Assembly (NCBI GenBank): GCA_963674825.1 | Contig: OY771587.1 | Location: 512,001-576,000 of the forward strand | Direction of reading: 5' to 3' | DNA: 64,000 nucleotides | Origin: Candidatus Cloacimonadales bacterium | GTDB lineage: Bacteria > Cloacimonadota > Cloacimonadia > Cloacimonadales > JAIOQZ01 | Shown here: piece by piece, positions 1 through 64,000 of the stretch | Position numbering within the stretch: position 1 is the stretch's first letter | How the letters are laid out: the number at the start of each line of letters is the position of its first letter | The notes under the pieces: generated by a model | Databases searched by the model: none | Told to the model about the DNA's origin: nothing | What the model saw: the letters and a program-made list of their open reading frames with translations, nothing else | Made by a program: the position numbers and the translations under genes

Positions 1-1118
1 ATTGTATAGACCGAATAATGGCCGTCGTACACCTTTTTGTAGGTTGCTCCAAACATGTATTGGCCTGACTTCAGATAGACATCTTCCCCATCGGCGCTGG
101 ACGTGAACCCGGATGAATCCTCGTGCGCAACTTCCGCTTTGTTTTCCGCCCAGAGCTGCGTGAAGGTAAGTTTGTCGGTCGGCGTGACACGTACAGTCTC
201 TTTCGCGTAAATTGACTGGTAGTCTGGATCAGCGTTGAGTCCGATCTCATCCGCAATCAGGTTCAGAAAACCGTGGTGATAAAATGCCAGGAAGGAACTC
301 TTATCCGTAATAGGGCCTTCCACATGGCCACCGTAGCCGGTCAGGCTTGCATCGAGCGCTACCTGGTATTCTTTCTCGTTGCCGTCCCGGGTCTTGAGAT
401 CGAGAACGGAAGAAGCCTTGTTACCGTAACGTGATGGGAACGCGCCGCTATAGAGGGTCAGTTCTTTAACCATCTCCGGTGTGATAAGGCTAATGGGACC
501 GCCACCATAGTTGGGAAAAGCAAAGTGATTCGGATTCTGGAGTTCGATATTGTCGAGAATGAAGAGGTTTTCGCCGTAATTTGCACCACGAATCATGATT
601 TCATTCATAGCGTCGGAACCGGAAACAACCGAAGGTGTCACCTGCACGGCACGCTGGATGTCGTAAGCTCCAGCAGGTTGAGTACGAATCTCCTCAATAT
701 CGAGCGTCTTGGTGCTGACGGGAGCGTCCTCGGGCTCGCGGAAATATGTTTCACCCGTTACGGTATATTTTTCCATCTTGAGAACCTGAACCTTCATCTC
801 CACGTTCAGCGTGATCGTCGTATTGGCTTGAACCATGACGTTGATCTTAGTTCGCGGTTCGTATCCTACACGGCGGTAGCTGACCTTATGGACGCCCGTC
901 GGGATGTTTTGTATCAGGTACTCACCTTGCGGATTAGAATATCCCCAAGCACTGTCGTCGATATAAATCGCGACTTGTTCGATTGGTTTCGAGGTATCTT
1001 CATCTTTGATTCTTCCGGCGATATGCCCCGTTTGCTCACGCGCAAAAAGCGTAAAGAACAGAATATACAGCACAAGTGCGAACAGCGTTCCTTTTTTGGT
1101 TCCCAATATCTTCTCCAT
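1..1118 (-). CDS. TonB-dependent receptor with N-terminal carboxypeptidase-regulatory-like domain (runs off the window edge)
   Basis: Manual translation of the minus strand from the ATG at 1118 stays open to the window edge: signal peptide MEKILGTKKGTLFALVLYILFFTLFA, 'GHIAGRIKDEDTSKPIEQVAI...VGYEP', plug motifs 'NEIMIRGANYGENLFILDNIELQNPNH' and 'LYSGAFPSRYGNKASSVLDLKTRDG'. Not in the ORF track because no stop codon lies inside the window. Confidence 0.88.
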   Translation of the reverse strand, partial: MEKILGTKKGTLFALVLYILFFTLFAREQTGHIAGRIKDEDTSKPIEQVAIYIDDSAWGYSNPQGEYLIQNIPTGVHKVSYRRVGYEPRTKINVMVQANTTITLNVEMKVQVLKMEKYTVTGETYFREPEDAPVSTKTLDIEEIRTQPAGAYDIQRAVQVTPSVVSGSDAMNEIMIRGANYGENLFILDNIELQNPNHFAFPNYGGGPISLITPEMVKELTLYSGAFPSRYGNKASSVLDLKTRDGNEKEYQVALDASLTGYGGHVEGPITDKSSFLAFYHHGFLNLIADEIGLNADPDYQSIYAKETVRVTPTDKLTFTQLWAENKAEVAHEDSSGFTSSADGEDVYLKSGQYMFGATYKKVYDGHYSVYT

Positions 1119-1353
1119 ATTCACTGTTTATAACGTATTTTGAGTTTCTCATTCACTGGGTTCACGTTAGGAAATTTGTTCAAGGTTCCCCGGTCAAGAA
1201 AAAAAGCGATAGAAAAAAGCATGATTCAAGAAAAAGTATAGAAAACAAAAATTTGTTCTTGCCATGCTGCCTCGATTGGAATCTAACTTGTATGATTAAT
1301 CCCCTTATCGCATGGCATACGTAGAATTGAAATAAACTAACAAGGAGTAATTT

Positions 1354-4300
1354 GTGAAAAAAACGGTACTGATCCCCATTCTTCTAGCGCTTTCGATTGT
1401 GATGCTGTTTTCTCTCGACAGTCAGAACCTCACCACCGAAGACGTATTCAGCTACAGCGCTACCAGCTCCGGTAACGTCGAAATGCAGTTCTCCACACCT
1501 GGAATGTCCCTGGAATCGTTCGAATCAGAACTGGGAACCTTTTCCAAGGTCAACATCGCAAGTCGCGATATCCCCTTTGTAACCGTGAAAGAAGGCATGC
1601 CAGAGCTGCCTTTCTTCAGCACGATGATCGCAATCCCGAATCACGGCTCTGTCGTTCTCGATCAACTGACTCTCAGCGAAAACCGGATTCCCTCCAATCC
1701 CGTGTATCCCTTCCAGAACACGGAAGAAGAACGCTCTGCCTTGATGGTAAACAACACGTTCTACCAGAGCGGATCAATTTATCCGGCAGAAGCTGTGCAG
1801 GTTGGCGAACCGGTCATCATGCGCAACCTTCGCATGGTTCCTGTGAATGTCTATCCTTATGCTTACGACCCGCAGACTCACGAGCTTGTCGTTCGCGATG
1901 ACATTTCATTCCAGATCAACACGAATAACACACCAGGTGTAAACGAGATTAACACCGACCGTCCGCTTTCGCGCAGTTTCGAGCCAATGTACCGCTCGGT
2001 TATCCTCAACTACGACGACATTCGTGATGAAAACCCCGTATATCAGAGACCTTGCATTTTAATTGTTCAGTGCGATAACTCCGCGGTTGACGATCAGGTT
2101 GCACAGCTTGCCGATTGGAAGCGCACCAAAGGCTTTGAAGTAACTGTTGTCAGCACTTCCGAGACTGGTGTTACTACCAATGGTATCAAGTCGTACATCC
2201 AGACAGCATACGATACATGGGAAAATCCGCCCGAGTACGTGATCCTTATCGGCGATGCCGGCGGTAGCTACGATATTCCCACCTGGAACTCGACAGGCGA
2301 CCACCCCTATACGCAGCTCGATGGCGGTGACATCCTGCCCGAAGTATTTATCGGACGCCTTTCCATCAGCAGCCCAACCGACATGATGACAATCCTCCAG
2401 AAGATCAACCTCTATGAGCGCGACCCTTATCTGGACGACCTGTCCATGTATCATCATTCATTGCTCGTGGGCGACACCAGTCCTTCCGGACTTTCCTGTG
2501 TCCTCACCAACAAGTACAATAAAGAACGGATCCTAACGTATGATCCGACCCATACTTTCACCGAGCTTTATGATAGCCAGCCAAGCCCAAGCCTGATGGA
2601 CAACGCCATCAACGCCGGTTCGCTCTTCTTCTCATACCGTGGTTATATCGGTATGAGCGGCTGGACGACAAGCAATGCCAACAACCTAAGCAATGTGAAC
2701 ATGCTGACCAACGCGGTAATCATCACCTGCGATACAGGCACTTTCGCATCGACCTATGATATCGCGCGTACGGAAGCCATACTCCGCGCCGGAACTCCAA
2801 CTGCGCCCAAAGGCGCTTGCAGCGCGATTGGTATGTCAACTTCCAGCACGCACACGCAGTTCAACAACATCCTGATGGGCGGTATCTTCCACGGCTTGTA
2901 TTCCAACGGAATGCACAACATGGGCCAGGCCATTATGTCCGGTAAGCTATACCTCTATCTCGGTTACGGAAATGTCAGTTCATCTACAGTCCAAAACTTC
3001 ACACAGTGGTGTAATCTGATGGGAGACCCGTCAATGGACATCTGGCATGGCGGACCAATGGAAATGACAGCCACCTACGAAACCTCCGTAGGCAAGGGAC
3101 AGGGCTATATCGATGTCTATGTTTGTGATGACAACAACGAACCACTCGAAGGCGTATGGGTTACCGCTCGCAAAGGCGAGGACGAACTCTTCGGTACCGG
3201 CCTGACTGACGATGCCGGTATGGTTACCGTCTCCTTCGATCCCGATCAGAGTGGCCTGGCAAATCTTACGATCACCAAGCCGGATTATATCCCGATCCTT
3301 GGTAGCTTCACCATCGAAACTACCGGTGGAATCGCTACAACCGATTTTACCGTCGATGACGACGATACAGGCTCTTCCAGCGGTAACAACAACGGAGAAC
3401 CAAACTCCGGTGAAACGATCGAGCTGTTCCTGAACCTGCATAACTACGACAATTCTTCAGCATCCAACGTAACCGCGGAGATTTCCACGGATGATGTATG
3501 GGTCGATGTTACACAGGATACTGATTCTTTCGGCACCATCTCTGTCAATGGTAATGGCGAAGGCCAGGCAGGTTTCGTTGTAGAAATCGCGGCAGACGCA
3601 CCCGACAAACACATCGTTCGTTTCGATCTCTCAATTACAGACGACGGCGGAAATAGCTGGGACAATAGCTTCTGGATGGAGATCAAAGGTAATGACGCCG
3701 ACGTTGAAGCAATACAGTACGTTGATGGCAACGATGGCGAATTGGAACCTGGCGAAACCAGCGACCTGGTCATCACCCTTCGTAACAACGGCGAAACCCT
3801 GCTTCAGGGAGTTTATGGCGCACTCAGAACCAACAGCTATTACCTGCGTGTCGATGACTCTCTTGCATACTTCGGCCCAATCACCCAGAACGGACAGGCA
3901 AGCTGTACAGCCGATCCATTTACCATTACCGGTCTTGGTATCGCGCTGCCAGGTCTCACCGTAAAAGCTCAACTTCGTCTATTCAACGATAACGGGTACG
4001 AGGAATTCGAAGACGTCATCATTCATGTCGGCGAAGCCGGCGCAGGCGACCCGATCGGTCCCGATGAATACGGATACGTCTGCTATGACTCTGAAGACAC
4101 GGACTACACGGATGCTCCTGTTTACGACTGGATCGAGATCGATCCGACTCACGGTGGATCCGGCACAAATACAGGAATTTCAGATAACTACGAAGAAGGC
4201 GACGACCTCGAGTATGTCGATCTGCCATTCACATTCAAATTCTATGGCGAATCTTACAATGAAATCGGTATCTGTTCGAATGGATGGATCACATTCATCG

Positions 4301-6825
4301 AGACCGAGCAGATGACATTCCGTAACTGGTATATCCCCGGTGCTCTCGGACCAGCAGCGATGATCGCGGCATTCTGGGATGAACTCAGAACAGGTAGCGG
4401 CGGAATCTATACATGGTACGACAGCACAAACGACTATTTCGTCATTGAATGGTCTCGCGTACAAAACTGGGTCGGTAGCGCGGAAGAGACTTTTGAAATC
4501 ATCCTCTACAATCCCGAGACCTACATCACACAGTCCTTCGACGGCATGATCAAGATTCAGTACATGACGTTCAACAATACTGACGCGAACCTCGACCCGT
4601 ACAACGAGCAGGGTAACTATTGTACCGTCGGTATCGAAGACCATACCGAATTACGCGGTCTTCAATATACCTATAATAACGAGTATGGCGAATCTGCAAT
4701 GCCACTCGGTGACGAGACTGCGATCCTTTTCACCGGTTTGCCGATGAGTTCGCAGGACAGCTACCTGATCCTCAATAGTGTCTTCCTGCACGATGCAGAC
4801 GGAAGCGGAATGGCGGATGCAGGCGAAAGCGTCGATCTGAGCATCAAGGTCGATAATGTAGGCATGTCTCCCGCAACGGGAACAACCGGTACGATCGTCT
4901 GCGATTCACCGTATATCGATATTACGGACGGTTCATCACCGTATGCAGACATCCCCAGCACCTACAATGGCTTCAACCTCGACCTCTTCAGCTTCGATGT
5001 ACTGCCTTCATGTCCGAATCAGTACGAAGCGCATTTCACTTTACAGCTGAATAACGACGATGGCTACTGGGAATACCCCTTCACGATAATCGTTTACAAA
5101 CCCACCGTCGATATTCTCTCTGCGATCGTGTATGATACTACCGGCAATAACGACGGCGTCTTCGATCCGGGTGAAGAAGGCTACCTCATTATCAACCTCG
5201 AAAACAACACCAACTCGCTCGCTCGCGAAGTATCCGCTGAGTTATCTGTCGATAGCGACCTCATCACCATCGGCGAATCGACAATGGAATTCGGAGATAT
5301 CGGCGCAGGCATGAACATGCAGAAAGCATACCCGATAACCGTGGATGCATCCATCCCCGTAGAATCTATGGTTCTCTTCACGGTGGATGTCGATTTGTAC
5401 GGTGGAACAGGCCAGACATTCGACTTCCAGGCTGGTATCGGTATTTGGGGCGCTCAGTCTGACTTCGAAGAAGACAATTGGAGCTTCACTCCGACCGGTA
5501 GCTGGGAATGGGGTACACCAAGCCTTGGCGCTCATTCGGGCACAAAGGCATGGGCGACTCGCCTTTATGCCAACTACTTCAACAACGCAGACTGGAAGCT
5601 CGATTCAACCGAATTCTATATCGGCCCATGCACAGAGCTCCACTTCTGGCATAAATATCAGACACAGACCGGCTACGACGGTGGCAACGTGAAGATCTCG
5701 ATCGACGGTGGAAACACCTGGAACGTTGTAGAGCCAAACGGCGGGTATCCTACCGCTTCGATCTCGAACGGTACTGCCGGCATCGGTGGAGAACCTGCCT
5801 ATTCCGGTTATCAGAATGAATTCACCGAAGCGGTTTTCGACCTCTCAGCATACAGTGGAAACTACGGTATCCTTCGCTGGCACTTCGGTTCAAACGGCTC
5901 AACTATCGCCTATGGCTGGATCATCGATGACGTTCTGGTCACCGGCAGTCAGGAAAAGGGCGCCGGTATCTCAGGTACTGTGACCCTGAGCGAAAACATG
6001 GCCGATATCGAAGATGTCGCCGTGACAACCGGGCTCTACACGACGCATCCAGACGCAGATGGGAACTACCTGCTCTACGTCTCCGAAAACACCTACGATC
6101 TCCAGGCCAATCTCGAGTACTTCGAAAGTGGCCTGATCGCTGACTTCGAAGCCGTTCCGGGAACTATTTCCACCGGAAATAACATGGTGCTGACATACCT
6201 GCAACCGGTTACGAACGCCGAGTGGTCACAGCTCAACGGTAGCGTTACCCTGACCTGGAACTACGAAGCACCGATACGGCATGAAGCACGCAACCAGAAA
6301 GGCCAGAGAACCACCTCCCGCGAGGAGTTCGAAAGCTTCAAGGTTTATCGTCAGGAAGAGACTGGACCGATGGTACTTGTCGGATCAGATATCACCGACT
6401 ACCAGTTCGTAAATCAGATCGATTCCCTCAAGACCTACACATATCAGGTTGTAGTAGAGTACGATGCCGGCCTCAGCGTACCGGTTGAGGTAGAGGATGT
6501 CTATTGGGATGGCACATTCTTCGGAAACGAGCCGAATGCTCCGTCCTATGTCAACAACCTCGGATCGAATTACCCGAATCCGTTCAATCCCGAAACCCGC
6601 ATCGATTTCAGCCTGAAGAACGCATCTCAGACCACACTCAAGATCTACAACATCAAGGGTCAGCTGGTCAAGACGATGGTCGATGCGAAATTGTCTGAAG
6701 GTGAACACCAGGTTATCTGGCGTGGAATCGATAATCGTAACCAGCCTGTTTCATCCGGTATCTACTTCTACCGGCTCGATACCGATGGTTATTCATCCAC
6801 CCAGAAAATGCTGCTGCTGAAGTAG
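1354..6825 (+). CDS. C25 (gingipain-like) multidomain secreted protein: propeptide, C25 domain, repeated Ig-like modules, C-terminal FlgD-Ig/T9SS-like sorting domain
   Basis: RBS AAGGAG before the GTG; signal peptide; 'GMPELP' propeptide; 'LADWKRTKGFEV', 'PEYVILIGD', 'PEVFIGRLS', 'NLMGDPSM'; C-terminus 'NYPNPFNPETRIDFSL...IYNIKGQLVKTM...VSSGIYFYRL'. Confidence 0.9.
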   Translation: MKKTVLIPILLALSIVMLFSLDSQNLTTEDVFSYSATSSGNVEMQFSTPGMSLESFESELGTFSKVNIASRDIPFVTVKEGMPELPFFSTMIAIPNHGSVVLDQLTLSENRIPSNPVYPFQNTEEERSALMVNNTFYQSGSIYPAEAVQVGEPVIMRNLRMVPVNVYPYAYDPQTHELVVRDDISFQINTNNTPGVNEINTDRPLSRSFEPMYRSVILNYDDIRDENPVYQRPCILIVQCDNSAVDDQVAQLADWKRTKGFEVTVVSTSETGVTTNGIKSYIQTAYDTWENPPEYVILIGDAGGSYDIPTWNSTGDHPYTQLDGGDILPEVFIGRLSISSPTDMMTILQKINLYERDPYLDDLSMYHHSLLVGDTSPSGLSCVLTNKYNKERILTYDPTHTFTELYDSQPSPSLMDNAINAGSLFFSYRGYIGMSGWTTSNANNLSNVNMLTNAVIITCDTGTFASTYDIARTEAILRAGTPTAPKGACSAIGMSTSSTHTQFNNILMGGIFHGLYSNGMHNMGQAIMSGKLYLYLGYGNVSSSTVQNFTQWCNLMGDPSMDIWHGGPMEMTATYETSVGKGQGYIDVYVCDDNNEPLEGVWVTARKGEDELFGTGLTDDAGMVTVSFDPDQSGLANLTITKPDYIPILGSFTIETTGGIATTDFTVDDDDTGSSSGNNNGEPNSGETIELFLNLHNYDNSSASNVTAEISTDDVWVDVTQDTDSFGTISVNGNGEGQAGFVVEIAADAPDKHIVRFDLSITDDGGNSWDNSFWMEIKGNDADVEAIQYVDGNDGELEPGETSDLVITLRNNGETLLQGVYGALRTNSYYLRVDDSLAYFGPITQNGQASCTADPFTITGLGIALPGLTVKAQLRLFNDNGYEEFEDVIIHVGEAGAGDPIGPDEYGYVCYDSEDTDYTDAPVYDWIEIDPTHGGSGTNTGISDNYEEGDDLEYVDLPFTFKFYGESYNEIGICSNGWITFIETEQMTFRNWYIPGALGPAAMIAAFWDELRTGSGGIYTWYDSTNDYFVIEWSRVQNWVGSAEETFEIILYNPETYITQSFDGMIKIQYMTFNNTDANLDPYNEQGNYCTVGIEDHTELRGLQYTYNNEYGESAMPLGDETAILFTGLPMSSQDSYLILNSVFLHDADGSGMADAGESVDLSIKVDNVGMSPATGTTGTIVCDSPYIDITDGSSPYADIPSTYNGFNLDLFSFDVLPSCPNQYEAHFTLQLNNDDGYWEYPFTIIVYKPTVDILSAIVYDTTGNNDGVFDPGEEGYLIINLENNTNSLAREVSAELSVDSDLITIGESTMEFGDIGAGMNMQKAYPITVDASIPVESMVLFTVDVDLYGGTGQTFDFQAGIGIWGAQSDFEEDNWSFTPTGSWEWGTPSLGAHSGTKAWATRLYANYFNNADWKLDSTEFYIGPCTELHFWHKYQTQTGYDGGNVKISIDGGNTWNVVEPNGGYPTASISNGTAGIGGEPAYSGYQNEFTEAVFDLSAYSGNYGILRWHFGSNGSTIAYGWIIDDVLVTGSQEKGAGISGTVTLSENMADIEDVAVTTGLYTTHPDADGNYLLYVSENTYDLQANLEYFESGLIADFEAVPGTISTGNNMVLTYLQPVTNAEWSQLNGSVTLTWNYEAPIRHEARNQKGQRTTSREEFESFKVYRQEETGPMVLVGSDITDYQFVNQIDSLKTYTYQVVVEYDAGLSVPVEVEDVYWDGTFFGNEPNAPSYVNNLGSNYPNPFNPETRIDFSLKNASQTTLKIYNIKGQLVKTMVDAKLSEGEHQVIWRGIDNRNQPVSSGIYFYRLDTDGYSSTQKMLLLK

Positions 6826-6867
6826 GACTACGAGCCTGAGCCTGGAGACAGGTGAAAGCATAATGAG

Positions 6868-6901
6868 AACCGCCCGTCGAATGATGGGCGGTTTTTTTTT
6901 T
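6868..6901 (+). terminator. Rho-independent terminator after the C25 gene
   Basis: ACCGCCCGTC-GAAT-GATGGGCGGT stem-loop followed by a long T run. Confidence 0.9.
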
Positions 6902-6924
6902 ATTGGCCCAAAGGAGAAGAGAAA

Positions 6925-6949
6925 GGCAGGAACAGGAGCCTGCCCCTAC
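6925..6949 (-). repeat. GTAG-type REP-like palindrome
   Basis: Minus strand reads GTAGGGGCAGGCTCCTGTTCCTGCC: a GTAG foot followed by a GGCAGG/CCTGCC stem. Confidence 0.6.
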
Positions 6950-6957
6950 GGTCTGCC

Positions 6958-6986
6958 CTGGGTACGCGGACGTCCTCGTCCGCATC
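6958..6986 (+). repeat. REP-like palindrome, GCGGAC family, copy 1
   Basis: CTGGGTACGCGGACGTCCTCGTCCGCATC; related copies at about 7811, 17545, 18231 and 27181. Confidence 0.8.
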
Positions 6987-7067
6987 GCCAAATTCCCTTC
7001 TCTCTTCAACCATCCCGAGTCAATAAATCAACATCCAGAATATGATTTCATGGGATTCCGGATAGAG

Positions 7068-7093
7068 AAAAGGGCAGACTCAGTAGTCTGCCC
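7068..7093 (-). terminator. Terminator for ispF
   Basis: GGGCAGACT/AGTCTGCCC stem followed on the minus strand by TTTTCTCT. Confidence 0.7.
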
Positions 7094-7113
7094 ATCGTAA
7101 AATGTAAGATTGG

Positions 7114-7593
7114 TTATTCAGCTACAGCAGTAACGATCGCAAACGCCTGAACGCCTTCACCACGACCGAAATCGGTGAGTCCTTCGCCCGTTGTGGCAGT
7201 AATGCCAATATCCTGCGGATCCAGTGGAAGCAGCTCGGAAAGCCTCTTGCGCATCGCGTCCATGAATGGCGTAATCATCGGCCTCTTGCATTCGATACTG
7301 ATGGATAGATGCGTCAGCTTGAAATCACCAAGATACTTAAGCGCTTCTTGAAGATATACCGCACTGTCGTCGATGCCCTCTTCCAGGCATATTCGGTCAC
7401 TTTCCTTACCGATGATATTCACGCCCGTGATACCAGAGATCGCGTTTGTAATCGCGTGCATCACGGCATCAGCGTCGCTGTTGCCTTTAAGCCCGGGAAG
7501 CCCAGGAAATTCGATTCCGCCGAGTATGAATGGCTTGCTATGATCGTCACCCATGCGGTGACTGTCTTGTCCGATACCAGTTTTAATTCTCAT
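7114..7593 (-). CDS. ispF: 2-C-methyl-D-erythritol 2,4-cyclodiphosphate synthase
   Basis: 'GIGQDSH', 'ILGGI', 'NSDADAVMHAITNA', 'ITATTGEGL...GRGEG'. Confidence 0.92.
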   Translation of the reverse strand: MRIKTGIGQDSHRMGDDHSKPFILGGIEFPGLPGLKGNSDADAVMHAITNAISGITGVNIIGKESDRICLEEGIDDSAVYLQEALKYLGDFKLTHLSISIECKRPMITPFMDAMRKRLSELLPLDPQDIGITATTGEGLTDFGRGEGVQAFAIVTAVAE

Positions 7594-7712
7594 GCGCTGA
7601 AGATTTCATTGGCCCATTCGATTGTCAATATTTATCCAGCGACATGCGGAGAGCAACGCTGGAGCATATCGAAGCACGATACGGCATTTCATGATGCATT
7701 CGGCGTCACTTC

Positions 7713-7808
7713 GTAGCGCTCGACCTCCTGTGTGTTTGCATACAAACACGAATCCCGAGTGAAACGATAGCGAGCCTGAGGAAGCGCTGTTCGGAGATCA
7801 GCGCCTAC
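7713..7808. repeat. REPIN-like inverted pair of GTAG repeats
   Basis: GTAGCGCTCGACCTCC at 7713 faces GGAGATCAGCGCCTAC ending at 7808; internal hairpin GTGTTTG-CATA-CAAACAC. Confidence 0.55.
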
Positions 7809-7810
7809 AC

Positions 7811-7839
7811 CTGGGAACGCGGACGTCCCCGTCCGCATC
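7811..7839 (+). repeat. REP-like palindrome, GCGGAC family, copy 2
   Basis: CTGGGAACGCGGACGTCCCCGTCCGCATC. Confidence 0.8.
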
Positions 7840-7953
7840 TTCACTCCCCCCTCTGCTTCTAACATCCACCATCCATGACATCAACATTCAAAAGATGATT
7901 TCATGGAGGTGCGCACATTAGGATGGGATAAACCATATGATATACTGGGATAG

Positions 7954-7980
7954 AAAAAGGCAGGTCAAATGACCTGCCTT
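7954..7980 (-). terminator. Terminator downstream of the second C25 gene
   Basis: AAGGCAGGTCA/TGACCTGCCTT stem with a T-rich tail on the minus strand. Confidence 0.75.
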
Positions 7981-8066
7981 CTATTTATTAACGATCCACT
8001 TTCGCTATTTCGCTACGCGAAAGGCTTTCGTTTGATGATTTCGTTTTTGCTTCGCAAAATCCGAAA

Positions 8067-11000
8067 TTATTTCAGGAGCAACATCTTACGGCTGTAAGAC
8101 TTGCTCGAAGTTGAAAGGCGATAGAAATAGATACCGGACGATACGGGCTTGCCGTTTTCGCTGGTACCGTGCCAGGTAAGGCTATGCTCGCCGGCGGACA
8201 TTCTTTCATTCACCATCGTCTTGACCAGCTGACCCTTGATGTTGTAGATCTTGAGGGTGACAGGCTGCTTGCTGTCGCTGGCGGAGAGGCTGAACGAGAA
8301 GGTTGTTTCCGGGTTGAACGGATTCGGATAATTGCCAACGAGGGCAGTAACCGCTTCCGGAACGTCGGTTTCTTCATTCGCTACAATCGTCTGCGTGCAG
8401 GCTGTGCGGCCGATATCGCCATAAAGGAACGGCCATGCGCTCAGGTTGCCGCAGCTATTCTTGAGATCCCACAGAGCGATACCGGTATTGGTGCCGGCCA
8501 CGAGTTCTGCGGATCGTTATGATCGACATTGCAGAGGCTGACAGAGCTCTGAGTCGGTACACCATATCCGATCGGGAAGTATGCCAGGTTTTCACCAGCG
8601 GCATTGAGTCCCTGAATGGTACCTTCAGAATTGATCACGATAAGATCATTCATTCCATCACCATCGACATCACCGGCAACCGGTGTTCCGTCGATGCCGG
8701 AACCGAGGTCGATCGGCCAACCGGTAAGCGCGGTGCCATCGTCTTCCATGATATAGGTGTTACCGTTTTCGAGCGAGAATGCCAGTTCGTAGTCGTTGTC
8801 GCCGTCGAAATTCGCAGCGATAACAGACTTGGAGATCTTGGCACCCATGTCGAGGTCGGTGATCACAGAGCCGTCTTCGATGATATAGAGATGGTTATTG
8901 TTGCTGCTGATCGCAATACGACCGTCACCGTAGATAACCGGTGTATTGATAATCTGACCACCGAGGGTCACAGATGCGTAAGTTCCATCATTTTCGACAA
9001 TGTAGAGGTTTCCATCGAAACAGCCAACCACAACTTCGTTCGTTCCGTCGCCATCGACGTCGCCAAGCGCTGCGCCACCAAGGATACGTTCCGGCATTTC
9101 AAGCGGGAAGTTTTCCTGAGAAACACCATTAGCGTCCATGACATACAGATAGTGGTTCATGTTACCAACGATCAATTCTTCACGGCTGTCGCCGGTGAAA
9201 TCGCCGATTGTCGGTGTGTTCATAAATAACTGGTAGTCTTCGCCCTGGAACAAGATCGAACCGTCGTTATCGATGATGGTGATCTTGTGGTCGTACGATG
9301 CAGCAGCGATTTCGAGCTGCGGATCGTTGTCCATGTTACCAATCGCGAGGCTGGTTCGGATGTTTGCGCCGGTTTCAACCGGGAATCCCGAGATGTCGCC
9401 GCCATTCACGTTCAGAGCATAAATGTAACCGGACGCGTCAGCCGAGATGATCTCTTCGTTACCGTCGTTATTGAGATCGACAACGACCGGAGCGGAGTAT
9501 ACGGAAGTCTCGGTTGTGTACGGGAAGTTCGGGTAGTAAAGCAGCACGTTGGCTGTCAGGGTATATTGCTTCACGAAGTAGGTGTCGGTTCCTTCATTGG
9601 CAACCAGCTCGACAGTGAATTCATTCTCACCGACCGGGCAATCTTCAGAAAGCTGAATGATGAAAGGATCTTCGTAGTTATCGGAGGTCGATCCCGGTCC
9701 GAGAGTACCGAATTCGCGATATCCGTCTATGACTTCGATGTACGGATTGTCTGAAACAAGCGTAGCGCTCGAGTACTGAGCTGCGCCGGTACCAGGATTG
9801 TTGATAAGCATTACGACAACCTGAGCCTGTTCGCCCGGGTTGAGGATGCCGTCGCCGTCACCCTCGTATTCGGTAACCTGCTGATAGAAGATATCGAGGT
9901 CGGGCATGTTGCCTTCACCGTTGTAGATCGCAACTTCAGGATCACCGAAGAGCACCATTTCAAAGTAGACCCAACGATAGGTTCCACCGGTGGTTGCGTA
10001 AGCGGCAAGCTCTTCCTTGGAATAGCTAAGCGCTTTACCCATCTCGCGGATGTTTTCGAAGAAAAGACCGCGGAAGTATTTCTTGTCGAATTGCTGAGAA
10101 GCACCATTGGTGCTGCCGTTTGCATACCAGCCGTAGCGGGTGTTACCGACGAATGCGAACCAGCCGTGGTCGTCGAACAGCATGTGCTCGCCGATACATT
10201 CCACGTCACCGCTTGTAGCCTGATCGAAAGCCAGCGCATAGCAGCCCTGGGAGTAAACGAACGGGTATTCAGTGTTACTGAGGTTCTGAATCATACCGGG
10301 GGTCATACCCATTGCGTAGTTGTAGTCGCAGTGTCCCATGTGATTCATAAGACCAGCCTGATCATCATTGATATGAGCAGTCAGGTCGTCTGTGTTGAAG
10401 GTTCCGTCTCTTTCGTAGAGAGTCGTGACATTGTAGTAGCTCGGGAGCATCTGTGTGTTGTCGCCGATCTCATCTTTGTAGTCGCCACCCCAGGTAGGAA
10501 CATCGTCAAGCTGCTCGCCGACGAGCGTACACTTGTCGATCGAAGCTGCCGGGAAGTCAACATACTGGATGGTCTTGTAGATCATGTTTTCGAAATCTTG
10601 CATGGTGTCGCCGGGATAACGGCCCACGTGAACTTCCGCGAAGAGGTCGACGTTGTCGTTGGTCTCGCCGAAGATCTGGTCGCCATCGGCGTTCCAGCTA
10701 CCGTCAAGTGCTCCGTAGTACAGATCGCAGGGGATACTGTTATCGGTTTCGTTGACATGGCCCCATACGCCACGGATCGGGATGATTTCATCATCACCGG
10801 CCAGTAGTACGTATTCGAGCGGGGTATTGGTGGAAGCATAGGTTTCGTACGCGTCTGTGATGAACGCACGAAGCTTGCCGGAGGTTGTTCCAGTGTATTC
10901 GGAGTAGATATCGGTGATGCTGAACACGCCGGCGGTTACGCCATGCTCGCCCTTCCAGTCTGCGTATTCCTGGAAAAGGTCAACGTAGTCAGCGCCACAA

Positions 11001-11677
11001 ACGATGATGTACTGATACGGATCGTTAATATCAACGAGGTCGCGGTTGAGCTGCGGGGTGTTCTGATTCGGGTAGCTCTGGACCTGCTGCGGGTTACGGG
11101 CAAGGATATTTACCCGCTCCATGATGCTTTCGGATTTACAGATCATGCGGCTCTGTTCTTCGCGAACAGACGCATCCGCTTCGGTTTCGATGTGGATATC
11201 GACTGAACGATAGTAACCAAGACGTCCTGAAACGGGCATATATTTGTAGGGATAGACGTTGACGATTGCCATGTCCATACCGGCGAGGCGCTGAACGGAT
11301 GCAAGCTGGAAGTCGTATGCAGGATACGCTTCATCCGAGCTGTAGATCGCTTCGTTGCGTGATGTTTCAGTGATGTTCATGCCGGTGTGTACGGGCGTGA
11401 AATTGAATGGAATATCCCAGTCGCCTTCGAGTTCCGTGTAATCGGAAAGCTCGACAACGATGTCGCTGATGGATGTTCCGTAGGGGAGCATCAGGTTGTA
11501 GCTCTCGAACGGAAGCATCGGGGCTCCGACTTCGGGAATTACGAAGTTGGCATCAGTCGCGGGGTTGCCGCTTCTGGTGATAGGTGGAGTATTGACGGTC
11601 GTGCTGTAGTCAACCGATTCGGCTGCCAGCGATACGAGGGTCAACACCAATACGATTGTAAGTAGCAGGTTTCGCAT
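8067..11677 (-). pseudogene. C25 family peptidase with FG-GAP repeats and FlgD-Ig/T9SS-like C-terminal domain, interrupted by a 1-nt frameshift near 8512 (pseudogene or assembly error)
   Basis: ORF 8441..11677 carries the C25 domain ('EYVLLAGDD', 'EVHVGRYP', 'NHMGHC', 'YSQGC', 'LFGDPE') and FG-GAP repeats ('DLNNDGNEEII', 'DVDGDGTNEVVVG'). Overlapping ORF 8067..8501 carries the sorting domain. Adding one base after ...AAC GAT restores 'NVDHNDxAELVAGTNTG'. Confidence 0.8.
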
Positions 11678-11750
11678 GTGTTTGATCTCCTTAGTATTCT
11701 TTCTGTTCGTCTGCTTTATTTAAATATTTGCGTATGCGTTCATTTCATTA

Positions 11751-12551
11751 TTACGTTCGATAAAACTCTGGATGCCGGTCTTCCAGAAGATGATTTCTTC
11801 CTGTTAACATCTTGTCGAAAGCCTTGTCCGGATCAATCGCGCGGACCACAAGTTCGTCGGATTGCTCCGATGCGCGGTAAACCAATTCGCCGCGGTTGGT
11901 GACGATCTGGCTTTGTCCGGTGAAATTTAACAAATTTCCGTTGCATGTCTCCTCGCCGTACCGGTTAGCGGTGACTGCAAACACCCCGTTTTCCAATGTC
12001 CTTGTCAGCATGGCTCGCTGGCACCACGGCAGCACCAGGTTGACTGAATGACAGATGACCTGCGCGCCGGCCAGTGCGAGCGAACGCGTTGCCTCTGGGA
12101 AAATCCAGTCGAAGCATATCATCAAGCCGACCTTCACGCCGCCTTTCGCTTCATAAACCGGAAATCCCAGGTCTCCGGAATCGAACACCAGTTTCTCAGC
12201 ATCGAACAGGTGAACTTTCCGATAAAGTTGTACGGAGCCGTCCGGATTGACCAGCATGGACGAATTATAGATGCGATCATCATCACGCTCGGCAAATCCC
12301 ATGACATAGCTGGTGTTACGCTGTTTCGAAAGCTTTTTGAGAAGTGTGGAGGAGGGTCCGTTGTTGGCGGGTTCGGCAAGATTCGACAGCTCGTCGCGGT
12401 TCTTGAACATATAGCCTGTAACCGCGAGTTCAGGCAGTACGATCACGTCTGCATCCGGCGCTTCTGAAAGGCGCTTCTCTATATACGACAAATTCGCTTC
12501 CGGCTTAAGATGCTCCGGTTTGAACTGCAGGAATCCTACCCGGTAATCCAA
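11751..12551 (-). CDS. Carbon-nitrogen hydrolase (nitrilase superfamily)
   Basis: Glu-Lys-Cys triad motifs 'VLPEL', 'YRKVHLF', 'ICFDWIFPE'. Confidence 0.9.
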   Translation of the reverse strand: MDYRVGFLQFKPEHLKPEANLSYIEKRLSEAPDADVIVLPELAVTGYMFKNRDELSNLAEPANNGPSSTLLKKLSKQRNTSYVMGFAERDDDRIYNSSMLVNPDGSVQLYRKVHLFDAEKLVFDSGDLGFPVYEAKGGVKVGLMICFDWIFPEATRSLALAGAQVICHSVNLVLPWCQRAMLTRTLENGVFAVTANRYGEETCNGNLLNFTGQSQIVTNRGELVYRASEQSDELVVRAIDPDKAFDKMLTGRNHLLEDRHPEFYRT

Positions 12552-12789
12552 GATTTCCTCCCAATCTCCCTTATGCTTTCCCCGAAACCGGGTAACTCCG
12601 TCTCATTCCCGTACATAGATAGTATAATGCAAAACGTGTTCCGTTGCACATTGCAATGCGTTAATTCTTTCCTCGTAACCATGCTGTCCGTGTTATGATA
12701 CATTTTATGAAGAATGTTGGAGGTCGCCCATCGTGTCAATGATTTTTCTCATGAAGGTGATCCAGATGCCACGAATTAGAATGATTGGC

Positions 12790-13395
12790 TTATTCCTCAT
12801 ACTCGATCGCACCCGATTGCTGAAGCTCGTCAAGCAGCGCGACCAGCGGCCCGGCATCCTTTTCCTCGACATCAACAGTCAGCGTCACTTTGTCCGTGTA
12901 TTCGGCGTCGGTTATTTCTCCGCTCAGGCTGGTCACTTTGTATTTCAGCGATTCGGAGAAACCGTAATCGACGGTTACCAGAAAGCTCTTTACATGCACA
13001 ATCTTCTTCAGTGGCTCAACCTGCACGCAATCTTCCACAGCCTGCCCATAGGCCTCGATCAATCCTCTGATCCCCAGCTTGATCCCTCCGAAATAGCGCG
13101 TCACCACAACCGCTACGTTGGTCAGATCGTGACGTTTCAAGGCGTTAAGCATGGGCTTTCCCGCTGTTCCCGAGGGTTCTCCAGCGTCGGATGCGTGAAA
13201 GGTCTGTCCAGCATCGCCAACAACATATGCCCAGCAATTATGGTTCGCCTGCTTATGCTGCGCGGCGATTTCGGAGATGAACAGCTTGGCGTCCTCCATG
13301 GTCGTGACATGCCGCATGGCGCAAATGAAGCGCGAACGCTGGATTTTAATCTCGTTCTTGCGATCGGAATCAACGGTGTAGAAGTATTCGGGCAT
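12790..13395 (-). CDS. yigZ: YigZ/IMPACT family protein
   Basis: 'IQRSRFI', 'ANHNCWAY', 'DAGEPSGTAGKPML', 'VVTRYFGGIKLGIRGLIEAY'. Confidence 0.9.
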   Translation of the reverse strand: MPEYFYTVDSDRKNEIKIQRSRFICAMRHVTTMEDAKLFISEIAAQHKQANHNCWAYVVGDAGQTFHASDAGEPSGTAGKPMLNALKRHDLTNVAVVVTRYFGGIKLGIRGLIEAYGQAVEDCVQVEPLKKIVHVKSFLVTVDYGFSESLKYKVTSLSGEITDAEYTDKVTLTVDVEEKDAGPLVALLDELQQSGAIEYEE

Positions 13396-13397
13396 AA

Positions 13398-13910
13398 TCA
13401 GATGAGAGGTCGGACGAATTCTTCGGTCTGGCGTCGTTCAGGCAATTGTTTGGTCTCGTTCGGGAAACCTATCGGCGTCACGGTGGCAACATAGTGGTTC
13501 TGGGGGATACCGAGTAGTTCTTTGACAGAATCCCTGTTCATATCCGCGATCCAGCAGGTACCAAGTCCATTTTGCCAGGCTGCCAGAAGCAAATAGGTCG
13601 CTGCGATACAACCATCTTCCACAGCGCGGCTGGTTTTTTCAGATTCTACGCATACGGCAACAGCGAGTGGTGCTTTGCCGATGGGAGCTGATGCACCGGG
13701 TCTGGTCTCCGCAAGCTTTTCGATGGTTTCGCGATCCCGGATCACGATATAATAATAGGCTTGGGTATTACGCGCTGTCGGCGAAAAGCGACAGGCTTCA
13801 AAGACCCTCCCGAGAAGTTCATCGGAGGGGATTTCACCGGTATAATTGCGAATACTGCGGCGTTCCTTAAGAAGCTCTTCCCCGTTCATAGCGGTTACCT
13901 GTACTGACAT
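13398..13910 (-). CDS. Nitroreductase family protein
   Basis: 'RRSIRNY', 'SPTARNTQ', 'LLLAAWQNGLGTCWI'; start placed at the ATG at 13910, which follows a GGAGGA RBS. Confidence 0.88.
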   Translation of the reverse strand: MSVQVTAMNGEELLKERRSIRNYTGEIPSDELLGRVFEACRFSPTARNTQAYYYIVIRDRETIEKLAETRPGASAPIGKAPLAVAVCVESEKTSRAVEDGCIAATYLLLAAWQNGLGTCWIADMNRDSVKELLGIPQNHYVATVTPIGFPNETKQLPERRQTEEFVRPLI

Positions 13911-14058
13911 AGTTCCTCCATTTCGGCCATGATTCCTCATTCCGATATTCTGTCAAGAGCAGGATGTTGATAAGCGCTCACAGTTTCATGTCTCTTTTTC
14001 TTGACATTTTTTTACGCATTCAGGGCTGTTAAGTTGGAAAGAAATGTAAGGATGCGTA

Positions 14059-14769
14059 ATGAATAAGAACACTGCTATCATCGTTGCCGGTGGATCGGGA
14101 AAACGGCTCCCCGGCAGCCAGAAGAAACAGTTCTTGCAAATCGGTGGTGTCCCCATCCTGATTCTGGCGATCAGCCCATTCATCGCCGATTCGTCCGTAA
14201 AAAGCCTGGTAATCGTACTTCCGGAGGATGAGATCGAAGTCGGCAAAAGCCTGATCAAGAACTCCTGCGCGGCATGTATGAAGAAGGAAATTACCCTCGT
14301 TGTCGGAGGTAACAGCCGGCAGGAATCGGTATTCAACGGACTTCGGGCCTGCCCGGAAGATACGGAATATGTGCTCATCCATGATGGCGTCAGGCCGTTC
14401 ATTGAGTACATGCTAATTCCGAATCTGCTCCAAGCTGCCGAACAGCACGGCGCTGCCATTCCGGTAACGCCTGTGCGCTACACTCTTAAAGAAGCACATG
14501 ACGGCATGATCAAAAGCACCGTCCCGCGCCAGAATCTTTTCGCAGCGCATACACCGCAGGTCTTCGCGTTCCAAACGATCCTCGATTGTCACCAGAAGCT
14601 GCATGAATCGCACGAGGAATTCACCGATGACGCAGCGATCTTCGAGCATTTTGGAAAACCGGTGGCGATCGTTCCATGCGATGAAACGAACATCAAGATC
14701 ACCTGCCCTTCCGATCTCATCCTTGCTGAAAAAATCTATGAAATGAAATGTAATAAGGAGAATTCATGA
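14059..14769 (+). CDS. ispD: 2-C-methyl-D-erythritol 4-phosphate cytidylyltransferase
   Basis: 'IIVAGGSGKR', 'KQFL', 'GGNSRQESVFNGL', 'VLIHDGVRPF', 'HTPQVF', 'TDDA', 'NIKIT'. Confidence 0.95.
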   Translation: MNKNTAIIVAGGSGKRLPGSQKKQFLQIGGVPILILAISPFIADSSVKSLVIVLPEDEIEVGKSLIKNSCAACMKKEITLVVGGNSRQESVFNGLRACPEDTEYVLIHDGVRPFIEYMLIPNLLQAAEQHGAAIPVTPVRYTLKEAHDGMIKSTVPRQNLFAAHTPQVFAFQTILDCHQKLHESHEEFTDDAAIFEHFGKPVAIVPCDETNIKITCPSDLILAEKIYEMKCNKENS

Positions 14770-17498
14770 CTTTACGCCGATTGATCGACAAGATCGAAAA
14801 CATCGAATTCACGCTCCGCATTCCGGTATTCGGATTGGGCTGCGGCGTGCTGGGGTTGACCCTCGCAAAATCGCATATCAAAATGGGAAAATGGGCATCC
14901 AAACTGCTCAAATCCCTTGAATATCGCGGCTACGATTCGACAGGCGCAGCCTTCCAGGACGATAAGAAGAACGTCGTACTGCTCAAGGACGTCGGCGCAC
15001 CGAGCGTGCTCGTGGAAACACTTGGCATTGAAAAGCAGGAAGGTAAAATCTTCTGCGGTCAGGTTCGCTGGGCAACGTTTGGCGCGGTGGATCGCGTTAA
15101 TGCACAGCCACACAACGTAAGCTGCAAACGCCACATCTTCGGCGCGCACAACGGCAATATCACAAACACGCGCGAGCTCAAGCAGTTTTTGCAGCGTGAA
15201 GGCCACGCAGTGTTGTCTGATAATGATGGTGAAATGCTGGTTCACACCGTCGAGCACTATTTCGATATCGAGCTCGATAAGCTCTCGGCTGCCGATCAGA
15301 AAAGAAACGATGCCCGTAAAGCCGCTATGCGCCGTGCGATCCTGGAAGCAACCAGCCAGACAATCGGCTCGTTCGCAGCGGTTATATCCGATCCCGTAAC
15401 GGAAACCCAATGGGCAATCAAAGCCGGCAGCAGCCTCTATTTCGGCGTCGGCACCATCGAAGATACCCCCTTTGCGTTAGCATCATCCGACCTCACCGCC
15501 GTTCTCCGTTTCACCAAAGACCTGGTTAAGCTCCAGCAAGGCGAGTTCGTCGAATACACTGCCAGCGAATTTCAGGTTTACGCCTATAACGACATCCGCA
15601 TCCGCAAGCTGAATCAGCCGGATGAAGTTTACAAGCGCGGTGACCGTATCGTTCGTAAAGCGGTTCGATCCAAACTCCGCGCGGAAGACACCGAGCTTCA
15701 GCCACAATTCAAGTACTTCATGGAACAGGAAATCTTCGCCGAAATCGAATCGACCGGGAAGCTGGTCAAGATGTTCCTGGGCGGCTCCAATACCGGGCGC
15801 CACATGCGCAATTTCCTCAACGAAGTACAGCAGCTCAAAGAGATTGAAAAGCTCTGCGAGAAGATCATGAAGCAGGGATCTTACGAGAAGCAGGTGAAGG
15901 TGTTTGACGAGTACATCGAATCCGATCGCTCCGAACTCTTTATCGAGAATATCAAGCAGCACTACCGCAGGCTTTACGACGAGGTGTTCAAGGAAGACTT
16001 CGACAAAAAATACTTCTTCTCCAACGACAAGAACGCCTTCATCGATATCGCCGGTGAGCCATTCGACAAGAAGCGAATGCTCATCGCCAAAGCACTGGAT
16101 TCCGTCTCTGAAAAGCAGGATATCCAGGAATTCGATACCATCGTCTCAGGATTCATCGAGCTGATTCGCAATACCCTGCGCAACAGCCGCAACATCTACA
16201 CCGTAGCCTGCGGAACATCCTTCCACGCAACCAAGCTTGCAGCAGTCTTCTTCAACGAAATCGCCGGTGTCGAGATCATCCCGATCCTTCCGGGTGACTA
16301 CCGCGGTCAGTATTCCAAGTGTATGAAGGAAAACGACGCCATCATCGGCGTATCGCAGAGCGGCGAGACCAAAGACCTCATCGATATCTTCAACGACATC
16401 GATTCGCTCGATATCGGCATCAAGAAGATCGTGCTGGTCAACAACATGAATTCTACGCTCGGTCAGGAAAAGAGCGATATTTCCATCCCGATTTTCTGCG
16501 GACCTGAGATAGCAGTACCTGCTACCAAGAGCTTTATCAACCAGATGACGCTGTTCTACTACCTGGCGATCAAAGTCGGGGAAATGCGCTTCGAAGAGTG
16601 TAAGAACACGATGAGCCCCGAGCAGCTCGCGCAAATGGATTACGAAATCTCTCGTCGTTACAAGACCCTGCTCGTAATTCCGGAATTGATCAAGGAAACC
16701 ATATATTCCAGCGAAGAATCGATCGAATTCGTGGCTTCGAAGATCTACATGGAGCCCTCCATGCACATCCTTGCGACCAAGCTCAGCGGCGTCGCAAAAG
16801 AAGGAGCGCTCAAGATCCGCGAAACGGTGCTCAACCACTGCGAAGGCGGTGAAGCAAGCGAGTTCAAGCATGGGCCAAACACCATACTCGGCATCAACAC
16901 AGTCTTCGGTATGAAGAATATCAAAGCGATGGTGAAATACTTCCAGAAGAAGATCAACGAGATGGAGCGCGAAGGCGTTAGAATGGGTCTGAAGAATGAA
17001 GAAATTCGCGAGATGATCAAGGCATTCAGCACTTATATGTTCACGCGCACCATGCCTTTCAGCCTCACAGGCGAGGGCCTCGCGCTCTTCAAGAAGATCG
17101 CCGCCGACTACGACATCTTCACGCCGCTCTACCGCAACTATCCACTGATCTACGTAACCGGTCCGGACGAACGCGATGTCAACCTGACTATCTCGCAGAT
17201 CAACACCCATAAAATCCGTGGCGCTGACACCTTCGTAATCGCGGAAGAGAACGATCGCCTCATGGAAAACGCCTCTTCCAGCCCGGATCAGAAGAAATAT
17301 TACGGCTTCGGATACATCATCCTGCCTCGTACCGGAGACAGCCTGCTGACCGCCTTCTCCGCGTCGATCGTGCTGCAATTACTTGCACTGAGGATGAGCG
17401 TCCGCAAGATGGCCTACCTCGACAGGGTCGAATTTGTGGATCACGGAGTACATCCGGACGTACCGAAGAACGTGTCGAAATCGATTACGGTGGATTAG
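14766..17498 (+). CDS. glmS: Glutamine--fructose-6-phosphate aminotransferase-like protein, atypical (N-terminal extension, two large insertions)
   Basis: 'CGVLG', 'LEYRGYDSTG', 'RWATFG', 'HNGNITN', 'ACGTS', 'SQSGET', 'EGALKIRE', 'EFKHGP' and the C-tail 'PKNVSKSITVD'; overlaps the ispD stop codon (ATGA). Confidence 0.82.
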   Translation: MTLRRLIDKIENIEFTLRIPVFGLGCGVLGLTLAKSHIKMGKWASKLLKSLEYRGYDSTGAAFQDDKKNVVLLKDVGAPSVLVETLGIEKQEGKIFCGQVRWATFGAVDRVNAQPHNVSCKRHIFGAHNGNITNTRELKQFLQREGHAVLSDNDGEMLVHTVEHYFDIELDKLSAADQKRNDARKAAMRRAILEATSQTIGSFAAVISDPVTETQWAIKAGSSLYFGVGTIEDTPFALASSDLTAVLRFTKDLVKLQQGEFVEYTASEFQVYAYNDIRIRKLNQPDEVYKRGDRIVRKAVRSKLRAEDTELQPQFKYFMEQEIFAEIESTGKLVKMFLGGSNTGRHMRNFLNEVQQLKEIEKLCEKIMKQGSYEKQVKVFDEYIESDRSELFIENIKQHYRRLYDEVFKEDFDKKYFFSNDKNAFIDIAGEPFDKKRMLIAKALDSVSEKQDIQEFDTIVSGFIELIRNTLRNSRNIYTVACGTSFHATKLAAVFFNEIAGVEIIPILPGDYRGQYSKCMKENDAIIGVSQSGETKDLIDIFNDIDSLDIGIKKIVLVNNMNSTLGQEKSDISIPIFCGPEIAVPATKSFINQMTLFYYLAIKVGEMRFEECKNTMSPEQLAQMDYEISRRYKTLLVIPELIKETIYSSEESIEFVASKIYMEPSMHILATKLSGVAKEGALKIRETVLNHCEGGEASEFKHGPNTILGINTVFGMKNIKAMVKYFQKKINEMEREGVRMGLKNEEIREMIKAFSTYMFTRTMPFSLTGEGLALFKKIAADYDIFTPLYRNYPLIYVTGPDERDVNLTISQINTHKIRGADTFVIAEENDRLMENASSSPDQKKYYGFGYIILPRTGDSLLTAFSASIVLQLLALRMSVRKMAYLDRVEFVDHGVHPDVPKNVSKSITVD

Positions 17499-17503
17499 GA
17501 GAA

Positions 17504-17538
17504 GGAGACGGGAGTCAGGAGTCAGGAGTCAGGAGACA
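17504..17538 (+). repeat. Heptamer tandem repeat (GGAGTCA-like, 5 units)
   Basis: ggagacg ggagtca ggagtca ggagtca ggagaca. Confidence 0.8.
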
Positions 17539-17544
17539 AGAGAA

Positions 17545-17570
17545 ATGCGGACGGGGACGTCCGCGCTCCA
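17545..17570 (-). repeat. REP-like palindrome, GCGGAC family, copy 3 (inverted)
   Basis: Minus strand reads TGGAGCGCGGACGTCCCCGTCCGCAT. Confidence 0.8.
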
Positions 17571-17650
17571 TAGAAGAGAGCCTGCTTCGAGATTGCTCTG
17601 CCCTATATTGATAAAATTGGATTTCATTAACCATAAAGAAGGAGTACAAC

Positions 17651-18214
17651 ATGTTTTGCCGAAAATGCGGAAAAGCAATTCCTGACGACAGTGTATTTTG
17701 CCCTCACTGCGGTGAAAAAAGCGAATCGGACGTTCGACCCGGATTCATGGGGTTAGCCATCGTGGATGATGAGCCGCAACCAGTACGATACGCTGGATTC
17801 TGGCTTCGTTTCTGGGCGTATCTGATCGATGGAATCCTGCTCTCGCTGGTTCTCACACCGACACAATATTTCATGGGCGTACCGATGTTCAACTTCGACA
17901 CCCCACCCGTCATGGATTTTCACTACCTCAAGCTTGTTTGGGGGTCGTCATTCCTTACCTGGGTGATTAGTATGCTCTACTTTGCACTGATGGAAAGCTC
18001 AAGCAAACAGGCGACCATCGGCAAGATCATATGCGGAATCTATGTCACGGATGAAAAGGGCGAGCCAATCGGCTTCGGCAAAGCGCTTCTTCGCAATATC
18101 TCAAAGCTCATCTCCGGCGCGATCATCCTTATCGGCTACATGATGGCTGGTTTCACCAAAAAGAAACAGGCTCTGCATGATATGCTCGCTGAATGCCTGG
18201 TGGTAAGAAAGTAA
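17651..18214 (+). CDS. RDD family membrane protein with N-terminal zinc ribbon
   Basis: 'MFCRKCG...FCPHCG', 'YAGFWLRFWAYLID', 'QATIGK', 'KKQALHDMLA'; RBS AAGGAG. Confidence 0.9.
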   Translation: MFCRKCGKAIPDDSVFCPHCGEKSESDVRPGFMGLAIVDDEPQPVRYAGFWLRFWAYLIDGILLSLVLTPTQYFMGVPMFNFDTPPVMDFHYLKLVWGSSFLTWVISMLYFALMESSSKQATIGKIICGIYVTDEKGEPIGFGKALLRNISKLISGAIILIGYMMAGFTKKKQALHDMLAECLVVRK

Positions 18215-18230
18215 AATAGTTACGTGTTTG

Positions 18231-18257
18231 GGGATTGCGGACATCTTCGTCCGCATC
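18231..18257 (+). repeat. REP-like palindrome, GCGGAC family, copy 4
   Basis: GGGATTGCGGACATCTTCGTCCGCATC between convergent genes. Confidence 0.7.
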
Positions 18258-18269
18258 CCTCCTTGGTTT

Positions 18270-19556
18270 CTACCGCATACTCTCCAGCGAACGATCCGAC
18301 ATCATCTGCTTCTTCAACTTCTTATCGCGAACATTCTCTTCCAGAGGCGGCAGTAACCCGAAATTAGCATTCATTGGCTGGAAATCTTTCACAGGTGTGA
18401 CAATATGCCGTTGCAACTGCCCCAGTATCGTAACATCGGGAAACAACCTGTATTCACCCGCAACACTCAGGGCTGCCAGCAATCCCCCCATGATCGATTC
18501 GATATACCCTTCCACCCCGGCAAGCTGTCCTGCCAGGTAAACGCCCGGCGCTTTCTTCAGGGAGAGGTCTTCGTTCAGGATTTCAGGCGATTTCAGGTAA
18601 GTATTGCGATGAATAGAGCCATAGCGCAAGAATTCCGCGTTCTGTAGTCCCGGGATCAAGCGAAAAATCCTTTTCTGCTCGGGATAACGCAACATCGTTT
18701 GGCACCCGACGAGGTTGTACGCGGTTCGCTCTTCGTTCTCGGCACGAAGCTGAATCGCGCCCCAGGGCCTTCTGCCAGTGCGCGGATTCTCAAGTCCCAC
18801 AGGCCGCATGACCCCAAATCTAAGGGTGTTCTCGTCACGCGAGGCAAGCTCTTCGATCGGCACGCAATTCTCGTAGAATCTGTAGCCAATCTCCTGAAAC
18901 CACTTCGTCTCGAATTCGTGCGCTTCGTGCTTTTCACCTTCTAGCAGCGCTTCGACAAATAGTCTGTATTGCTCCTTGTCGAACGGGCAGTTGATGTAGT
19001 CGTCATCGCCCTTGTCGTAGCGAGACTTGCTGTAGCAGATATCCATATCGATCGAATCAGCTGCAACGATAGGCGCGATTGCATCGAAGAAATAGAGCTG
19101 CTCCTCGCCAATCAGTGTCAGGAGCGAAGTCACCAGCGCTTCGGAGGTTAGCGGCCCGGATGCGATAATCGCCGGAGCTTGCGGAATGGTTTCGATCTCT
19201 TCCCGTATCAGCTCGATATTGGGATGCGCCTGGATGCGGTCGAGAACAGCCTGGGCAAACTGGATGCGATTGATCGCCAGCGCGTTTCCTGCCGGAACGC
19301 TATGCTGCTCGGCCATCTCGAGGAGGCGGCAATCGAGCTTCCGCAATTCAGCTTTGAGAAGTCCGGACGCGGTGGTGATGAGGTTGGATTTCAGCGAATT
19401 GCTGCAAACCAGTTCGGCGGGTAGATCGGTCTCGTGCGCCGGGGTCATCCGGTGGGGGCGCATCTCGTAAAGCCGCACATTCCAGCCACGGTCTGCAAGC
19501 TGAAACGCCGCTTCACAACCGGCCAGACCAGCTCCAACGATCGTGATTTCTTTCAT
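18270..19556 (-). CDS. trmFO: Methylenetetrahydrofolate--tRNA-(uracil-5-)-methyltransferase
   Basis: 'GAGLAGCEAA', 'LYEMRP', 'AELVCSNS', 'YFFDAIAP', 'IPGLQNAEFLRYGSIHRNTY', 'GVEGYIES', 'FQPMNANFGL'. Confidence 0.95.
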   Translation of the reverse strand: MKEITIVGAGLAGCEAAFQLADRGWNVRLYEMRPHRMTPAHETDLPAELVCSNSLKSNLITTASGLLKAELRKLDCRLLEMAEQHSVPAGNALAINRIQFAQAVLDRIQAHPNIELIREEIETIPQAPAIIASGPLTSEALVTSLLTLIGEEQLYFFDAIAPIVAADSIDMDICYSKSRYDKGDDDYINCPFDKEQYRLFVEALLEGEKHEAHEFETKWFQEIGYRFYENCVPIEELASRDENTLRFGVMRPVGLENPRTGRRPWGAIQLRAENEERTAYNLVGCQTMLRYPEQKRIFRLIPGLQNAEFLRYGSIHRNTYLKSPEILNEDLSLKKAPGVYLAGQLAGVEGYIESIMGGLLAALSVAGEYRLFPDVTILGQLQRHIVTPVKDFQPMNANFGLLPPLEENVRDKKLKKQMMSDRSLESMR

Positions 19557-19628
19557 GAAAACTCCTGCTGTATGATTCGATTCTTGACACCAAAAGCAAA
19601 GGTTGAATCTTGGTGAAACGAGGTCAAC

Positions 19629-20603
19629 ATGAAAAAGCGAATTCTGATTATAACGACAGGCGGAACCATCGCCATGAAGTTCGAAGAGGACAAGGGCGTA
19701 GTGCCCGGTGCCGATCCCATCAGTTTTCTAAAATCGTTCCCTCAGCTGCTTCACGCTGCCGAGATCGAAGTTTTTGAATTTGCCAACATCCCCAGTCCCT
19801 ACATGACACCAGCAAAGATGTTCGAACTGGCACGACTGGTCGATGTAAAAATCGTCGATTACGACGGAATTGTGATTACGCACGGTACCGACACGCTGGA
19901 GGAAACCTCTTACATGCTCGATCTGGTGCTGACATCCCGGAAGCCGGTCGTTTTCACCGCAGCTATGCGCAGTGGCACTGACCTCGGCTTGGACGGCCCA
20001 CGCAATATCGTCGGCGCAGTTCGGGTTGCAGGAAGTGAAGAATCGATCGATAAAGGCGTGCTGGTAGTGATGAACGACGAGATTCACGCCGCACGCGATA
20101 TCGTCAAAGCCAACACCGGCAAGGTCGAATCTTTTATTTCCAAGGACTACGGCATCCTCGGCATCGTAGATCCAGACAAGATCGTTTACCACCGGCAGAT
20201 GATCCGGCGAGATTCCGTATGGACCGATGAAATCGAGACCAATATCGACATGATCCGCGCCTGTGCTGGCATGGACGGGCGCTTTGTCGAACGCTCTATT
20301 GACTGCGGCGCAAAAGCGATCGTCATCGAGGCATTTGGACGAGGAAACCTTCCACTTGAGATGCTTCCGTCAATCGAAAGCGCTATCTCGAAAAACATCC
20401 TGATCGTAATTGTGTCTCGCTCTTATTCCGGGCGCGTGCTTCCTGAATATGGGTACGACGGTGGTGGTATGCATCTGGAACGAATGGGCGCAGTTCTGGG
20501 TGGTGACTTCAGAGGCCACAAGGCGCGTATCAAACTGATGGCGCTCTTTGGAAAGTACAAAGATGCCGAGTTGGTCAAAAAGTTCTTCGTGAATTCGCTT
20601 TAG
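19629..20603 (+). CDS. L-asparaginase
   Basis: 'TTGGTIAM', 'GIVITHGTDTLEET', 'KPVVFTAAMR', 'IHAARDIVKANT'. Confidence 0.93.
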   Translation: MKKRILIITTGGTIAMKFEEDKGVVPGADPISFLKSFPQLLHAAEIEVFEFANIPSPYMTPAKMFELARLVDVKIVDYDGIVITHGTDTLEETSYMLDLVLTSRKPVVFTAAMRSGTDLGLDGPRNIVGAVRVAGSEESIDKGVLVVMNDEIHAARDIVKANTGKVESFISKDYGILGIVDPDKIVYHRQMIRRDSVWTDEIETNIDMIRACAGMDGRFVERSIDCGAKAIVIEAFGRGNLPLEMLPSIESAISKNILIVIVSRSYSGRVLPEYGYDGGGMHLERMGAVLGGDFRGHKARIKLMALFGKYKDAELVKKFFVNSL

Positions 20604-20640
20604 AAAAGCAGGTAATGATTCGGCGATCTGCCAGGAAACA

Positions 20641-21756
20641 TCACTTCATGGAACGAATCGCATCTTCGTATATTTCAAGAAGTTTATTCGTGCGAATAGC
20701 AGATGTCATGTTGTTCTGAACGAATTGCCAGGCATTTTGCGCCATACGAGCCGACTCCGATGGATTTTCGCGTATCCTCTTCATACTGGCGACAATCGCC
20801 TTGGGGTCGCGCATAGGAATTAACAAACCCGTTTCGCCATCGAATATCATCTCGCGGTTGCCGGCAACATCGGTAGATATTATCGGCAGCCTCATCGCGG
20901 CTGCTTCACGCACGGTACCCGTCAGGCCCTCTTCCGCAACGCCAGTGAAAACGAATGAATTGAATGCCGCATAATAATCCTGAGTATTCTGCCTGAATCC
21001 GGCAATAACAACGCTTGATCCCATCCGGTCTTTATACGGTTTTAGCTCGGGATTGTTTTCATCGACCCCTACCAGCATCAATTTATCATCCGTGTAATCT
21101 TTGCGATACTCCAGAAAACCTTCCATCATGTATTCAAAGCCTTTTCGAGGACCGGTATTACCAACAAAGCCCCAAACAAATGTCTCGGTAGAAATCCCAA
21201 ATTGTTCCCGAACATTACTCTTCAGATCCGGATAGAAAACGTTTGGATCAATCGAGCCATAAACCACTGTGATTTTATCTGGATTGATCCCGCCAGTCTT
21301 GACCATCACATCCTTCACCGCCTTCGAAACGGCAATGATACGCCTCACCCTGGGATAATGATATTTTCGCGAATTGAAGAAATCGAGAGCATTGGTCACA
21401 CCGCGGTTGGCGATAACGGGAATGCGGGTTCCCATTGTGGCAAGAATCGCATAGTCAGTGGCCCTACCTTTATGGGCATGGATGATTTCGATTTTATGTT
21501 CGCTAATGAATTTCCGCAAATGAGCCACGGTTCGCATGGTTCTGATGGCAAGGATCGGCTTCCTCAGGTCGTCGATCATAAAATCGATACCCTGATCGAG
21601 AAACCTCTCGCGATTCTCTCTCGAGCAGTCAGGCCCGATACCGCAAACCACGCTAACTTCATGACCCAGACGGTGAAGTTCGTTTGCCAGACGTACCATT
21701 TGAATTGTGCCACCACTTCGAAGTTTGTTTTGAGCTGATAGCTGCATTATTCTCAT
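20641..21756 (-). CDS. Glycosyltransferase family 4
   Basis: 'GG..QMVRLANELHRLGHEV', 'IIHAH', 'IIAVS', 'EGLTGTVREAAAMRLPIISTDVAGNREMI'. Confidence 0.9.
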   Translation of the reverse strand: MRIMQLSAQNKLRSGGTIQMVRLANELHRLGHEVSVVCGIGPDCSRENRERFLDQGIDFMIDDLRKPILAIRTMRTVAHLRKFISEHKIEIIHAHKGRATDYAILATMGTRIPVIANRGVTNALDFFNSRKYHYPRVRRIIAVSKAVKDVMVKTGGINPDKITVVYGSIDPNVFYPDLKSNVREQFGISTETFVWGFVGNTGPRKGFEYMMEGFLEYRKDYTDDKLMLVGVDENNPELKPYKDRMGSSVVIAGFRQNTQDYYAAFNSFVFTGVAEEGLTGTVREAAAMRLPIISTDVAGNREMIFDGETGLLIPMRDPKAIVASMKRIRENPSESARMAQNAWQFVQNNMTSAIRTNKLLEIYEDAIRSMK

Positions 21757-21814
21757 TGAACATCCCCCTGTTCACTGATATGCGAATATAACTCAGAAAT
21801 TCATTTTCGTTACA

Positions 21815-21854
21815 TAAAAAACCGGTATTGAAAGCCAAAGCCTCAATACCGGTA
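21815..21854 (-). terminator. Terminator after the OmpR-family regulator
   Basis: ACCGGTATTGA/TCAATACCGGT inverted repeat followed by TTTTT on the minus strand. Confidence 0.8.
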
Positions 21855-21882
21855 TCTATACAGTTGTTGTTTGATTTTCCCT

Positions 21883-22554
21883 TTATTCGTCCTTCATGAT
21901 ATAGCCTTTTCCACGCACCGTGTAGATGAGCTTCTTGCTGAAACCGCGATCCATCTTGTTACGCAGGTGGTGGATATAGACATTAACGACGTTGGTTACT
22001 GGGTCGTAGCTCATGTCCCAGACATTCTCCACGATTTCCAGTTCGGAGACCACGCGGCCCTTGTTGCGCATGAGGAATTCGAGCAACGCGTATTCTTTGC
22101 CTGTCAACTGAACGACTTTACCCGCGCGATTCACCCTGCGGCTGAGGAGATCGAATTCAAGATCGGCTACTCTGAGCACGATTCCCTTGTATTCATTGTC
22201 ACGGCGAAGCAGTGCGCGTATACGTGCGATCAATTCGCTGAACGAGAAAGGTTTGCAGAGATAGTCGTCAGCTCCAGCATCAAGACCTTTGATCTTGTCT
22301 TCGATCGTGTCTTTACCCGTGAGCATAATAACGGGTGTCAGGATTCCCTGTTTGCGCATGGTCCGGCAAACTTCCACGCCATCCTTTCCTGGAATCATGA
22401 TATCCATTACGACTAAATCGTATGTGCTTTTCGAAATTTTATCAATGGCCTCATTGCCATTTGCTGTAACTTCCACCACGAAGGACTCTTCCTCAAGACC
22501 CTTCTTGATGAACGCTGCAACCTTTTGTTCGTCTTCAACCAGTAGTATTCGCAT
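21883..22554 (-). CDS. OmpR/CusR-family response regulator (no adjacent kinase)
   Basis: 'MRILLVED', 'MDIMIPG', 'GLDAGADDYLCKPF', winged-helix 'TNVVNVYIHHLRNK...TVRGKGY'; GGAGGT RBS precedes the ATG at 22554. Confidence 0.92.
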   Translation of the reverse strand: MRILLVEDEQKVAAFIKKGLEEESFVVEVTANGNEAIDKISKSTYDLVVMDIMIPGKDGVEVCRTMRKQGILTPVIMLTGKDTIEDKIKGLDAGADDYLCKPFSFSELIARIRALLRRDNEYKGIVLRVADLEFDLLSRRVNRAGKVVQLTGKEYALLEFLMRNKGRVVSELEIVENVWDMSYDPVTNVVNVYIHHLRNKMDRGFSKKLIYTVRGKGYIMKDE

Positions 22555-22641
22555 ACTGCGTACCTCCATTTAATCTAAAACCAAAACTCACTTGCATGAT
22601 TCTAGTTAAGACACTCTATCTTTTTTTTATCATAGATATAT

Positions 22642-22668
22642 TAAACCGTCGCGCCAAATTGCCGATAA
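22642..22668 (+). promoter_or_regulatory. sigma28 (FliA/SigD)-type promoter
   Basis: TAAA (22642-22645), exactly 15 nt, then GCCGATAA (22661-22668): the canonical consensus. Confidence 0.8.
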
Positions 22669-22687
22669 AAAAATGTATATTTTTTCG

Positions 22688-22714
22688 CATGGATGCAAAA
22701 TTGATTCAGGGAGG
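22688..22714 (+). promoter_or_regulatory. Two putative CsrA/RsmA-binding sites in the mRNA leader
   Basis: CATGGATG within the hairpin TTTTCGCA-TGGA-TGCAAAA, and CAGGGAGG overlapping the SD; both fit CANGGANG. Confidence 0.55.
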
Positions 22715-22719
22715 AAGAA

Positions 22720-22860
22720 ATGAGCATTCGCAATGAATCACGTCAAACCGTGTCACTGAGCATCGATTCGATCGAAAAACTGGCCGGTCTGACGCACAAT
22801 CAGATTATCGAGCATCGCACAGACGCGATTATCGCACAGGTAGCACAGATACCTGCATAA
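22720..22860 (+). CDS. 46-aa mini-protein resembling the flagellin C-terminal D0 helix
   Basis: MSIRNESRQTVSLSIDSIEKLAGLTHNQIIEHRTDAIIAQVAQIPA*; SD GGGAGG; aligns without gaps to the typical flagellin tail EMAxFTxNQILQQAGTAMLAQANQLP. Confidence 0.7.
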   Translation: MSIRNESRQTVSLSIDSIEKLAGLTHNQIIEHRTDAIIAQVAQIPA

Positions 22861-22905
22861 TTCGTCAACGCTTTGTTTCGAAAACGTCTTCCTTTGACGT
22901 TTATG

Positions 22906-22941
22906 AAAATGCCGCTCTGGAAACCCTGAGCGGCATTTTTT
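22906..22941. terminator. Bidirectional terminator between the mini-gene and the ABC exporter operon
   Basis: AAAATGCCGCTC...GAGCGGCATTTTTT. Confidence 0.88.
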
Positions 22942-23024
22942 ATCATCTGAGAGGCTCGCTTGTCTTAGAATTCGATCCCTCTCTATTCTCTATTCATTGT
23001 TCACTGTACTTCGTAAATTATCCC

Positions 23025-24836
23025 TTATCCTGTTAGCAACGCTTTTTCGTTCTCCTCCAAGAACTGGTTCGTGTAGAGCTTGTAGTAATAGCCCTGCAAG
23101 CGAATCAGGTCGTGATGTGTTCCCTCTTCGATGATCTCGCCATTGTTAATTACCAATATCCTGTCGGCTGAACGAATCGTCGAAAGCCTGTGCGCGATGA
23201 GGAAGCTCGTCCTCCCTACCAACAGCTTATCGATAGCGTCCTGGATAAGGTGCTCAGTTTCGGTATCGATCGAGGAAGTCGCCTCGTCGAGGATAAAGAT
23301 CTGCGGATCGGATATAATCGCGCGCGCAAAAGAAAGCATCTGCTTCTCGCCGGTGGAGAGCATGTTACCGCCTTCGCCCACGCTCGTATCGAGTCCCTTC
23401 TCCATGCGAGCGATGAGCCTGTCGGCATTGACCATTTTCAGTGCTTGCATGATCTCTTCGTCGGTCGCGTCCAACTTCCCATAGCGGATGTTGTCACGGA
23501 TTGTGCCATTGAAGAGGTGCGGTGTCTGAAGCACCACGCCGATGTTCGACTGCAATTTCTCCAGGGGGATATCGTGGCTATCGACGTCATCGAACCGGAT
23601 GTTTCCCGATTGCGGCTGATAAAACCTGCAAAGCAGATTTACGAGCGTTGTTTTGCCGGAACCGGTCTCCCCCACCAACGCGATCTTTTCGCCGGCGCGG
23701 ATGGTGAGATCGAAATCATTGAACACGGTCTCGCCTTCCTTGTAGGAAAAGTTCACTTTATCGAAGCTAATCTCCTTTTCGATGCGGAATGGCTTGTTAC
23801 CCCAGCTCTTGATACGCTCTTCGTCGTCTTTGATCTCAACTTCTGTGTCCAGGAGTGAGAAGACGCGTTCTGCTGAGGCTTGCGCGTTCTGCATCTCCGC
23901 GAAGATTCGAGCGATTTGCCAAACCGGCTCGAAGAACTGAACGATATAAGAGGTAAACGCCACCAGCGTACCGTAAGTCATCACTCCAGCGATGACCCCC
24001 GAACCACCGAACCACACAACGAGCCCCGAACCCAATGCGCTGATAAACAGCACGACCGGGAAGTAGATCGCCGAAAGAACCGCAGCCCGAACCGACGCTC
24101 CGTACATGGAGCCGCTCAGCGTCTGGAATTCCTTCAGATTCGCCTTCTCGCGCACCAGCGTCTTGGTCGTCTTGGCGCCGTTGATGCCTTCATTGAAAGC
24201 ACCTGTTATCTTCGAATTGATCTTGCGCACCTTACGATAGGAACCCAGGATCACCTTCTGGAATTTCAGGCTGACGATCACCAGAACCGGCACCACCGAA
24301 AGCGCGATGAGCGCCAGCTTCCAGTTGAGGATCAGCATCACGATCGATATACCGATCATGAGGGCTGTTCCCCACACCATATCGACAATACCCCAGGCGA
24401 TGGTCTCGCCGAGGCGTTCGCAGTCGGAAGTCAGGCGAGCCATGAGCCAGCCGACCGGCGTGCGGTCGAAGTATGTGAAAGAGAGCTGTTGCAGTTTATT
24501 GAATCCGTCCCTGCGGATATCGTAGATCATGTTCGTTTCCAGCTTTCCCGCGATCAGGATAAACAAGCAGATCACAAACCCGAAGAGGGTAACGATACCG
24601 AAGTATAGCGCAGCGAAACCCCAAATGCCATCGAGGTTCTTCGGGACAATGTAGTGATCGATCACGTATCGCGTGAACAGCGGAAACACCGTGTCCATGA
24701 GTGCTGTCAGCAACATGCAGGCGAGGAGTATCCCCACCAGCACCTTGTATTTCATCGCATAACGGAATACACGTACCCACAGCTTGAGGTCGAATCGCTT
24801 CGTGTAATCTTGTTCTTCGAATGCTGTATGTGCCAT
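23025..24836 (-). CDS. ABC exporter, fused permease/ATPase, subunit 2
   Basis: Membrane domain plus Walker A 'GETGSGKT', signature 'LSTGEKQ', Walker B 'FILDEATSSID', 'IAHRLST'. Confidence 0.95.
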   Translation of the reverse strand: MAHTAFEEQDYTKRFDLKLWVRVFRYAMKYKVLVGILLACMLLTALMDTVFPLFTRYVIDHYIVPKNLDGIWGFAALYFGIVTLFGFVICLFILIAGKLETNMIYDIRRDGFNKLQQLSFTYFDRTPVGWLMARLTSDCERLGETIAWGIVDMVWGTALMIGISIVMLILNWKLALIALSVVPVLVIVSLKFQKVILGSYRKVRKINSKITGAFNEGINGAKTTKTLVREKANLKEFQTLSGSMYGASVRAAVLSAIYFPVVLFISALGSGLVVWFGGSGVIAGVMTYGTLVAFTSYIVQFFEPVWQIARIFAEMQNAQASAERVFSLLDTEVEIKDDEERIKSWGNKPFRIEKEISFDKVNFSYKEGETVFNDFDLTIRAGEKIALVGETGSGKTTLVNLLCRFYQPQSGNIRFDDVDSHDIPLEKLQSNIGVVLQTPHLFNGTIRDNIRYGKLDATDEEIMQALKMVNADRLIARMEKGLDTSVGEGGNMLSTGEKQMLSFARAIISDPQIFILDEATSSIDTETEHLIQDAIDKLLVGRTSFLIAHRLSTIRSADRILVINNGEIIEEGTHHDLIRLQGYYYKLYTNQFLEENEKALLTG

Positions 24837-24925
24837 TTTAATTTCTCCATCTCTGTAACTACCATTTGTTATGCGTCTTATTCCTGTTCAGGCCGTCGAG
24901 TGTGTAAGGATAGTACAAGACGTCC

Positions 24926-26797
24926 TTACGCCGGTTTCGGCTCTTCTTTATCTTCCATGTCGGTACGTTCAGATAGTATATCAGTTTCATCATCCAATTC
25001 ATGATGAACATCCTTCTCCAGTGCGTTCTGGATATTCCATATCCGCTGATACAGACCTTCCTGTCCCACAAGATCCCGGTGCGTTCCTTTCTGGACGATC
25101 TTTCCTTCGTCCAGCACCAGAATCATATCCGCCTCCACCAGCGTGGTGATGCGGTGAGCGATGATGAAGGTCGTAACCTTGTTCTCTTTCTTCTTCAGAG
25201 CAGCGCGAATGCGTGAATCGGTCTCCGTATCGACTGCGCTAAGCGAATCGTCGAAGATCAACACCGGCGCGTTCATGATGATTGACCGCGCGATAGCCAC
25301 TCTCTGTTTCTGTCCACCGGAGAGGGTCACACCTTTCTCTCCGACAACGGTTTCATAGCCCTTGTCAAAACGCTCGATCACGTCATGGATCGATGCGACT
25401 TCGGTCGCCTGGGCTACATGCTCGAAGGTCGCTTCGGGCGTTCCCAGACGGATGTTCTCTTCCAGCGTGCGCGAGAAGAGGAAGGGCTCTTGCAGTACGA
25501 TCGCGATATTCTGCCTGAGGTATTCGCGGTCGATCTCGGTGATGTCATGCCCGTCCAGCTTGATCTTTCCTGACGTCGCATCGTAAAGCCGCGGGATGAG
25601 GCTTACCATGCTGGTCTTTCCAGACCCTGTCGGTCCCAGGATTGCCACGGTTTTGCCAGCTTCTACTGTGAAGCTGACATCCTGAAGGACCGGGTTTTTG
25701 CCGTCATAATCAAAGCAGACGTTCTCGAATTCGATTCGACCACGGATAGGCTCGGGCTTGATCCCGGTATTCTCGAGCGGTTCCTCCGGCTCGTCCAATA
25801 CCTCCTGGATACGCGTCACCGAGACGAACGTCTTGCCCATGTCGGTGAGGATGCGTCCCATCTGACGGATAGGCCACAGGAGCGAGTGGACGTAGCTCAC
25901 GAAAGCGACCAGCGTACCGATGGTTATCTCGCCATGAACGGCGCGGTATGATCCGATGATCATGATGACCAGCACCTGCAGGAAGCAGAGCGTGTCCGAG
26001 GATCCCCAGTAGAATCCCATCAGCCGGATGAACCGGTACCATTTATCGCGGTTGTCCAGATTCCTGGACGCGAATTTATCGATCTCGAACTGCTGCCGGT
26101 GAAACGCCTTCACCACGCGGATGCCGGAGAGATTCTCCTGGAGCATCGCCGACATGGCACCTTCGGCTTCATCAGCCAGCTTGAATTTCTTCTCGACCTT
26201 CATGAAAAAGATCACCGCGAAGGTGAAGATGATCGGGATCACCGACATCGACGCCAGCGTCATGCGCCAGTCGAGCGAGATCATGATCGGCAGCACCATC
26301 GCCAGCATGAATAGCGCGCGACCCACTTCCACAAACTGCATCGCCAGGAAGCGGCGGACGGTCTCGACGTCCGAGGAGCAGCGCTGAATCAGGTCACCCG
26401 TCTCCACCTTGACGTGGTAGGAGAAGGGAAGCCGCTGGATGTGATTATAGAGCCGGTCGCGAAGGTTTTTAGCTGTCGATTCCGCTGCTTCCGCCAGCCA
26501 TTTTCCTTTTACAAAGAAGAAGATGCCCTGCGAGGCGGTGATCAACACCAGGATGCTCGCTAGCCGCCACAGGTTTGTCTGTAATGTATCTCTTCCACCC
26601 AATGCGTTCAGGAATCGCTCGCTGAGGGTTCCGCTGGCGACATGCATATCGCCGATCACTGAGTCGATGGTGATCCGCATGACCAGCGGTGACAGGAACT
26701 GGAAGAATGCGGCAATAATAATCGCCACGACCGAAAGCAGATAGAGCGTTCGGTTGCCCTTCATATATCCCCATAAAATCATTAACTTTTTCTGCAT
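24926..26797 (-). CDS. ABC exporter, fused permease/ATPase, subunit 1 (degenerate Walker B)
   Basis: 'GPTGSGKT', 'LSGGQKQR', and 'LIFDDSLSAVD' (D for E, typical of heterodimeric exporters); start placed at MQKKL (26797) after GGAGA. Confidence 0.93.
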   Translation of the reverse strand: MQKKLMILWGYMKGNRTLYLLSVVAIIIAAFFQFLSPLVMRITIDSVIGDMHVASGTLSERFLNALGGRDTLQTNLWRLASILVLITASQGIFFFVKGKWLAEAAESTAKNLRDRLYNHIQRLPFSYHVKVETGDLIQRCSSDVETVRRFLAMQFVEVGRALFMLAMVLPIMISLDWRMTLASMSVIPIIFTFAVIFFMKVEKKFKLADEAEGAMSAMLQENLSGIRVVKAFHRQQFEIDKFASRNLDNRDKWYRFIRLMGFYWGSSDTLCFLQVLVIMIIGSYRAVHGEITIGTLVAFVSYVHSLLWPIRQMGRILTDMGKTFVSVTRIQEVLDEPEEPLENTGIKPEPIRGRIEFENVCFDYDGKNPVLQDVSFTVEAGKTVAILGPTGSGKTSMVSLIPRLYDATSGKIKLDGHDITEIDREYLRQNIAIVLQEPFLFSRTLEENIRLGTPEATFEHVAQATEVASIHDVIERFDKGYETVVGEKGVTLSGGQKQRVAIARSIIMNAPVLIFDDSLSAVDTETDSRIRAALKKKENKVTTFIIAHRITTLVEADMILVLDEGKIVQKGTHRDLVGQEGLYQRIWNIQNALEKDVHHELDDETDILSERTDMEDKEEPKPA

Positions 26798-26860
26798 AGT
26801 ACAATCTCCGGTAAAATCGTTTACTGTCTGTGTCCTGTCCTGTCTGAAGCGTCCGTAGCG

Positions 26861-26940
26861 AAAAAAAGCCACCGATCCGTTTGGACCCGTGGCTGGGCAA
26901 AAGAAAAGCCACGGACATTTTTCAGAACGTCCGTGGCTTT
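26861..26940 (-). terminator. Two tandem terminator hairpins in the ABC operon leader (attenuator)
   Basis: Minus strand: AAAGCCACGGAC...GTCCGTGGCTTTTCTTTT, then AGCCACGGGTCC-AAAC-GGATCGGTGGCTTTTTTT. Confidence 0.8.
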
Positions 26941-26955
26941 ATAATAATTTTAAAT

Positions 26956-27054
26956 TTATTTCATATTCACCAACGGACGCATTTCGCCCTGCGAATCGAA
27001 GATAACGACTGCATTATACTTGCGAATCGTCATCAGAATGATTAAACTGGACAT
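26956..27054 (-). CDS. Putative 32-aa leader peptide of the ABC exporter operon
   Basis: SD GGAGGT, then MSSLIILMTIRKYNAVVIFDSQGEMRPLVNMK*; ends 15 nt before the first terminator stem. Confidence 0.65.
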   Translation of the reverse strand: MSSLIILMTIRKYNAVVIFDSQGEMRPLVNMK

Positions 27055-27180
27055 CCATACCTCCGTTATTTTTATTTTGATCCTATCTTTCTCAGCCGTT
27101 CCATCCTGTCAATATGTTTTTATCGTTTCATATACACTTTTTTCTGAATGCAAAGAAAACCCAGTTCCCCCTCCTATATC

Positions 27181-27204
27181 GGGAATGCAGACATCCCCGT
27201 CCGT
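27181..27204 (+). repeat. REP-like palindrome, GCGGAC family, degenerate copy 5
   Basis: GGGAATGCAGACATCCCCGTCCGT. Confidence 0.55.
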
Positions 27205-27443
27205 AATTTATATATGAGCAAATGCGAACGGATTATCAACCGGTGACAGAAATGAAACGCTGGATGAGCAACTTGCTTCAGTCGAAGCATTTTCTCTGTT
27301 ACATAATGTTCGTATCACCGTTTCACTCGTAGTTGATCAAGCAATAACGGATTATGCCCCCCAAATATCCGAAAAAAAGCTTTACGTTGAAACCATGTTC
27401 GTACGTTATGACGTGGTTTATTGTATCGTATATCGGAGGTTTA

Positions 27444-29684
27444 ATGAGTTTCAAGCGCTATCTGCTGATTACCCTGCTGCTGCTCATCGGTGCAGTCGGG
27501 CTGTTTGGCGTTGGTGAAAATGTAATTATGGATATCCGGATCGAAGGCAACCAGAACATCGATTCGGAATTGATTTTCTCTGTCGTGACGCTCAAGTATG
27601 GTGATTTCCTTACTGCGGACGAGGTTGCCAATTCGATCAAGAACCTCTACCAGTTGGGTGTTTTCAATAACATCGTGGTTGAAGCTGAAGAATTGACAAG
27701 CGGCGTCGGCGTAGTGATACGCGTGGAAGAATTCCCTATCGTAGAGGAAGTGAATTATATGGGCTACGACGAACTCGACGAAGATGATTTCGAGGAGATC
27801 GTCACTCTTCGCAAAGGCAGCTACTGGTCACCGTATCTGATGGCGGAAACGCGCCAGAAGATGATCGAGAAGTACCAGGAAAAGGGCTACCACTTCGCGA
27901 CCGTCGATTTCGAGACCGAAGAGCTGGATAACAACCGCGTGAATATCACCGTCCTTATCGATGAAGGCGCAGAGATTCGTATCAAGAAAATCCATTTCCA
28001 CGGCAATAAGGAAATACCCTCCGGAAGACTTCGTTACGAGATGTCCGATACAAAGCAGAAAAGCCTCTTCTACTCGGGTAAGTTCGACCAGGAGAAATTC
28101 GAAGCCGATCTGGATAAAATCATCGACTTCTACAGCATCCGCGGTTACATCGATGCACGTATCATCTCGTGGGAAACCAATATCCTCGAAGAAGAGTACA
28201 TGTACATCGACATATTCCTCTACGAAGGCGAGCAATTCATGTTCGGCAACGTCACGGTAGAAGGTAACGAACGCTTTACCGACGAAGTGCTGATCAATCA
28301 GTTTGATTTCGCCGAAGACGAGGTGTTCGACCGCGAGTATTATGAAGAGCAGCTCATGAACCTCAGCTCGCTCTATTACGAAGAAGGATACATATACGCG
28401 CAGTTCGACGAGTCGCTTGAAAAACGTGGCAATTACGTCGATATCCACGTCAGAATCAAGGAAAACACACGTGCGCGTATTCATCAGATAAAAATCACGG
28501 GAAACCGAACAACCAAAGAGAAGATCATTCGCAGGCAGCTTTCGATCGCGCCGGGCGACTATTTCCAGCGATCAAAGCTGATTCAGTCGCAGCGCAACAT
28601 CTACAACCTCGGTTTCTTCGAGCCGGATATGTATCCGGACTGGCGTCAGATCAACGAAAATGGTGATATCGATCTGATCCTTCATCTGAACGACAAACAC
28701 TCCGGTACCGCAAATGGTGGTGTCGGCTACAACAGCACCGATAAGTTCGTCGGACAGCTTGCCGTCTCGCACAACAACCTTTTTGGTAACGCGTGGCGGG
28801 CCAGCTTCCAGTACGAATTCGGTAAATACACGCAGGATTTCCAGCTCGATCTGAGCGATCCATATCTGTTTGACTCCTACTACTCCGGCGGCGTGAGTCT
28901 CTATCGCACGGAGAAGGACTACACATCGTCTAACTTCAACGTTCAGACGAACGGCGGAGGACTCCGCGTGGGGCATTCGGTCGCATTCCTCGATTATGCG
29001 AAACTCACGCTCGGATATTCATTGTCATCCAAGAAGTATCAGGTCCTCGATTACGACGATTCCTATTCGAACACAATCGAAGAACTCGAGGAAAAGGGCT
29101 GGCAATACAACAGTAACGTTTACCTCACTTTCGCTCGCGATAGCCGCGACAATGTGTTCTTCCCCACTTCGGGAACCCAGTTCACCGTTTATCAGGAACT
29201 GGCTGGCGGCCCGATGCAGGGTGACTTCGACTACTATAAGAACATCCTCGAGTTCCGTTACTACCTGAAGACCTTCTGGGAATTCGTGCTCCGAACCAAG
29301 GTTCGCATGGGTTACGTGACAGAGTATGGCCGTTCCGACGAGGTTCCGCCTGAGGAGCGTTTTTACCTTGGCGGTACTGGTTCCGACGGTGTACGCGGTT
29401 ATTCCGACCGTTCCATTGGCCCTACCGACGGTGGTCACAGAGAGATTATCTTCTCAGCCGAATACGCGTTCCCGCTCGCGGGTGACGAAATCATCGGACT
29501 CTTCTTCTTTGATGCCGGCGACAGCTACGACAGCATCGATGAATTCAATTTCTGGAGTCTGAAGAAAGGTGGCGGTATTGGTCTTCGCCTCAGAAGCCCA
29601 CTTGGCCTCATCGGTTTCGACTACGCGTATAACTTCGATGAAGACGACTGGGAGCCACACTTCCAGCTCGGATATACATTCTAA
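27444..29684 (+). CDS. bamA: Outer membrane protein assembly factor BamA
   Basis: POTRA repeats ('IRIEGNQNI', 'IHFHGN', 'ITGNRTTKEKIIRRQL'), 'DSRDNVFFPTSG', 'VRGY', terminal 'FQLGYTF'; GGAGGT RBS precedes the ATG at 27444. Confidence 0.95.
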   Translation: MSFKRYLLITLLLLIGAVGLFGVGENVIMDIRIEGNQNIDSELIFSVVTLKYGDFLTADEVANSIKNLYQLGVFNNIVVEAEELTSGVGVVIRVEEFPIVEEVNYMGYDELDEDDFEEIVTLRKGSYWSPYLMAETRQKMIEKYQEKGYHFATVDFETEELDNNRVNITVLIDEGAEIRIKKIHFHGNKEIPSGRLRYEMSDTKQKSLFYSGKFDQEKFEADLDKIIDFYSIRGYIDARIISWETNILEEEYMYIDIFLYEGEQFMFGNVTVEGNERFTDEVLINQFDFAEDEVFDREYYEEQLMNLSSLYYEEGYIYAQFDESLEKRGNYVDIHVRIKENTRARIHQIKITGNRTTKEKIIRRQLSIAPGDYFQRSKLIQSQRNIYNLGFFEPDMYPDWRQINENGDIDLILHLNDKHSGTANGGVGYNSTDKFVGQLAVSHNNLFGNAWRASFQYEFGKYTQDFQLDLSDPYLFDSYYSGGVSLYRTEKDYTSSNFNVQTNGGGLRVGHSVAFLDYAKLTLGYSLSSKKYQVLDYDDSYSNTIEELEEKGWQYNSNVYLTFARDSRDNVFFPTSGTQFTVYQELAGGPMQGDFDYYKNILEFRYYLKTFWEFVLRTKVRMGYVTEYGRSDEVPPEERFYLGGTGSDGVRGYSDRSIGPTDGGHREIIFSAEYAFPLAGDEIIGLFFFDAGDSYDSIDEFNFWSLKKGGGIGLRLRSPLGLIGFDYAYNFDEDDWEPHFQLGYTF

Positions 29685-29697
29685 AGATAATTTTCAT

Positions 29698-29732
29698 CAA
29701 AGGGATATGGATACTCTCCATATCCTTTTTTT
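29698..29732 (+). terminator. Terminator after bamA
   Basis: AAAGGGATATGGA-TACTC-TCCATATCCTTTTTTT. Confidence 0.85.
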
Positions 29733-29904
29733 ATTCAACTCATTAGCTCTTATTACCAATCCCTGTGCCCTCAGATAGATAATTTCACCGATAGAAATCT
29801 CACCGCACCCGCCTTTCGAACTCTCCCAGGAAAATAACTTACTTGACATTACTTTTCACCATAGGAAATTATTACTTTCGATTTACCCATCAAAGGAGCC
29901 TCCT

Positions 29905-32900
29905 GTGAATCAAGAGAAGAAACATCAGGAAACGTTTTACAAGTACAAAGAATATGAATGGATCGCAAGGTCGCGAAAACTTGTCCTTGAAAAAGAATTG
30001 ATGAAAACAGATCTCCTTTACAAAGGCATCATGATCGCGACCCTAATTATCTGCTTGTTAGCAATTTCATCCCCTGTTATCATGAAAGTAATGTACGGGC
30101 AATACTCCAAGAAATTTGGTACACTTAAATGCATTATCGATCCATCACTTCAACTGGGTTTTACAATTCTCCTTATCAACATCGTTCTTGCATGGAGCAT
30201 TCGTAAATATGCGATTTGGCGTTCGCGCAAACCTTCAAGTATTCCACACCGTTTTTCGATACCATGGATGCTAACTGCATACGCTGAAATTAATTTCATC
30301 ATTCTCATCATCTTCAGTTTTCGACTATCCCAAAGCTTTGCATTGATAAACCACAACTTTGCCCAGCTTGGTGTTATCCTTATTCTTCCCTTTCTTAGCT
30401 TATATATTCTACAATCTTTCAGGAAAAAAATCCTGACCGTTTTGAGCCTGTTGCCAATTGCACTAGCGGTGTTCTTCGTCACATATGTAATCAAACATCA
30501 AGATACTGGACGATCTTTTATGCCGGGAGCATTGGGGTATATCGCTATTGATATGTTTATCATGTCATTTCTGTTTTTCAGTAAAACGATGCTGGGAATT
30601 GCTCGGAAAAAGCATATCGAGGAAGAAATAAAAGCGCGCATGCTCTCCTCGATTTATAGTGGTTTCAACCTTTTAAGCTCTCTTGCTGTAATCGGATTTA
30701 CTTTCTTCCCGATTGTGAAAGTTATTCTGGAAAGCCATAGGTTTCCTGTTTTCGATGTAGATCCGTCAATCATAGCAGGAATCAAAGCACTTTTCTCTCA
30801 GTTAATTACAATTGCGACAATTGCCCTGACTTATCTTTTTACTCGAAAAGTCGATCGACTACATAGAAAAGACCAAACCTGGCTCCGGAAGCTCAGGACA
30901 GGCTTTTTCACTCTGTTGCTTGTGCTTGCTCAAGGTGCTTTTCTGACTGCATGGACAAAATCAATCATCATGAATACGCCGATCCTATCCATAACCGTTT
31001 GGAGAGAAAGCAACTACGTTCTGTCTACCGTCATAGTCCTCCTCGTATATTTTTGTCTGATTTTTATGAAGACTCACATAAGAAGCAACTCTATTGAATT
31101 TATAACCTCGCTCACATTGATTAATGTAGCTTTTATATTCAACAATATACTATTCTTCTCGCGGCTAACGGTTGATAACAATTACCATTGGTCAACGTTA
31201 CTGCAGATCAATGCTTTCGTAGGAGTTTTATTTGTCCTCCTATACATCAGCCGCAAGTTGATTAGCATTTTCCTGGAATACAATCAACCCGAAAAGCAGA
31301 GAATGATGTTCCACGGTGTGCAAAAGCGAAATATTGAAAACCAGATACCTCACCTTTTCTGGACTTATTACTTGAAAGCTGCGTCATATTACTACATCAT
31401 TTTCCCGATTTCTCTCTTATGGCTTGCACTGAGCACTATTATTACTTTCATATCAAACTCTCAATACATCATTCTATCAATACCGGGGAATCAAGAATTC
31501 AATAATGAATTGTTTTTCCAAAAATGGATTAACGGGCCTGATTGCCTGATTGCGTTTTTCAGTGCATTTACGGCAGCTGCATTCACTTTTATCTATGTAT
31601 TCCAGGATCATCATAAAGTATTGCGTGAATTCACATCAAAAACAGTTCTTGATTCGATGTTGAATCAGATGAACGATCACCTGATTATTATTGGTATGCA
31701 ATGCCTTGGTGGCAATTTGTTACGAACTGTCTTCCCCGATATCCATATGAGCGAACGCGGTCATCCCCATAAAAGGAGCATCTCTCGTATTCTATTCAAA
31801 ATACTTATAAAAATTCTGAGTCCATCAGGAAAGTCAATCCGCACAACCAATGAAAGTGAACGTTCATTCCGAGTCATCGTTGATGAGAACCTCGGTGTTT
31901 ACCTCGTCTCCACCAAAGTGCTTGTTATCGATAAAGATGAATCACAATTCCGTATGCTTATGGAGAAGCGCTCCGATTATTCCGTAGGTTTTTATACTCC
32001 ATGGCGTGACACGGAGCAAATCTTGTTTCTCGCAATTGCTGGAAATGTTGTGCATCCGACGATCCAACTCGCTGCGAATTTCAACACAGCCAAATTGATT
32101 GACTGCACATCGCAGGATAATGATATCGCCATGTCTCTTGCCACATTGAAATCCCCCAAACGTAAGATATTCTCGTATTATCATACACCGCTCTACGATG
32201 TTGTAACTGCACTTACCTATCAGAACTCCACCTATCTGATCGATTCTGCCAGTATCGAAGGAACAAGTGTCTCCCAAAGAATCATTGTGTGGTTCATGCA
32301 GCATCTTTATGAGAAGGGGGTTATCGATCGACACAGCGGTGATTACGAGAAAGGCGAATACTCAAAGATGCCCAAAATCCTGTTTGTCGGCAGAGGCAAG
32401 ATTCCCTACTCCATAATCAGGGCAATCATCCTGTCGATGGAAACAATCGGGATATCTTATCAGGAAGCAGTGCAGTTTCTCAATCGATCATGCACAATAT
32501 TCACCGACGACACCCTGTTTGCCGATGAATATACGCCGTATGATAGTAAAAGAAAACGCTACCGGTCATTTGGGCTAAACGCGGTGATTCCTCAGAAAGT
32601 CTATACAAAGTTCCAAAACTGGGAATTTTACCCTCTCAGGAGACATAACTCAAACTTCTATCGGGACGCGATGAATATTCCAGTATTTTATAAAGACCTG
32701 AACAACTTTGAGAACTACGCCGAATTACTCAAGATTATGCACAAGATCGGTCGTTATCCAGACCTAATTGTGTTCCTCGATTACGAACCATTCGGCAGCC
32801 TTGCCCATTTAAATAGGGCAATCAACACGCTAGAGATTCATCAAAACTCCATCACCGCGCCACTACCATACATTATTACATCGGCAAGCTATTACGACAG

Positions 32901-34692
32901 AATCTTCCTTAATGAGCAGCTCATGAGATACTTATTGAGTAATAACCCAGCTGAAAAGGTTCGTGGCTTTCCGACACCCTTGCCGATTGAAGCAAACCTA
33001 ACTCGAGACTCTGTTGCCTCCAACCAGAATGCCTCTATGGTTCGCGCGCTCCTTACCACCCAGGAAGACAGCCGGATGTGTTGGATCAAAGGAAAGGCAG
33101 AACCCCAGATCGAGCGACGAGTGCAAATGCTCGAAACCGAAGAGAGAATCAATCATCACGAGGCGGAAGTTACGTTTTGCCTTAGCGATAACGCCGGCTC
33201 CCTCGCAAGGTTGCTTACTCAAATGTTTTCGCGAAAAGTAGAAGCATTCGACCCGGGAAGTCCCCGCCCAAGCTTCAGCTTCTGTCATTCCTTCAAGGAA
33301 AGGCACTTCCAGCAAACATTTATCTTTACCGGAACGGCTTATCTCACAAAGAACCAATCCACTGAAACTGCTGACGCTATCGACGCGATGTACATCAACA
33401 CATCCGATGAATCATTTAAATTCTACAAGGACGCTCTTGAGCCATTTTCTTCAAGACTGACGGGTGGCCCGAAGGAATTATCTTGCCCAGGTAATGGATC
33501 TGTATTGACCGATTGCGCCATCTCAACATTCCAGAAGCACACAAACGTACCAACGTACCAGCTCGGACGCTTGAAAGCCGGTTTAAATCGAAACCATCAC
33601 CATGTAAGTACTCCAAGATTACCAGAACGCGTTCACATGAATATATGGGGAGATGGAAATGACATACCGGGAACATATTGCGAAACCCTTTGCGATATCA
33701 TGACGTGGAAAGATGTCACCGGTGAGCAAGGCTCCAGGGGTTGCCTGCCACTAATAGAATTCACGACAAGTATTCCTTGCGGCCAGACCAATCGAGCGCA
33801 GAAGAAATTCTATATCAGGCTATGGGATGAGGATAAATACCTGGAAGAAGAGAATAAGCTACTAGATATACTCAGGAAAATCAAAGAGGCAGAAAACCTC
33901 GACTTTTTCGGCATCAAGAAGCTGCACAACAGAAACAAACTCAAAGGCCAGATACAGCTAGTGGAAAGAGCCTTTTTCAAGAGCCAGGAGATCAAACGCT
34001 TCGGCACAATCCTGGGCCTGAAGATCAAGAAAGGTGGAGGATTAATTGACTGGCCCAGTATCGATGACAAGCATTCGCGCTTCGATCTTAATAAAGGCGA
34101 CGCTTGGTATCGCTACGCTATCGACCTACTGTACTTCCTAAACAAAGTAAAAGTACCTGGCGAACTTTCCGACTTGTACGACCCCTCGGAGAAACCACTT
34201 CCTGAAAGCGAATGTCGATCACTGATTGATAAATACAACTATGATCGCCACACCGCTTTCATTGTTATCAGAACAACATGCGGAGGAAATGATCATCTCT
34301 GCGTTGACGAGGAAGAAGCCCACCTTAAATGCAAGGATCATTACTACAGAATCTGTATTGCCGACGAAAAAGCTGAGCACACAGAATGGGCCCAAAATGC
34401 TGCATTGGAATACTGTTTCACCATTGAGAAGGATCTCAAAAAGGAATTCGACAAGAGGCTGCTACATCCGGCATCAATCCAGAACGACTACATCAAAGAC
34501 AACCCATATAAGATAACACTTAACGATGTCCTGAATAACAGAGTTTTCCTGAAAGACTTGATCAAAGTTGGCTATGAACTCGCCATTGTAAGAAGCGATC
34601 TCCTTAAGAGATACAGAAACAGAAATGATTCTGGAGACGAGAATGATGAGATATGGGTCAATAATCGTTTGTTCTTCTTCGACGATATATAG
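29905..34692 (+). CDS. Large hypothetical polytopic membrane protein with RCK/TrkA-like and ACT-like C-terminal regions
   Basis: 1595-aa ORF with RBS AAGGAG; about 14 hydrophobic segments in the first ~570 aa; then 'MNDHLIIIGMQCLG', 'VLVIDKD', 'KILFVGRG', 'CLSDNAGSLARLL'. Domain calls are by eye. Confidence 0.7.
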   Translation: MNQEKKHQETFYKYKEYEWIARSRKLVLEKELMKTDLLYKGIMIATLIICLLAISSPVIMKVMYGQYSKKFGTLKCIIDPSLQLGFTILLINIVLAWSIRKYAIWRSRKPSSIPHRFSIPWMLTAYAEINFIILIIFSFRLSQSFALINHNFAQLGVILILPFLSLYILQSFRKKILTVLSLLPIALAVFFVTYVIKHQDTGRSFMPGALGYIAIDMFIMSFLFFSKTMLGIARKKHIEEEIKARMLSSIYSGFNLLSSLAVIGFTFFPIVKVILESHRFPVFDVDPSIIAGIKALFSQLITIATIALTYLFTRKVDRLHRKDQTWLRKLRTGFFTLLLVLAQGAFLTAWTKSIIMNTPILSITVWRESNYVLSTVIVLLVYFCLIFMKTHIRSNSIEFITSLTLINVAFIFNNILFFSRLTVDNNYHWSTLLQINAFVGVLFVLLYISRKLISIFLEYNQPEKQRMMFHGVQKRNIENQIPHLFWTYYLKAASYYYIIFPISLLWLALSTIITFISNSQYIILSIPGNQEFNNELFFQKWINGPDCLIAFFSAFTAAAFTFIYVFQDHHKVLREFTSKTVLDSMLNQMNDHLIIIGMQCLGGNLLRTVFPDIHMSERGHPHKRSISRILFKILIKILSPSGKSIRTTNESERSFRVIVDENLGVYLVSTKVLVIDKDESQFRMLMEKRSDYSVGFYTPWRDTEQILFLAIAGNVVHPTIQLAANFNTAKLIDCTSQDNDIAMSLATLKSPKRKIFSYYHTPLYDVVTALTYQNSTYLIDSASIEGTSVSQRIIVWFMQHLYEKGVIDRHSGDYEKGEYSKMPKILFVGRGKIPYSIIRAIILSMETIGISYQEAVQFLNRSCTIFTDDTLFADEYTPYDSKRKRYRSFGLNAVIPQKVYTKFQNWEFYPLRRHNSNFYRDAMNIPVFYKDLNNFENYAELLKIMHKIGRYPDLIVFLDYEPFGSLAHLNRAINTLEIHQNSITAPLPYIITSASYYDRIFLNEQLMRYLLSNNPAEKVRGFPTPLPIEANLTRDSVASNQNASMVRALLTTQEDSRMCWIKGKAEPQIERRVQMLETEERINHHEAEVTFCLSDNAGSLARLLTQMFSRKVEAFDPGSPRPSFSFCHSFKERHFQQTFIFTGTAYLTKNQSTETADAIDAMYINTSDESFKFYKDALEPFSSRLTGGPKELSCPGNGSVLTDCAISTFQKHTNVPTYQLGRLKAGLNRNHHHVSTPRLPERVHMNIWGDGNDIPGTYCETLCDIMTWKDVTGEQGSRGCLPLIEFTTSIPCGQTNRAQKKFYIRLWDEDKYLEEENKLLDILRKIKEAENLDFFGIKKLHNRNKLKGQIQLVERAFFKSQEIKRFGTILGLKIKKGGGLIDWPSIDDKHSRFDLNKGDAWYRYAIDLLYFLNKVKVPGELSDLYDPSEKPLPESECRSLIDKYNYDRHTAFIVIRTTCGGNDHLCVDEEEAHLKCKDHYYRICIADEKAEHTEWAQNAALEYCFTIEKDLKKEFDKRLLHPASIQNDYIKDNPYKITLNDVLNNRVFLKDLIKVGYELAIVRSDLLKRYRNRNDSGDENDEIWVNNRLFFFDDI

Positions 34693-34862
34693 CTCGTTTT
34701 TTATTCTTCATTTTCGATTTGGAAATTATAGCCTGAATAGCGATATTGCTGGACGCACAGGATTTCGGCATTATGTTATTTGTAGGTGATTGAGTATCGT
34801 TTCATTGATTTGAAGATTCAAGCATCGGTTCAGCTACTGTGGCGAATTTTGGGCAAAAAAAA

Positions 34863-34938
<76 letters not shown>

Positions 34939-35002
34939 ACGCAACAGATAAGAGGCAAGATTACTTTCGCGAAAAATGTGTCAAGGGGTTTTTGGTGAAT
35001 AT

Positions 35003-36943
35003 ATGAAAAATCGGTTTGTTCTGTTGCTGTTTATATGCATTGCTACTGCGCTTTGGAGCGCAACAGTACCTAATGTTGTCGTCTTTGATCCAGACCACCA
35101 ACCCGGCACAATCCAGATTTCTGCTATTGTGCAAAACGAACTCCACCGAGCGCTGGTCGAAACAGGTAAATTCCGGGTCGTGGAACGCCGCAACCTCGAT
35201 GCCATCATGCAGGAGCAACAACTCTCGATGGAAGACTTCACCGAGCAATCCAGCATTTATCGACTGGGGCAGCTTCTCGATGCCGACTACATTCTCTTCT
35301 CCTCCATCCACAGGCAGGATTCACAGCTAATTGTGTATCTTAATCTCACAGATGTATTCACCGGTGAAACACTCTATCCCGAGTCTTTCATCTCGACTGC
35401 GGATATTCATTCCATCAAGCGTGGTGTCGAATCCGCTGTCGATCGGATCGCATCCAGATTCGAGCTACGTGGTTTCATCGTGAAGATGGAGGACGATGAT
35501 ATCTTCATAGATCTCGGTTCGCGAAACAACCTGACCGTAAACACAATAATGGAAGTGTATCGCACCGGTGAGCGCATCATTGATCCAAACGCCTTCCGCG
35601 TGATTGGATTCGATCGTAAGCGCATCGGCGAGATCATCATCACAGAGATAATCTCGGAAGAATTATCCCGAGCCAGGCTTTATTCCGGGGAAAAATTTGC
35701 AGTGGGCGATGAAATATCACCGCTAATCGAAGAACCCGCAACCATGGAAGTAAAACCTGTTGGAAAACCTACCAAGCTCAAGCCGCACTCCAAACGCGAT
35801 ACATGGCTTGAAATCAACGTGCAGCCAACAGACACGCGCGTATATCTCGATACCAAAGAACTTCGTCGCTCCTCCTGGGAATACCCATACAGGAAACACG
35901 TTGAGCCAGGCATCCATTTTGTTCGTTTCGAGAGAAACGGATATGGAACCATCCGCAAGCCACTCGAGGTCAGGGAGGGAGAGCAGTTCAACCTGCAGAT
36001 ATCGCTTCAACCTGTTACAGGAACCCTTTACCTGAACACCGATCCTCCCGGGGCAGAAATATATATTGACGACCAGTTCGAAGGGATATCCCCAATTCGA
36101 ATTTCGCGTGAGAAAAATCAACGCTACAAACTTCGTGTGGTGAAGTCAGGATATCAACAGGAAGAAAAACGGGTTCGTATTCGGCCAAACGAAATCGACG
36201 ACATGCTCATCAAGCTGGAAACCGACCCTAAATCTCGCTCGATAACACCACCCGCGATGGTGATGATTCCGGGAGGGAGCTTCATGATGGGTTCTGACGA
36301 AGAAGAAGCCAAGCGCGACGAACAGCCACAACATCGCGTTGACATCGATTCCTTTTTCATCGATCGCTACGAAGTCATGGTCAAACAGTTCCGCACTTTT
36401 TGTGAAGTGACGGGGTATCATATGCCCGTACTACCCGATTGGATAACGGATCACGACCCCATGATCAACGTCACCTGGTACGATGCCAAAGCATATGCCC
36501 AGTGGGCCGGGAAGCGGCTGCCAACTGAAGCCGAGTGGGAATACATAGCGCGCACCAGCTGCCCGAAGAGTGCATTTTGTACAAAAAACACAGATATGAA
36601 CGCGCGTGACTGGGCGAATATCCAGGGTACAAGCGGACAGGATCGTTGGGATAAAATCGCGCCTGTGGGGAATCTCATCCCCGACTCCATGGGGCTTTAT
36701 GATTTCGGCGGAAACGTCTTCGAGTGGTGCGAGGACTGGTATGATCGCAATTACTATTCTTACAGTGTGAAGAAGAACCCGCAGGGCGCAGGATTCGGTA
36801 ATCGTAAAGTGATCCGCGGAGGTTGCTGGGCCTTCGGGAGCGAAAGCCTGAAAGCATATTCCCGTAGCGTAGGAAATCCCAATACCCGCAGCTCGATCAT
36901 TGGGTTTCGTTGTGCACAAAGCATAGGCCGGAATAACGAATGA
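35003..36943 (+). CDS. Secreted multidomain protein: CsgG/FlgT-like region, PEGA domains, FGE-sulfatase (SUMF1) domain
   Basis: Signal peptide MKNRFVLLL..; 'FRVVERRNLDAIMQEQQL', 'IFIDLG', 'LNTDPPGAEIYID', 'GKRLPTEAEWEY', 'GNVFEWCEDWY', 'IGFRCA'. Confidence 0.82.
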   Translation: MKNRFVLLLFICIATALWSATVPNVVVFDPDHQPGTIQISAIVQNELHRALVETGKFRVVERRNLDAIMQEQQLSMEDFTEQSSIYRLGQLLDADYILFSSIHRQDSQLIVYLNLTDVFTGETLYPESFISTADIHSIKRGVESAVDRIASRFELRGFIVKMEDDDIFIDLGSRNNLTVNTIMEVYRTGERIIDPNAFRVIGFDRKRIGEIIITEIISEELSRARLYSGEKFAVGDEISPLIEEPATMEVKPVGKPTKLKPHSKRDTWLEINVQPTDTRVYLDTKELRRSSWEYPYRKHVEPGIHFVRFERNGYGTIRKPLEVREGEQFNLQISLQPVTGTLYLNTDPPGAEIYIDDQFEGISPIRISREKNQRYKLRVVKSGYQQEEKRVRIRPNEIDDMLIKLETDPKSRSITPPAMVMIPGGSFMMGSDEEEAKRDEQPQHRVDIDSFFIDRYEVMVKQFRTFCEVTGYHMPVLPDWITDHDPMINVTWYDAKAYAQWAGKRLPTEAEWEYIARTSCPKSAFCTKNTDMNARDWANIQGTSGQDRWDKIAPVGNLIPDSMGLYDFGGNVFEWCEDWYDRNYYSYSVKKNPQGAGFGNRKVIRGGCWAFGSESLKAYSRSVGNPNTRSSIIGFRCAQSIGRNNE

Positions 36944-36963
36944 CGAATATTAACAAAATTCTT

Positions 36964-36992
36964 TTGACAAATGCAGCAGTGATAAATATGTT
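36964..36992 (+). promoter_or_regulatory. sigma70-type promoter of the HDOD-cheY-cheZ genes
   Basis: TTGACA-N17-TATGTT. Confidence 0.5.
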
Positions 36993-37051
36993 TTCATTGT
37001 GATTTAATGGGTGGATAGTCATGTGTCAAACACGAAAGGATAGCATATCAA

Positions 37052-37930
37052 ATGGCTGGCGATATTGATTGGATAAAAGAAGAGCTTGAAAAAATACAGT
37101 CGTTACCGACATTACCTGTCATCGCATCAAGACTGCTCAATATGCTTGATTCCCGACAGGTCTCAATGAGCGATATATCGAAGATCATCGTTGTGGATCC
37201 CGCACTCACAAGCCGTATCCTTAAAATTGCTAACTCCCCCTACTACGGCATGCGAAACCGCATTGACACGATCAAGCTTGCGCTTGTAATTCTCGGTATC
37301 AACGAAATTAAAAACGTGCTCCTCAGTATATCACTTTTCCGCACGTTCACTACGAACGACGACGAATTCCAGTTCGATTCCCAGACTTTCTGGGTTCACT
37401 CAATGGCAACTGCACACTTCGCCAAGAAGCTCGCAAAAGATTTTAAGCTCAAGAGCCACGGCGAAGACTTTACAGCCGGCCTGATCCACGATATCGGTAA
37501 ACTTATTATCGCCCAGTATTTTTCGGAATTCCTTCCGGATATCGATAACGCGATCAAAACCGACAATATCCCCAATTACGAAGCCGAGGAGAGAGTTCTC
37601 GGGTTGTCCCATATGGATATTGGCGCATGGCTGGCCGACAAATGGAAACTTCCGGCTCACTTGATCCAGACGATACGGTACCATCACTATGCCCACCTTA
37701 CCGAAGAACACCAACTCCTGTGTACGATCGTTGGTCTGGCAAACCTCATCGCTAATTTCCACCAGTTTGGCAACGATCCCATGGCCGATCTCGATTCCAT
37801 CCTCAACTTCAAGGGTTGGGAGTTGATCGAGACAAGTATCCAGCAGGAAGATTATAACCGACAGGAATATGTGTTGAGCCTCTCGGAAGAATCCGACGCG
37901 GTCAACGCTTACGTCCAGGCACTATTATGA
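37052..37930 (+). CDS. HDOD domain protein
   Basis: 'LPTLP', 'DPALTSRILKIANSPYYG', 'FWVHS', 'FTAGLIHDIGKL', 'IGAWLADKWKLP'. Confidence 0.93.
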   Translation: MAGDIDWIKEELEKIQSLPTLPVIASRLLNMLDSRQVSMSDISKIIVVDPALTSRILKIANSPYYGMRNRIDTIKLALVILGINEIKNVLLSISLFRTFTTNDDEFQFDSQTFWVHSMATAHFAKKLAKDFKLKSHGEDFTAGLIHDIGKLIIAQYFSEFLPDIDNAIKTDNIPNYEAEERVLGLSHMDIGAWLADKWKLPAHLIQTIRYHHYAHLTEEHQLLCTIVGLANLIANFHQFGNDPMADLDSILNFKGWELIETSIQQEDYNRQEYVLSLSEESDAVNAYVQALL

Positions 37931-37963
37931 TAATATTTAAAGAAAAACCTCGATGGAGGATTT

Positions 37964-38341
37964 ATGTCTGATCTCAAATTTTTGATAGTTGATGACTCAC
38001 CTACAATGCGTAGAATCGTGAACAACACGCTCAAACGCCTTGGCTATCGTGATATCGAAGAAGCAGATAACGGGTCCAGCGGCATGGACAAACTGCGCAG
38101 TATTCCAGGCATCAATTTCGTTGTTACCGACTGGAACATGCCCGTGATGGATGGACTGCAATTTGTCCAGACTATCCGTGGAAGCCAGGAATTTGCCAAG
38201 ATACCGATCCTGATGGTCACCACGCGAAGCGTAAAGGATGACATTATTGAAGCCATGAAGGCAGGAGTGAATAACTATATAGTCAAGCCATTCACCCCGG
38301 AAACCATGAAAAGCAAGATTGACGCAATCTTGAATAGATAA
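37964..38341 (+). CDS. cheY: Chemotaxis response regulator CheY
   Basis: 'FLIVDDSPTMRRIVNNTL', 'TDWNMPVMDG', 'PILMVT', 'AGVNNYIVKPFT'. Confidence 0.92.
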   Translation: MSDLKFLIVDDSPTMRRIVNNTLKRLGYRDIEEADNGSSGMDKLRSIPGINFVVTDWNMPVMDGLQFVQTIRGSQEFAKIPILMVTTRSVKDDIIEAMKAGVNNYIVKPFTPETMKSKIDAILNR

Positions 38342-38352
38342 CGGGGGACAGA

Positions 38353-39435
38353 ATGCACCACGACGATATAAAAAAAGAAGGAATCGTTCCCGTAATCGAA
38401 AACCTCAAAGAGATGTTGAACGAAGTGGGAACCGATCTCTCTCCGTTACTTGACGAAGAGCTTTCGAACGAATCAGCGGACTCGATCAGAAGCAAAATCT
38501 CCGCGATGGATACCAAGATGCAGCGCCTCATTGAGTCGATCAACCACAGCTACGAGCTGATCCAGATGGTTATTCAATCGATTCACACAAGCCGTTCGGA
38601 GCTGAAGAAGAGTGTCGATGGTCTGATCAAAAAGACCGGCATGCAGCTTCAGAAAGTCACATCGACAACCGAAGAGGCAACCAACAAGATCCTCGACGTC
38701 GCCGAGAAACTCGATGAAGACCAGATGAAAATCATCGACGCAATCGATTCGCTCGAGCAAGAAACTGATTCCGGCGAGAAACGATCCGAGAAGTTCGAGG
38801 ATCTACGCCAGAAGATCTACCAGAATCAGGAATCTGCATTCACAATCATGGATTACTTGCAATTCCAGGACATCACCGCACAGCAGATCGCCGGCGCATA
38901 CGCGCTTCTTTCAGATACGGAGAAAACACTGTTGTACGTTTCGGAGACATTGAAGCGCCTAGATACCACGTTCGACTTGAACGAAGACATGGGCAATAAC
39001 ATCGACAAGAATTCCTTTAATGCCGATGCATCCTATGCAGACAAAGCAAGCATACAGTCGGCAATCGACAACCTTTTTGAATCGGGCGATGAAAATGTAG
39101 TTATCCCGGACGATCAGCAAGTGACATCATCAAGAGGACTGGGCGTATCGAAAGAAAGCGATGCAAGCAAGGAGCAAGTCTCCAATGACGACATCGATGC
39201 CTTGTTCGGCGGTGGAACATCAGAAGCAAGCTCGCAGGATGACATCGATGCCTTGTTCGGCGGCAGTGGAAGCGGCGGAACCAGCTCTCAGGACGATATC
39301 GACGCCCTGTTCTCAAACACTTCTGAAGCGGATTCGAAAAGCGAGGGGAATGGAAAAGCTAAGTCTCCAGAGAAAAAGGACGATAAAAAAAGCGAAGCAG
39401 CGAGCCAAGAAGAGATTGACAAGTTATTCGGTTGA
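38353..39435 (+). CDS. cheZ: CheZ-like phosphatase with repeated C-terminal motifs
   Basis: 'LQKVTSTTEEATNKILD', catalytic 'LQFQDITAQQI' (DxxxQ), tail 'SQEEIDKLFG'; adjacent to cheY. Confidence 0.85.
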   Translation: MHHDDIKKEGIVPVIENLKEMLNEVGTDLSPLLDEELSNESADSIRSKISAMDTKMQRLIESINHSYELIQMVIQSIHTSRSELKKSVDGLIKKTGMQLQKVTSTTEEATNKILDVAEKLDEDQMKIIDAIDSLEQETDSGEKRSEKFEDLRQKIYQNQESAFTIMDYLQFQDITAQQIAGAYALLSDTEKTLLYVSETLKRLDTTFDLNEDMGNNIDKNSFNADASYADKASIQSAIDNLFESGDENVVIPDDQQVTSSRGLGVSKESDASKEQVSNDDIDALFGGGTSEASSQDDIDALFGGSGSGGTSSQDDIDALFSNTSEADSKSEGNGKAKSPEKKDDKKSEAASQEEIDKLFG

Positions 39436-39528
39436 ATGACGAATTGAATCTTGACGCCAATAATAAATTGTTGACAGAATTGTGGCGGTGTACTCAAGAT
39501 AAACTGGAATAATAGCAGAGGATATACA

Positions 39529-39894
39529 ATGAGTAAATCGATACTTGTCGTTGATGACGAAGAAAACATTCGGGAAATAATATCGGAATTTCTTCAAACA
39601 CTTGGATATAATGTAGTTGAAGTATCCAATGGAGAAGAAGCCATTGTTGCTTGTAGCAAGCATAAATTCGATTTGATCATCACGGATATTCGAATGCCGA
39701 AGATGAACGGTTTGAAGCTACTGAAAGCGATTAAAACCTACATGCCCGAGATGCCCGTCATCCTCATGACAGGCTATCAGCCATCCAAAGCGCAGGAAGA
39801 GAGTCTCACCACCAAAGCCGACGGCTATTTGCTCAAACCTTTCTCGCTCAACTCGCTAAGACAATCGATCCTGAAAATTTTCAAGACATTGTAA
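39529..39894 (+). CDS. Single-domain response regulator
   Basis: 'ILVVDDE', 'ITDIRMPKMNG', 'VILMTG', 'LLKPF'. Confidence 0.9.
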   Translation: MSKSILVVDDEENIREIISEFLQTLGYNVVEVSNGEEAIVACSKHKFDLIITDIRMPKMNGLKLLKAIKTYMPEMPVILMTGYQPSKAQEESLTTKADGYLLKPFSLNSLRQSILKIFKTL

Positions 39895-39906
39895 CATGTT
39901 AGAACG

Positions 39907-40173
39907 ATGCCGGCGAAAAAAATCATCAAGAATTACAAGATCGAAGGAGAAGACCGGATCCCTACACCTTCGGCAATGACCGGATCAGCCTTAAATATAA
40001 TCAAGAAAGCATCAATTACACCTCAAAGCCGAGAAATTACATCCTCTGATGTCAAAGACAAAAAGCCCGTACCGACGATCAAGGTAAATAAAGACGAAAG
40101 TGGAATCATTACGTCCATTGAAGTCACTTGCGCGTGCGGGGAAACAATCCTTATCGCATTGGACTACGAATGA
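39907..40173 (+). CDS. Small hypothetical protein with a C-terminal CxCG motif
   Basis: 88 aa ending 'SIEVTCACGETILIALDYE'; its stop overlaps the next start (ATGA). Confidence 0.7.
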   Translation: MPAKKIIKNYKIEGEDRIPTPSAMTGSALNIIKKASITPQSREITSSDVKDKKPVPTIKVNKDESGIITSIEVTCACGETILIALDYE

Positions 40174-40853
40174 ACGCGAAAATACTTGTCGTAGATGATG
40201 AACTGCTCCTGCGCGATGTGCTGTTCGATTATCTCTCCCGCCAGGGCTATGAAGTGCTTATGGCCTCCAACGGCGAGAAAGCACTCGAAATCGCTCAGAA
40301 TAACCGTTTTCACCTCGCACTCGTCGATATCAAGATGCCCGGGATCAGCGGACTCGACGTCACGGCAAAGCTGAAAGAACTCTATCCGCAGATCATCGTT
40401 ATCATCATGACCGGCTACCCGAGCCTCAACACCGCTATCTCCGCCATCAAACTCGGCGCGACCGAATATATCGTTAAGCCATTTCGGCTGGACGAACTAA
40501 ACCGCATCATCGCTAAAAACCTCTCCTCGCTCGATACCGAATACGAAAACCTCAAGCTCAAAGAGCGTATCAAGGAATTGGAGAAACAACTGGGCGTCGA
40601 TGGCAACGAACCGGAGCAGCAAGAAGACAGCCTTCATGGGGACGTCCCAGAAGAGCAGCTTCGTTCCCGCGGAACATATGGGCTCGACCCGGCTGCCGCG
40701 TCAGAAAAATATCGAAACCAGACATCATCAGCGAAAAAGCAGAATATGGACGACCAGCTTCTACGCCTGGACCGAATGCTTGCCGATCATATCATCACAC
40801 CAGAGGAGTACGAGAAGAAAAAAGCCGAAATCCTGAAAGAACAATATGCCTGA
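40170..40853 (+). CDS. Response regulator with coiled coil and C-terminal SHOCT-like segment
   Basis: Receiver 'ILVVDDE..LVDIKMPG..YIVKPF'; tail 'LLRLDRMLADHIITPEEYEKKKAEIL'. Confidence 0.85.
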   Translation: MNAKILVVDDELLLRDVLFDYLSRQGYEVLMASNGEKALEIAQNNRFHLALVDIKMPGISGLDVTAKLKELYPQIIVIIMTGYPSLNTAISAIKLGATEYIVKPFRLDELNRIIAKNLSSLDTEYENLKLKERIKELEKQLGVDGNEPEQQEDSLHGDVPEEQLRSRGTYGLDPAAASEKYRNQTSSAKKQNMDDQLLRLDRMLADHIITPEEYEKKKAEILKEQYA

Positions 40854-42168
40854 CACCACACGCGGAAATCCCCGAGAGCATTCTCCAGCCCAGATTAATG
40901 AGCTAACCTGTGCTTTCCGGGATTTCAATGTTATTATAGAGCGCTTCCAGGAAACGTTTCAGGGTCTTCAGAATAAGATCGACATCCTCAACCAGATCGT
41001 CGAGAAAAAAAACGCTGAGCTCGAAAAACAGATCCATGAGGGCGAGAACATTAAAAACTTGCTCCACGGAATTCTCGAACACGTTTATACGGGTGTTGTC
41101 GTTATCGATACATCCGGGGCAATCATCCTCTTTAACAAGGCCGCCGAAGATATTACCGGTTACGAGAAGGATGAGGTTCTGGGCTCTAACTACCTGAAAC
41201 TCTTCGGTAATGCGCAGGTTCGAACCAAATCACCCCTCTATACACTTACCACCGGCAAGGAGTCTTTCCATCGCAGGAAAATTATGCGCACGAAGGACAA
41301 AAAGCCGGTCAACGTTGAATTCAGCAGTACGCTGGTCAAGGACGTCCACGGTGAAGTCATGGGCGTTGTCGAGACCTTCAATGACATCTCCGAGATCAGT
41401 AACCTGCAACGGCGGGTAACGCAGGTGGAAACACTTGCTGCACTTGGAGAGATGGCCGCCAACGTCGCGCACGAGATCCGCAATCCACTCGGTGGAATCG
41501 GCGGATTCGCCGGACTTCTGGACCGTAAACTAGCCAAAGATGATCCCAATCGCAAGCTGATCAAGCCCATCGTGGAAGGCGTCTCGCGGTTGAATACAAT
41601 CGTTTCCGATCTTCTGTCGTTCACCAGACCGCAGAAGCTGAACCCGGTGAAGGTCGTCTTGCAGGATACCTTGCAGGAAATTATTGACTTTTTCCGCATC
41701 AGTCTGGGTAATCTGGACAAGGACGTCGAACTGATAACACAGTTCCCCGATAACGAAATTCACGTATATCTTGACAGCCAATTGTTCCAGCAGATTGTTA
41801 TTAATTTGTTGAAGAACGCTTACGATGCGATCGAAGATAGCGGGACCATCGAGGTTCGCATCCGCATGAACATGCCGGAAAGCCTCAGCGATGTGCTCGA
41901 CGAAGATGAGAAAGACGAGCTTCTACGCATGTTCAGCTATATGGAAATCGACATCGTCGATAACGGCATCGGAATACCGGAGGAGACGCTTCCCAAGCTG
42001 TTCAACCCCTTCTTCACGACGAAGGATGACGGTAACGGACTGGGACTGGCGATCACCCGAAAGATCATTAACCTGCACAAGGGCGATATCACTGTCGCAT
42101 CCGAGGTCAACAAGGGTACGACTTTCACTATCAGCCTGCCGCTATACGAAACCTATCACGAGTTATGA
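40846..42168 (+). CDS. Cytoplasmic PAS sensor histidine kinase (FlgS/FleS/AtoS-like)
   Basis: PAS 'FNKAAEDITGY', H-box 'VAHEIRNPL', N-box 'NLLKNAYDA', 'DNGIGI', 'FNPFFTTK', 'GLGLAI'; no TM segment seen. Confidence 0.9.
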   Translation: MPDTTRGNPREHSPAQINELTCAFRDFNVIIERFQETFQGLQNKIDILNQIVEKKNAELEKQIHEGENIKNLLHGILEHVYTGVVVIDTSGAIILFNKAAEDITGYEKDEVLGSNYLKLFGNAQVRTKSPLYTLTTGKESFHRRKIMRTKDKKPVNVEFSSTLVKDVHGEVMGVVETFNDISEISNLQRRVTQVETLAALGEMAANVAHEIRNPLGGIGGFAGLLDRKLAKDDPNRKLIKPIVEGVSRLNTIVSDLLSFTRPQKLNPVKVVLQDTLQEIIDFFRISLGNLDKDVELITQFPDNEIHVYLDSQLFQQIVINLLKNAYDAIEDSGTIEVRIRMNMPESLSDVLDEDEKDELLRMFSYMEIDIVDNGIGIPEETLPKLFNPFFTTKDDGNGLGLAITRKIINLHKGDITVASEVNKGTTFTISLPLYETYHEL

Positions 42169-43538
42169 GAAAAAACATATTAGTCGTCGATGATGAAGTC
42201 CTGATCCGGGAATTCATCCTGAATTTCTTCGAGAGCACTGACGAGTTTTCGGAGTGCCGTGTCGATCTCGCGGTAAATGGCGAAGAAGCCATTGCGCGAA
42301 TTCGCGAAAAGACCTACGACCTGATCTTTACCGACCTCAAGATGCCGGGCAAAAGCGGTCTGGACGTGATCAAGTTCGCGTCAGAGGTCTCCCCCACGAC
42401 CGACACTGTGCTGCTGACAGCCTATGCCGGTGGCGAAAGCGCAGCCAAGGCAATGGCGTATGGTGCATACGAATACATTACCAAGCCCGTCTCGATTGAC
42501 GAGCTGGAGATGATCGTACGGCATATCCTCGAGCGGCAGCAACTCATCATGGAAAACCGCGACCTCAAAGATCAGCTTAGGCAGAAAATAAACTACCCAA
42601 ACATCATTGGCAAAAGTAAGAAACTTGCTGAGATCATGGAAGTGGTGAAGATGGTAGCACCCACCAATTCGACGATTCTCATCACCGGCGAGAGCGGAAC
42701 AGGTAAGGAGCTTATCGCGCAGGCGATCCATGACCTTAGTCCGCGCAAAGACTTTAATTTCGTTCGCATCAACTGCGCCGCGATCCCCGAGCAGCTAATC
42801 GAAAGCGAGCTCTTCGGGTTCGAAAAAGGTTCCTTTACCGGCGCGATTAAACGCACTCGCGGTAAATTCGAGATGGCGCATCAGGGATCCATACTGCTGG
42901 ACGAAATCAGCGAGATGAACCTCGACCTGCAAGCCAAGCTGCTTCGCGTGATCCAGGAAAAAGAACTCACCCGCATCGGTAGTGAAACTCCAGTGAAGGT
43001 CAATACACGTGTTGTTGCAACTTCTAACCGCGACCTCTCGACCGAGGTGGAAAAGGGAAGATTCCGCGAAGACCTCTTCTTCCGCCTCAACATCGTACCC
43101 ATCCATCTTCCACCGCTCCGTGAAAGACCGGAGGACGTTCCGCTTCTGGCAGAGCACTTCATCAAGAAACTCTGCTTCGAACACGGCCTGGCCAAGAAAG
43201 TTGTAACACCTGAAGTAACCGAACTATTGGTCAGCTACCACTGGCCCGGCAACATCCGCGAACTGCAAAACGCCATCGAACGGGCGATTATCACAAACCC
43301 GGGCGACATCCTTGATCTCAAGGCTTTCCATTTCATGCACAAGAAAGTGGATCTACCGGTTGCTCAGGCTCCTTCTTCTACGCTCGACGGAAAGTCGATG
43401 GCTGAAGTGGAAAGAATCCTGATTTACAACACACTCGAAAAGACGAACAATAACCGCACTGAAGCCGCCGCTATCCTCGGTATTACGACACGTACGCTGC
43501 GCAACAAGCTGCATCAGTACGCTCAGGAAGACGAATAA
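42165..43538 (+). CDS. sigma54-dependent response regulator (NtrC family; FlgR/FleR-like by context)
   Basis: Receiver plus AAA+ 'GESGTGKE', 'ESELFG', 'GSFTGA', 'FREDLFFRL', 'WPGNIRELQN', and a Fis-type HTH. Confidence 0.93.
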   Translation: MRKNILVVDDEVLIREFILNFFESTDEFSECRVDLAVNGEEAIARIREKTYDLIFTDLKMPGKSGLDVIKFASEVSPTTDTVLLTAYAGGESAAKAMAYGAYEYITKPVSIDELEMIVRHILERQQLIMENRDLKDQLRQKINYPNIIGKSKKLAEIMEVVKMVAPTNSTILITGESGTGKELIAQAIHDLSPRKDFNFVRINCAAIPEQLIESELFGFEKGSFTGAIKRTRGKFEMAHQGSILLDEISEMNLDLQAKLLRVIQEKELTRIGSETPVKVNTRVVATSNRDLSTEVEKGRFREDLFFRLNIVPIHLPPLRERPEDVPLLAEHFIKKLCFEHGLAKKVVTPEVTELLVSYHWPGNIRELQNAIERAIITNPGDILDLKAFHFMHKKVDLPVAQAPSSTLDGKSMAEVERILIYNTLEKTNNNRTEAAAILGITTRTLRNKLHQYAQEDE

Positions 43539-43546
43539 CACCGAAG

Positions 43547-44476
43547 ATGAACTTCGCACTCGTAACGTCTGAAAACCAGCTTCCAATAGCTGGGACTCCC
43601 TTTTCCAATACGTCATTACTACGTGCATTCGCCAAAGCAAGCCAATCGGAGCTGTCCTTTGTCTCTGCCACCAGCGAGACACGCTGTGAAGCATGGATAC
43701 CGGTTTTTATCAAGAAAAAGGCTGGAATGCCCATGGCCATCCACCCACAGCTTCTGCCATACGTTCCGGTGGTATTCCACCCTGAAGTAACCTTCAGCCA
43801 GGCACACTTGCAGGAGATTTTCGAGGATTTTGCAAAGATTCTCACCCTATACAGTAAGCGACTCCTGATTAACCTCGCCACCGATTTCCAGGATATCCGT
43901 GGATTTCAATGGAAAGGTATCAAGGCAACGCCGCGATACACCTATATCCTTCCGTTAAATGACGATATCAAATATCAACGCCTGAAATATCGCGACATCA
44001 AAAAAGCCGGCAAACTCAATCCCACTGTGCGGGAAGAATTCGATTTCGAGCTTTTTCTGAAGCTGAAAAAAGAAACCTACGAACTTCAGACGAAGCGTTT
44101 TCCGTATGATGACGTTACGCATATGGAGCTTCTGAAAAGCCTTGCAGAAACGGGATGCTTGAAGCAGTACATCCTGCGCGTCGAGCAGGAAGATGTTTCG
44201 ACCCAACTGATTCTGGAAGGCGACAGAAAGATCTATACATGGCAAGGGTTTACCAGGAGGGATTTCCTGCGGGAAGGCATCACGACATGGTTCAACGATT
44301 ACCTCATACGGACATTCCGCAATACGCATGATTCGTTTGATTTCTGTGGTGCGAACATTCCCGAGATCGCAAAATACAAGAGCGGATTCGGCGGCACGCT
44401 GACCGCGTATTACCAATTACAGTGGACCGCTTCACCGTTGCTTGAACTGGGCAGCCGAATTGTGAAACGGATCTGA
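43547..44476 (+). CDS. GNAT/FemAB-like acyltransferase-fold protein
   Basis: 'RYTYIL', 'RDIKKA', 'FDFCGANIPEIAKYKSGFGG'. Confidence 0.75.
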   Translation: MNFALVTSENQLPIAGTPFSNTSLLRAFAKASQSELSFVSATSETRCEAWIPVFIKKKAGMPMAIHPQLLPYVPVVFHPEVTFSQAHLQEIFEDFAKILTLYSKRLLINLATDFQDIRGFQWKGIKATPRYTYILPLNDDIKYQRLKYRDIKKAGKLNPTVREEFDFELFLKLKKETYELQTKRFPYDDVTHMELLKSLAETGCLKQYILRVEQEDVSTQLILEGDRKIYTWQGFTRRDFLREGITTWFNDYLIRTFRNTHDSFDFCGANIPEIAKYKSGFGGTLTAYYQLQWTASPLLELGSRIVKRI

Positions 44477-44502
44477 TCTGAAAAAATGAGAGCTGAAACA
44501 CC

Positions 44503-46251
44503 ATGATTTCCATATTTATCGACAACAAACTGGACGCGTATCAGCGCGAAATACGCTATACGTTCGATTTTATATTCAAGACGCTGGGCTACAACTACAA
44601 ATACATCCGAAAAAGCAGCGAAGCCGGCGAGCAGGACATTATCTTCGCATACGCCCTCACACAGCCGACAGACGAAGAGCTTCTCATGCTGGGCGATGAT
44701 CGGGTAATCTTCTATTCGCCGGTTGAAGTCGATCTTTACGAGCCGGGCAAGCTCGACAAAGACACCATTACTAACATGCTACGGGAAATCGCGTTTGAAA
44801 AGAAACCAATTCCCGTACTGGCATCGAATAATCTCACCCGCCCCATGACCTTCAATGTCACGGAGATGCACTTCATCGGCAGATTCCTGTTCGACGTGAT
44901 CGGCAATGTTTATTTCAATCTCTCCCACTCCGGCGCACAAAATAGCTCGCGCAAGGATCAATTCAGCAGGGTCAAAGACGACGCCTATCCTTTCACATCC
45001 TACTCCAGCTTCCCCTACATCAATATGTTCCTATGGCTGATCGACAGCACCATTCATCACGCAATAGAAAGTCATCGCGGTTACATTCTGCGCAAGGCTA
45101 TCTGGCCACATGGAGAGGAAGCCGCCGCGACACTCACTTTCACCGTGAACAGCCTGCAAAAATGGACGTTTTCGCGGTTTGTGACGTCCTTTCTCGAGGA
45201 CTTCCTGCTCTTTATCACGTTCAAGTGGAATATCTGGCTTCGAAGTTTCACCAGCAAGTTCAGATACCTCTTCACAAACGAAGAGCAATATTGGAACTTC
45301 GATCTGATTACCGATATTCTAAATGAACACAAGCTCAAATCTACCTTCTTCCTCGCAGCGGAAAAGACCGGCAAGATAGGTGCGGACTACACCATTGACG
45401 ACGACGACCTGCACGAAGTGGTCAAAGCACTCTTGGAGCGTGGTCACGACGTAGGCCTGCTCGGTTCCTTCGAACAATACAAGAGCGAAAGCATGAAAGA
45501 CCATAAAGATATGCTGCGCAACACCTTCGATATTCGTGACATTGGAATCAGGCAGGACAAGTACCGCTGGGATGCGCAAGTTACTCCTGAGCTGCACAAT
45601 AAGATGAACATGCTCTACGATTCCACCATCACGTTCAACGAGCGTAACGGCTTCAAGAACGGAATAGCATACCCATACTACCCGTTTGCCAAGAAACTCG
45701 CTGCCAAGCGGCATTTCCAGTTCGTGGAGATGCAACCGGCGTTCTGCGACGAACATCTGCGGCTTTCCAGGCATCGTTCCCTCTCGCTCGACAAATCGCA
45801 ACTGGTCGTGAGAAAGCTTATCAGCGCGGTTACAGGCGTTAATGGCCACATCGTGCTCGACTATAATATCTCCAATTTCTACGATATCCCGCATAACGAC
45901 AAGCTCCTTACCTACACCATCGATCTCCTGACGCAAGGCAAGATTTATATCGCGACACTGCAGGAGGTTGCGCAATGGTGGAATAAGCGCGAGCGGATAC
46001 AGATTTATGAGAACCCGAACGAGATCATGATCTACGTTCAAGACAAGATTAAGGAATTCACCGTCGAGCTCCTGGGCAAGATGAAGATCCTCGCCATCGA
46101 TGGCGCTGATTACAGCCACAAGGGCAATCACATAAGATTCAAGGACGTTAAGCCCGGATCAACGCTCACGATCAGGCTGGATCCGGTGCTGACGGGACGC
46201 AGATTTGCCAACGATGAGGATGACGCGGAAACGGACAATGAGACAACATAA
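44503..46251 (+). CDS. Polysaccharide deacetylase-like protein
   Basis: 'YTFDFIF', 'IWPHG..AATLTF', 'LKSTFF', 'GHDVGLLGS', 'YDST...GFKNGIAYPY'. Confidence 0.65.
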   Translation: MISIFIDNKLDAYQREIRYTFDFIFKTLGYNYKYIRKSSEAGEQDIIFAYALTQPTDEELLMLGDDRVIFYSPVEVDLYEPGKLDKDTITNMLREIAFEKKPIPVLASNNLTRPMTFNVTEMHFIGRFLFDVIGNVYFNLSHSGAQNSSRKDQFSRVKDDAYPFTSYSSFPYINMFLWLIDSTIHHAIESHRGYILRKAIWPHGEEAAATLTFTVNSLQKWTFSRFVTSFLEDFLLFITFKWNIWLRSFTSKFRYLFTNEEQYWNFDLITDILNEHKLKSTFFLAAEKTGKIGADYTIDDDDLHEVVKALLERGHDVGLLGSFEQYKSESMKDHKDMLRNTFDIRDIGIRQDKYRWDAQVTPELHNKMNMLYDSTITFNERNGFKNGIAYPYYPFAKKLAAKRHFQFVEMQPAFCDEHLRLSRHRSLSLDKSQLVVRKLISAVTGVNGHIVLDYNISNFYDIPHNDKLLTYTIDLLTQGKIYIATLQEVAQWWNKRERIQIYENPNEIMIYVQDKIKEFTVELLGKMKILAIDGADYSHKGNHIRFKDVKPGSTLTIRLDPVLTGRRFANDEDDAETDNETT

Positions 46252-48607
46252 ACGGATCGTACTACTGACAATCGCTCACCGCGGTGACGATGTCCGGCTC
46301 TACCACAAGCTCGGGCTCTCGCTTGCAAAGCGATATGAGGTGATCATTCTCACGCCCGTCAAGACCGAGCCGATCCCTGACTCTGAAATCCGCGTAATCA
46401 ATTTCCACCCAAAAAACCGCATCAATCTGCTCTACGGTCTGTACCGGCATGCATGCAAGCTCAATCCCGATATCGTGATGTGCATCGAACCGCAAACGAT
46501 GCTACCGGCGCTATTTATTCGAAAATACCGTAAATCATCAATTATTTACGATTGCCACGAGTTTTACAGCGATAGTTTCAGCGAGCGTTTCCCAAGACCG
46601 CTACAACGACTCGCCAAGGGCTTTTACGAGGACCTTGAAAACTTGCTTGCCCGTCGCATGGACGGTATTATCGCGGTCAATGATGTCATCGAAAAGCGCT
46701 TCCGCAAGTTCACCGAAAATATCGCCGTATGCCCGAATTACCTCATGCCTCGCGAAGACCCGGGATCTCCCGACACCGAAAAAAACTTCGATCTGGTTTA
46801 CGCCGGTGGAATGCTGGCCGAAAAAGGCATCATCGTCATTCTGGAAGCCGTAGCAATGCTCAAGGAAAGCTTTCCCGGCATTAGAGCGCTGTTTCTGGGC
46901 AAGTTTTACTGTGAAGAGACTCGCCATCACTTCTTTTCTACTATTGACCGACTCGGGATTGCCGATAACATCCACTTCGGTGGTCAGGTTTCACACGTAG
47001 AGGCGACTAAAGCCATCCAGACAGCCCGTATCGGCGTTGTCATGATGGATCCGCGCATGGAACGCTACTGGAACTCCCTGCCGCTAAAATTCATGGAATT
47101 CCTGCACGCTGGCCTCCCCGTGCTGGCGCAGGACATGCCCATCATGCGCAGCATCGTGGAAGAACATCACGTTGGTGAGACCGTTTCGTTCAACACCGAA
47201 TCGGTCGTGAAGGCAGCAACCAGGCTGCTCAGCCTCGATCGTGAAGAATACAGCAAGATGTGCGCAAGGGCCATGGCAATAGCGCATACGACATTTACCT
47301 GGAACCGGATCGAACCGCATCTTCTCGAACTGGCCGATTCCGTTTTAGCAAAACGCCTCCTCATGTTCGCATATTTTTATCCGCCGCTGGGAGCATCCGG
47401 CGTGCAACGTCCCTGCAAGATGGTGAATTATCTCAAGCAGGCCGGTGTTCAGACCGATGTTATATCTGTGAAAGGCATTGTATTCCATTCATACGACCAC
47501 AAAATGCTGGGCGAGTGCGGTCACCACAGGCTGATCCGTACGCCTTCACTCGACCCCATGTCAATCCTGAAGCGGCTTCTACCGGCACGCAAGAGCAACC
47601 ATGTATATTTCCAGACAGCCGAATGGAAGAAGCGGTTGATACGTGGGATCATGCCCATCGACGACAAGATCGGCTGGCTTCCGTTCGCCCTTCTTGCTGC
47701 ACTACGCATCAGGCCGCGACCGTCAGTCGTGATGGCAACTACCGGCCCCTTTACCGGTGGATTCGCCGCGCTACTCTACAGCTATCTAGCCGGCGTTCCT
47801 ATGGCACTCGACTACCGTGATTCCTATACAGATCACCCTTATATCGGATTCCTGACGCCACTACATCGCTGGCTTGCGCAGGCTGTCGAGCGGTGCGCAC
47901 TCAAGCGTTCGTTCCTGGTCTCCACCGCTGCAGAAGACATGAAAGACAAGCTCGTAGCCAGATATGGCGAATGGCTGCGCCCGAAGACCGTGAACATGTA
48001 CAACGGATGGGATGCCCGGGATTTCGATAGAGAGTTTCCCGCAAAGCCAGATGACAGCAAGATTCGGTTCAACTACCTGGGCAATTTCTACGGCTTGCAG
48101 AAGGTCGACTATTTTATTCGCGCACTGATCGAGCTCAAACAGGAAGGAAAACTGCCGGACGACGTTGTGTTCACCTTCACCGGTAACTATTTCGCCGAGA
48201 CATTGAGAGCGCTGCAAAGCCCCGAACTGGTAGATATGATTAGCATCCACGAACAGGTAGAACATGATAAAGCTATCGACAACATGATGCAGGCAGACGC
48301 ACTGCTGCTGTTCGTCGCCACCCCGAAGGGTAAAGGCGTTCTGACCGGAAAGGTTTTCGAATACCTGCGCTGCGATAAAGAGATCCTGGCGATGGTACCG
48401 CCCGACGGAGAAGTGGCAGATATCCTGCGCGATTGCGGATACGAAGATATTTGCGCAATGGAAGATATTGCCTCGATCAAGCAGAATTTTCTGGACATCT
48501 ACTACCGTTTGAAGCATGGAAAACAGATAGAGCATCGAAATATCGATCAATATTCACGTGAAAGTCAGGTACGAAACTGGATCGAGTTATTGAGAAAGCG
48601 GGTTTGA
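46238..48607 (+). CDS. Fused tandem glycosyltransferase (two GT-B/GT4-like modules)
   Basis: Module 1 'DVRLYHK..SL', 'IYDCHE', 'LPLKFMEFLHAGLPV'; module 2 'AYFYPP..ASGVQR', 'DYRDSY', 'YNGWD', 'GKVFEYL'. Confidence 0.85.
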   Translation: MRQHKRIVLLTIAHRGDDVRLYHKLGLSLAKRYEVIILTPVKTEPIPDSEIRVINFHPKNRINLLYGLYRHACKLNPDIVMCIEPQTMLPALFIRKYRKSSIIYDCHEFYSDSFSERFPRPLQRLAKGFYEDLENLLARRMDGIIAVNDVIEKRFRKFTENIAVCPNYLMPREDPGSPDTEKNFDLVYAGGMLAEKGIIVILEAVAMLKESFPGIRALFLGKFYCEETRHHFFSTIDRLGIADNIHFGGQVSHVEATKAIQTARIGVVMMDPRMERYWNSLPLKFMEFLHAGLPVLAQDMPIMRSIVEEHHVGETVSFNTESVVKAATRLLSLDREEYSKMCARAMAIAHTTFTWNRIEPHLLELADSVLAKRLLMFAYFYPPLGASGVQRPCKMVNYLKQAGVQTDVISVKGIVFHSYDHKMLGECGHHRLIRTPSLDPMSILKRLLPARKSNHVYFQTAEWKKRLIRGIMPIDDKIGWLPFALLAALRIRPRPSVVMATTGPFTGGFAALLYSYLAGVPMALDYRDSYTDHPYIGFLTPLHRWLAQAVERCALKRSFLVSTAAEDMKDKLVARYGEWLRPKTVNMYNGWDARDFDREFPAKPDDSKIRFNYLGNFYGLQKVDYFIRALIELKQEGKLPDDVVFTFTGNYFAETLRALQSPELVDMISIHEQVEHDKAIDNMMQADALLLFVATPKGKGVLTGKVFEYLRCDKEILAMVPPDGEVADILRDCGYEDICAMEDIASIKQNFLDIYYRLKHGKQIEHRNIDQYSRESQVRNWIELLRKRV

Positions 48608-49719
48608 TTTTGAAACAGAAGAAGAAGATCATTCACATTGTTCAATTGCAGCTCCTGTACGGCTCGCAGCGAGTCGCGCTGGATATCTGCAACAATCTCA
48701 ATCGTGACGATTATGAGATATGGATCGCTTGCGCACCATCGGAAGATAAGGGAAACGCTTTTACGCAAGAAGTAGCGCGTCTCAAGCTCAATAAACGGAT
48801 CATTCCGCACTTTCGCCGTTCGCTCGGACCGTGGGATGTGCTGGCGTTCTTCGAGCTGTATGGATTCTTTCGGAAGCACAAATTCGATATCGTCCATACA
48901 CACGGCTCCAAGAGCGGCGTTCTGGGACGCCTTGCTGCCAGGCTGGCAGGTGTAAAGCGAGTCGTCCACACCGTCCATGGAGTACCCTACCACGATCAAC
49001 TGCCGAAGGCCGTACAGGCTTGTTTCCGCACAGCAGAGTGGTTCGCAGGGCTTTTCTGCGATAGCGTAGTATTCGTCAGTGACAACCAGCGCTGCGACGC
49101 AATCCAGCGCAAGGTCGTTCCAACAAATAAAGCCATAACCATCTACAACGGTGTCGAAGAGATCGCAAGGCGTTCTCGAGATTACACAGGAAACGAGCTC
49201 TTGATCGGCTCCGTTGGACGCTTCTGGGATCAGAAGAACTACCCCGTAACCATCAAGGCAGCTATCGAAGCCTGCAAACGAAACCCAGCACTTCGGTTCG
49301 CTTTCCTGGGCGACGGTGAGTACTACGAATCGTGTTTGGGGATGGTCAGAGAGCATGGCATGCAAGACAGAATCGAGCTCCCCGGCTGGCAGGATAATGT
49401 CCACCAGTGGCTGGAACGCTTCGATGTGTTTCTTCTCTATTCGCTTTGGGAAGGGCTTCCTGTTGCGATCTTGGAAGCAATGAACGCCGGCCTTCCGGTG
49501 ATCGCCTCTGACATTGACGGCAATAATGAGCTCGTGGACGAGAGCAATGGCTATCTGATTGATGTGACCCAACCGGAAATTCTCATCGAGCGCTTGACAG
49601 GTTTGACGGATAATCGTGAATTACTCAAGAAAATGAGTGACGCATCTGTGCGTAGAATACAGGAGTGTTTTCTGCTGAAGCGCATGACGGAGGAGTATCT
49701 GAAAGTCTATGATGCCTAA
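48604..49719 (+). CDS. Glycosyltransferase family 4
   Basis: 'DIVHTHGSKSGVLGRLAA', 'VHTVHG', 'SLWEGLPVAILEAMNAGLPVIASDIDGNNE'. Confidence 0.92.
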   Translation: MILKQKKKIIHIVQLQLLYGSQRVALDICNNLNRDDYEIWIACAPSEDKGNAFTQEVARLKLNKRIIPHFRRSLGPWDVLAFFELYGFFRKHKFDIVHTHGSKSGVLGRLAARLAGVKRVVHTVHGVPYHDQLPKAVQACFRTAEWFAGLFCDSVVFVSDNQRCDAIQRKVVPTNKAITIYNGVEEIARRSRDYTGNELLIGSVGRFWDQKNYPVTIKAAIEACKRNPALRFAFLGDGEYYESCLGMVREHGMQDRIELPGWQDNVHQWLERFDVFLLYSLWEGLPVAILEAMNAGLPVIASDIDGNNELVDESNGYLIDVTQPEILIERLTGLTDNRELLKKMSDASVRRIQECFLLKRMTEEYLKVYDA

Positions 49720-50839
49720 AGTATTACTGGGCGCGGGTCTACTGATCAGCGGATTTCTGATGACGTTGCTGCTAACGCCGCTTTTTATAAGGCTCGCAGG
49801 AACGTTGCGCTTGATCGATCAGCCCAACGAAAAGAGTGTCCATCAGAAGGGAACGCCCACTGGTGGCGGACTCGCCTTTGGCATTCCAGCGATCCTACTG
49901 CAATTGGCCGTCTATCGCTACACACAGAATCCTGAAATCCTCACACTGACACTTTGTAGCCTCGGTATCCTGTTAACTGGATACATCGACGACCGCTGGA
50001 AACTGAAGCCTTTCCAGAAGCTCGCATTCCAGGTCGTGATTATTACCGTAGCATATTTTATGGGATTCCGCACCGAAAGCCTAACCAATCCGTTTGTCGG
50101 GCCAATCTCGCTGGGTATCTTCACCTATCCGCTTACGCTTCTATGGTTCTTGTTGGTGATGAACGCAGTCAATCTTATCGACGGCATCGACGGTGCAGCA
50201 GCCGGTATCGCAGCGATTGTATCGATTACCCTTTTCGCGATCGGACTGCATTACCGAAATCTGCTTGTGGTGTACCTTCTCCTTATCATTATCGGAACCA
50301 GTCTGGCGTTTTTGCGCTACAATTTTCATCCAGCTCGGCTCTTCATGGGCGATACAGGAAGCCTCTTCCTGGGGTTCAATCTGGCGGCAATCTCGATGAT
50401 GGGTGTCGGCCCGGCCAAGGGCGTCACGGCTATGACCATGATCATACCGATCGTTGTACTCTTCATTCCGCTTTTCGATACCATGCTGGCTATTGCGAGA
50501 CGGCTGAGACGAACCACCAACATTTTTACAGGTGACCGTGATCATCTGCACCACAAGTTGCTCGAATTCGGATTCTCGCAGCGCACTGTTGCGGTGATCA
50601 TCTACTTCATCACAGTGCTTTTCGGGCTGATCGCCATTGGATTCTCGCTTGCTACTGATCGCGTGATGAATCTACTGCTGATGGTGCTGACACTTTTTCT
50701 CATGTTTATCTTCTACTACCTGATCAGAACTGTAAAAAAGGTAACAATCAAATTCCGAGACAGAAAAAATCCTGAAGAATTGAAGGAAAATACTGGAACT
50801 AAATCGGATGTTCGTACGTTAATAGATAAAAAAACATAA
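49709..50839 (+). CDS. wecA: Undecaprenyl-phosphate N-acetylhexosamine-1-phosphate transferase (WecA/TagO family)
   Basis: 'PTGGG', 'GYIDD', 'NAVNLIDGIDG', 'NFHPARLFMGDTGSLFLG', 'DRDHLHHKL'. Confidence 0.85.
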   Translation: MMPKVLLGAGLLISGFLMTLLLTPLFIRLAGTLRLIDQPNEKSVHQKGTPTGGGLAFGIPAILLQLAVYRYTQNPEILTLTLCSLGILLTGYIDDRWKLKPFQKLAFQVVIITVAYFMGFRTESLTNPFVGPISLGIFTYPLTLLWFLLVMNAVNLIDGIDGAAAGIAAIVSITLFAIGLHYRNLLVVYLLLIIIGTSLAFLRYNFHPARLFMGDTGSLFLGFNLAAISMMGVGPAKGVTAMTMIIPIVVLFIPLFDTMLAIARRLRRTTNIFTGDRDHLHHKLLEFGFSQRTVAVIIYFITVLFGLIAIGFSLATDRVMNLLLMVLTLFLMFIFYYLIRTVKKVTIKFRDRKNPEELKENTGTKSDVRTLIDKKT

Positions 50840-50852
50840 AATGGAGCCGACT

Positions 50853-53288
50853 ATGAAGAAGCTGGTCATCCTGATACTGGTCCTGTCCGCGGTTATGCTG
50901 CACGGTATCCGCAACTGGAAGACGCACACCAACACTACACACCTTTTCGACCTCTACGAACAGGATGGTACGATCTACATCGCTACCTGGGGTGGCTTTG
51001 TGCTGTATGATATGCAGAGCGGTGAATTCACTCGAACATACACCAATGTGGACGGACTTGAGAGTCAGGATATACGCGCATTGGCAGGCTTTGCCGAAAC
51101 TGGCGAAGTGCTGGCCGGAACTAATGCCGGCGGTCTTGAGAGATACCGTGACGGTGATTTCGATATCCCAATTTCCAGCACCACCGGCTTGATCTCTCCC
51201 AAGGTGCAGGATGTCGAAACCTACGAGAACCAGCTTTTTGTCGCCACCAATGAAGGTCTTAGCGCTTTCACCAACAGCGACGACTTCCCTTTTCCGCTCC
51301 TGACCAATAATTTTACCGTGCTCAATGGATTATCCTCGTCCGACGTCCAGGAAGTAGAGATCACACAGGACGGCTATGTCGTCAGCTCCAGCATCGAAGG
51401 TCTCGATTACTGTCATGTCGATTCCCTACTGCTGGTCACAGCATGGCATCCAATTAGCATCAACTCATTCGGATATAACGATCTTTCCATGTCCAGAATG
51501 TCGATCAATGGCAACAAGCTCGCCATTTCGACTAACCACGGCATCCTTTGCCTGAATAATTTCCCGGCATCCCTGGATTACGTGTTCTATGATACCGATA
51601 GCGGCCTTGAAGCCGATCCGACCTATCCAGTCTATATCGACGACGAAGAGAACATATGGTTTAGCTACGGAACGTGGGATGCAACCAGCCTATTGCTTGA
51701 AGACAGCCTTTCGACCGCAGTCGTGAAGATGACGCCCGAAGGTGAATTCACTACCTGGAGCGATTCCGAGATCAGCACCAAGATCATGGGGTTTACCAAA
51801 ATCGGTGAGAAGATGGCCGCCTGGAGCTGGGGTGAGGGCTTTTATCTACTGGAAAATGGTATGTGGAGCAACCATAAGCCACAATCGATCATCGCCAATA
51901 CCGTCACGCAGATGGCTGTGGACGACAACGGCCTGGTGTGGATCGTGAACGGGTATCGCGGCAGTGCTACGACGAGTCGCGGAACTCGCGGCGTTTCAGG
52001 CTACGATGTCAATAATGATGTCTGGTACAACTACAACGTCGAGAACAGCCCGCTTCTGAGCAACAATATGTTCAGCGTGGGTGTGGATGGGCAGAACCGC
52101 AAATGCTTCGGTACATGGTACAGCTCGATCGTTGGATGGGACGAAGGCATTTCTCTATATGACGATAGCCAGGGCGAACCCACATGGTCGATGCTCCGTA
52201 CAGGTCTTCTCAATACGACGATCAGCTACATGACGCGCGATCCGGGCTATTCGAACAGCTACGACGCGGATCTCTGGGCGTGTTCCTACGGCAACAACGG
52301 CGGCATAAACGTTCTCAAAGACGGAGAGGTTATCGCAACTTTCCGTGTTCCATGGTTCGAGCTTTACGACCCCATTACTTGCTATATCGGCAAAGACAAG
52401 ATGATGTTTGGTAGCTACCATGATGGGCTGCGCATCTACGACGGCGATACAATCCCTGTTGACGGCGACTTCGTCGGCTGGAGCAGACCCGAATTCACCG
52501 AGCTATACAACAGTGGACGTATCTATGCGATCACCTACCGCGAAAATGACTGGGAAAGCGAATATTGGGTCGCTTCATCCAATGGACTTTTCGTGATGGA
52601 TGAATTCGACAACTGGTATTCACTCGGAACAAGCATCAAACGCGAGAAATGGGATGAAGACGGAAACAACTGGGAAGTCTATCAGCGCTATTTCACTAAT
52701 GAAGAGCGACTCTACGGCGCAAGTGCGACCATCCCAACCGCTTTATACACTGACCCGTTCGACCGCGTATGGATCGGAACCGAATCCAACGGCATTACCG
52801 TATATGACGGCGATACAGACACATACACGACGTACAATACTGCCAATGCACCGCTTTTGTCGGACTATATAACCGCATTCGCATACGAGCCTATCTCGGG
52901 CCGGCTTTTCATCGGAACACCTGAAGGACTTAACTCCGTTGAGATCGGCATCACCAACAATCCTGCCAAGAACATCCACGAGAGCGAAGTCAAGGCCTTC
53001 CCCAATCCATACTATCCGGCCAAGACGTCTTATCCGATGTCCATTGTCAACGGTATCAGCGGATCCGGCTCAACCGCGGACTATGGTATCTTCCCGGATG
53101 ACGCGCGATGCAATATCTACGATTTCTCCGGACGTCACATCCTCACCCTGAAGCTGACCCACCACAAGGAATTCCAGTGGGACGGCAACAACGAAGCAGG
53201 TAAGGAATGCAGCTCGGGTATCTATTTCTACGTGGTGTATGACGACGGCGGACAGATCAGCAAAGGCACGATATCCCTGATTCGGTAA
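50853..53288 (+). CDS. PorZ-like beta-propeller protein with C-terminal sorting-domain-like Ig fold
   Basis: Signal peptide then 'NWKTHTN'; propeller repeats 'YIATWGG', 'YNVENSPLLSN', 'VWIGTESNG', 'YNTANAPLLSD', 'LFIGTPEGL'; tail 'KAFPNPY..WDGNNEAGKECSSGIYFY..KGTISLIR'. Confidence 0.65.
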   Translation: MKKLVILILVLSAVMLHGIRNWKTHTNTTHLFDLYEQDGTIYIATWGGFVLYDMQSGEFTRTYTNVDGLESQDIRALAGFAETGEVLAGTNAGGLERYRDGDFDIPISSTTGLISPKVQDVETYENQLFVATNEGLSAFTNSDDFPFPLLTNNFTVLNGLSSSDVQEVEITQDGYVVSSSIEGLDYCHVDSLLLVTAWHPISINSFGYNDLSMSRMSINGNKLAISTNHGILCLNNFPASLDYVFYDTDSGLEADPTYPVYIDDEENIWFSYGTWDATSLLLEDSLSTAVVKMTPEGEFTTWSDSEISTKIMGFTKIGEKMAAWSWGEGFYLLENGMWSNHKPQSIIANTVTQMAVDDNGLVWIVNGYRGSATTSRGTRGVSGYDVNNDVWYNYNVENSPLLSNNMFSVGVDGQNRKCFGTWYSSIVGWDEGISLYDDSQGEPTWSMLRTGLLNTTISYMTRDPGYSNSYDADLWACSYGNNGGINVLKDGEVIATFRVPWFELYDPITCYIGKDKMMFGSYHDGLRIYDGDTIPVDGDFVGWSRPEFTELYNSGRIYAITYRENDWESEYWVASSNGLFVMDEFDNWYSLGTSIKREKWDEDGNNWEVYQRYFTNEERLYGASATIPTALYTDPFDRVWIGTESNGITVYDGDTDTYTTYNTANAPLLSDYITAFAYEPISGRLFIGTPEGLNSVEIGITNNPAKNIHESEVKAFPNPYYPAKTSYPMSIVNGISGSGSTADYGIFPDDARCNIYDFSGRHILTLKLTHHKEFQWDGNNEAGKECSSGIYFYVVYDDGGQISKGTISLIR

Positions 53289-54280
53289 TGGATACGACAA
53301 TCCAATTCTGCTCACCCGACGAACTGAGCGCACAGGTGCAGCGGGATCGTACGCTCGTTATCGTCGATGAAACTATCCGCGATCTGCACCCACGTCGCTT
53401 CGACGGGCTGAATGTCATCACACTCCGTGCCACCGAGCATGTAAAGACACTGGCTACCATAGAAGATCTCTATCGTCGCTTTCAACAGATGGAAATCACC
53501 CGCCACCACACAATTTACGCCGTGGGAGGTGGAATCATCACAGATATTGCTGGATTCGCAGCTGCCACGTGGAAACGCGGATGTAATCTCGCGCTGGTCC
53601 CGACAACGCTCCTCGCGATGGTCGATGCAGCCGTTGGCGGGAAAAATGGCGTCAACTTCGGCGGTATGAAAAATGCCGTCGGGACTTTCTACAATCCACA
53701 GCAAATCGTGGTCATTCCTGAATTTCTCAAGACGCTGCAACCACTTCAACGATTGTCGGGAATAGGCGAAATCGTTAAAATGGCGCTTCTCGATGTAAAT
53801 CCTCTCTACGAAATGCTTTCGAGTGGGATTAACCCTACAAGCAATGAGGTTATCCGGCTTGCGATTGAGCGGAAGATGCACTATGTGACGATCGATCCAC
53901 ACGACCGCGGTGAACGCGCCAAGCTCAATCTCGGGCATACTTTTGGACATCTCATCGAGTCCGCTTCAGAATACACAACTCCACATGGAATCGCTGTTGC
54001 GATCGGTATCCGCTACGCTGCCCGGTATAGCCGCGAGATGGGCTGGCTGCATCCTACAGATGAAGCGCGGATCAACGAGCTCCTGGATCGCTTCGAGTTG
54101 CCCATAGCTCCGGACGATGAAACGCGTCGGCGAATCGAACGTGATGGCCTTGATATCCTTCGCGCCGATAAAAAACGTGGCACCTCTCACTTGAAGCTAA
54201 TTTGCTTCAATGGCTTCCATTCGACGTTCGTGCATGAATGTACAGAACTCCGAAACCTTGTTTCACTTTTTTCATATTGA
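53288..54280 (+). CDS. aroB: 3-dehydroquinate synthase
   Basis: 'GGGIITDIAGFAA', 'PTTLLAMVDAAVGGKNGVN', 'KNAVGTF', 'LNLGHTFGHLIE', 'HGIAVAIG'. Confidence 0.93.
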   Translation: MDTTIQFCSPDELSAQVQRDRTLVIVDETIRDLHPRRFDGLNVITLRATEHVKTLATIEDLYRRFQQMEITRHHTIYAVGGGIITDIAGFAAATWKRGCNLALVPTTLLAMVDAAVGGKNGVNFGGMKNAVGTFYNPQQIVVIPEFLKTLQPLQRLSGIGEIVKMALLDVNPLYEMLSSGINPTSNEVIRLAIERKMHYVTIDPHDRGERAKLNLGHTFGHLIESASEYTTPHGIAVAIGIRYAARYSREMGWLHPTDEARINELLDRFELPIAPDDETRRRIERDGLDILRADKKRGTSHLKLICFNGFHSTFVHECTELRNLVSLFSY

Positions 54281-54394
54281 CGAACTTTACCATTATTACA
54301 TGATCTGTACGAACATGAGAGGCAGGTAAATTGCCTGCGATCCATCCGAAAAGAGTAGACATCAGTTAGGATTCATTGGAATACAGGAGGCACA

Positions 54395-54943
54395 ATGAAG
54401 ATACTTGCTATTATCGGTAGTCCACGAGAAGAAGGCAACACCGCGCAGTTGGTAAAGGAAATGGTTCGCGATATCAAGGGTGCGGAAGTAAAGACTTTTC
54501 ATTTGAACAAGATGGACATCCGTGGATGCCAGGCTTGCATGTATTGCAGAAGCAATCCAGGCTGCATTCAACCTGACGAAATGCAGCAGATTTATAAGGA
54601 ACTAACCGAGGCCGATCTGGTTGTGGTTGGATTCCCTATTTACATGTGGCAAATGACCGGGCAAACAAAGCTCTTTGTGGACAGACTGTTCGCGTATTAC
54701 AATTACGACGGAAACATGCCGACTTATAAGGATAAAGGAGTCATTCTCGCCATTTGCCAGGGAGCGGAAAATGGGATCTTCAAGTCGTACATTGACGAGA
54801 CGGTGAAGATGTTCCGATTCCTCGGATTCAAATCGTGCGAAGCCATCGTTGCTGGTGGAGTTGGTGCTCCGGGCGATGTCCTGAAAAAGACAGACACGAT
54901 AGAAACAGCACGTTTATTGGTTAGAAATCATTTGAATCAATAA
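54395..54943 (+). CDS. Flavodoxin-fold iron-sulfur flavoprotein / FMN reductase family
   Basis: 'IIGSPREEGNT', 'CQACMYC.....C', 'PIYMW', 'KLFVDR'. Confidence 0.88.
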   Translation: MKILAIIGSPREEGNTAQLVKEMVRDIKGAEVKTFHLNKMDIRGCQACMYCRSNPGCIQPDEMQQIYKELTEADLVVVGFPIYMWQMTGQTKLFVDRLFAYYNYDGNMPTYKDKGVILAICQGAENGIFKSYIDETVKMFRFLGFKSCEAIVAGGVGAPGDVLKKTDTIETARLLVRNHLNQ

Positions 54944-55416
54944 TAGGGGAACCAGTCTCTCTTACGGATTTTGTGCACTTTCATGCAGACGCTTTCACCT
55001 GATTCGGTATGATAGACAAATTTCCTGCCCAGCTTGCCGCCGGTATCGCGCGTGATGATTTCAATCTGATAGCGTTGCAGTATCTCTTCGGCTACGGTGG
55101 TATTCTCACCGCCGCAGCTGCTGTTTCCATCGGTTCCACCACCGACCATATGTGCTTTCAAGTCGCTGATGCTTGAGCCTTCTTCTTCCATGGTCTTGAC
55201 CAGCTTGGGAATCGCGACATCCCCATACATGCCGGTCTTGCGATTCGCCGAACGCGCGTATTGGAACATACAGCATCCCGAATACTGTTTCTTCTCGTCC
55301 CAAAGCGCAACAAACAGCCCTGAACCCAGCACCCCGTAAACGATATGCGGATGGGGGGTTACAACCGCAAATCCCGGGCGCAACAGATAACCGTTGTCAG
55401 GCAAACCGCCTTGCAT
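54937..55416 (-). CDS. cheD: CheD-like protein with degenerate catalytic motif
   Basis: 'YLLRPG', 'VLGS', 'LWD', 'YGDVAIPKL', 'LKAHMVGGG', 'DTGGKLGRK'. Confidence 0.75.
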   Translation of the reverse strand: MQGGLPDNGYLLRPGFAVVTPHPHIVYGVLGSGLFVALWDEKKQYSGCCMFQYARSANRKTGMYGDVAIPKLVKTMEEEGSSISDLKAHMVGGGTDGNSSCGGENTTVAEEILQRYQIEIITRDTGGKLGRKFVYHTESGESVCMKVHKIRKRDWFPYY

Positions 55417-55420
55417 GAAA

Positions 55421-55771
55421 TCAGCTCCTTTTCGGCTCGATAATGGAATTCAATATCGAGCTTAAAATCGTTATGATCAGCGCTGCCAGTGTTGCAGAAA
55501 ACCATCCATGTGTTTCAAACGACGGTACGATCGCGCTTGCCAGCATCAACATCAAGCCATTGATGAAGAGCAGGAATATACCTAAGGTAATGATTGTTAC
55601 AGGCAATGTCAACAAAATGATGATCGGACGCACAATCGCGTTGGCGATTGCCAGAACGAACGCCGCCAGCAAAGCCGGGCCCAGGTCGCCGATGTAATAC
55701 AGGTTCGTAATCCGACCGACCAAATAGATCACAACCATCATTACCAGAAGCTTGATAACAAATTTTTTCAT
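55421..55771 (-). CDS. YvlD / 4-TMS phage-holin-superfamily membrane protein
   Basis: 'ANAIVRPIIILLTLPVTIITLGIFLLFINGLML'. Confidence 0.88.
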   Translation of the reverse strand: MKKFVIKLLVMMVVIYLVGRITNLYYIGDLGPALLAAFVLAIANAIVRPIIILLTLPVTIITLGIFLLFINGLMLMLASAIVPSFETHGWFSATLAALIITILSSILNSIIEPKRS

Positions 55772-55792
55772 TCGGACTCCTCGAGTTAGCGA

Positions 55793-55888
55793 TTAGTCAT
55801 TCCTGAGGTTGAATTTGAATCCACCGTGTTTCTTCCCAATGTATATGATTGAGAAAATGATACCCGCGATTATCAATACTTTCTTCAA
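55793..55888 (-). CDS. Putative 31-aa membrane peptide
   Basis: SD AAGGAG, TTG start: MKKVLIIAGIIFSIIYIGKKHGGFKFNLRND*. Confidence 0.55.
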   Translation of the reverse strand: MKKVLIIAGIIFSIIYIGKKHGGFKFNLRND

Positions 55889-55906
55889 GCGTAACTCCTT
55901 CTTCCG

Positions 55907-56011
55907 TTACTCGGTTCCGTTACTCTTGAAACCGATCTTTACGCTATTCTGCAAGCAGACCAGGACAACAAACGTCGCGCTCATACAAGCAAAGATCACA
56001 ACTTGCCTCAT
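55907..56011 (-). CDS. Putative 34-aa membrane peptide
   Basis: SD GGGAG, ATG start: MRQVVIFACMSATFVVLVCLQNSVKIGFKSNGTE*. Confidence 0.45.
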   Translation of the reverse strand: MRQVVIFACMSATFVVLVCLQNSVKIGFKSNGTE

Positions 56012-56066
56012 ACAGCTCCCTGCGTTACAGGATTAACACATGAACTAACAAAGCTCCATATAGAGC

Positions 56067-57248
56067 TTAGTCAGTAAACTTCCTCATGAAAGCGGGGATA
56101 TCGATCTTCTCTCGATTCAAGATACGCGGCATTTCGCCTTCGTTGTCGCGCTTGAGTTCGGGACCAACCGAATCGGCCTGACGGATGCGATCGAAGATGA
56201 TATCGAGCTGCTCATTCTTCTCTTCTTCAGTCTTGGGACGAAGCTGTGGCATTTCTTTCATGACAGGCTGTCCCATCGTTCCAACGCTCTCGGACTCGTT
56301 GCTCAGTCCGGTCGCGATGATGGTCACGCTCAGCTTGTCGGTCATCTTCTCGTCGATAACCAGACCCATGATGATGTTGGCATTCTCTCCGGTTTCGTTG
56401 ATGATAACCTGCGATACTTCGTCGAACTCGGACATCTTCATGTCGTAGCCGGCGGTAACGTTGATGAGGGTCGCCTTGCAGCCGTCGAGCGTGATATCGC
56501 TGAGCAGCGGATTCGCGATGGCAGCCTTGGCAGCGTTGACAGCACGGTTTTCACCATCGGAGATACCGGTTCCCATAAGCGCGTAGCCCATGTTTGCCAT
56601 GACGGTCTTCACATCGGAGAAATCGACACTGATGTAGCCGCTGAGGTTGATGATGTCGGAGACTGCCTTGGCTGCGTCGGAGAGGACGTTATCGGCTTTC
56701 TGGAAAGCTTCCAGAATCGCCATGTCTTTGTAGATGTCACGAAGCTTTTCATTCGGGATAACAATCAGCGTATCGACATTCTCACGCAGTTTTGAGATTC
56801 CGTGGTCGGCGTTTTTGCGACGATGAGCGCCTTCAAAGCTGAAGGGCCGTGTGACGATACCCATGGTCAGGATACCCATTTCACGCGCGATCGACGCGAT
56901 GACTGGAGCTCCGCCGGTACCGGTTCCGCCGCCCATTCCGGCAGCGATAAAAAGCATTTCCGCGCCCTGAAGCGCTTTGCGGATCTCGTCGGTCGATTCG
57001 ATTGCCGATTCTTCGCCAATTCCGGGATTCGCGCCGGTTCCGAGACCCTGTGTTTTCTTCATTCCAAGCTGGATTTTCGTCTGCGCTTTTGATTTGCGCA
57101 GGTCTTTGCCATCGGTGTTGGCCGCGATAAATTCAACACCGGTGAGGCCGTTGTTGATCATGGTATTGATAGCATTGCCACCGCCGCCACCAACGCCAAC
57201 GATCTTGATAATGGTTTCATTCGATCTGTCCAGAGCAAGTTCGAGCAT
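56067..57248 (-). CDS. ftsZ: Cell division protein FtsZ
   Basis: 'GVGGGGGNA', 'GMGGGTGTG', 'RPFSFEG', 'VDFSDV', C-terminal 'IDIPAFMRK'. Confidence 0.98.
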
Positions 57249-57285
57249 GGTTTCCCCCTGTTTTATCTTATTGTTGTGTCAATAT

Positions 57286-58566
57286 TTATGCAAAATCATC
57301 ATAGAATTTCTGATACAGTTTTTTGATCGTCTTGAGTATCCGGTTGTTCACGCTGGTCACCTTACGTGTGGTGTACGCTTTATCCTGCGGCATGAGGCTG
57401 GCTGCATAGTAGAGCAGTCCTACACTCGTGGAGAACATGGGCGATTCCAGCCGCGCGGTAGGGCCGCTGAGGCGTGCAAGATCGGGATAACCGATTTTTA
57501 CCGGGACATTGAAGATTTCCAGTGCAAGCTGCTCCATATTTTTAAGGAGCGCCGCGCCACCCGTGATCACCACGCCGGCGGTCATCAGGTTTTCGTTGTA
57601 GCTATTAAAAACGGTACGATAAGAGAGTTCGAGGATCTCCCGCATGCGGGATTCGACGATCTCCGAGATGAATTTCAATTTTTTTGTGGTTCCACTGCGT
57701 CCGCCGATCCCCTGAATGTCCACCATCGCTTCTTCATCGACGGTGTTGGAAAGTGCGTCGCCATAATTGATTTTGATATCCTCAGCCGATTTAAGCGGTG
57801 TACGGAGCCCGATCGCGAGATCTTGCGTCACATTCTCGCCACCGATGGGCTTCACGGTGCTGAAACGGATGCTACCCTTGTAGAAGACGGCGATGTCGGA
57901 GGTTCCGCCACCGATATCCAGCAGGATGCAGCCGAGGTCTTTTTCGTCGCGGTTGAGAACCGCCATCGCAGATGCAAGCGGCTCCAGCACGATGTCGTCG
58001 GCTTCGTATCCGGCAAGCTCGATGCACTTGAGCACATTGCGAATGGCGTTCATATCCGCCAGCACGACGTGAACGTGCGCAGTCAGATGAAAGCCGCTCA
58101 TGCTGATGGGATTCATGATACCATTCTGGTTATCGATATCGTAATATTGCGGGATTCCGTGGATAATCTCCAGGTTTTCGTGTCCCTGCTGAATCTTCAC
58201 GGTACGTTTGGCATCGTTGATAACAGCCTGAATATGCTCTTCGTTGATCTCGGTGGGATCCTTACCGCTTGAATCGGATACGGAAATACGGCCGATTGCG
58301 TTTCGGCTCTTGATATGCTCGCCTGCGATTCCGGCGTAGATCGTTCCAGCCTTCATGTCGGCAGCACGTTCCGCTTCCTCGATCGCCTGTTTGATAGAAT
58401 CCGCTGTTCGCTGGATATCCTTAACGATGCCCTTCTCGAGTCCGTTCGATTCGGATATGCCGATTCCTTTTACTTCCAATTCGCCCTTACCCCTTGGTAC
58501 GGCGATAATTGCACAAATTTTAGTTGTGCCGATGTCCAGCGCTGTTATCGAAGTTGGTACCTTCAT
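57286..58566 (-). CDS. ftsA: Cell division protein FtsA
   Basis: 'ALDIGTTKI', 'LEPLASA', 'LDIGGGTSD', 'GVVITGG'. Confidence 0.97.
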   Translation of the reverse strand: MKVPTSITALDIGTTKICAIIAVPRGKGELEVKGIGISESNGLEKGIVKDIQRTADSIKQAIEEAERAADMKAGTIYAGIAGEHIKSRNAIGRISVSDSSGKDPTEINEEHIQAVINDAKRTVKIQQGHENLEIIHGIPQYYDIDNQNGIMNPISMSGFHLTAHVHVVLADMNAIRNVLKCIELAGYEADDIVLEPLASAMAVLNRDEKDLGCILLDIGGGTSDIAVFYKGSIRFSTVKPIGGENVTQDLAIGLRTPLKSAEDIKINYGDALSNTVDEEAMVDIQGIGGRSGTTKKLKFISEIVESRMREILELSYRTVFNSYNENLMTAGVVITGGAALLKNMEQLALEIFNVPVKIGYPDLARLSGPTARLESPMFSTSVGLLYYAASLMPQDKAYTTRKVTSVNNRILKTIKKLYQKFYDDFA

Positions 58567-59315
58567 CAATCCCCCGTTCTCGCTACGATCTGATCCTTGT
58601 AGCGAAGATCCAGAACTGTATTATCCATAAATCCCTTATTGTCTCCGAAAAATTCGAGACGGTGCAGCTTTTCCTCGAGCTGACCTTCTCCGAGAAATAC
58701 CAGGCAACCGGAAGAAGACTCGACAATGCAGACCTCTCCGTCGTGCAGATAGTATTCTGAAATGCTCTCCGCGATATCTTTATTGAGCTGCGTGATCTCA
58801 TTGTGAAGTGCAAAGATGCGTGTCAATTTCTCGTTGTTCAGCTTCTCGCCAAGTTGGATACTGCCCGATGGGATGTCAAGGCTGACGATGGGTGTATCTT
58901 CAGCCACGTAAGCACCCTCGGTATCCAGCACGATCAGCTCGCGATCAACAGGAAAAAGAATCCCGTCCGATGTCTTCACATGCAGTACCGCAAGTCGTTC
59001 TTCAATCGCGATTTTCAGCTTTCCGGGAAGCACGCGTGACACCTTAACGCTTCGTACGCGAACGATATTCTCGTATTTGGCGATTATCTCGTCTTTACTG
59101 ATGGAATACAGGTTTACGCCGATGTATTCCTTCGCCAGATCCTCGTAAAAATCCTGACCGAGATTCTGATATCCGGTAATCTCGACTTTCTCTATCGTGA
59201 AAAATTCCATGGACCGGAAAAGATGCTGCATCACGAAGAACAGGATCCCCATCACGACCATACAGCCGAGGAACACGATGAAATAGCGGCTGTTGCCTCT
59301 GCGTTTGCGTTTCAT
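58566..59315 (-). CDS. ftsQ: Cell division protein FtsQ/DivIB
   Basis: Single TM, POTRA 'VKVSRVLPGKLKIAIEER', C-terminal 'LDLRY'; located upstream of ftsA. Confidence 0.9.
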   Translation of the reverse strand: MKRKRRGNSRYFIVFLGCMVVMGILFFVMQHLFRSMEFFTIEKVEITGYQNLGQDFYEDLAKEYIGVNLYSISKDEIIAKYENIVRVRSVKVSRVLPGKLKIAIEERLAVLHVKTSDGILFPVDRELIVLDTEGAYVAEDTPIVSLDIPSGSIQLGEKLNNEKLTRIFALHNEITQLNKDIAESISEYYLHDGEVCIVESSSGCLVFLGEGQLEEKLHRLEFFGDNKGFMDNTVLDLRYKDQIVARTGD

Positions 59316-60181
59316 GGTCTTACCACCTCAATCTCGAGCTCGAGATCTATTTCCCGTTCGCGCAGCACCACCTCGCGAATATGATCAATCAAATTCAGAA
59401 CGTCCGAATAGCTAGCATCGCCTGTGTTGACGATGAAATTGGCATGCACTTCGCTGACCATCGCTCCACCGATTCGCTTGCCCTTCAGGCCGCATTCGTC
59501 GATCAGGCGTCCTGCCGATTCGTAGGGCGGATTCTTGAAGATGCAGCCCAGGTTCGGCATCGAAAGCGGCTGAGACTCTCTGCGCTTGGCTATCAGCTGA
59601 TCGACCTGACGGCGGATCTCTACACGATCCATCTCTTCCGGTAGAAGATTGATCGAGAGCAGGTATTCCCGGATCGATGAAGTCCGATAACCAAATTTCA
59701 CCCGATCCGCCGAGATGATGTCGCGCTTACCGTTCGCGTCCAGAATCTCCACCGAATGGATCAGAGTCTGGATCGACTTACCATAAGCACCGGCGTTCAT
59801 CTTCACGACACCACCAAGGTGCGCAGGGATACCGGCCAGAAACTCGAATCCACCGGCGTTTTCACGCGCCAGCTTCATCAGCATGCCGTTGACGTTCACG
59901 TTCGCGGTGACGTTTGCCACTCCACGCGAATAGGTCACCTCCTGCGGCAGATTCGTGTCCAGCAGGATGTAACCGCTGTAATGGTCAGGGAATAGCAGGT
60001 TTGACGCTCCGCCGACAGCAAGGTAACCCTGCTCAGACAGATGCGGCATGATCAGACGCAGCTCTTCCACTGAAGACGGAGCCAGCACCGCTCGTGCCGT
60101 TCCACCGATGCGGATGTGCGAGAAGTCTTTTAACCTCGCGTCCTTCAGCGTGATCATGTCCAGAACCTGCTTTGTGTTCAT
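59312..60181 (-). CDS. murB: UDP-N-acetylenolpyruvoylglucosamine reductase
   Basis: 'GGASNLL', 'GIPAHLGGVVKMNAGAYG', 'FGYRTS', 'FKNP', 'VSEVHANFIVN'. Confidence 0.95.
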   Translation of the reverse strand: MNTKQVLDMITLKDARLKDFSHIRIGGTARAVLAPSSVEELRLIMPHLSEQGYLAVGGASNLLFPDHYSGYILLDTNLPQEVTYSRGVANVTANVNVNGMLMKLARENAGGFEFLAGIPAHLGGVVKMNAGAYGKSIQTLIHSVEILDANGKRDIISADRVKFGYRTSSIREYLLSINLLPEEMDRVEIRRQVDQLIAKRRESQPLSMPNLGCIFKNPPYESAGRLIDECGLKGKRIGGAMVSEVHANFIVNTGDASYSDVLNLIDHIREVVLREREIDLELEIEVVRP

Positions 60182-60183
60182 TG

Positions 60184-61554
60184 CTAACCCTTTAAAAAAT
60201 CTTCGCCATATTTCCAGATCGAACCAGCACCCATTGTGATCAGGATATCCCCATCCTGCACCAGGCTTTGCATCTTCGGAACGATCTCTTCATTCGATTC
60301 GATATAATGTACGTTGTGATGACCCGACTGGATCGCTGCTTCCGCGATCATTTTGCCGCTGATGCCGGGAATCGGCTTCTCGCGTGCAGGGTATATCGGC
60401 GTCACAACCAGCACATCCGACTGGAAGAAAGACCTGCCGAAGTGCTCGTAGAAATCTCTCGTGCGTGAGTACAGATGCGGCTGGAATACAACCACGAGTC
60501 TGCGGTCCGTATTGGCGCGAATGCCCTTCAGTGTCGCCAGGATCTCAGACGGATGATGCGCGTAATCGTCATAAACCGTTATCCCGTTTAGTTCACCTTT
60601 GTACTCGAATCTTCGAAACACACCACTGTACTCTGCCAGTCCATTTTGGATCGATTCGAACGCAATGTTCAGATCCAGTGCGATCGAGACCGCCATGAGC
60701 GAATTCAGGATGTTGTGATGGCCCGGAACTTGAAGATGAATCCGGCCCAGCGTGTATCCCTTGAAGACGACGTCGTAAGACGACTTGAAATCCTTCATTT
60801 CGATATTCATAGCCCGTACATCCGCCTGACGCGACATTCCATAGGTGATTACTTTCTTGTGAAAGCGGGGCAGAACTGCCTGTACACCCGGGTCGTCCAG
60901 ACAGGCCACGATGCTGCCGAAAAAAGGAACCTTGTTCGCGTAGCTGATAAACGCGTCCTTGATGCCATCCAGATCGGGATAACAGTCCAGATGATCGGCG
61001 TCGATGTTGGTCACACCCGCAATAATCGGTGTCAGCGAGAGAAACGACTGATCGAATTCGTCCGCTTCCACCACAATGTATTCACCGGCGCCAAGCAGGT
61101 TGTTCGACCCGAAATTCTTCACCTTGCCACCCACGATAATCGTCGGATCAAGCTCAGCAGCTTTGAGAACAAGTCCCACCATCGAAGTGGTGGTCGTCTT
61201 TCCATGAGTTCCCGCGATGCCGATACCGTAGCTCATACGGGTGATCTCAGCGAGCATTTCTGCACGGCGGATCACTGGAATCTTGCGGGAAAATGCGCTC
61301 TTGATCTCGGGGTTGTCGTCTGTAACCGCGGAGGATTTCACCACCACATCCGCGTCGATAACAACATCCGGATCATGCCCGATCCGCACCTGTATTCCGA
61401 TGTCGCTCAGGTGACGGGTCATTTCCGATTCGCGCATGTCGGAGCCGGATACGTCGAAGCCTTGAATATGCAACAGCTCCGCGATTCCGCTCATTCCGAT
61501 TCCGCCAATTCCGACGAAGTGTACTTTCTTAGTCGATCCGAACATTTTCTTCAT
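60184..61554 (-). CDS. murC: UDP-N-acetylmuramate--L-alanine ligase
   Basis: 'HFVGIGGIGMSG', 'GTHGKTTT', 'EADE', 'DDYAHHP', 'FQPHLYSRT'. Confidence 0.97.
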   Translation of the reverse strand: MKKMFGSTKKVHFVGIGGIGMSGIAELLHIQGFDVSGSDMRESEMTRHLSDIGIQVRIGHDPDVVIDADVVVKSSAVTDDNPEIKSAFSRKIPVIRRAEMLAEITRMSYGIGIAGTHGKTTTTSMVGLVLKAAELDPTIIVGGKVKNFGSNNLLGAGEYIVVEADEFDQSFLSLTPIIAGVTNIDADHLDCYPDLDGIKDAFISYANKVPFFGSIVACLDDPGVQAVLPRFHKKVITYGMSRQADVRAMNIEMKDFKSSYDVVFKGYTLGRIHLQVPGHHNILNSLMAVSIALDLNIAFESIQNGLAEYSGVFRRFEYKGELNGITVYDDYAHHPSEILATLKGIRANTDRRLVVVFQPHLYSRTRDFYEHFGRSFFQSDVLVVTPIYPAREKPIPGISGKMIAEAAIQSGHHNVHYIESNEEIVPKMQSLVQDGDILITMGAGSIWKYGEDFLKG

Positions 61555-62620
61555 CCTTCAATATCTGTAAGACGATCTCAGCGATCAGGCTCGCAGCCTT
61601 GGGGTGCGGTGAATCGCCAAAACGACTTCTCATTTCATCCAAATCCGTGGTTATCTGCCGGATTGCCTGCAAAAGGCTATCCACATTCAGCCCCTTTTGC
61701 CGCACGACCAGCGCCACGCCTTTATCTTTCTGCTCCACCGCGTTGTGATACTGGTGATTGTGTGCCGCAGTGGGCAGCGGAACCAGAATCGAGGGGAGCT
61801 TCATGGTTTCAATTTCGGATAGCGTTATTGCGCCGGCTCGTGCCAGGACAAAATCCGCCTGTCCATAGTAATAGCGCATCGCGTCAGTGAAACCGAACAT
61901 ATGGATTCCGGGAACTCCATCGAAGCGCTTCTTCATCTCTTCGTAATCGGCAACGCCTGTCTGCCACAAGATATCCACACCGCTATCGAGTATATGTTGC
62001 GCCGCGTCGGCAATTGTCCGGTTGATCCTTCTGGATCCCTGACTTCCGCCGATGATCAACATCTTGCGGGTTCCTTCACGAAGATTCAAGTCACGAGGAA
62101 TTTTCACCGCGTCTTCGTCATCCAGTGGCAGAACCGGATTCCCGCTGAAAAAGCAAATTTCGTGCGGCAGGTGCGCAATAGCGCCCATGTTGCCGAGGAA
62201 AACCTTTCGCGCGTAGGTCACCAGATAACGAGTGGTCAGGCCCGGGTAGCTGTTCTGCTCCTGCAGGAAAAGCGGCTTTTTCATCAATATCGCTGCCATT
62301 GCAACCGGCCCAGTAACGAAACTACCTGTACCGATCACCGCATCCGGCTTGTAACGTGCAATTGTCCGCATCGCGATAACCAGGCTCTTGAGAAGCTTCC
62401 ACGGAAATTTAACGTGGGCAAAGGTCAATCGGCGATAGATCTTCTGAACGTCGATCAGCCGGTATTCGAGCATATGTCGCTGATAGAGCGTCTCTTCCAT
62501 TCCGCCGCGGTTACCGATCATCAGCACTTCCGCGTCGCGTTCCTGAAAAGCCTTTGCCAGCGATATTGCCGGAATGATATGTCCGCCGGTTCCTCCGGCT
62601 GCAATCATGACTTTTACCAT
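61529..62620 (-). CDS. murG: Lipid II GlcNAc transferase MurG
   Basis: 'AAGGTGGHI', 'QEQN', 'GGSQG', 'RAGA', 'HQYHNA'; start placed at MVKVM (62620), overlapping the ftsW end. Confidence 0.95.
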   Translation of the reverse strand: MVKVMIAAGGTGGHIIPAISLAKAFQERDAEVLMIGNRGGMEETLYQRHMLEYRLIDVQKIYRRLTFAHVKFPWKLLKSLVIAMRTIARYKPDAVIGTGSFVTGPVAMAAILMKKPLFLQEQNSYPGLTTRYLVTYARKVFLGNMGAIAHLPHEICFFSGNPVLPLDDEDAVKIPRDLNLREGTRKMLIIGGSQGSRRINRTIADAAQHILDSGVDILWQTGVADYEEMKKRFDGVPGIHMFGFTDAMRYYYGQADFVLARAGAITLSEIETMKLPSILVPLPTAAHNHQYHNAVEQKDKGVALVVRQKGLNVDSLLQAIRQITTDLDEMRSRFGDSPHPKAASLIAEIVLQILKDEENVRID

Positions 62621-63795
62621 ACCTGCCTTCTTTTCGCGCTGATGTTTAAAAGCACACCAATGGAGAACGAATTCACTACCAGCGATGTTCCGCCATAACT
62701 GACAAACGGAAGCGTTACACCCGTCGAGGGAAGCGCTGACATCGCCACACCGATATTGACCATTGCATTTACGAAGATATTGAGTGACAGCCCGATACCG
62801 ACCATCTTCAGGAAAAAATCCTCCTGCAACCACGAGCTCGTCATACTGCGATAGAACAGCAGCGAAAACAGCAATAGAACCACCAGCGCGCCTAAGTAAC
62901 CAAACTCCTCGCCAATAATGGAGAAGATATAGTCGGTGCGGGTTTCGGGCAGATAGTAGTGCTTTGCCAGACCATTCTCGGGCCCTACGCCGATCAGCTT
63001 ACCGCTGGTCAGCGCTGTGAGGCTTTCGCGTACCTGGTAGTCGCCCTCAACATTCTTCAAAGAGGCTTCCTTATCTCCAAACGCTCGATGATAAAGCGAA
63101 TATTTCTCGAAAATATCCATGCGCGAGCTGCGATACTTCGCGCCAAATGCGATTACCGTTGTGGCTCCGACTGCCAGGATCAGCAGGATAACCAGAATTG
63201 TGGTCAGCCGTACCCGTGCGACCCACATCATGCCCAGCAGTGTTACTCCGGAGATAATGAGTGGACTGAGATGACGCTCCGCCAAAATCAATCCGAAGAT
63301 CAGCACAGGCATGATGATCAGCGACTTGAAGTGCTTCACAAAACCTTTGGGGCCAGACTGCGGCAGAAGGTCTTTCTTTTTATCCAAAATATGCGCGAAG
63401 TAGAACACCATAAAGATTCGCGCCAGAAGGCTGGGCTGAAGGTTGATCGGCCCAATGCGAATACTTCTGGTCGCACCTTTTACGGCGCTACCGATGATCA
63501 GCACCAGCACCAGCAGGACAATCACGACCAGCATCCCAACGAAAATCCACTTACGTAGCTTGATCAGGTTTTTGAAACGAAAAGTAAGATACATCACCGC
63601 TGTCGCTGCACCAAGGAAGATAAGATGGCGATAGAAAAACTGTAATCCCGAGCGCACCGAGTTGATATCGAGACTCACGAACAGCCCAATCAGGCACAGC
63701 ACCAGATAGCTTGCCAGAAGCAGGTGGTCGTATGAAACGATATACGATTTCGACGGCTTATCCGTCTTGATCTCGGTGTTGATTACATTTTCCAT
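62614..63795 (-). CDS. ftsW: SEDS peptidoglycan polymerase FtsW
   Basis: 'VKGATR', 'LQPS', 'YLPETRTDYIFSIIGEEFG', 'PSTGVTLPFVSYGGTSL'; dcw context. Confidence 0.93.
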   Translation of the reverse strand: MENVINTEIKTDKPSKSYIVSYDHLLLASYLVLCLIGLFVSLDINSVRSGLQFFYRHLIFLGAATAVMYLTFRFKNLIKLRKWIFVGMLVVIVLLVLVLIIGSAVKGATRSIRIGPINLQPSLLARIFMVFYFAHILDKKKDLLPQSGPKGFVKHFKSLIIMPVLIFGLILAERHLSPLIISGVTLLGMMWVARVRLTTILVILLILAVGATTVIAFGAKYRSSRMDIFEKYSLYHRAFGDKEASLKNVEGDYQVRESLTALTSGKLIGVGPENGLAKHYYLPETRTDYIFSIIGEEFGYLGALVVLLLFSLLFYRSMTSSWLQEDFFLKMVGIGLSLNIFVNAMVNIGVAMSALPSTGVTLPFVSYGGTSLVVNSFSIGVLLNISAKRRQVW

Positions 63796-63796
63796 G

Positions 63797-64000
63797 CTAC
63801 CTCAATTCTTGTACGATCTCTTTGAAAACCCTTCCGCGGTGCTCGAAATTCTTGAACATATCATAGCTCGCACAAGCGGGAGAAAGCAGAACCACTTCAC
63901 CCGGTGCGGCTTCTTTGTAAGCGGCATCAACGGCTTCCTTGAGGCTACCGTAATGCTCGCTGGATACTTCGGGAGAAAGGTCGTCACCGATTTTACCGGC
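63797..64000 (-). CDS. murD: MurD C-terminus (partial)
   Basis: Manual translation '...[32 protein letters not shown]'. Confidence 0.93.

What the first reader, a model, noticed from the sequence alone, without database searches (positions are those of the whole stretch)
22642..22941. Stand-alone sigma28-type 'mini-flagellin' gene encoding only a flagellin C-terminal D0-like helix
Seen: a complete small transcription unit missed by the ORF track, with promoter TAAA-N15-GCCGATAA, SD GGGAGG, a 46-aa ORF (22720-22860) and a strong terminator. Its C-terminal part KLAGLTHNQIIEHRTDAIIAQVAQIP aligns without gaps to the typical flagellin tail EMANFTKNQILQQAGTAMLAQANQLP (A, T, NQI, A, AQ, Q and P in register), and the start MSIRN recalls the flagellin start MSLRIN. 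Established: TAAA-N15-GCCGATAA is the FliA/SigD consensus, and the chaperone FliS binds the C-terminal ~40 residues of flagellin. Inference: this is a flagellin-mimic micro-protein that might titrate FliS or interfere with export or filament assembly, as a class-3 flagellar regulator; alternatively it is a collapsed flagellin that kept its regulation.
Basis: partly seen in the sequence, partly recalled or inferred. Interest (0 to 1): 0.9.

Follow-up and report, generated by a model that had tools for sequence, protein, structure and literature searches.

The report
Tiny flagellin-tail look-alike gene
A conserved 46-residue gene in one flagellated Cloacimonadota genus carries flagellin-type control signals and is predicted to dock onto the flagellin chaperone FliS, so it probably acts as a small stand-in for the flagellin tail that tunes flagellum building.

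Summary
The transcription unit is real. The promoter TAAA-N15-GCCGATAA, SD, 46-codon ORF and terminator hairpin lie where stated. The ORF is kept at 46 codons in all 4 species of the genus, with dN/dS 0.11-0.18. Both promoter hexamers are invariant around a variable 15-nt spacer. No homolog was found outside the genus.

Standard homology tests fail: Pfam and NCBIfam give nothing and hhalign gives P 0.03. Weaker tests all pick the same flagellin-tail register, and language-model neighbours are Flagellin_C fragments.

First, the leader has a CsrA-type site, CAUGGAUG, 19 nt before the SD. In four genomes this architecture occurs only at the tandem flagellin genes and at this gene: 17 of 17 matches, with 0 for the reversed control. 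Second, a complex model with the genome's own FliS scores 0.78 against a best control of 0.00. The peptide sits on FliS residues that map to the solved flagellin-binding site.

Best reading is a flagellin-co-regulated FliS ligand or decoy. Binding, expression and function are untested.

The parts
22642..22645 (+). -35 element TAAA of a sigma-28 (FliA/SigD)-type promoter
   Evidence: Read. It is invariant in all 4 species while the adjacent spacer varies.
22661..22668 (+). -10 element GCCGATAA, 15 nt after TAAA
   Evidence: Read. It is invariant in 4 of 4 species, followed by invariant AAAAA. This is the only exact TAAA-N15-GCCGATAA in the genome.
22676..22719 (+). Predicted 5' leader of about 44 nt (the start point is inferred from the usual distance after -10, not mapped)
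   Evidence: It is nearly invariant in 4 species and more conserved than the coding sequence, whose dS is about 0.7-2.0.
22688..22695 (+). CsrA-type site CATGGATG (CANGGANG class), inside GCATGGATGC at 22687-22696
   Evidence: The same word precedes flagellin genes fla2 and fla3. GGA is kept in G002 and G003 and is GAA in G001. The motif class comes from PMC4894983 (passages).
22709..22714 (+). Shine-Dalgarno GGGAGG carrying a second GGA, 19 nt after the first
   Evidence: Read and invariant in 4 species. The pattern CA.GGATG-N8-20-RGGAGG-N3-10-ATG gives 17 matches in 4 genomes: 14 at flagellin genes and 3 at this gene, with 0 for the reversed control.
22720..22860 (+). 46-codon gene (stop included); residues 1-13 are variable and residues 14-46 are conserved and helical
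   Evidence: The ORF is. Four orthologs are 67-72% identical without indels. dN/dS is 0.11-0.18. AlphaFold2 predicts a helix at 15-42 with pLDDT 74.8. The predicted FliS interface uses residues 13-43.
22906..22941 (+). Intrinsic terminator hairpin with T-run
   Evidence: Read and folded. Each relative has a different GC-rich hairpin at the same place after its stop codon, but only this genome has a clear U-tract.
21883..22569 (-). Divergent neighbour: OmpR-type response regulator (context only, not shown to belong to the system)
   Evidence: Pfam finds Response_reg plus Trans_reg_C. The order regulator(-) | small gene(+) | two ABC exporters(-) is kept in all 4 species.

Best explanation
The locus encodes a 46-residue protein whose conserved helix (residues 14-46) resembles the C-terminal D0 segment of flagellin, without its last 8 residues. 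The helix binds the flagellin-specific export chaperone FliS at the site that normally holds the flagellin tail.

The gene is switched on like a late flagellar gene, by a sigma-28-type promoter. Its translation is probably gated like that of the tandem flagellins, by CsrA sites in the leader and at the SD, within the FliW-CsrA circuit. The protein would therefore be made together with flagellin and compete with it for FliS. The likely outcome is a brake or buffer on flagellin delivery to the export gate, and indirectly on flagellin synthesis.

Shown here: the gene is real and under selection, the promoter and leader are conserved, the leader architecture is shared only with flagellin genes, and all partner genes are present.
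Supported by modelling only: FliS binding.
Inferred: FliA dependence, CsrA control, competition with flagellin, and the direction of the effect.
For: 1. Real gene. It is 46 codons in 4 of 4 species, with dN/dS 0.05-0.13 over codons 14-46.
2. Promoter. The match to TAAA-N15-GCCGATAA is exact, with invariant hexamers and a variable 15-nt spacer. FliA is present at 268 bits against a cut-off of 189.6, and an FlgM-like protein passes the Pfam cut-off at 27.3 against 25.
3. Leader. CAUGGAUG lies 19 nt before the SD. The pattern occurs 5 times in this genome, at 4 flagellins and this gene. Across four genomes it occurs 17 times, 14 at flagellins and 3 at this gene, with 0 for the reversed control. 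It fits the CANGGANG and (C/A)A(A/T)GGA sites and the roughly 18-21-nt spacing described for C. jejuni flaA (PMC4894983, passages). CsrA and FliW are present.
4. FliS complex. ipSAE is 0.78 (runs 0.76, 0.78, 0.78) against a best of 3 controls of 0.00. This mark was reached by 116 of 157 solved complexes and 2 of 215 mismatched pairs. The runs agree in at least 90% of contacts, and partner pLDDT is at least 69.
5. Binding site. H. pylori FliS has 12 residues listed as flagellin contacts (PMC7248283, passages). Through the ungapped alignment, 8 of them map to residues in the predicted interface: L62, S65, D67, G71, N77, L85, G106 and E117. Two of the 4 misses bind FlaB Leu512/513, which have no counterpart in the peptide.
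6. Register. BLASTP gives 19.6 bits, pairwise E 0.001 and 7 of 31 identities. hhalign picks the same register. The best ungapped profile segment is peptide 6-45 against flagellin alignment columns 282-321 of 331, reached by 1 of 2000 column shuffles. The five flagellins rank 6, 31, 38, 64 and 91 of 9,799 six-frame ORFs of at least 100 aa. The invariant A39-Q40 falls on the flagellin Ala-Gln that FliS holds in the H. pylori structure.
7. Language-model neighbours. 28 of 30 best clusters share one set, short fragments of which 13-57% carry Flagellin_C; the top score is 0.92.
Against: - No standard homology test passes. Pfam and NCBIfam give 0 families at E<=10. hhalign probability is 1.7%, P 0.03.
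- The family HMM finds no flagellin among 1.84 billion representatives at E<=0.001. In the genome's own ORFs it ranks the best flagellin 95th, at 4.4 bits.
- Shuffling destroys helical periodicity, so may partly measure 'amphipathic helix against amphipathic helix'.
- The complex tool warns that pairs resembling solved complexes can score from memory. FliS-flagellin complexes are solved, so the pass shows likeness rather than binding.
- The two partner controls were unrelated natural proteins, not other amphipathic helices.
- both rest on ESM-type models and are not independent.
- Only 4 rows informed the peptide alignment.
- The Atlas hit shares 141 of 256 features, below the 170 typical of true family members. 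Shuffled proteins score 0.9 or more 4-10 times in 100.
- The peptide lacks the last 8 flagellin residues, which contribute FliS contacts.
- G001 has GAA in place of the upstream GGA.
- Minimum-free-energy folds pair that GGA instead of presenting it in a loop.
- The tandem flagellin genes have no canonical sigma-28 promoter, and no motility gene was found behind near-consensus sites. FliA use of this consensus in this lineage is therefore assumed.
- No expression data exist.
Confidence: 0.5

Rival explanations
1. It is a FliS-chaperoned export substrate. The peptide uses its flagellin-tail-like helix to ride FliS to the FlhA gate and is secreted through the flagellar type III system. It would act outside the cell, or act as a secreted checkpoint molecule in the manner of FlgM, rather than as a cytoplasmic decoy.
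For: The FliS-binding evidence is the same as for the best explanation. Residues 1-13 are variable, with dN/dS 0.24-1.0, and are not helical in the model, as is typical of disordered N-terminal export signals (established knowledge, not tested here). The sigma-28 timing matches late substrates.
Against: There is no recognisable flagellin N-terminal segment. No tool here can score a flagellar export signal. Nothing distinguishes export from retention.
Confidence: 0.15
2. It is an unrelated small helical regulator, and the flagellin likeness is coincidental. It might be a modulator of the divergently transcribed OmpR-type response regulator, in the way SigD-dependent DegR acts on DegU in Bacillus subtilis (recalled, not checked here). 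The FliS model would then be a false positive for an amphipathic helix.
For: No homology test reaches significance. The regulator and small-gene pair, with overlapping divergent promoter regions, is kept in all 4 species, while genes further upstream differ. The gene lies far from every flagellar cluster.
Against: The leader architecture is otherwise exclusive to flagellin genes in four genomes. The complex score is 0.78 against controls of 0.00. Four different similarity measures choose the same tail register. The Atlas neighbours are Flagellin_C fragments.
Confidence: 0.2
3. The RNA is the main actor. A short, strongly transcribed mRNA of about 265 nt with a flagellin-type two-site leader titrates CsrA, as flaA mRNA does in Campylobacter jejuni. 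The peptide would be secondary, or the transcript would have two functions.
For: The leader is more conserved than the coding sequence. It has CANGGANG-type and SD-overlapping GGA sites 19 nt apart. PMC4894983 shows that a flagellin leader can titrate CsrA (passages). This is the only perfect sigma-28 consensus in the genome.
Against: Codons 14-46 are under strong purifying selection at the protein level, so the peptide matters. G001 lost the upstream GGA. A single dimer-binding leader is a weak sponge unless it is very abundant, and abundance is unknown.
Confidence: 0.1
4. It is a decaying remnant of a flagellin gene with no function of its own.
For: There is a weak tail likeness, a flagellin-like leader word, and ATGAGC at the start.
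Against: The length is kept at 46 codons in 4 species with no indels and dN/dS 0.11-0.18 at near-saturated dS. The promoter, SD and start are invariant. No flagellin lies at the corresponding place in the 4 other-genus genomes examined.
Confidence: 0.02

Closest known systems
Flagellin C-terminal D0 segment bound by FliS (A. aeolicus, B. subtilis, Salmonella and H. pylori complexes; PMC6070490 and PMC7248283, passages read)
   Same: A helical segment of about 30-40 residues is predicted to lie on the same FliS surface. The Ala-Gln pair is in the same register. The gene shares a CsrA-type leader with this genome's flagellin genes.
   Different: It is only 46 residues long, with no D0-N, D1 or variable domains. 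It lacks the last 8 tail residues. It gets no Pfam Flagellin_C score. It cannot be a filament subunit. It has a canonical sigma-28 promoter that the tandem flagellins here lack.
HP1076 of Helicobacter pylori (FliS-binding protein that competes with flagellin; PMC7248283, abstract and passages)
   Same: It is a non-flagellin protein restricted to a narrow lineage that occupies a flagellin-binding interface of FliS and competes with flagellin in vitro.
   Different: HP1076 is 171 aa and resembles the flagellin D1 domain. It binds the D1 site rather than the D0-C groove, is membrane-associated, and its mutant has no motility phenotype. There is no sequence relation.
FlaG of polar flagellates (PMC11536152, abstract read)
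   Same: It is a small flagellar-regulon protein that antagonises delivery of FliS-flagellin to the export gate and so limits filament length. The expected outcome is analogous. No FlaG (PF03646) was found in this genome, with best E 0.9.
   Different: FlaG acts on FlhA, not on FliS. It belongs to a different family, is larger and is widespread.
FlgM anti-sigma-28 factor
   Same: It is a small protein with a sigma-28-type promoter that becomes helical on binding. In Salmonella and Yersinia, FlgM also binds FliS (stated in PMC7248283, introduction passage).
   Different: The peptide has no FlgM similarity. A separate FlgM-like gene lies next to fliS.
C. jejuni flaA and B. subtilis hag leaders in the FliW-CsrA-flagellin circuit (PMC4894983, passages; B. 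subtilis recalled)
   Same: A sigma-28/SigD promoter is followed by a leader of about 45 nt with two GGA sites about 20 nt apart, the second at the ribosome-binding site.
   Different: Here the leader serves a 46-residue non-flagellin product. The upstream GGA is not predicted in a hairpin loop and is lost in one of the 4 species.
Stand-alone half-flagellin noted earlier in this scan on another genome (e1-7606959)
   Same: The concept is the same: a flagellin-tail-only product with a sigma-28 promoter and a CsrA-type leader, read as a soluble stand-in for the flagellin tail.
   Different: That gene is several times longer and recognisable as Flagellin_C. This one is far smaller, lies below homology thresholds and is unrelated in sequence (one search found no look-alike).

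Membership tests
Flagellin, C-terminal domain (Pfam PF00700) | Significant match to the family profile | tested here: not met
   Pfam gives 0 families at E<=10, and NCBIfam gives 0. The same model finds the genome's five flagellins at 75-91 bits.
Flagellin, C-terminal domain (Pfam PF00700) | Detectable relation to the genome's own flagellin tails by profile or pairwise comparison | tested here: inconclusive
   hhalign gives P 0.03 and probability 1.7%. BLASTP gives pairwise E 0.001. One of 2000 shuffles reaches the observed score. The flagellins rank 6-91 of 9,799 ORFs. HMMER, however, ranks the best flagellin 95th at 4.4 bits.
Flagellin, C-terminal domain (Pfam PF00700) | Complete D0-C helix to the C-terminus, paired with D0-N and D1 for polymerisation | tested here: not met
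   In the shared register the peptide ends 8 residues before the flagellin C-end and has nothing matching D0-N or D1.
FliS client (flagellin-type chaperone ligand) | Binds the D0-C groove of FliS | tested here: met
   By model only: ipSAE 0.78 against a best control of 0.00. Eight of 12 mapped H. pylori contact positions fall in the predicted interface. No binding has been measured.
Sigma-28 (FliA/SigD) dependent gene | TAAA-N15-GCCGATAA-type promoter at a suitable distance upstream | tested here: met
   The match is exact, ends 51 nt before the ATG, and is invariant in 4 species.
Sigma-28 (FliA/SigD) dependent gene | FliA and its anti-sigma factor encoded in the genome | tested here: met
   FliA scores 268 bits, over the cut-off. 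A 179-aa FlgM-like ORF scores 27.3 bits against a cut-off of 25.
Sigma-28 (FliA/SigD) dependent gene | Transcription depends on FliA | not testable with these tools
   No RNA run is listed for this DNA. Other motility genes here show no canonical site.
CsrA-repressed flagellin-type leader | Two GGA sites, one overlapping the SD, about 18-21 nt apart, with a CANGGANG-type upstream site | tested here: met
   CAUGGAUG and GGGAGG lie 19 nt apart. The architecture is exclusive to flagellin genes and this gene in 4 genomes. It is met in 3 of 4 species, since G001 has GAA.
CsrA-repressed flagellin-type leader | Upstream GGA presented in a hairpin loop | tested here: not met
   Minimum-free-energy folds of all 4 leaders pair the G(G/A)AU with AUUC downstream instead. 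Z-scores run from -0.5 to -3.1. A weak 3-bp GCA/UGC hairpin is possible by eye.
CsrA-repressed flagellin-type leader | CsrA and its antagonist FliW are present | tested here: met
   CsrA scores 74.5 bits and FliW 139.7 bits, both beside flgL.
FlgM (PF04316) | Match to the FlgM profile | tested here: not met
   The peptide has no Pfam or NCBIfam hit. The only FlgM-like matches in the genome lie next to fliS.

The most novel reading that the evidence does not exclude
The locus is a two-level 'flagellin surrogate'. Its mRNA leader copies the flagellin CsrA-binding design and its 46-residue product copies the FliS-binding tail. One tiny sigma-28 unit would then load both arms of flagellin homeostasis, CsrA at the RNA level and FliS at the protein level, without making any filament subunit. 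That would make it a dedicated brake or timer on filament growth in a lineage where no FlaG was found.
Probability: 0.12. Interest if true: 0.85.

Novelty: new variant of a known kind. Interest (0 to 1): 0.68.

Why it matters
Proteins that compete for the flagellin chaperone or its docking site are known (HP1076, FlaG, FlgM). A free-standing micro-protein that consists of little more than a flagellin-tail-like helix, and that shares flagellin's own control signals, did not turn up in my searches (which cover only the held library).

If FliS binding holds, this is a minimal natural ligand of the FliS groove. It would show how a chaperone-client interface can be turned into a regulator. It would also show that 46-residue genes below every homology threshold can be placed by regulatory context combined with complex modelling. 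Finally, it gives a concrete, testable handle on flagellar regulation in the uncultured phylum Cloacimonadota.

Tried and rejected
- Rfam scan of 22400-23200 at E<=10 gave only four sub-threshold chance hits.
- The second tblastn hit in the own genome (E 0.085) lies in a frame with an internal TGA and unrelated context, so it is noise.
- The two long proteins found by the profile search (P0004, P0005) are internally repetitive proteins that accumulate score over 5 and 8 stretches. They are not relatives.
- 'Mini-FlgM' was considered when PF04316 first gave no hit. It was dropped after a 179-aa FlgM-like ORF was found beside fliS.
- 'Recent deletion remnant' was tested through neighbours of the orthologous ABC exporter in G004, G006, G007 and G008. 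None of the four has a flagellin or a small gene there. Synteny on that side is not kept, so the test is weak.
- The search for other sigma-28-type sites in the genome (up to 2 mismatches, outside long ORFs, followed by an SD-led ORF) gave 22 candidates, none an evident motility gene.
- The exact consensus was searched in 61 genomes of the order. For the 30 loci fetched, the ORFs behind the sites gave no analogous mini-gene outside the genus. Many of those sites had no SD-led ORF by my crude rule.
- DNA-level comparison with the flagellin cluster gave only two collinear 12-mers (TCGCATGGATGC and AATCAGATTATC), each E 0.12 in that small search. Longer chance words occur genome-wide, so this is not evidence of homology.
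- RNA evidence: no RNA holder is listed for this DNA. I did not lay reads, because contigs cannot show an RNA.
- The AlphaFold2 monomer is a single helix. I ran no fold search, since one helix is uninformative.
- Not tested: peptide with FliW, CsrA, FliA, FlhA or the neighbouring response regulator.
Full report
**What is there**

The interval 22642-22941 holds a complete small transcription unit on the + strand:
- TAAA (22642-22645), a 15-nt spacer and GCCGATAA (22661-22668);
- a leader of about 44 nt;
- GGGAGG (22709-22714);
- a 46-codon ORF (22720-22860);
- a 12-bp-class GC-rich hairpin followed by six T (22906-22941, folded).

The unit sits between a divergent OmpR-type response regulator (21883-22569, minus strand) and two convergent ABC exporter genes. 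The window is G000:C1:512001-576000 of a single-contig 3.89-Mb genome with 49.6% GC. Its relatives carry NCBI labels of Candidatus Cloacimonadales or Cloacimonadota.

**Is it a gene?**

tblastn over 61 genomes of the order, the window's own included, finds the ORF in that genome and in all 3 other species of the genus, at E 1.8e-13 to 4.5e-15 and 67-72% identity. It is not found in any of the 57 genomes outside the genus; the five other 'hits' have E 0.36-0.92.

Two further searches agree:
- The 5.8-billion-protein collection holds only the query and one relative.
- A profile search that reads all 1.84 billion representatives finds only the family's own cluster, plus two repetitive proteins that I reject.

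All four orthologs are 46 codons long without indels. Pairwise dN/dS is 0.11-0.18 overall, 0.05-0.13 for codons 14-46 and 0.24-1.0 for codons 1-13, at dS about 0.7-2.0. It is therefore a protein-coding gene under strong selection, with a variable N-terminal part and a conserved C-terminal part. AlphaFold2 predicts a single helix at 15-42 with mean pLDDT 74.8.

**Promoter**

The exact pattern TAAA-N15-GCCGATAA occurs once in the genome, here. About 0.5 copies are expected by simple arithmetic, so the count alone is weak evidence.

The alignment of the four species carries the weight. TAAA and GCCGATAAAAAAA are invariant, the spacer is always 15 nt but varies in sequence, and conservation collapses after the stop codon. 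The genome encodes FliA at 268 bits. It also encodes a 179-aa FlgM-like protein beside fliS that passes the Pfam cut-off.

There are caveats. The four tandem flagellin genes and the fifth flagellin show no canonical sigma-28 site. The nearest matches are TAAA-N15-CCCGATTC before fla1 and GAAA-N15-ATCGATAA before fla4, and fla5 has TTGACA-17-TATATT. I found no motility gene behind near-consensus sites. FliA dependence is thus inferred from the consensus, which is widely conserved among bacteria (established knowledge), not shown for this lineage.

**A flagellin-type leader (new)**

The leader contains GCAUGGAUGC 19 nt upstream of the GGA of the SD. The same word precedes fla2 and fla3, while fla1 and fla4 have CAAGGAUG at 20-21 nt.

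The pattern CA.GGATG-N8-20-[AG]GGAGG-N3-10-start occurs five times in the genome, at the four tandem flagellin genes and at this gene. I derived that pattern after seeing these five sequences. I therefore repeated the search on four genomes with a reversed-pattern control. It gave 17 matches, 14 at flagellin-cluster genes and 3 at the small gene, none anywhere else, and 0 for the control.

The design fits what Dugar et al. report for C. jejuni (PMC4894983, passages read):
- a (C/A)A(A/T)GGA motif in 324 of 328 CsrA peaks;
- a 45-nt flaA leader with two ANGGA sites, the second covering the ribosome-binding site;
- 21-nt spacing, near the 18-nt optimum;
- high-affinity CANGGANG loops.

CsrA and FliW are encoded beside flgL.

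Three observations count against this reading. G001 has GAA instead of the upstream GGA. Minimum-free-energy folds pair that segment with AUUCA downstream rather than looping it out, and the G-to-A change in G001 keeps that pairing. No binding data exist.

**Likeness to the flagellin tail**

Standard tests fail:
- Pfam and NCBIfam give no family at E<=10.
- hhalign of the four peptides against the five flagellin tails gives P 0.03 and probability 1.7%.
- The family HMM run against 49,394 six-frame ORFs lists only fla4, ranked 95th (30th among ORFs of at least 100 aa) at 4.4 bits.

Weaker tests agree on one register, with peptide 15-45 matching flagellin residues -39 to -9:
- BLASTP gives 19.6 bits, pairwise E 0.001 and 7 of 31 identities.
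- hhalign picks the same columns.
- The best ungapped profile-profile segment over full-length flagellins is peptide 6-45 against columns 282-321 of 331. One of 2000 column shuffles reaches its score. Shuffling also destroys helical periodicity, which inflates this result.
- With the same scoring against 9,799 six-frame ORFs of at least 100 aa, the five flagellins rank 6, 31, 38, 64 and 91.

The ESM Atlas gives short Flagellin_C-bearing fragments for 28 of the 30 best clusters, with a top score of 0.92 and 141 of 256 shared features. By the tool's own calibration this is a lead and not proof.

The invariant residues are S14, I15, I18, E19, K20, L21, A22, H26, I29-R33, D35-I37, A39, Q40 and Q43-A46. 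The peptide stops 8 residues before the flagellin C-end and has no counterpart of the D1-C segment that FliW protects (PMC6070490, passages).

**FliS**

I modelled the genome's FliS (144 aa, alignment of 36 rows) with the peptide (4 rows).
- The score was 0.78 (three runs: 0.76, 0.78, 0.78) against a best of three controls of 0.00.
- This mark was reached by 116 of 157 solved complexes and 2 of 215 mismatched pairs.
- The runs agree in at least 90% of contacts, and the partner's pLDDT is at least 69.
- The tool states that the model supports binding but does not show it, and that pairs resembling solved complexes may pass from memory.

The interface uses peptide residues 13-43 and FliS residues 12-22, 62-88 and 100-121.

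To judge the site, I mapped the twelve FliS residues that Lam et al. list as bonded to FlaB in the H. pylori complex (PMC7248283, passages). The mapping uses the ungapped phmmer alignment to chain 3iqc_A, with an offset of +2 checked at Tyr28. Eight of them fall in the predicted interface: L62, S65, D67, G71, N77, L85, G106 and E117. Of the four that do not, two (Hp Arg33 and Arg56) hold FlaB Leu513 and Leu512, which the peptide lacks.

The own flagellin tail aligns end to end with the FlaB fragment of 6lea. Its E57, F61, A76, Q77, N79 and L88 coincide with the named FlaB contacts Glu481, Phe485, Ala500, Gln501, Asn503 and Leu512. In the BLAST register, Ala500 and Gln501 correspond to the peptide's invariant A39 and Q40. 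The most confident model contacts (for example FliS 77 with peptide 21 and 25, and 106 with 22) lie within about one helical turn of what that register predicts. This mapping is my inference from printed alignments and not a structural superposition.

**Interpretation**

The most economical reading is a flagellin-tail-like FliS ligand made under flagellin-type control. Because it lacks everything needed to polymerise or to bind FliW, it would compete with flagellins for FliS. This could delay or limit their delivery to FlhA and, through unexported flagellin holding FliW, lower CsrA-gated translation. That chain of effects is inferred.

The outcome resembles that of FlaG, which antagonises FliS-flagellin docking to FlhA and limits filament length (PMC11536152, abstract). 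FlaG was not found in this genome, with best E 0.9.

The rivals are:
- an exported FliS client;
- an unrelated helical regulator tied to the neighbouring response regulator, with which it is syntenic in 4 of 4 species;
- an mRNA whose leader titrates CsrA;
- a dead remnant, which is excluded by selection.

**Novelty**

Searches of the held library retrieved HP1076, FlaG, FliW and FlgM work but no flagellin-tail micro-protein. The terms were FliS + flagellin + small protein + sigma28; FliS or 'flagellin mimic'; and FliS + decoy + flagellin. I read only the listings for most hits. These searches cover only that library.

I did not test it. It suggests the theme recurs, and the present case would be its smallest and most diverged form. 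I class the finding as a new variant of a known kind, namely proteins that compete at the flagellin-chaperone step.

Noticed in passing
G000:C1:3735893-3736432 (L027 839-1378, minus strand): A 179-aa ORF directly downstream of fliS carries two weak FlgM-like stretches (19.4 and 19.3 bits on DNA; 27.3 bits as a protein against a cut-off of 25). This looks like an unusually long, possibly duplicated FlgM.
   Followed up: partly
G000:C1:686889-691237 and 3739549-3740430: Four tandem flagellin genes all carry CA(A/T)GGATG-N-AAGGAGG leaders but no canonical sigma-28 promoter. A fifth flagellin, upstream of fliD-fliS, has a near-perfect sigma-70 promoter (TTGACA-17-TATATT) and an AGGA hairpin at -85.
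   Followed up: partly
G000:C1:3867749-3868275 (L086, minus strand): A second sigma-28-like site (CTAAA-N16-ACCGATAA) lies 55 nt before a 148-aa low-complexity ORF with no Pfam family. An ORF with a similar N-terminus (M.I.R[DE]LSFL) follows an exact TAAA-N15-GCCGATAA in G010 (L082).
   Followed up: partly
L027 1875-3326 (minus strand), the fliD C-terminus: FliD ends ...LQQQIASIPAIG, which resembles the peptide's end AQVAQIPA about as well as the flagellin tail does. By the ungapped score, however, FliD ranks only 1207th of 9,799.
   Followed up: partly
whole genome G000: No FlaG (PF03646) was found: best E 0.9 at 11.5 bits. The gap of about 280 nt between fla5 and fliD holds no ORF of that kind.
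   Followed up: yes
window 22674-22725 and orthologous leaders: The predicted leader fold pairs U-G-(G/A)-A-U with A-U-U-C-A inside an outer U-tract/GGAAGAAA helix. The G-to-A change in G001 keeps, and even strengthens, that inner pairing (z -3.1 in G001). A conserved structure may therefore compete with the CsrA-site reading.
   Followed up: partly
proteins P0009 and P0040: FliS proteins 62-73% identical to this genome's FliS are filed under eukaryote transcriptome sets; one is labelled Anaeramoba. This suggests Cloacimonadota-like bacteria associated with those cultures, or contaminating them.
   Followed up: no
window 21883-22569 (minus strand): The OmpR-type response regulator has no histidine kinase gene next to it; its neighbours are a glycosyltransferase and the small gene. 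Its likely sigma-70 promoter overlaps the spacer of the sigma-28-type promoter on the other strand.
   Followed up: no
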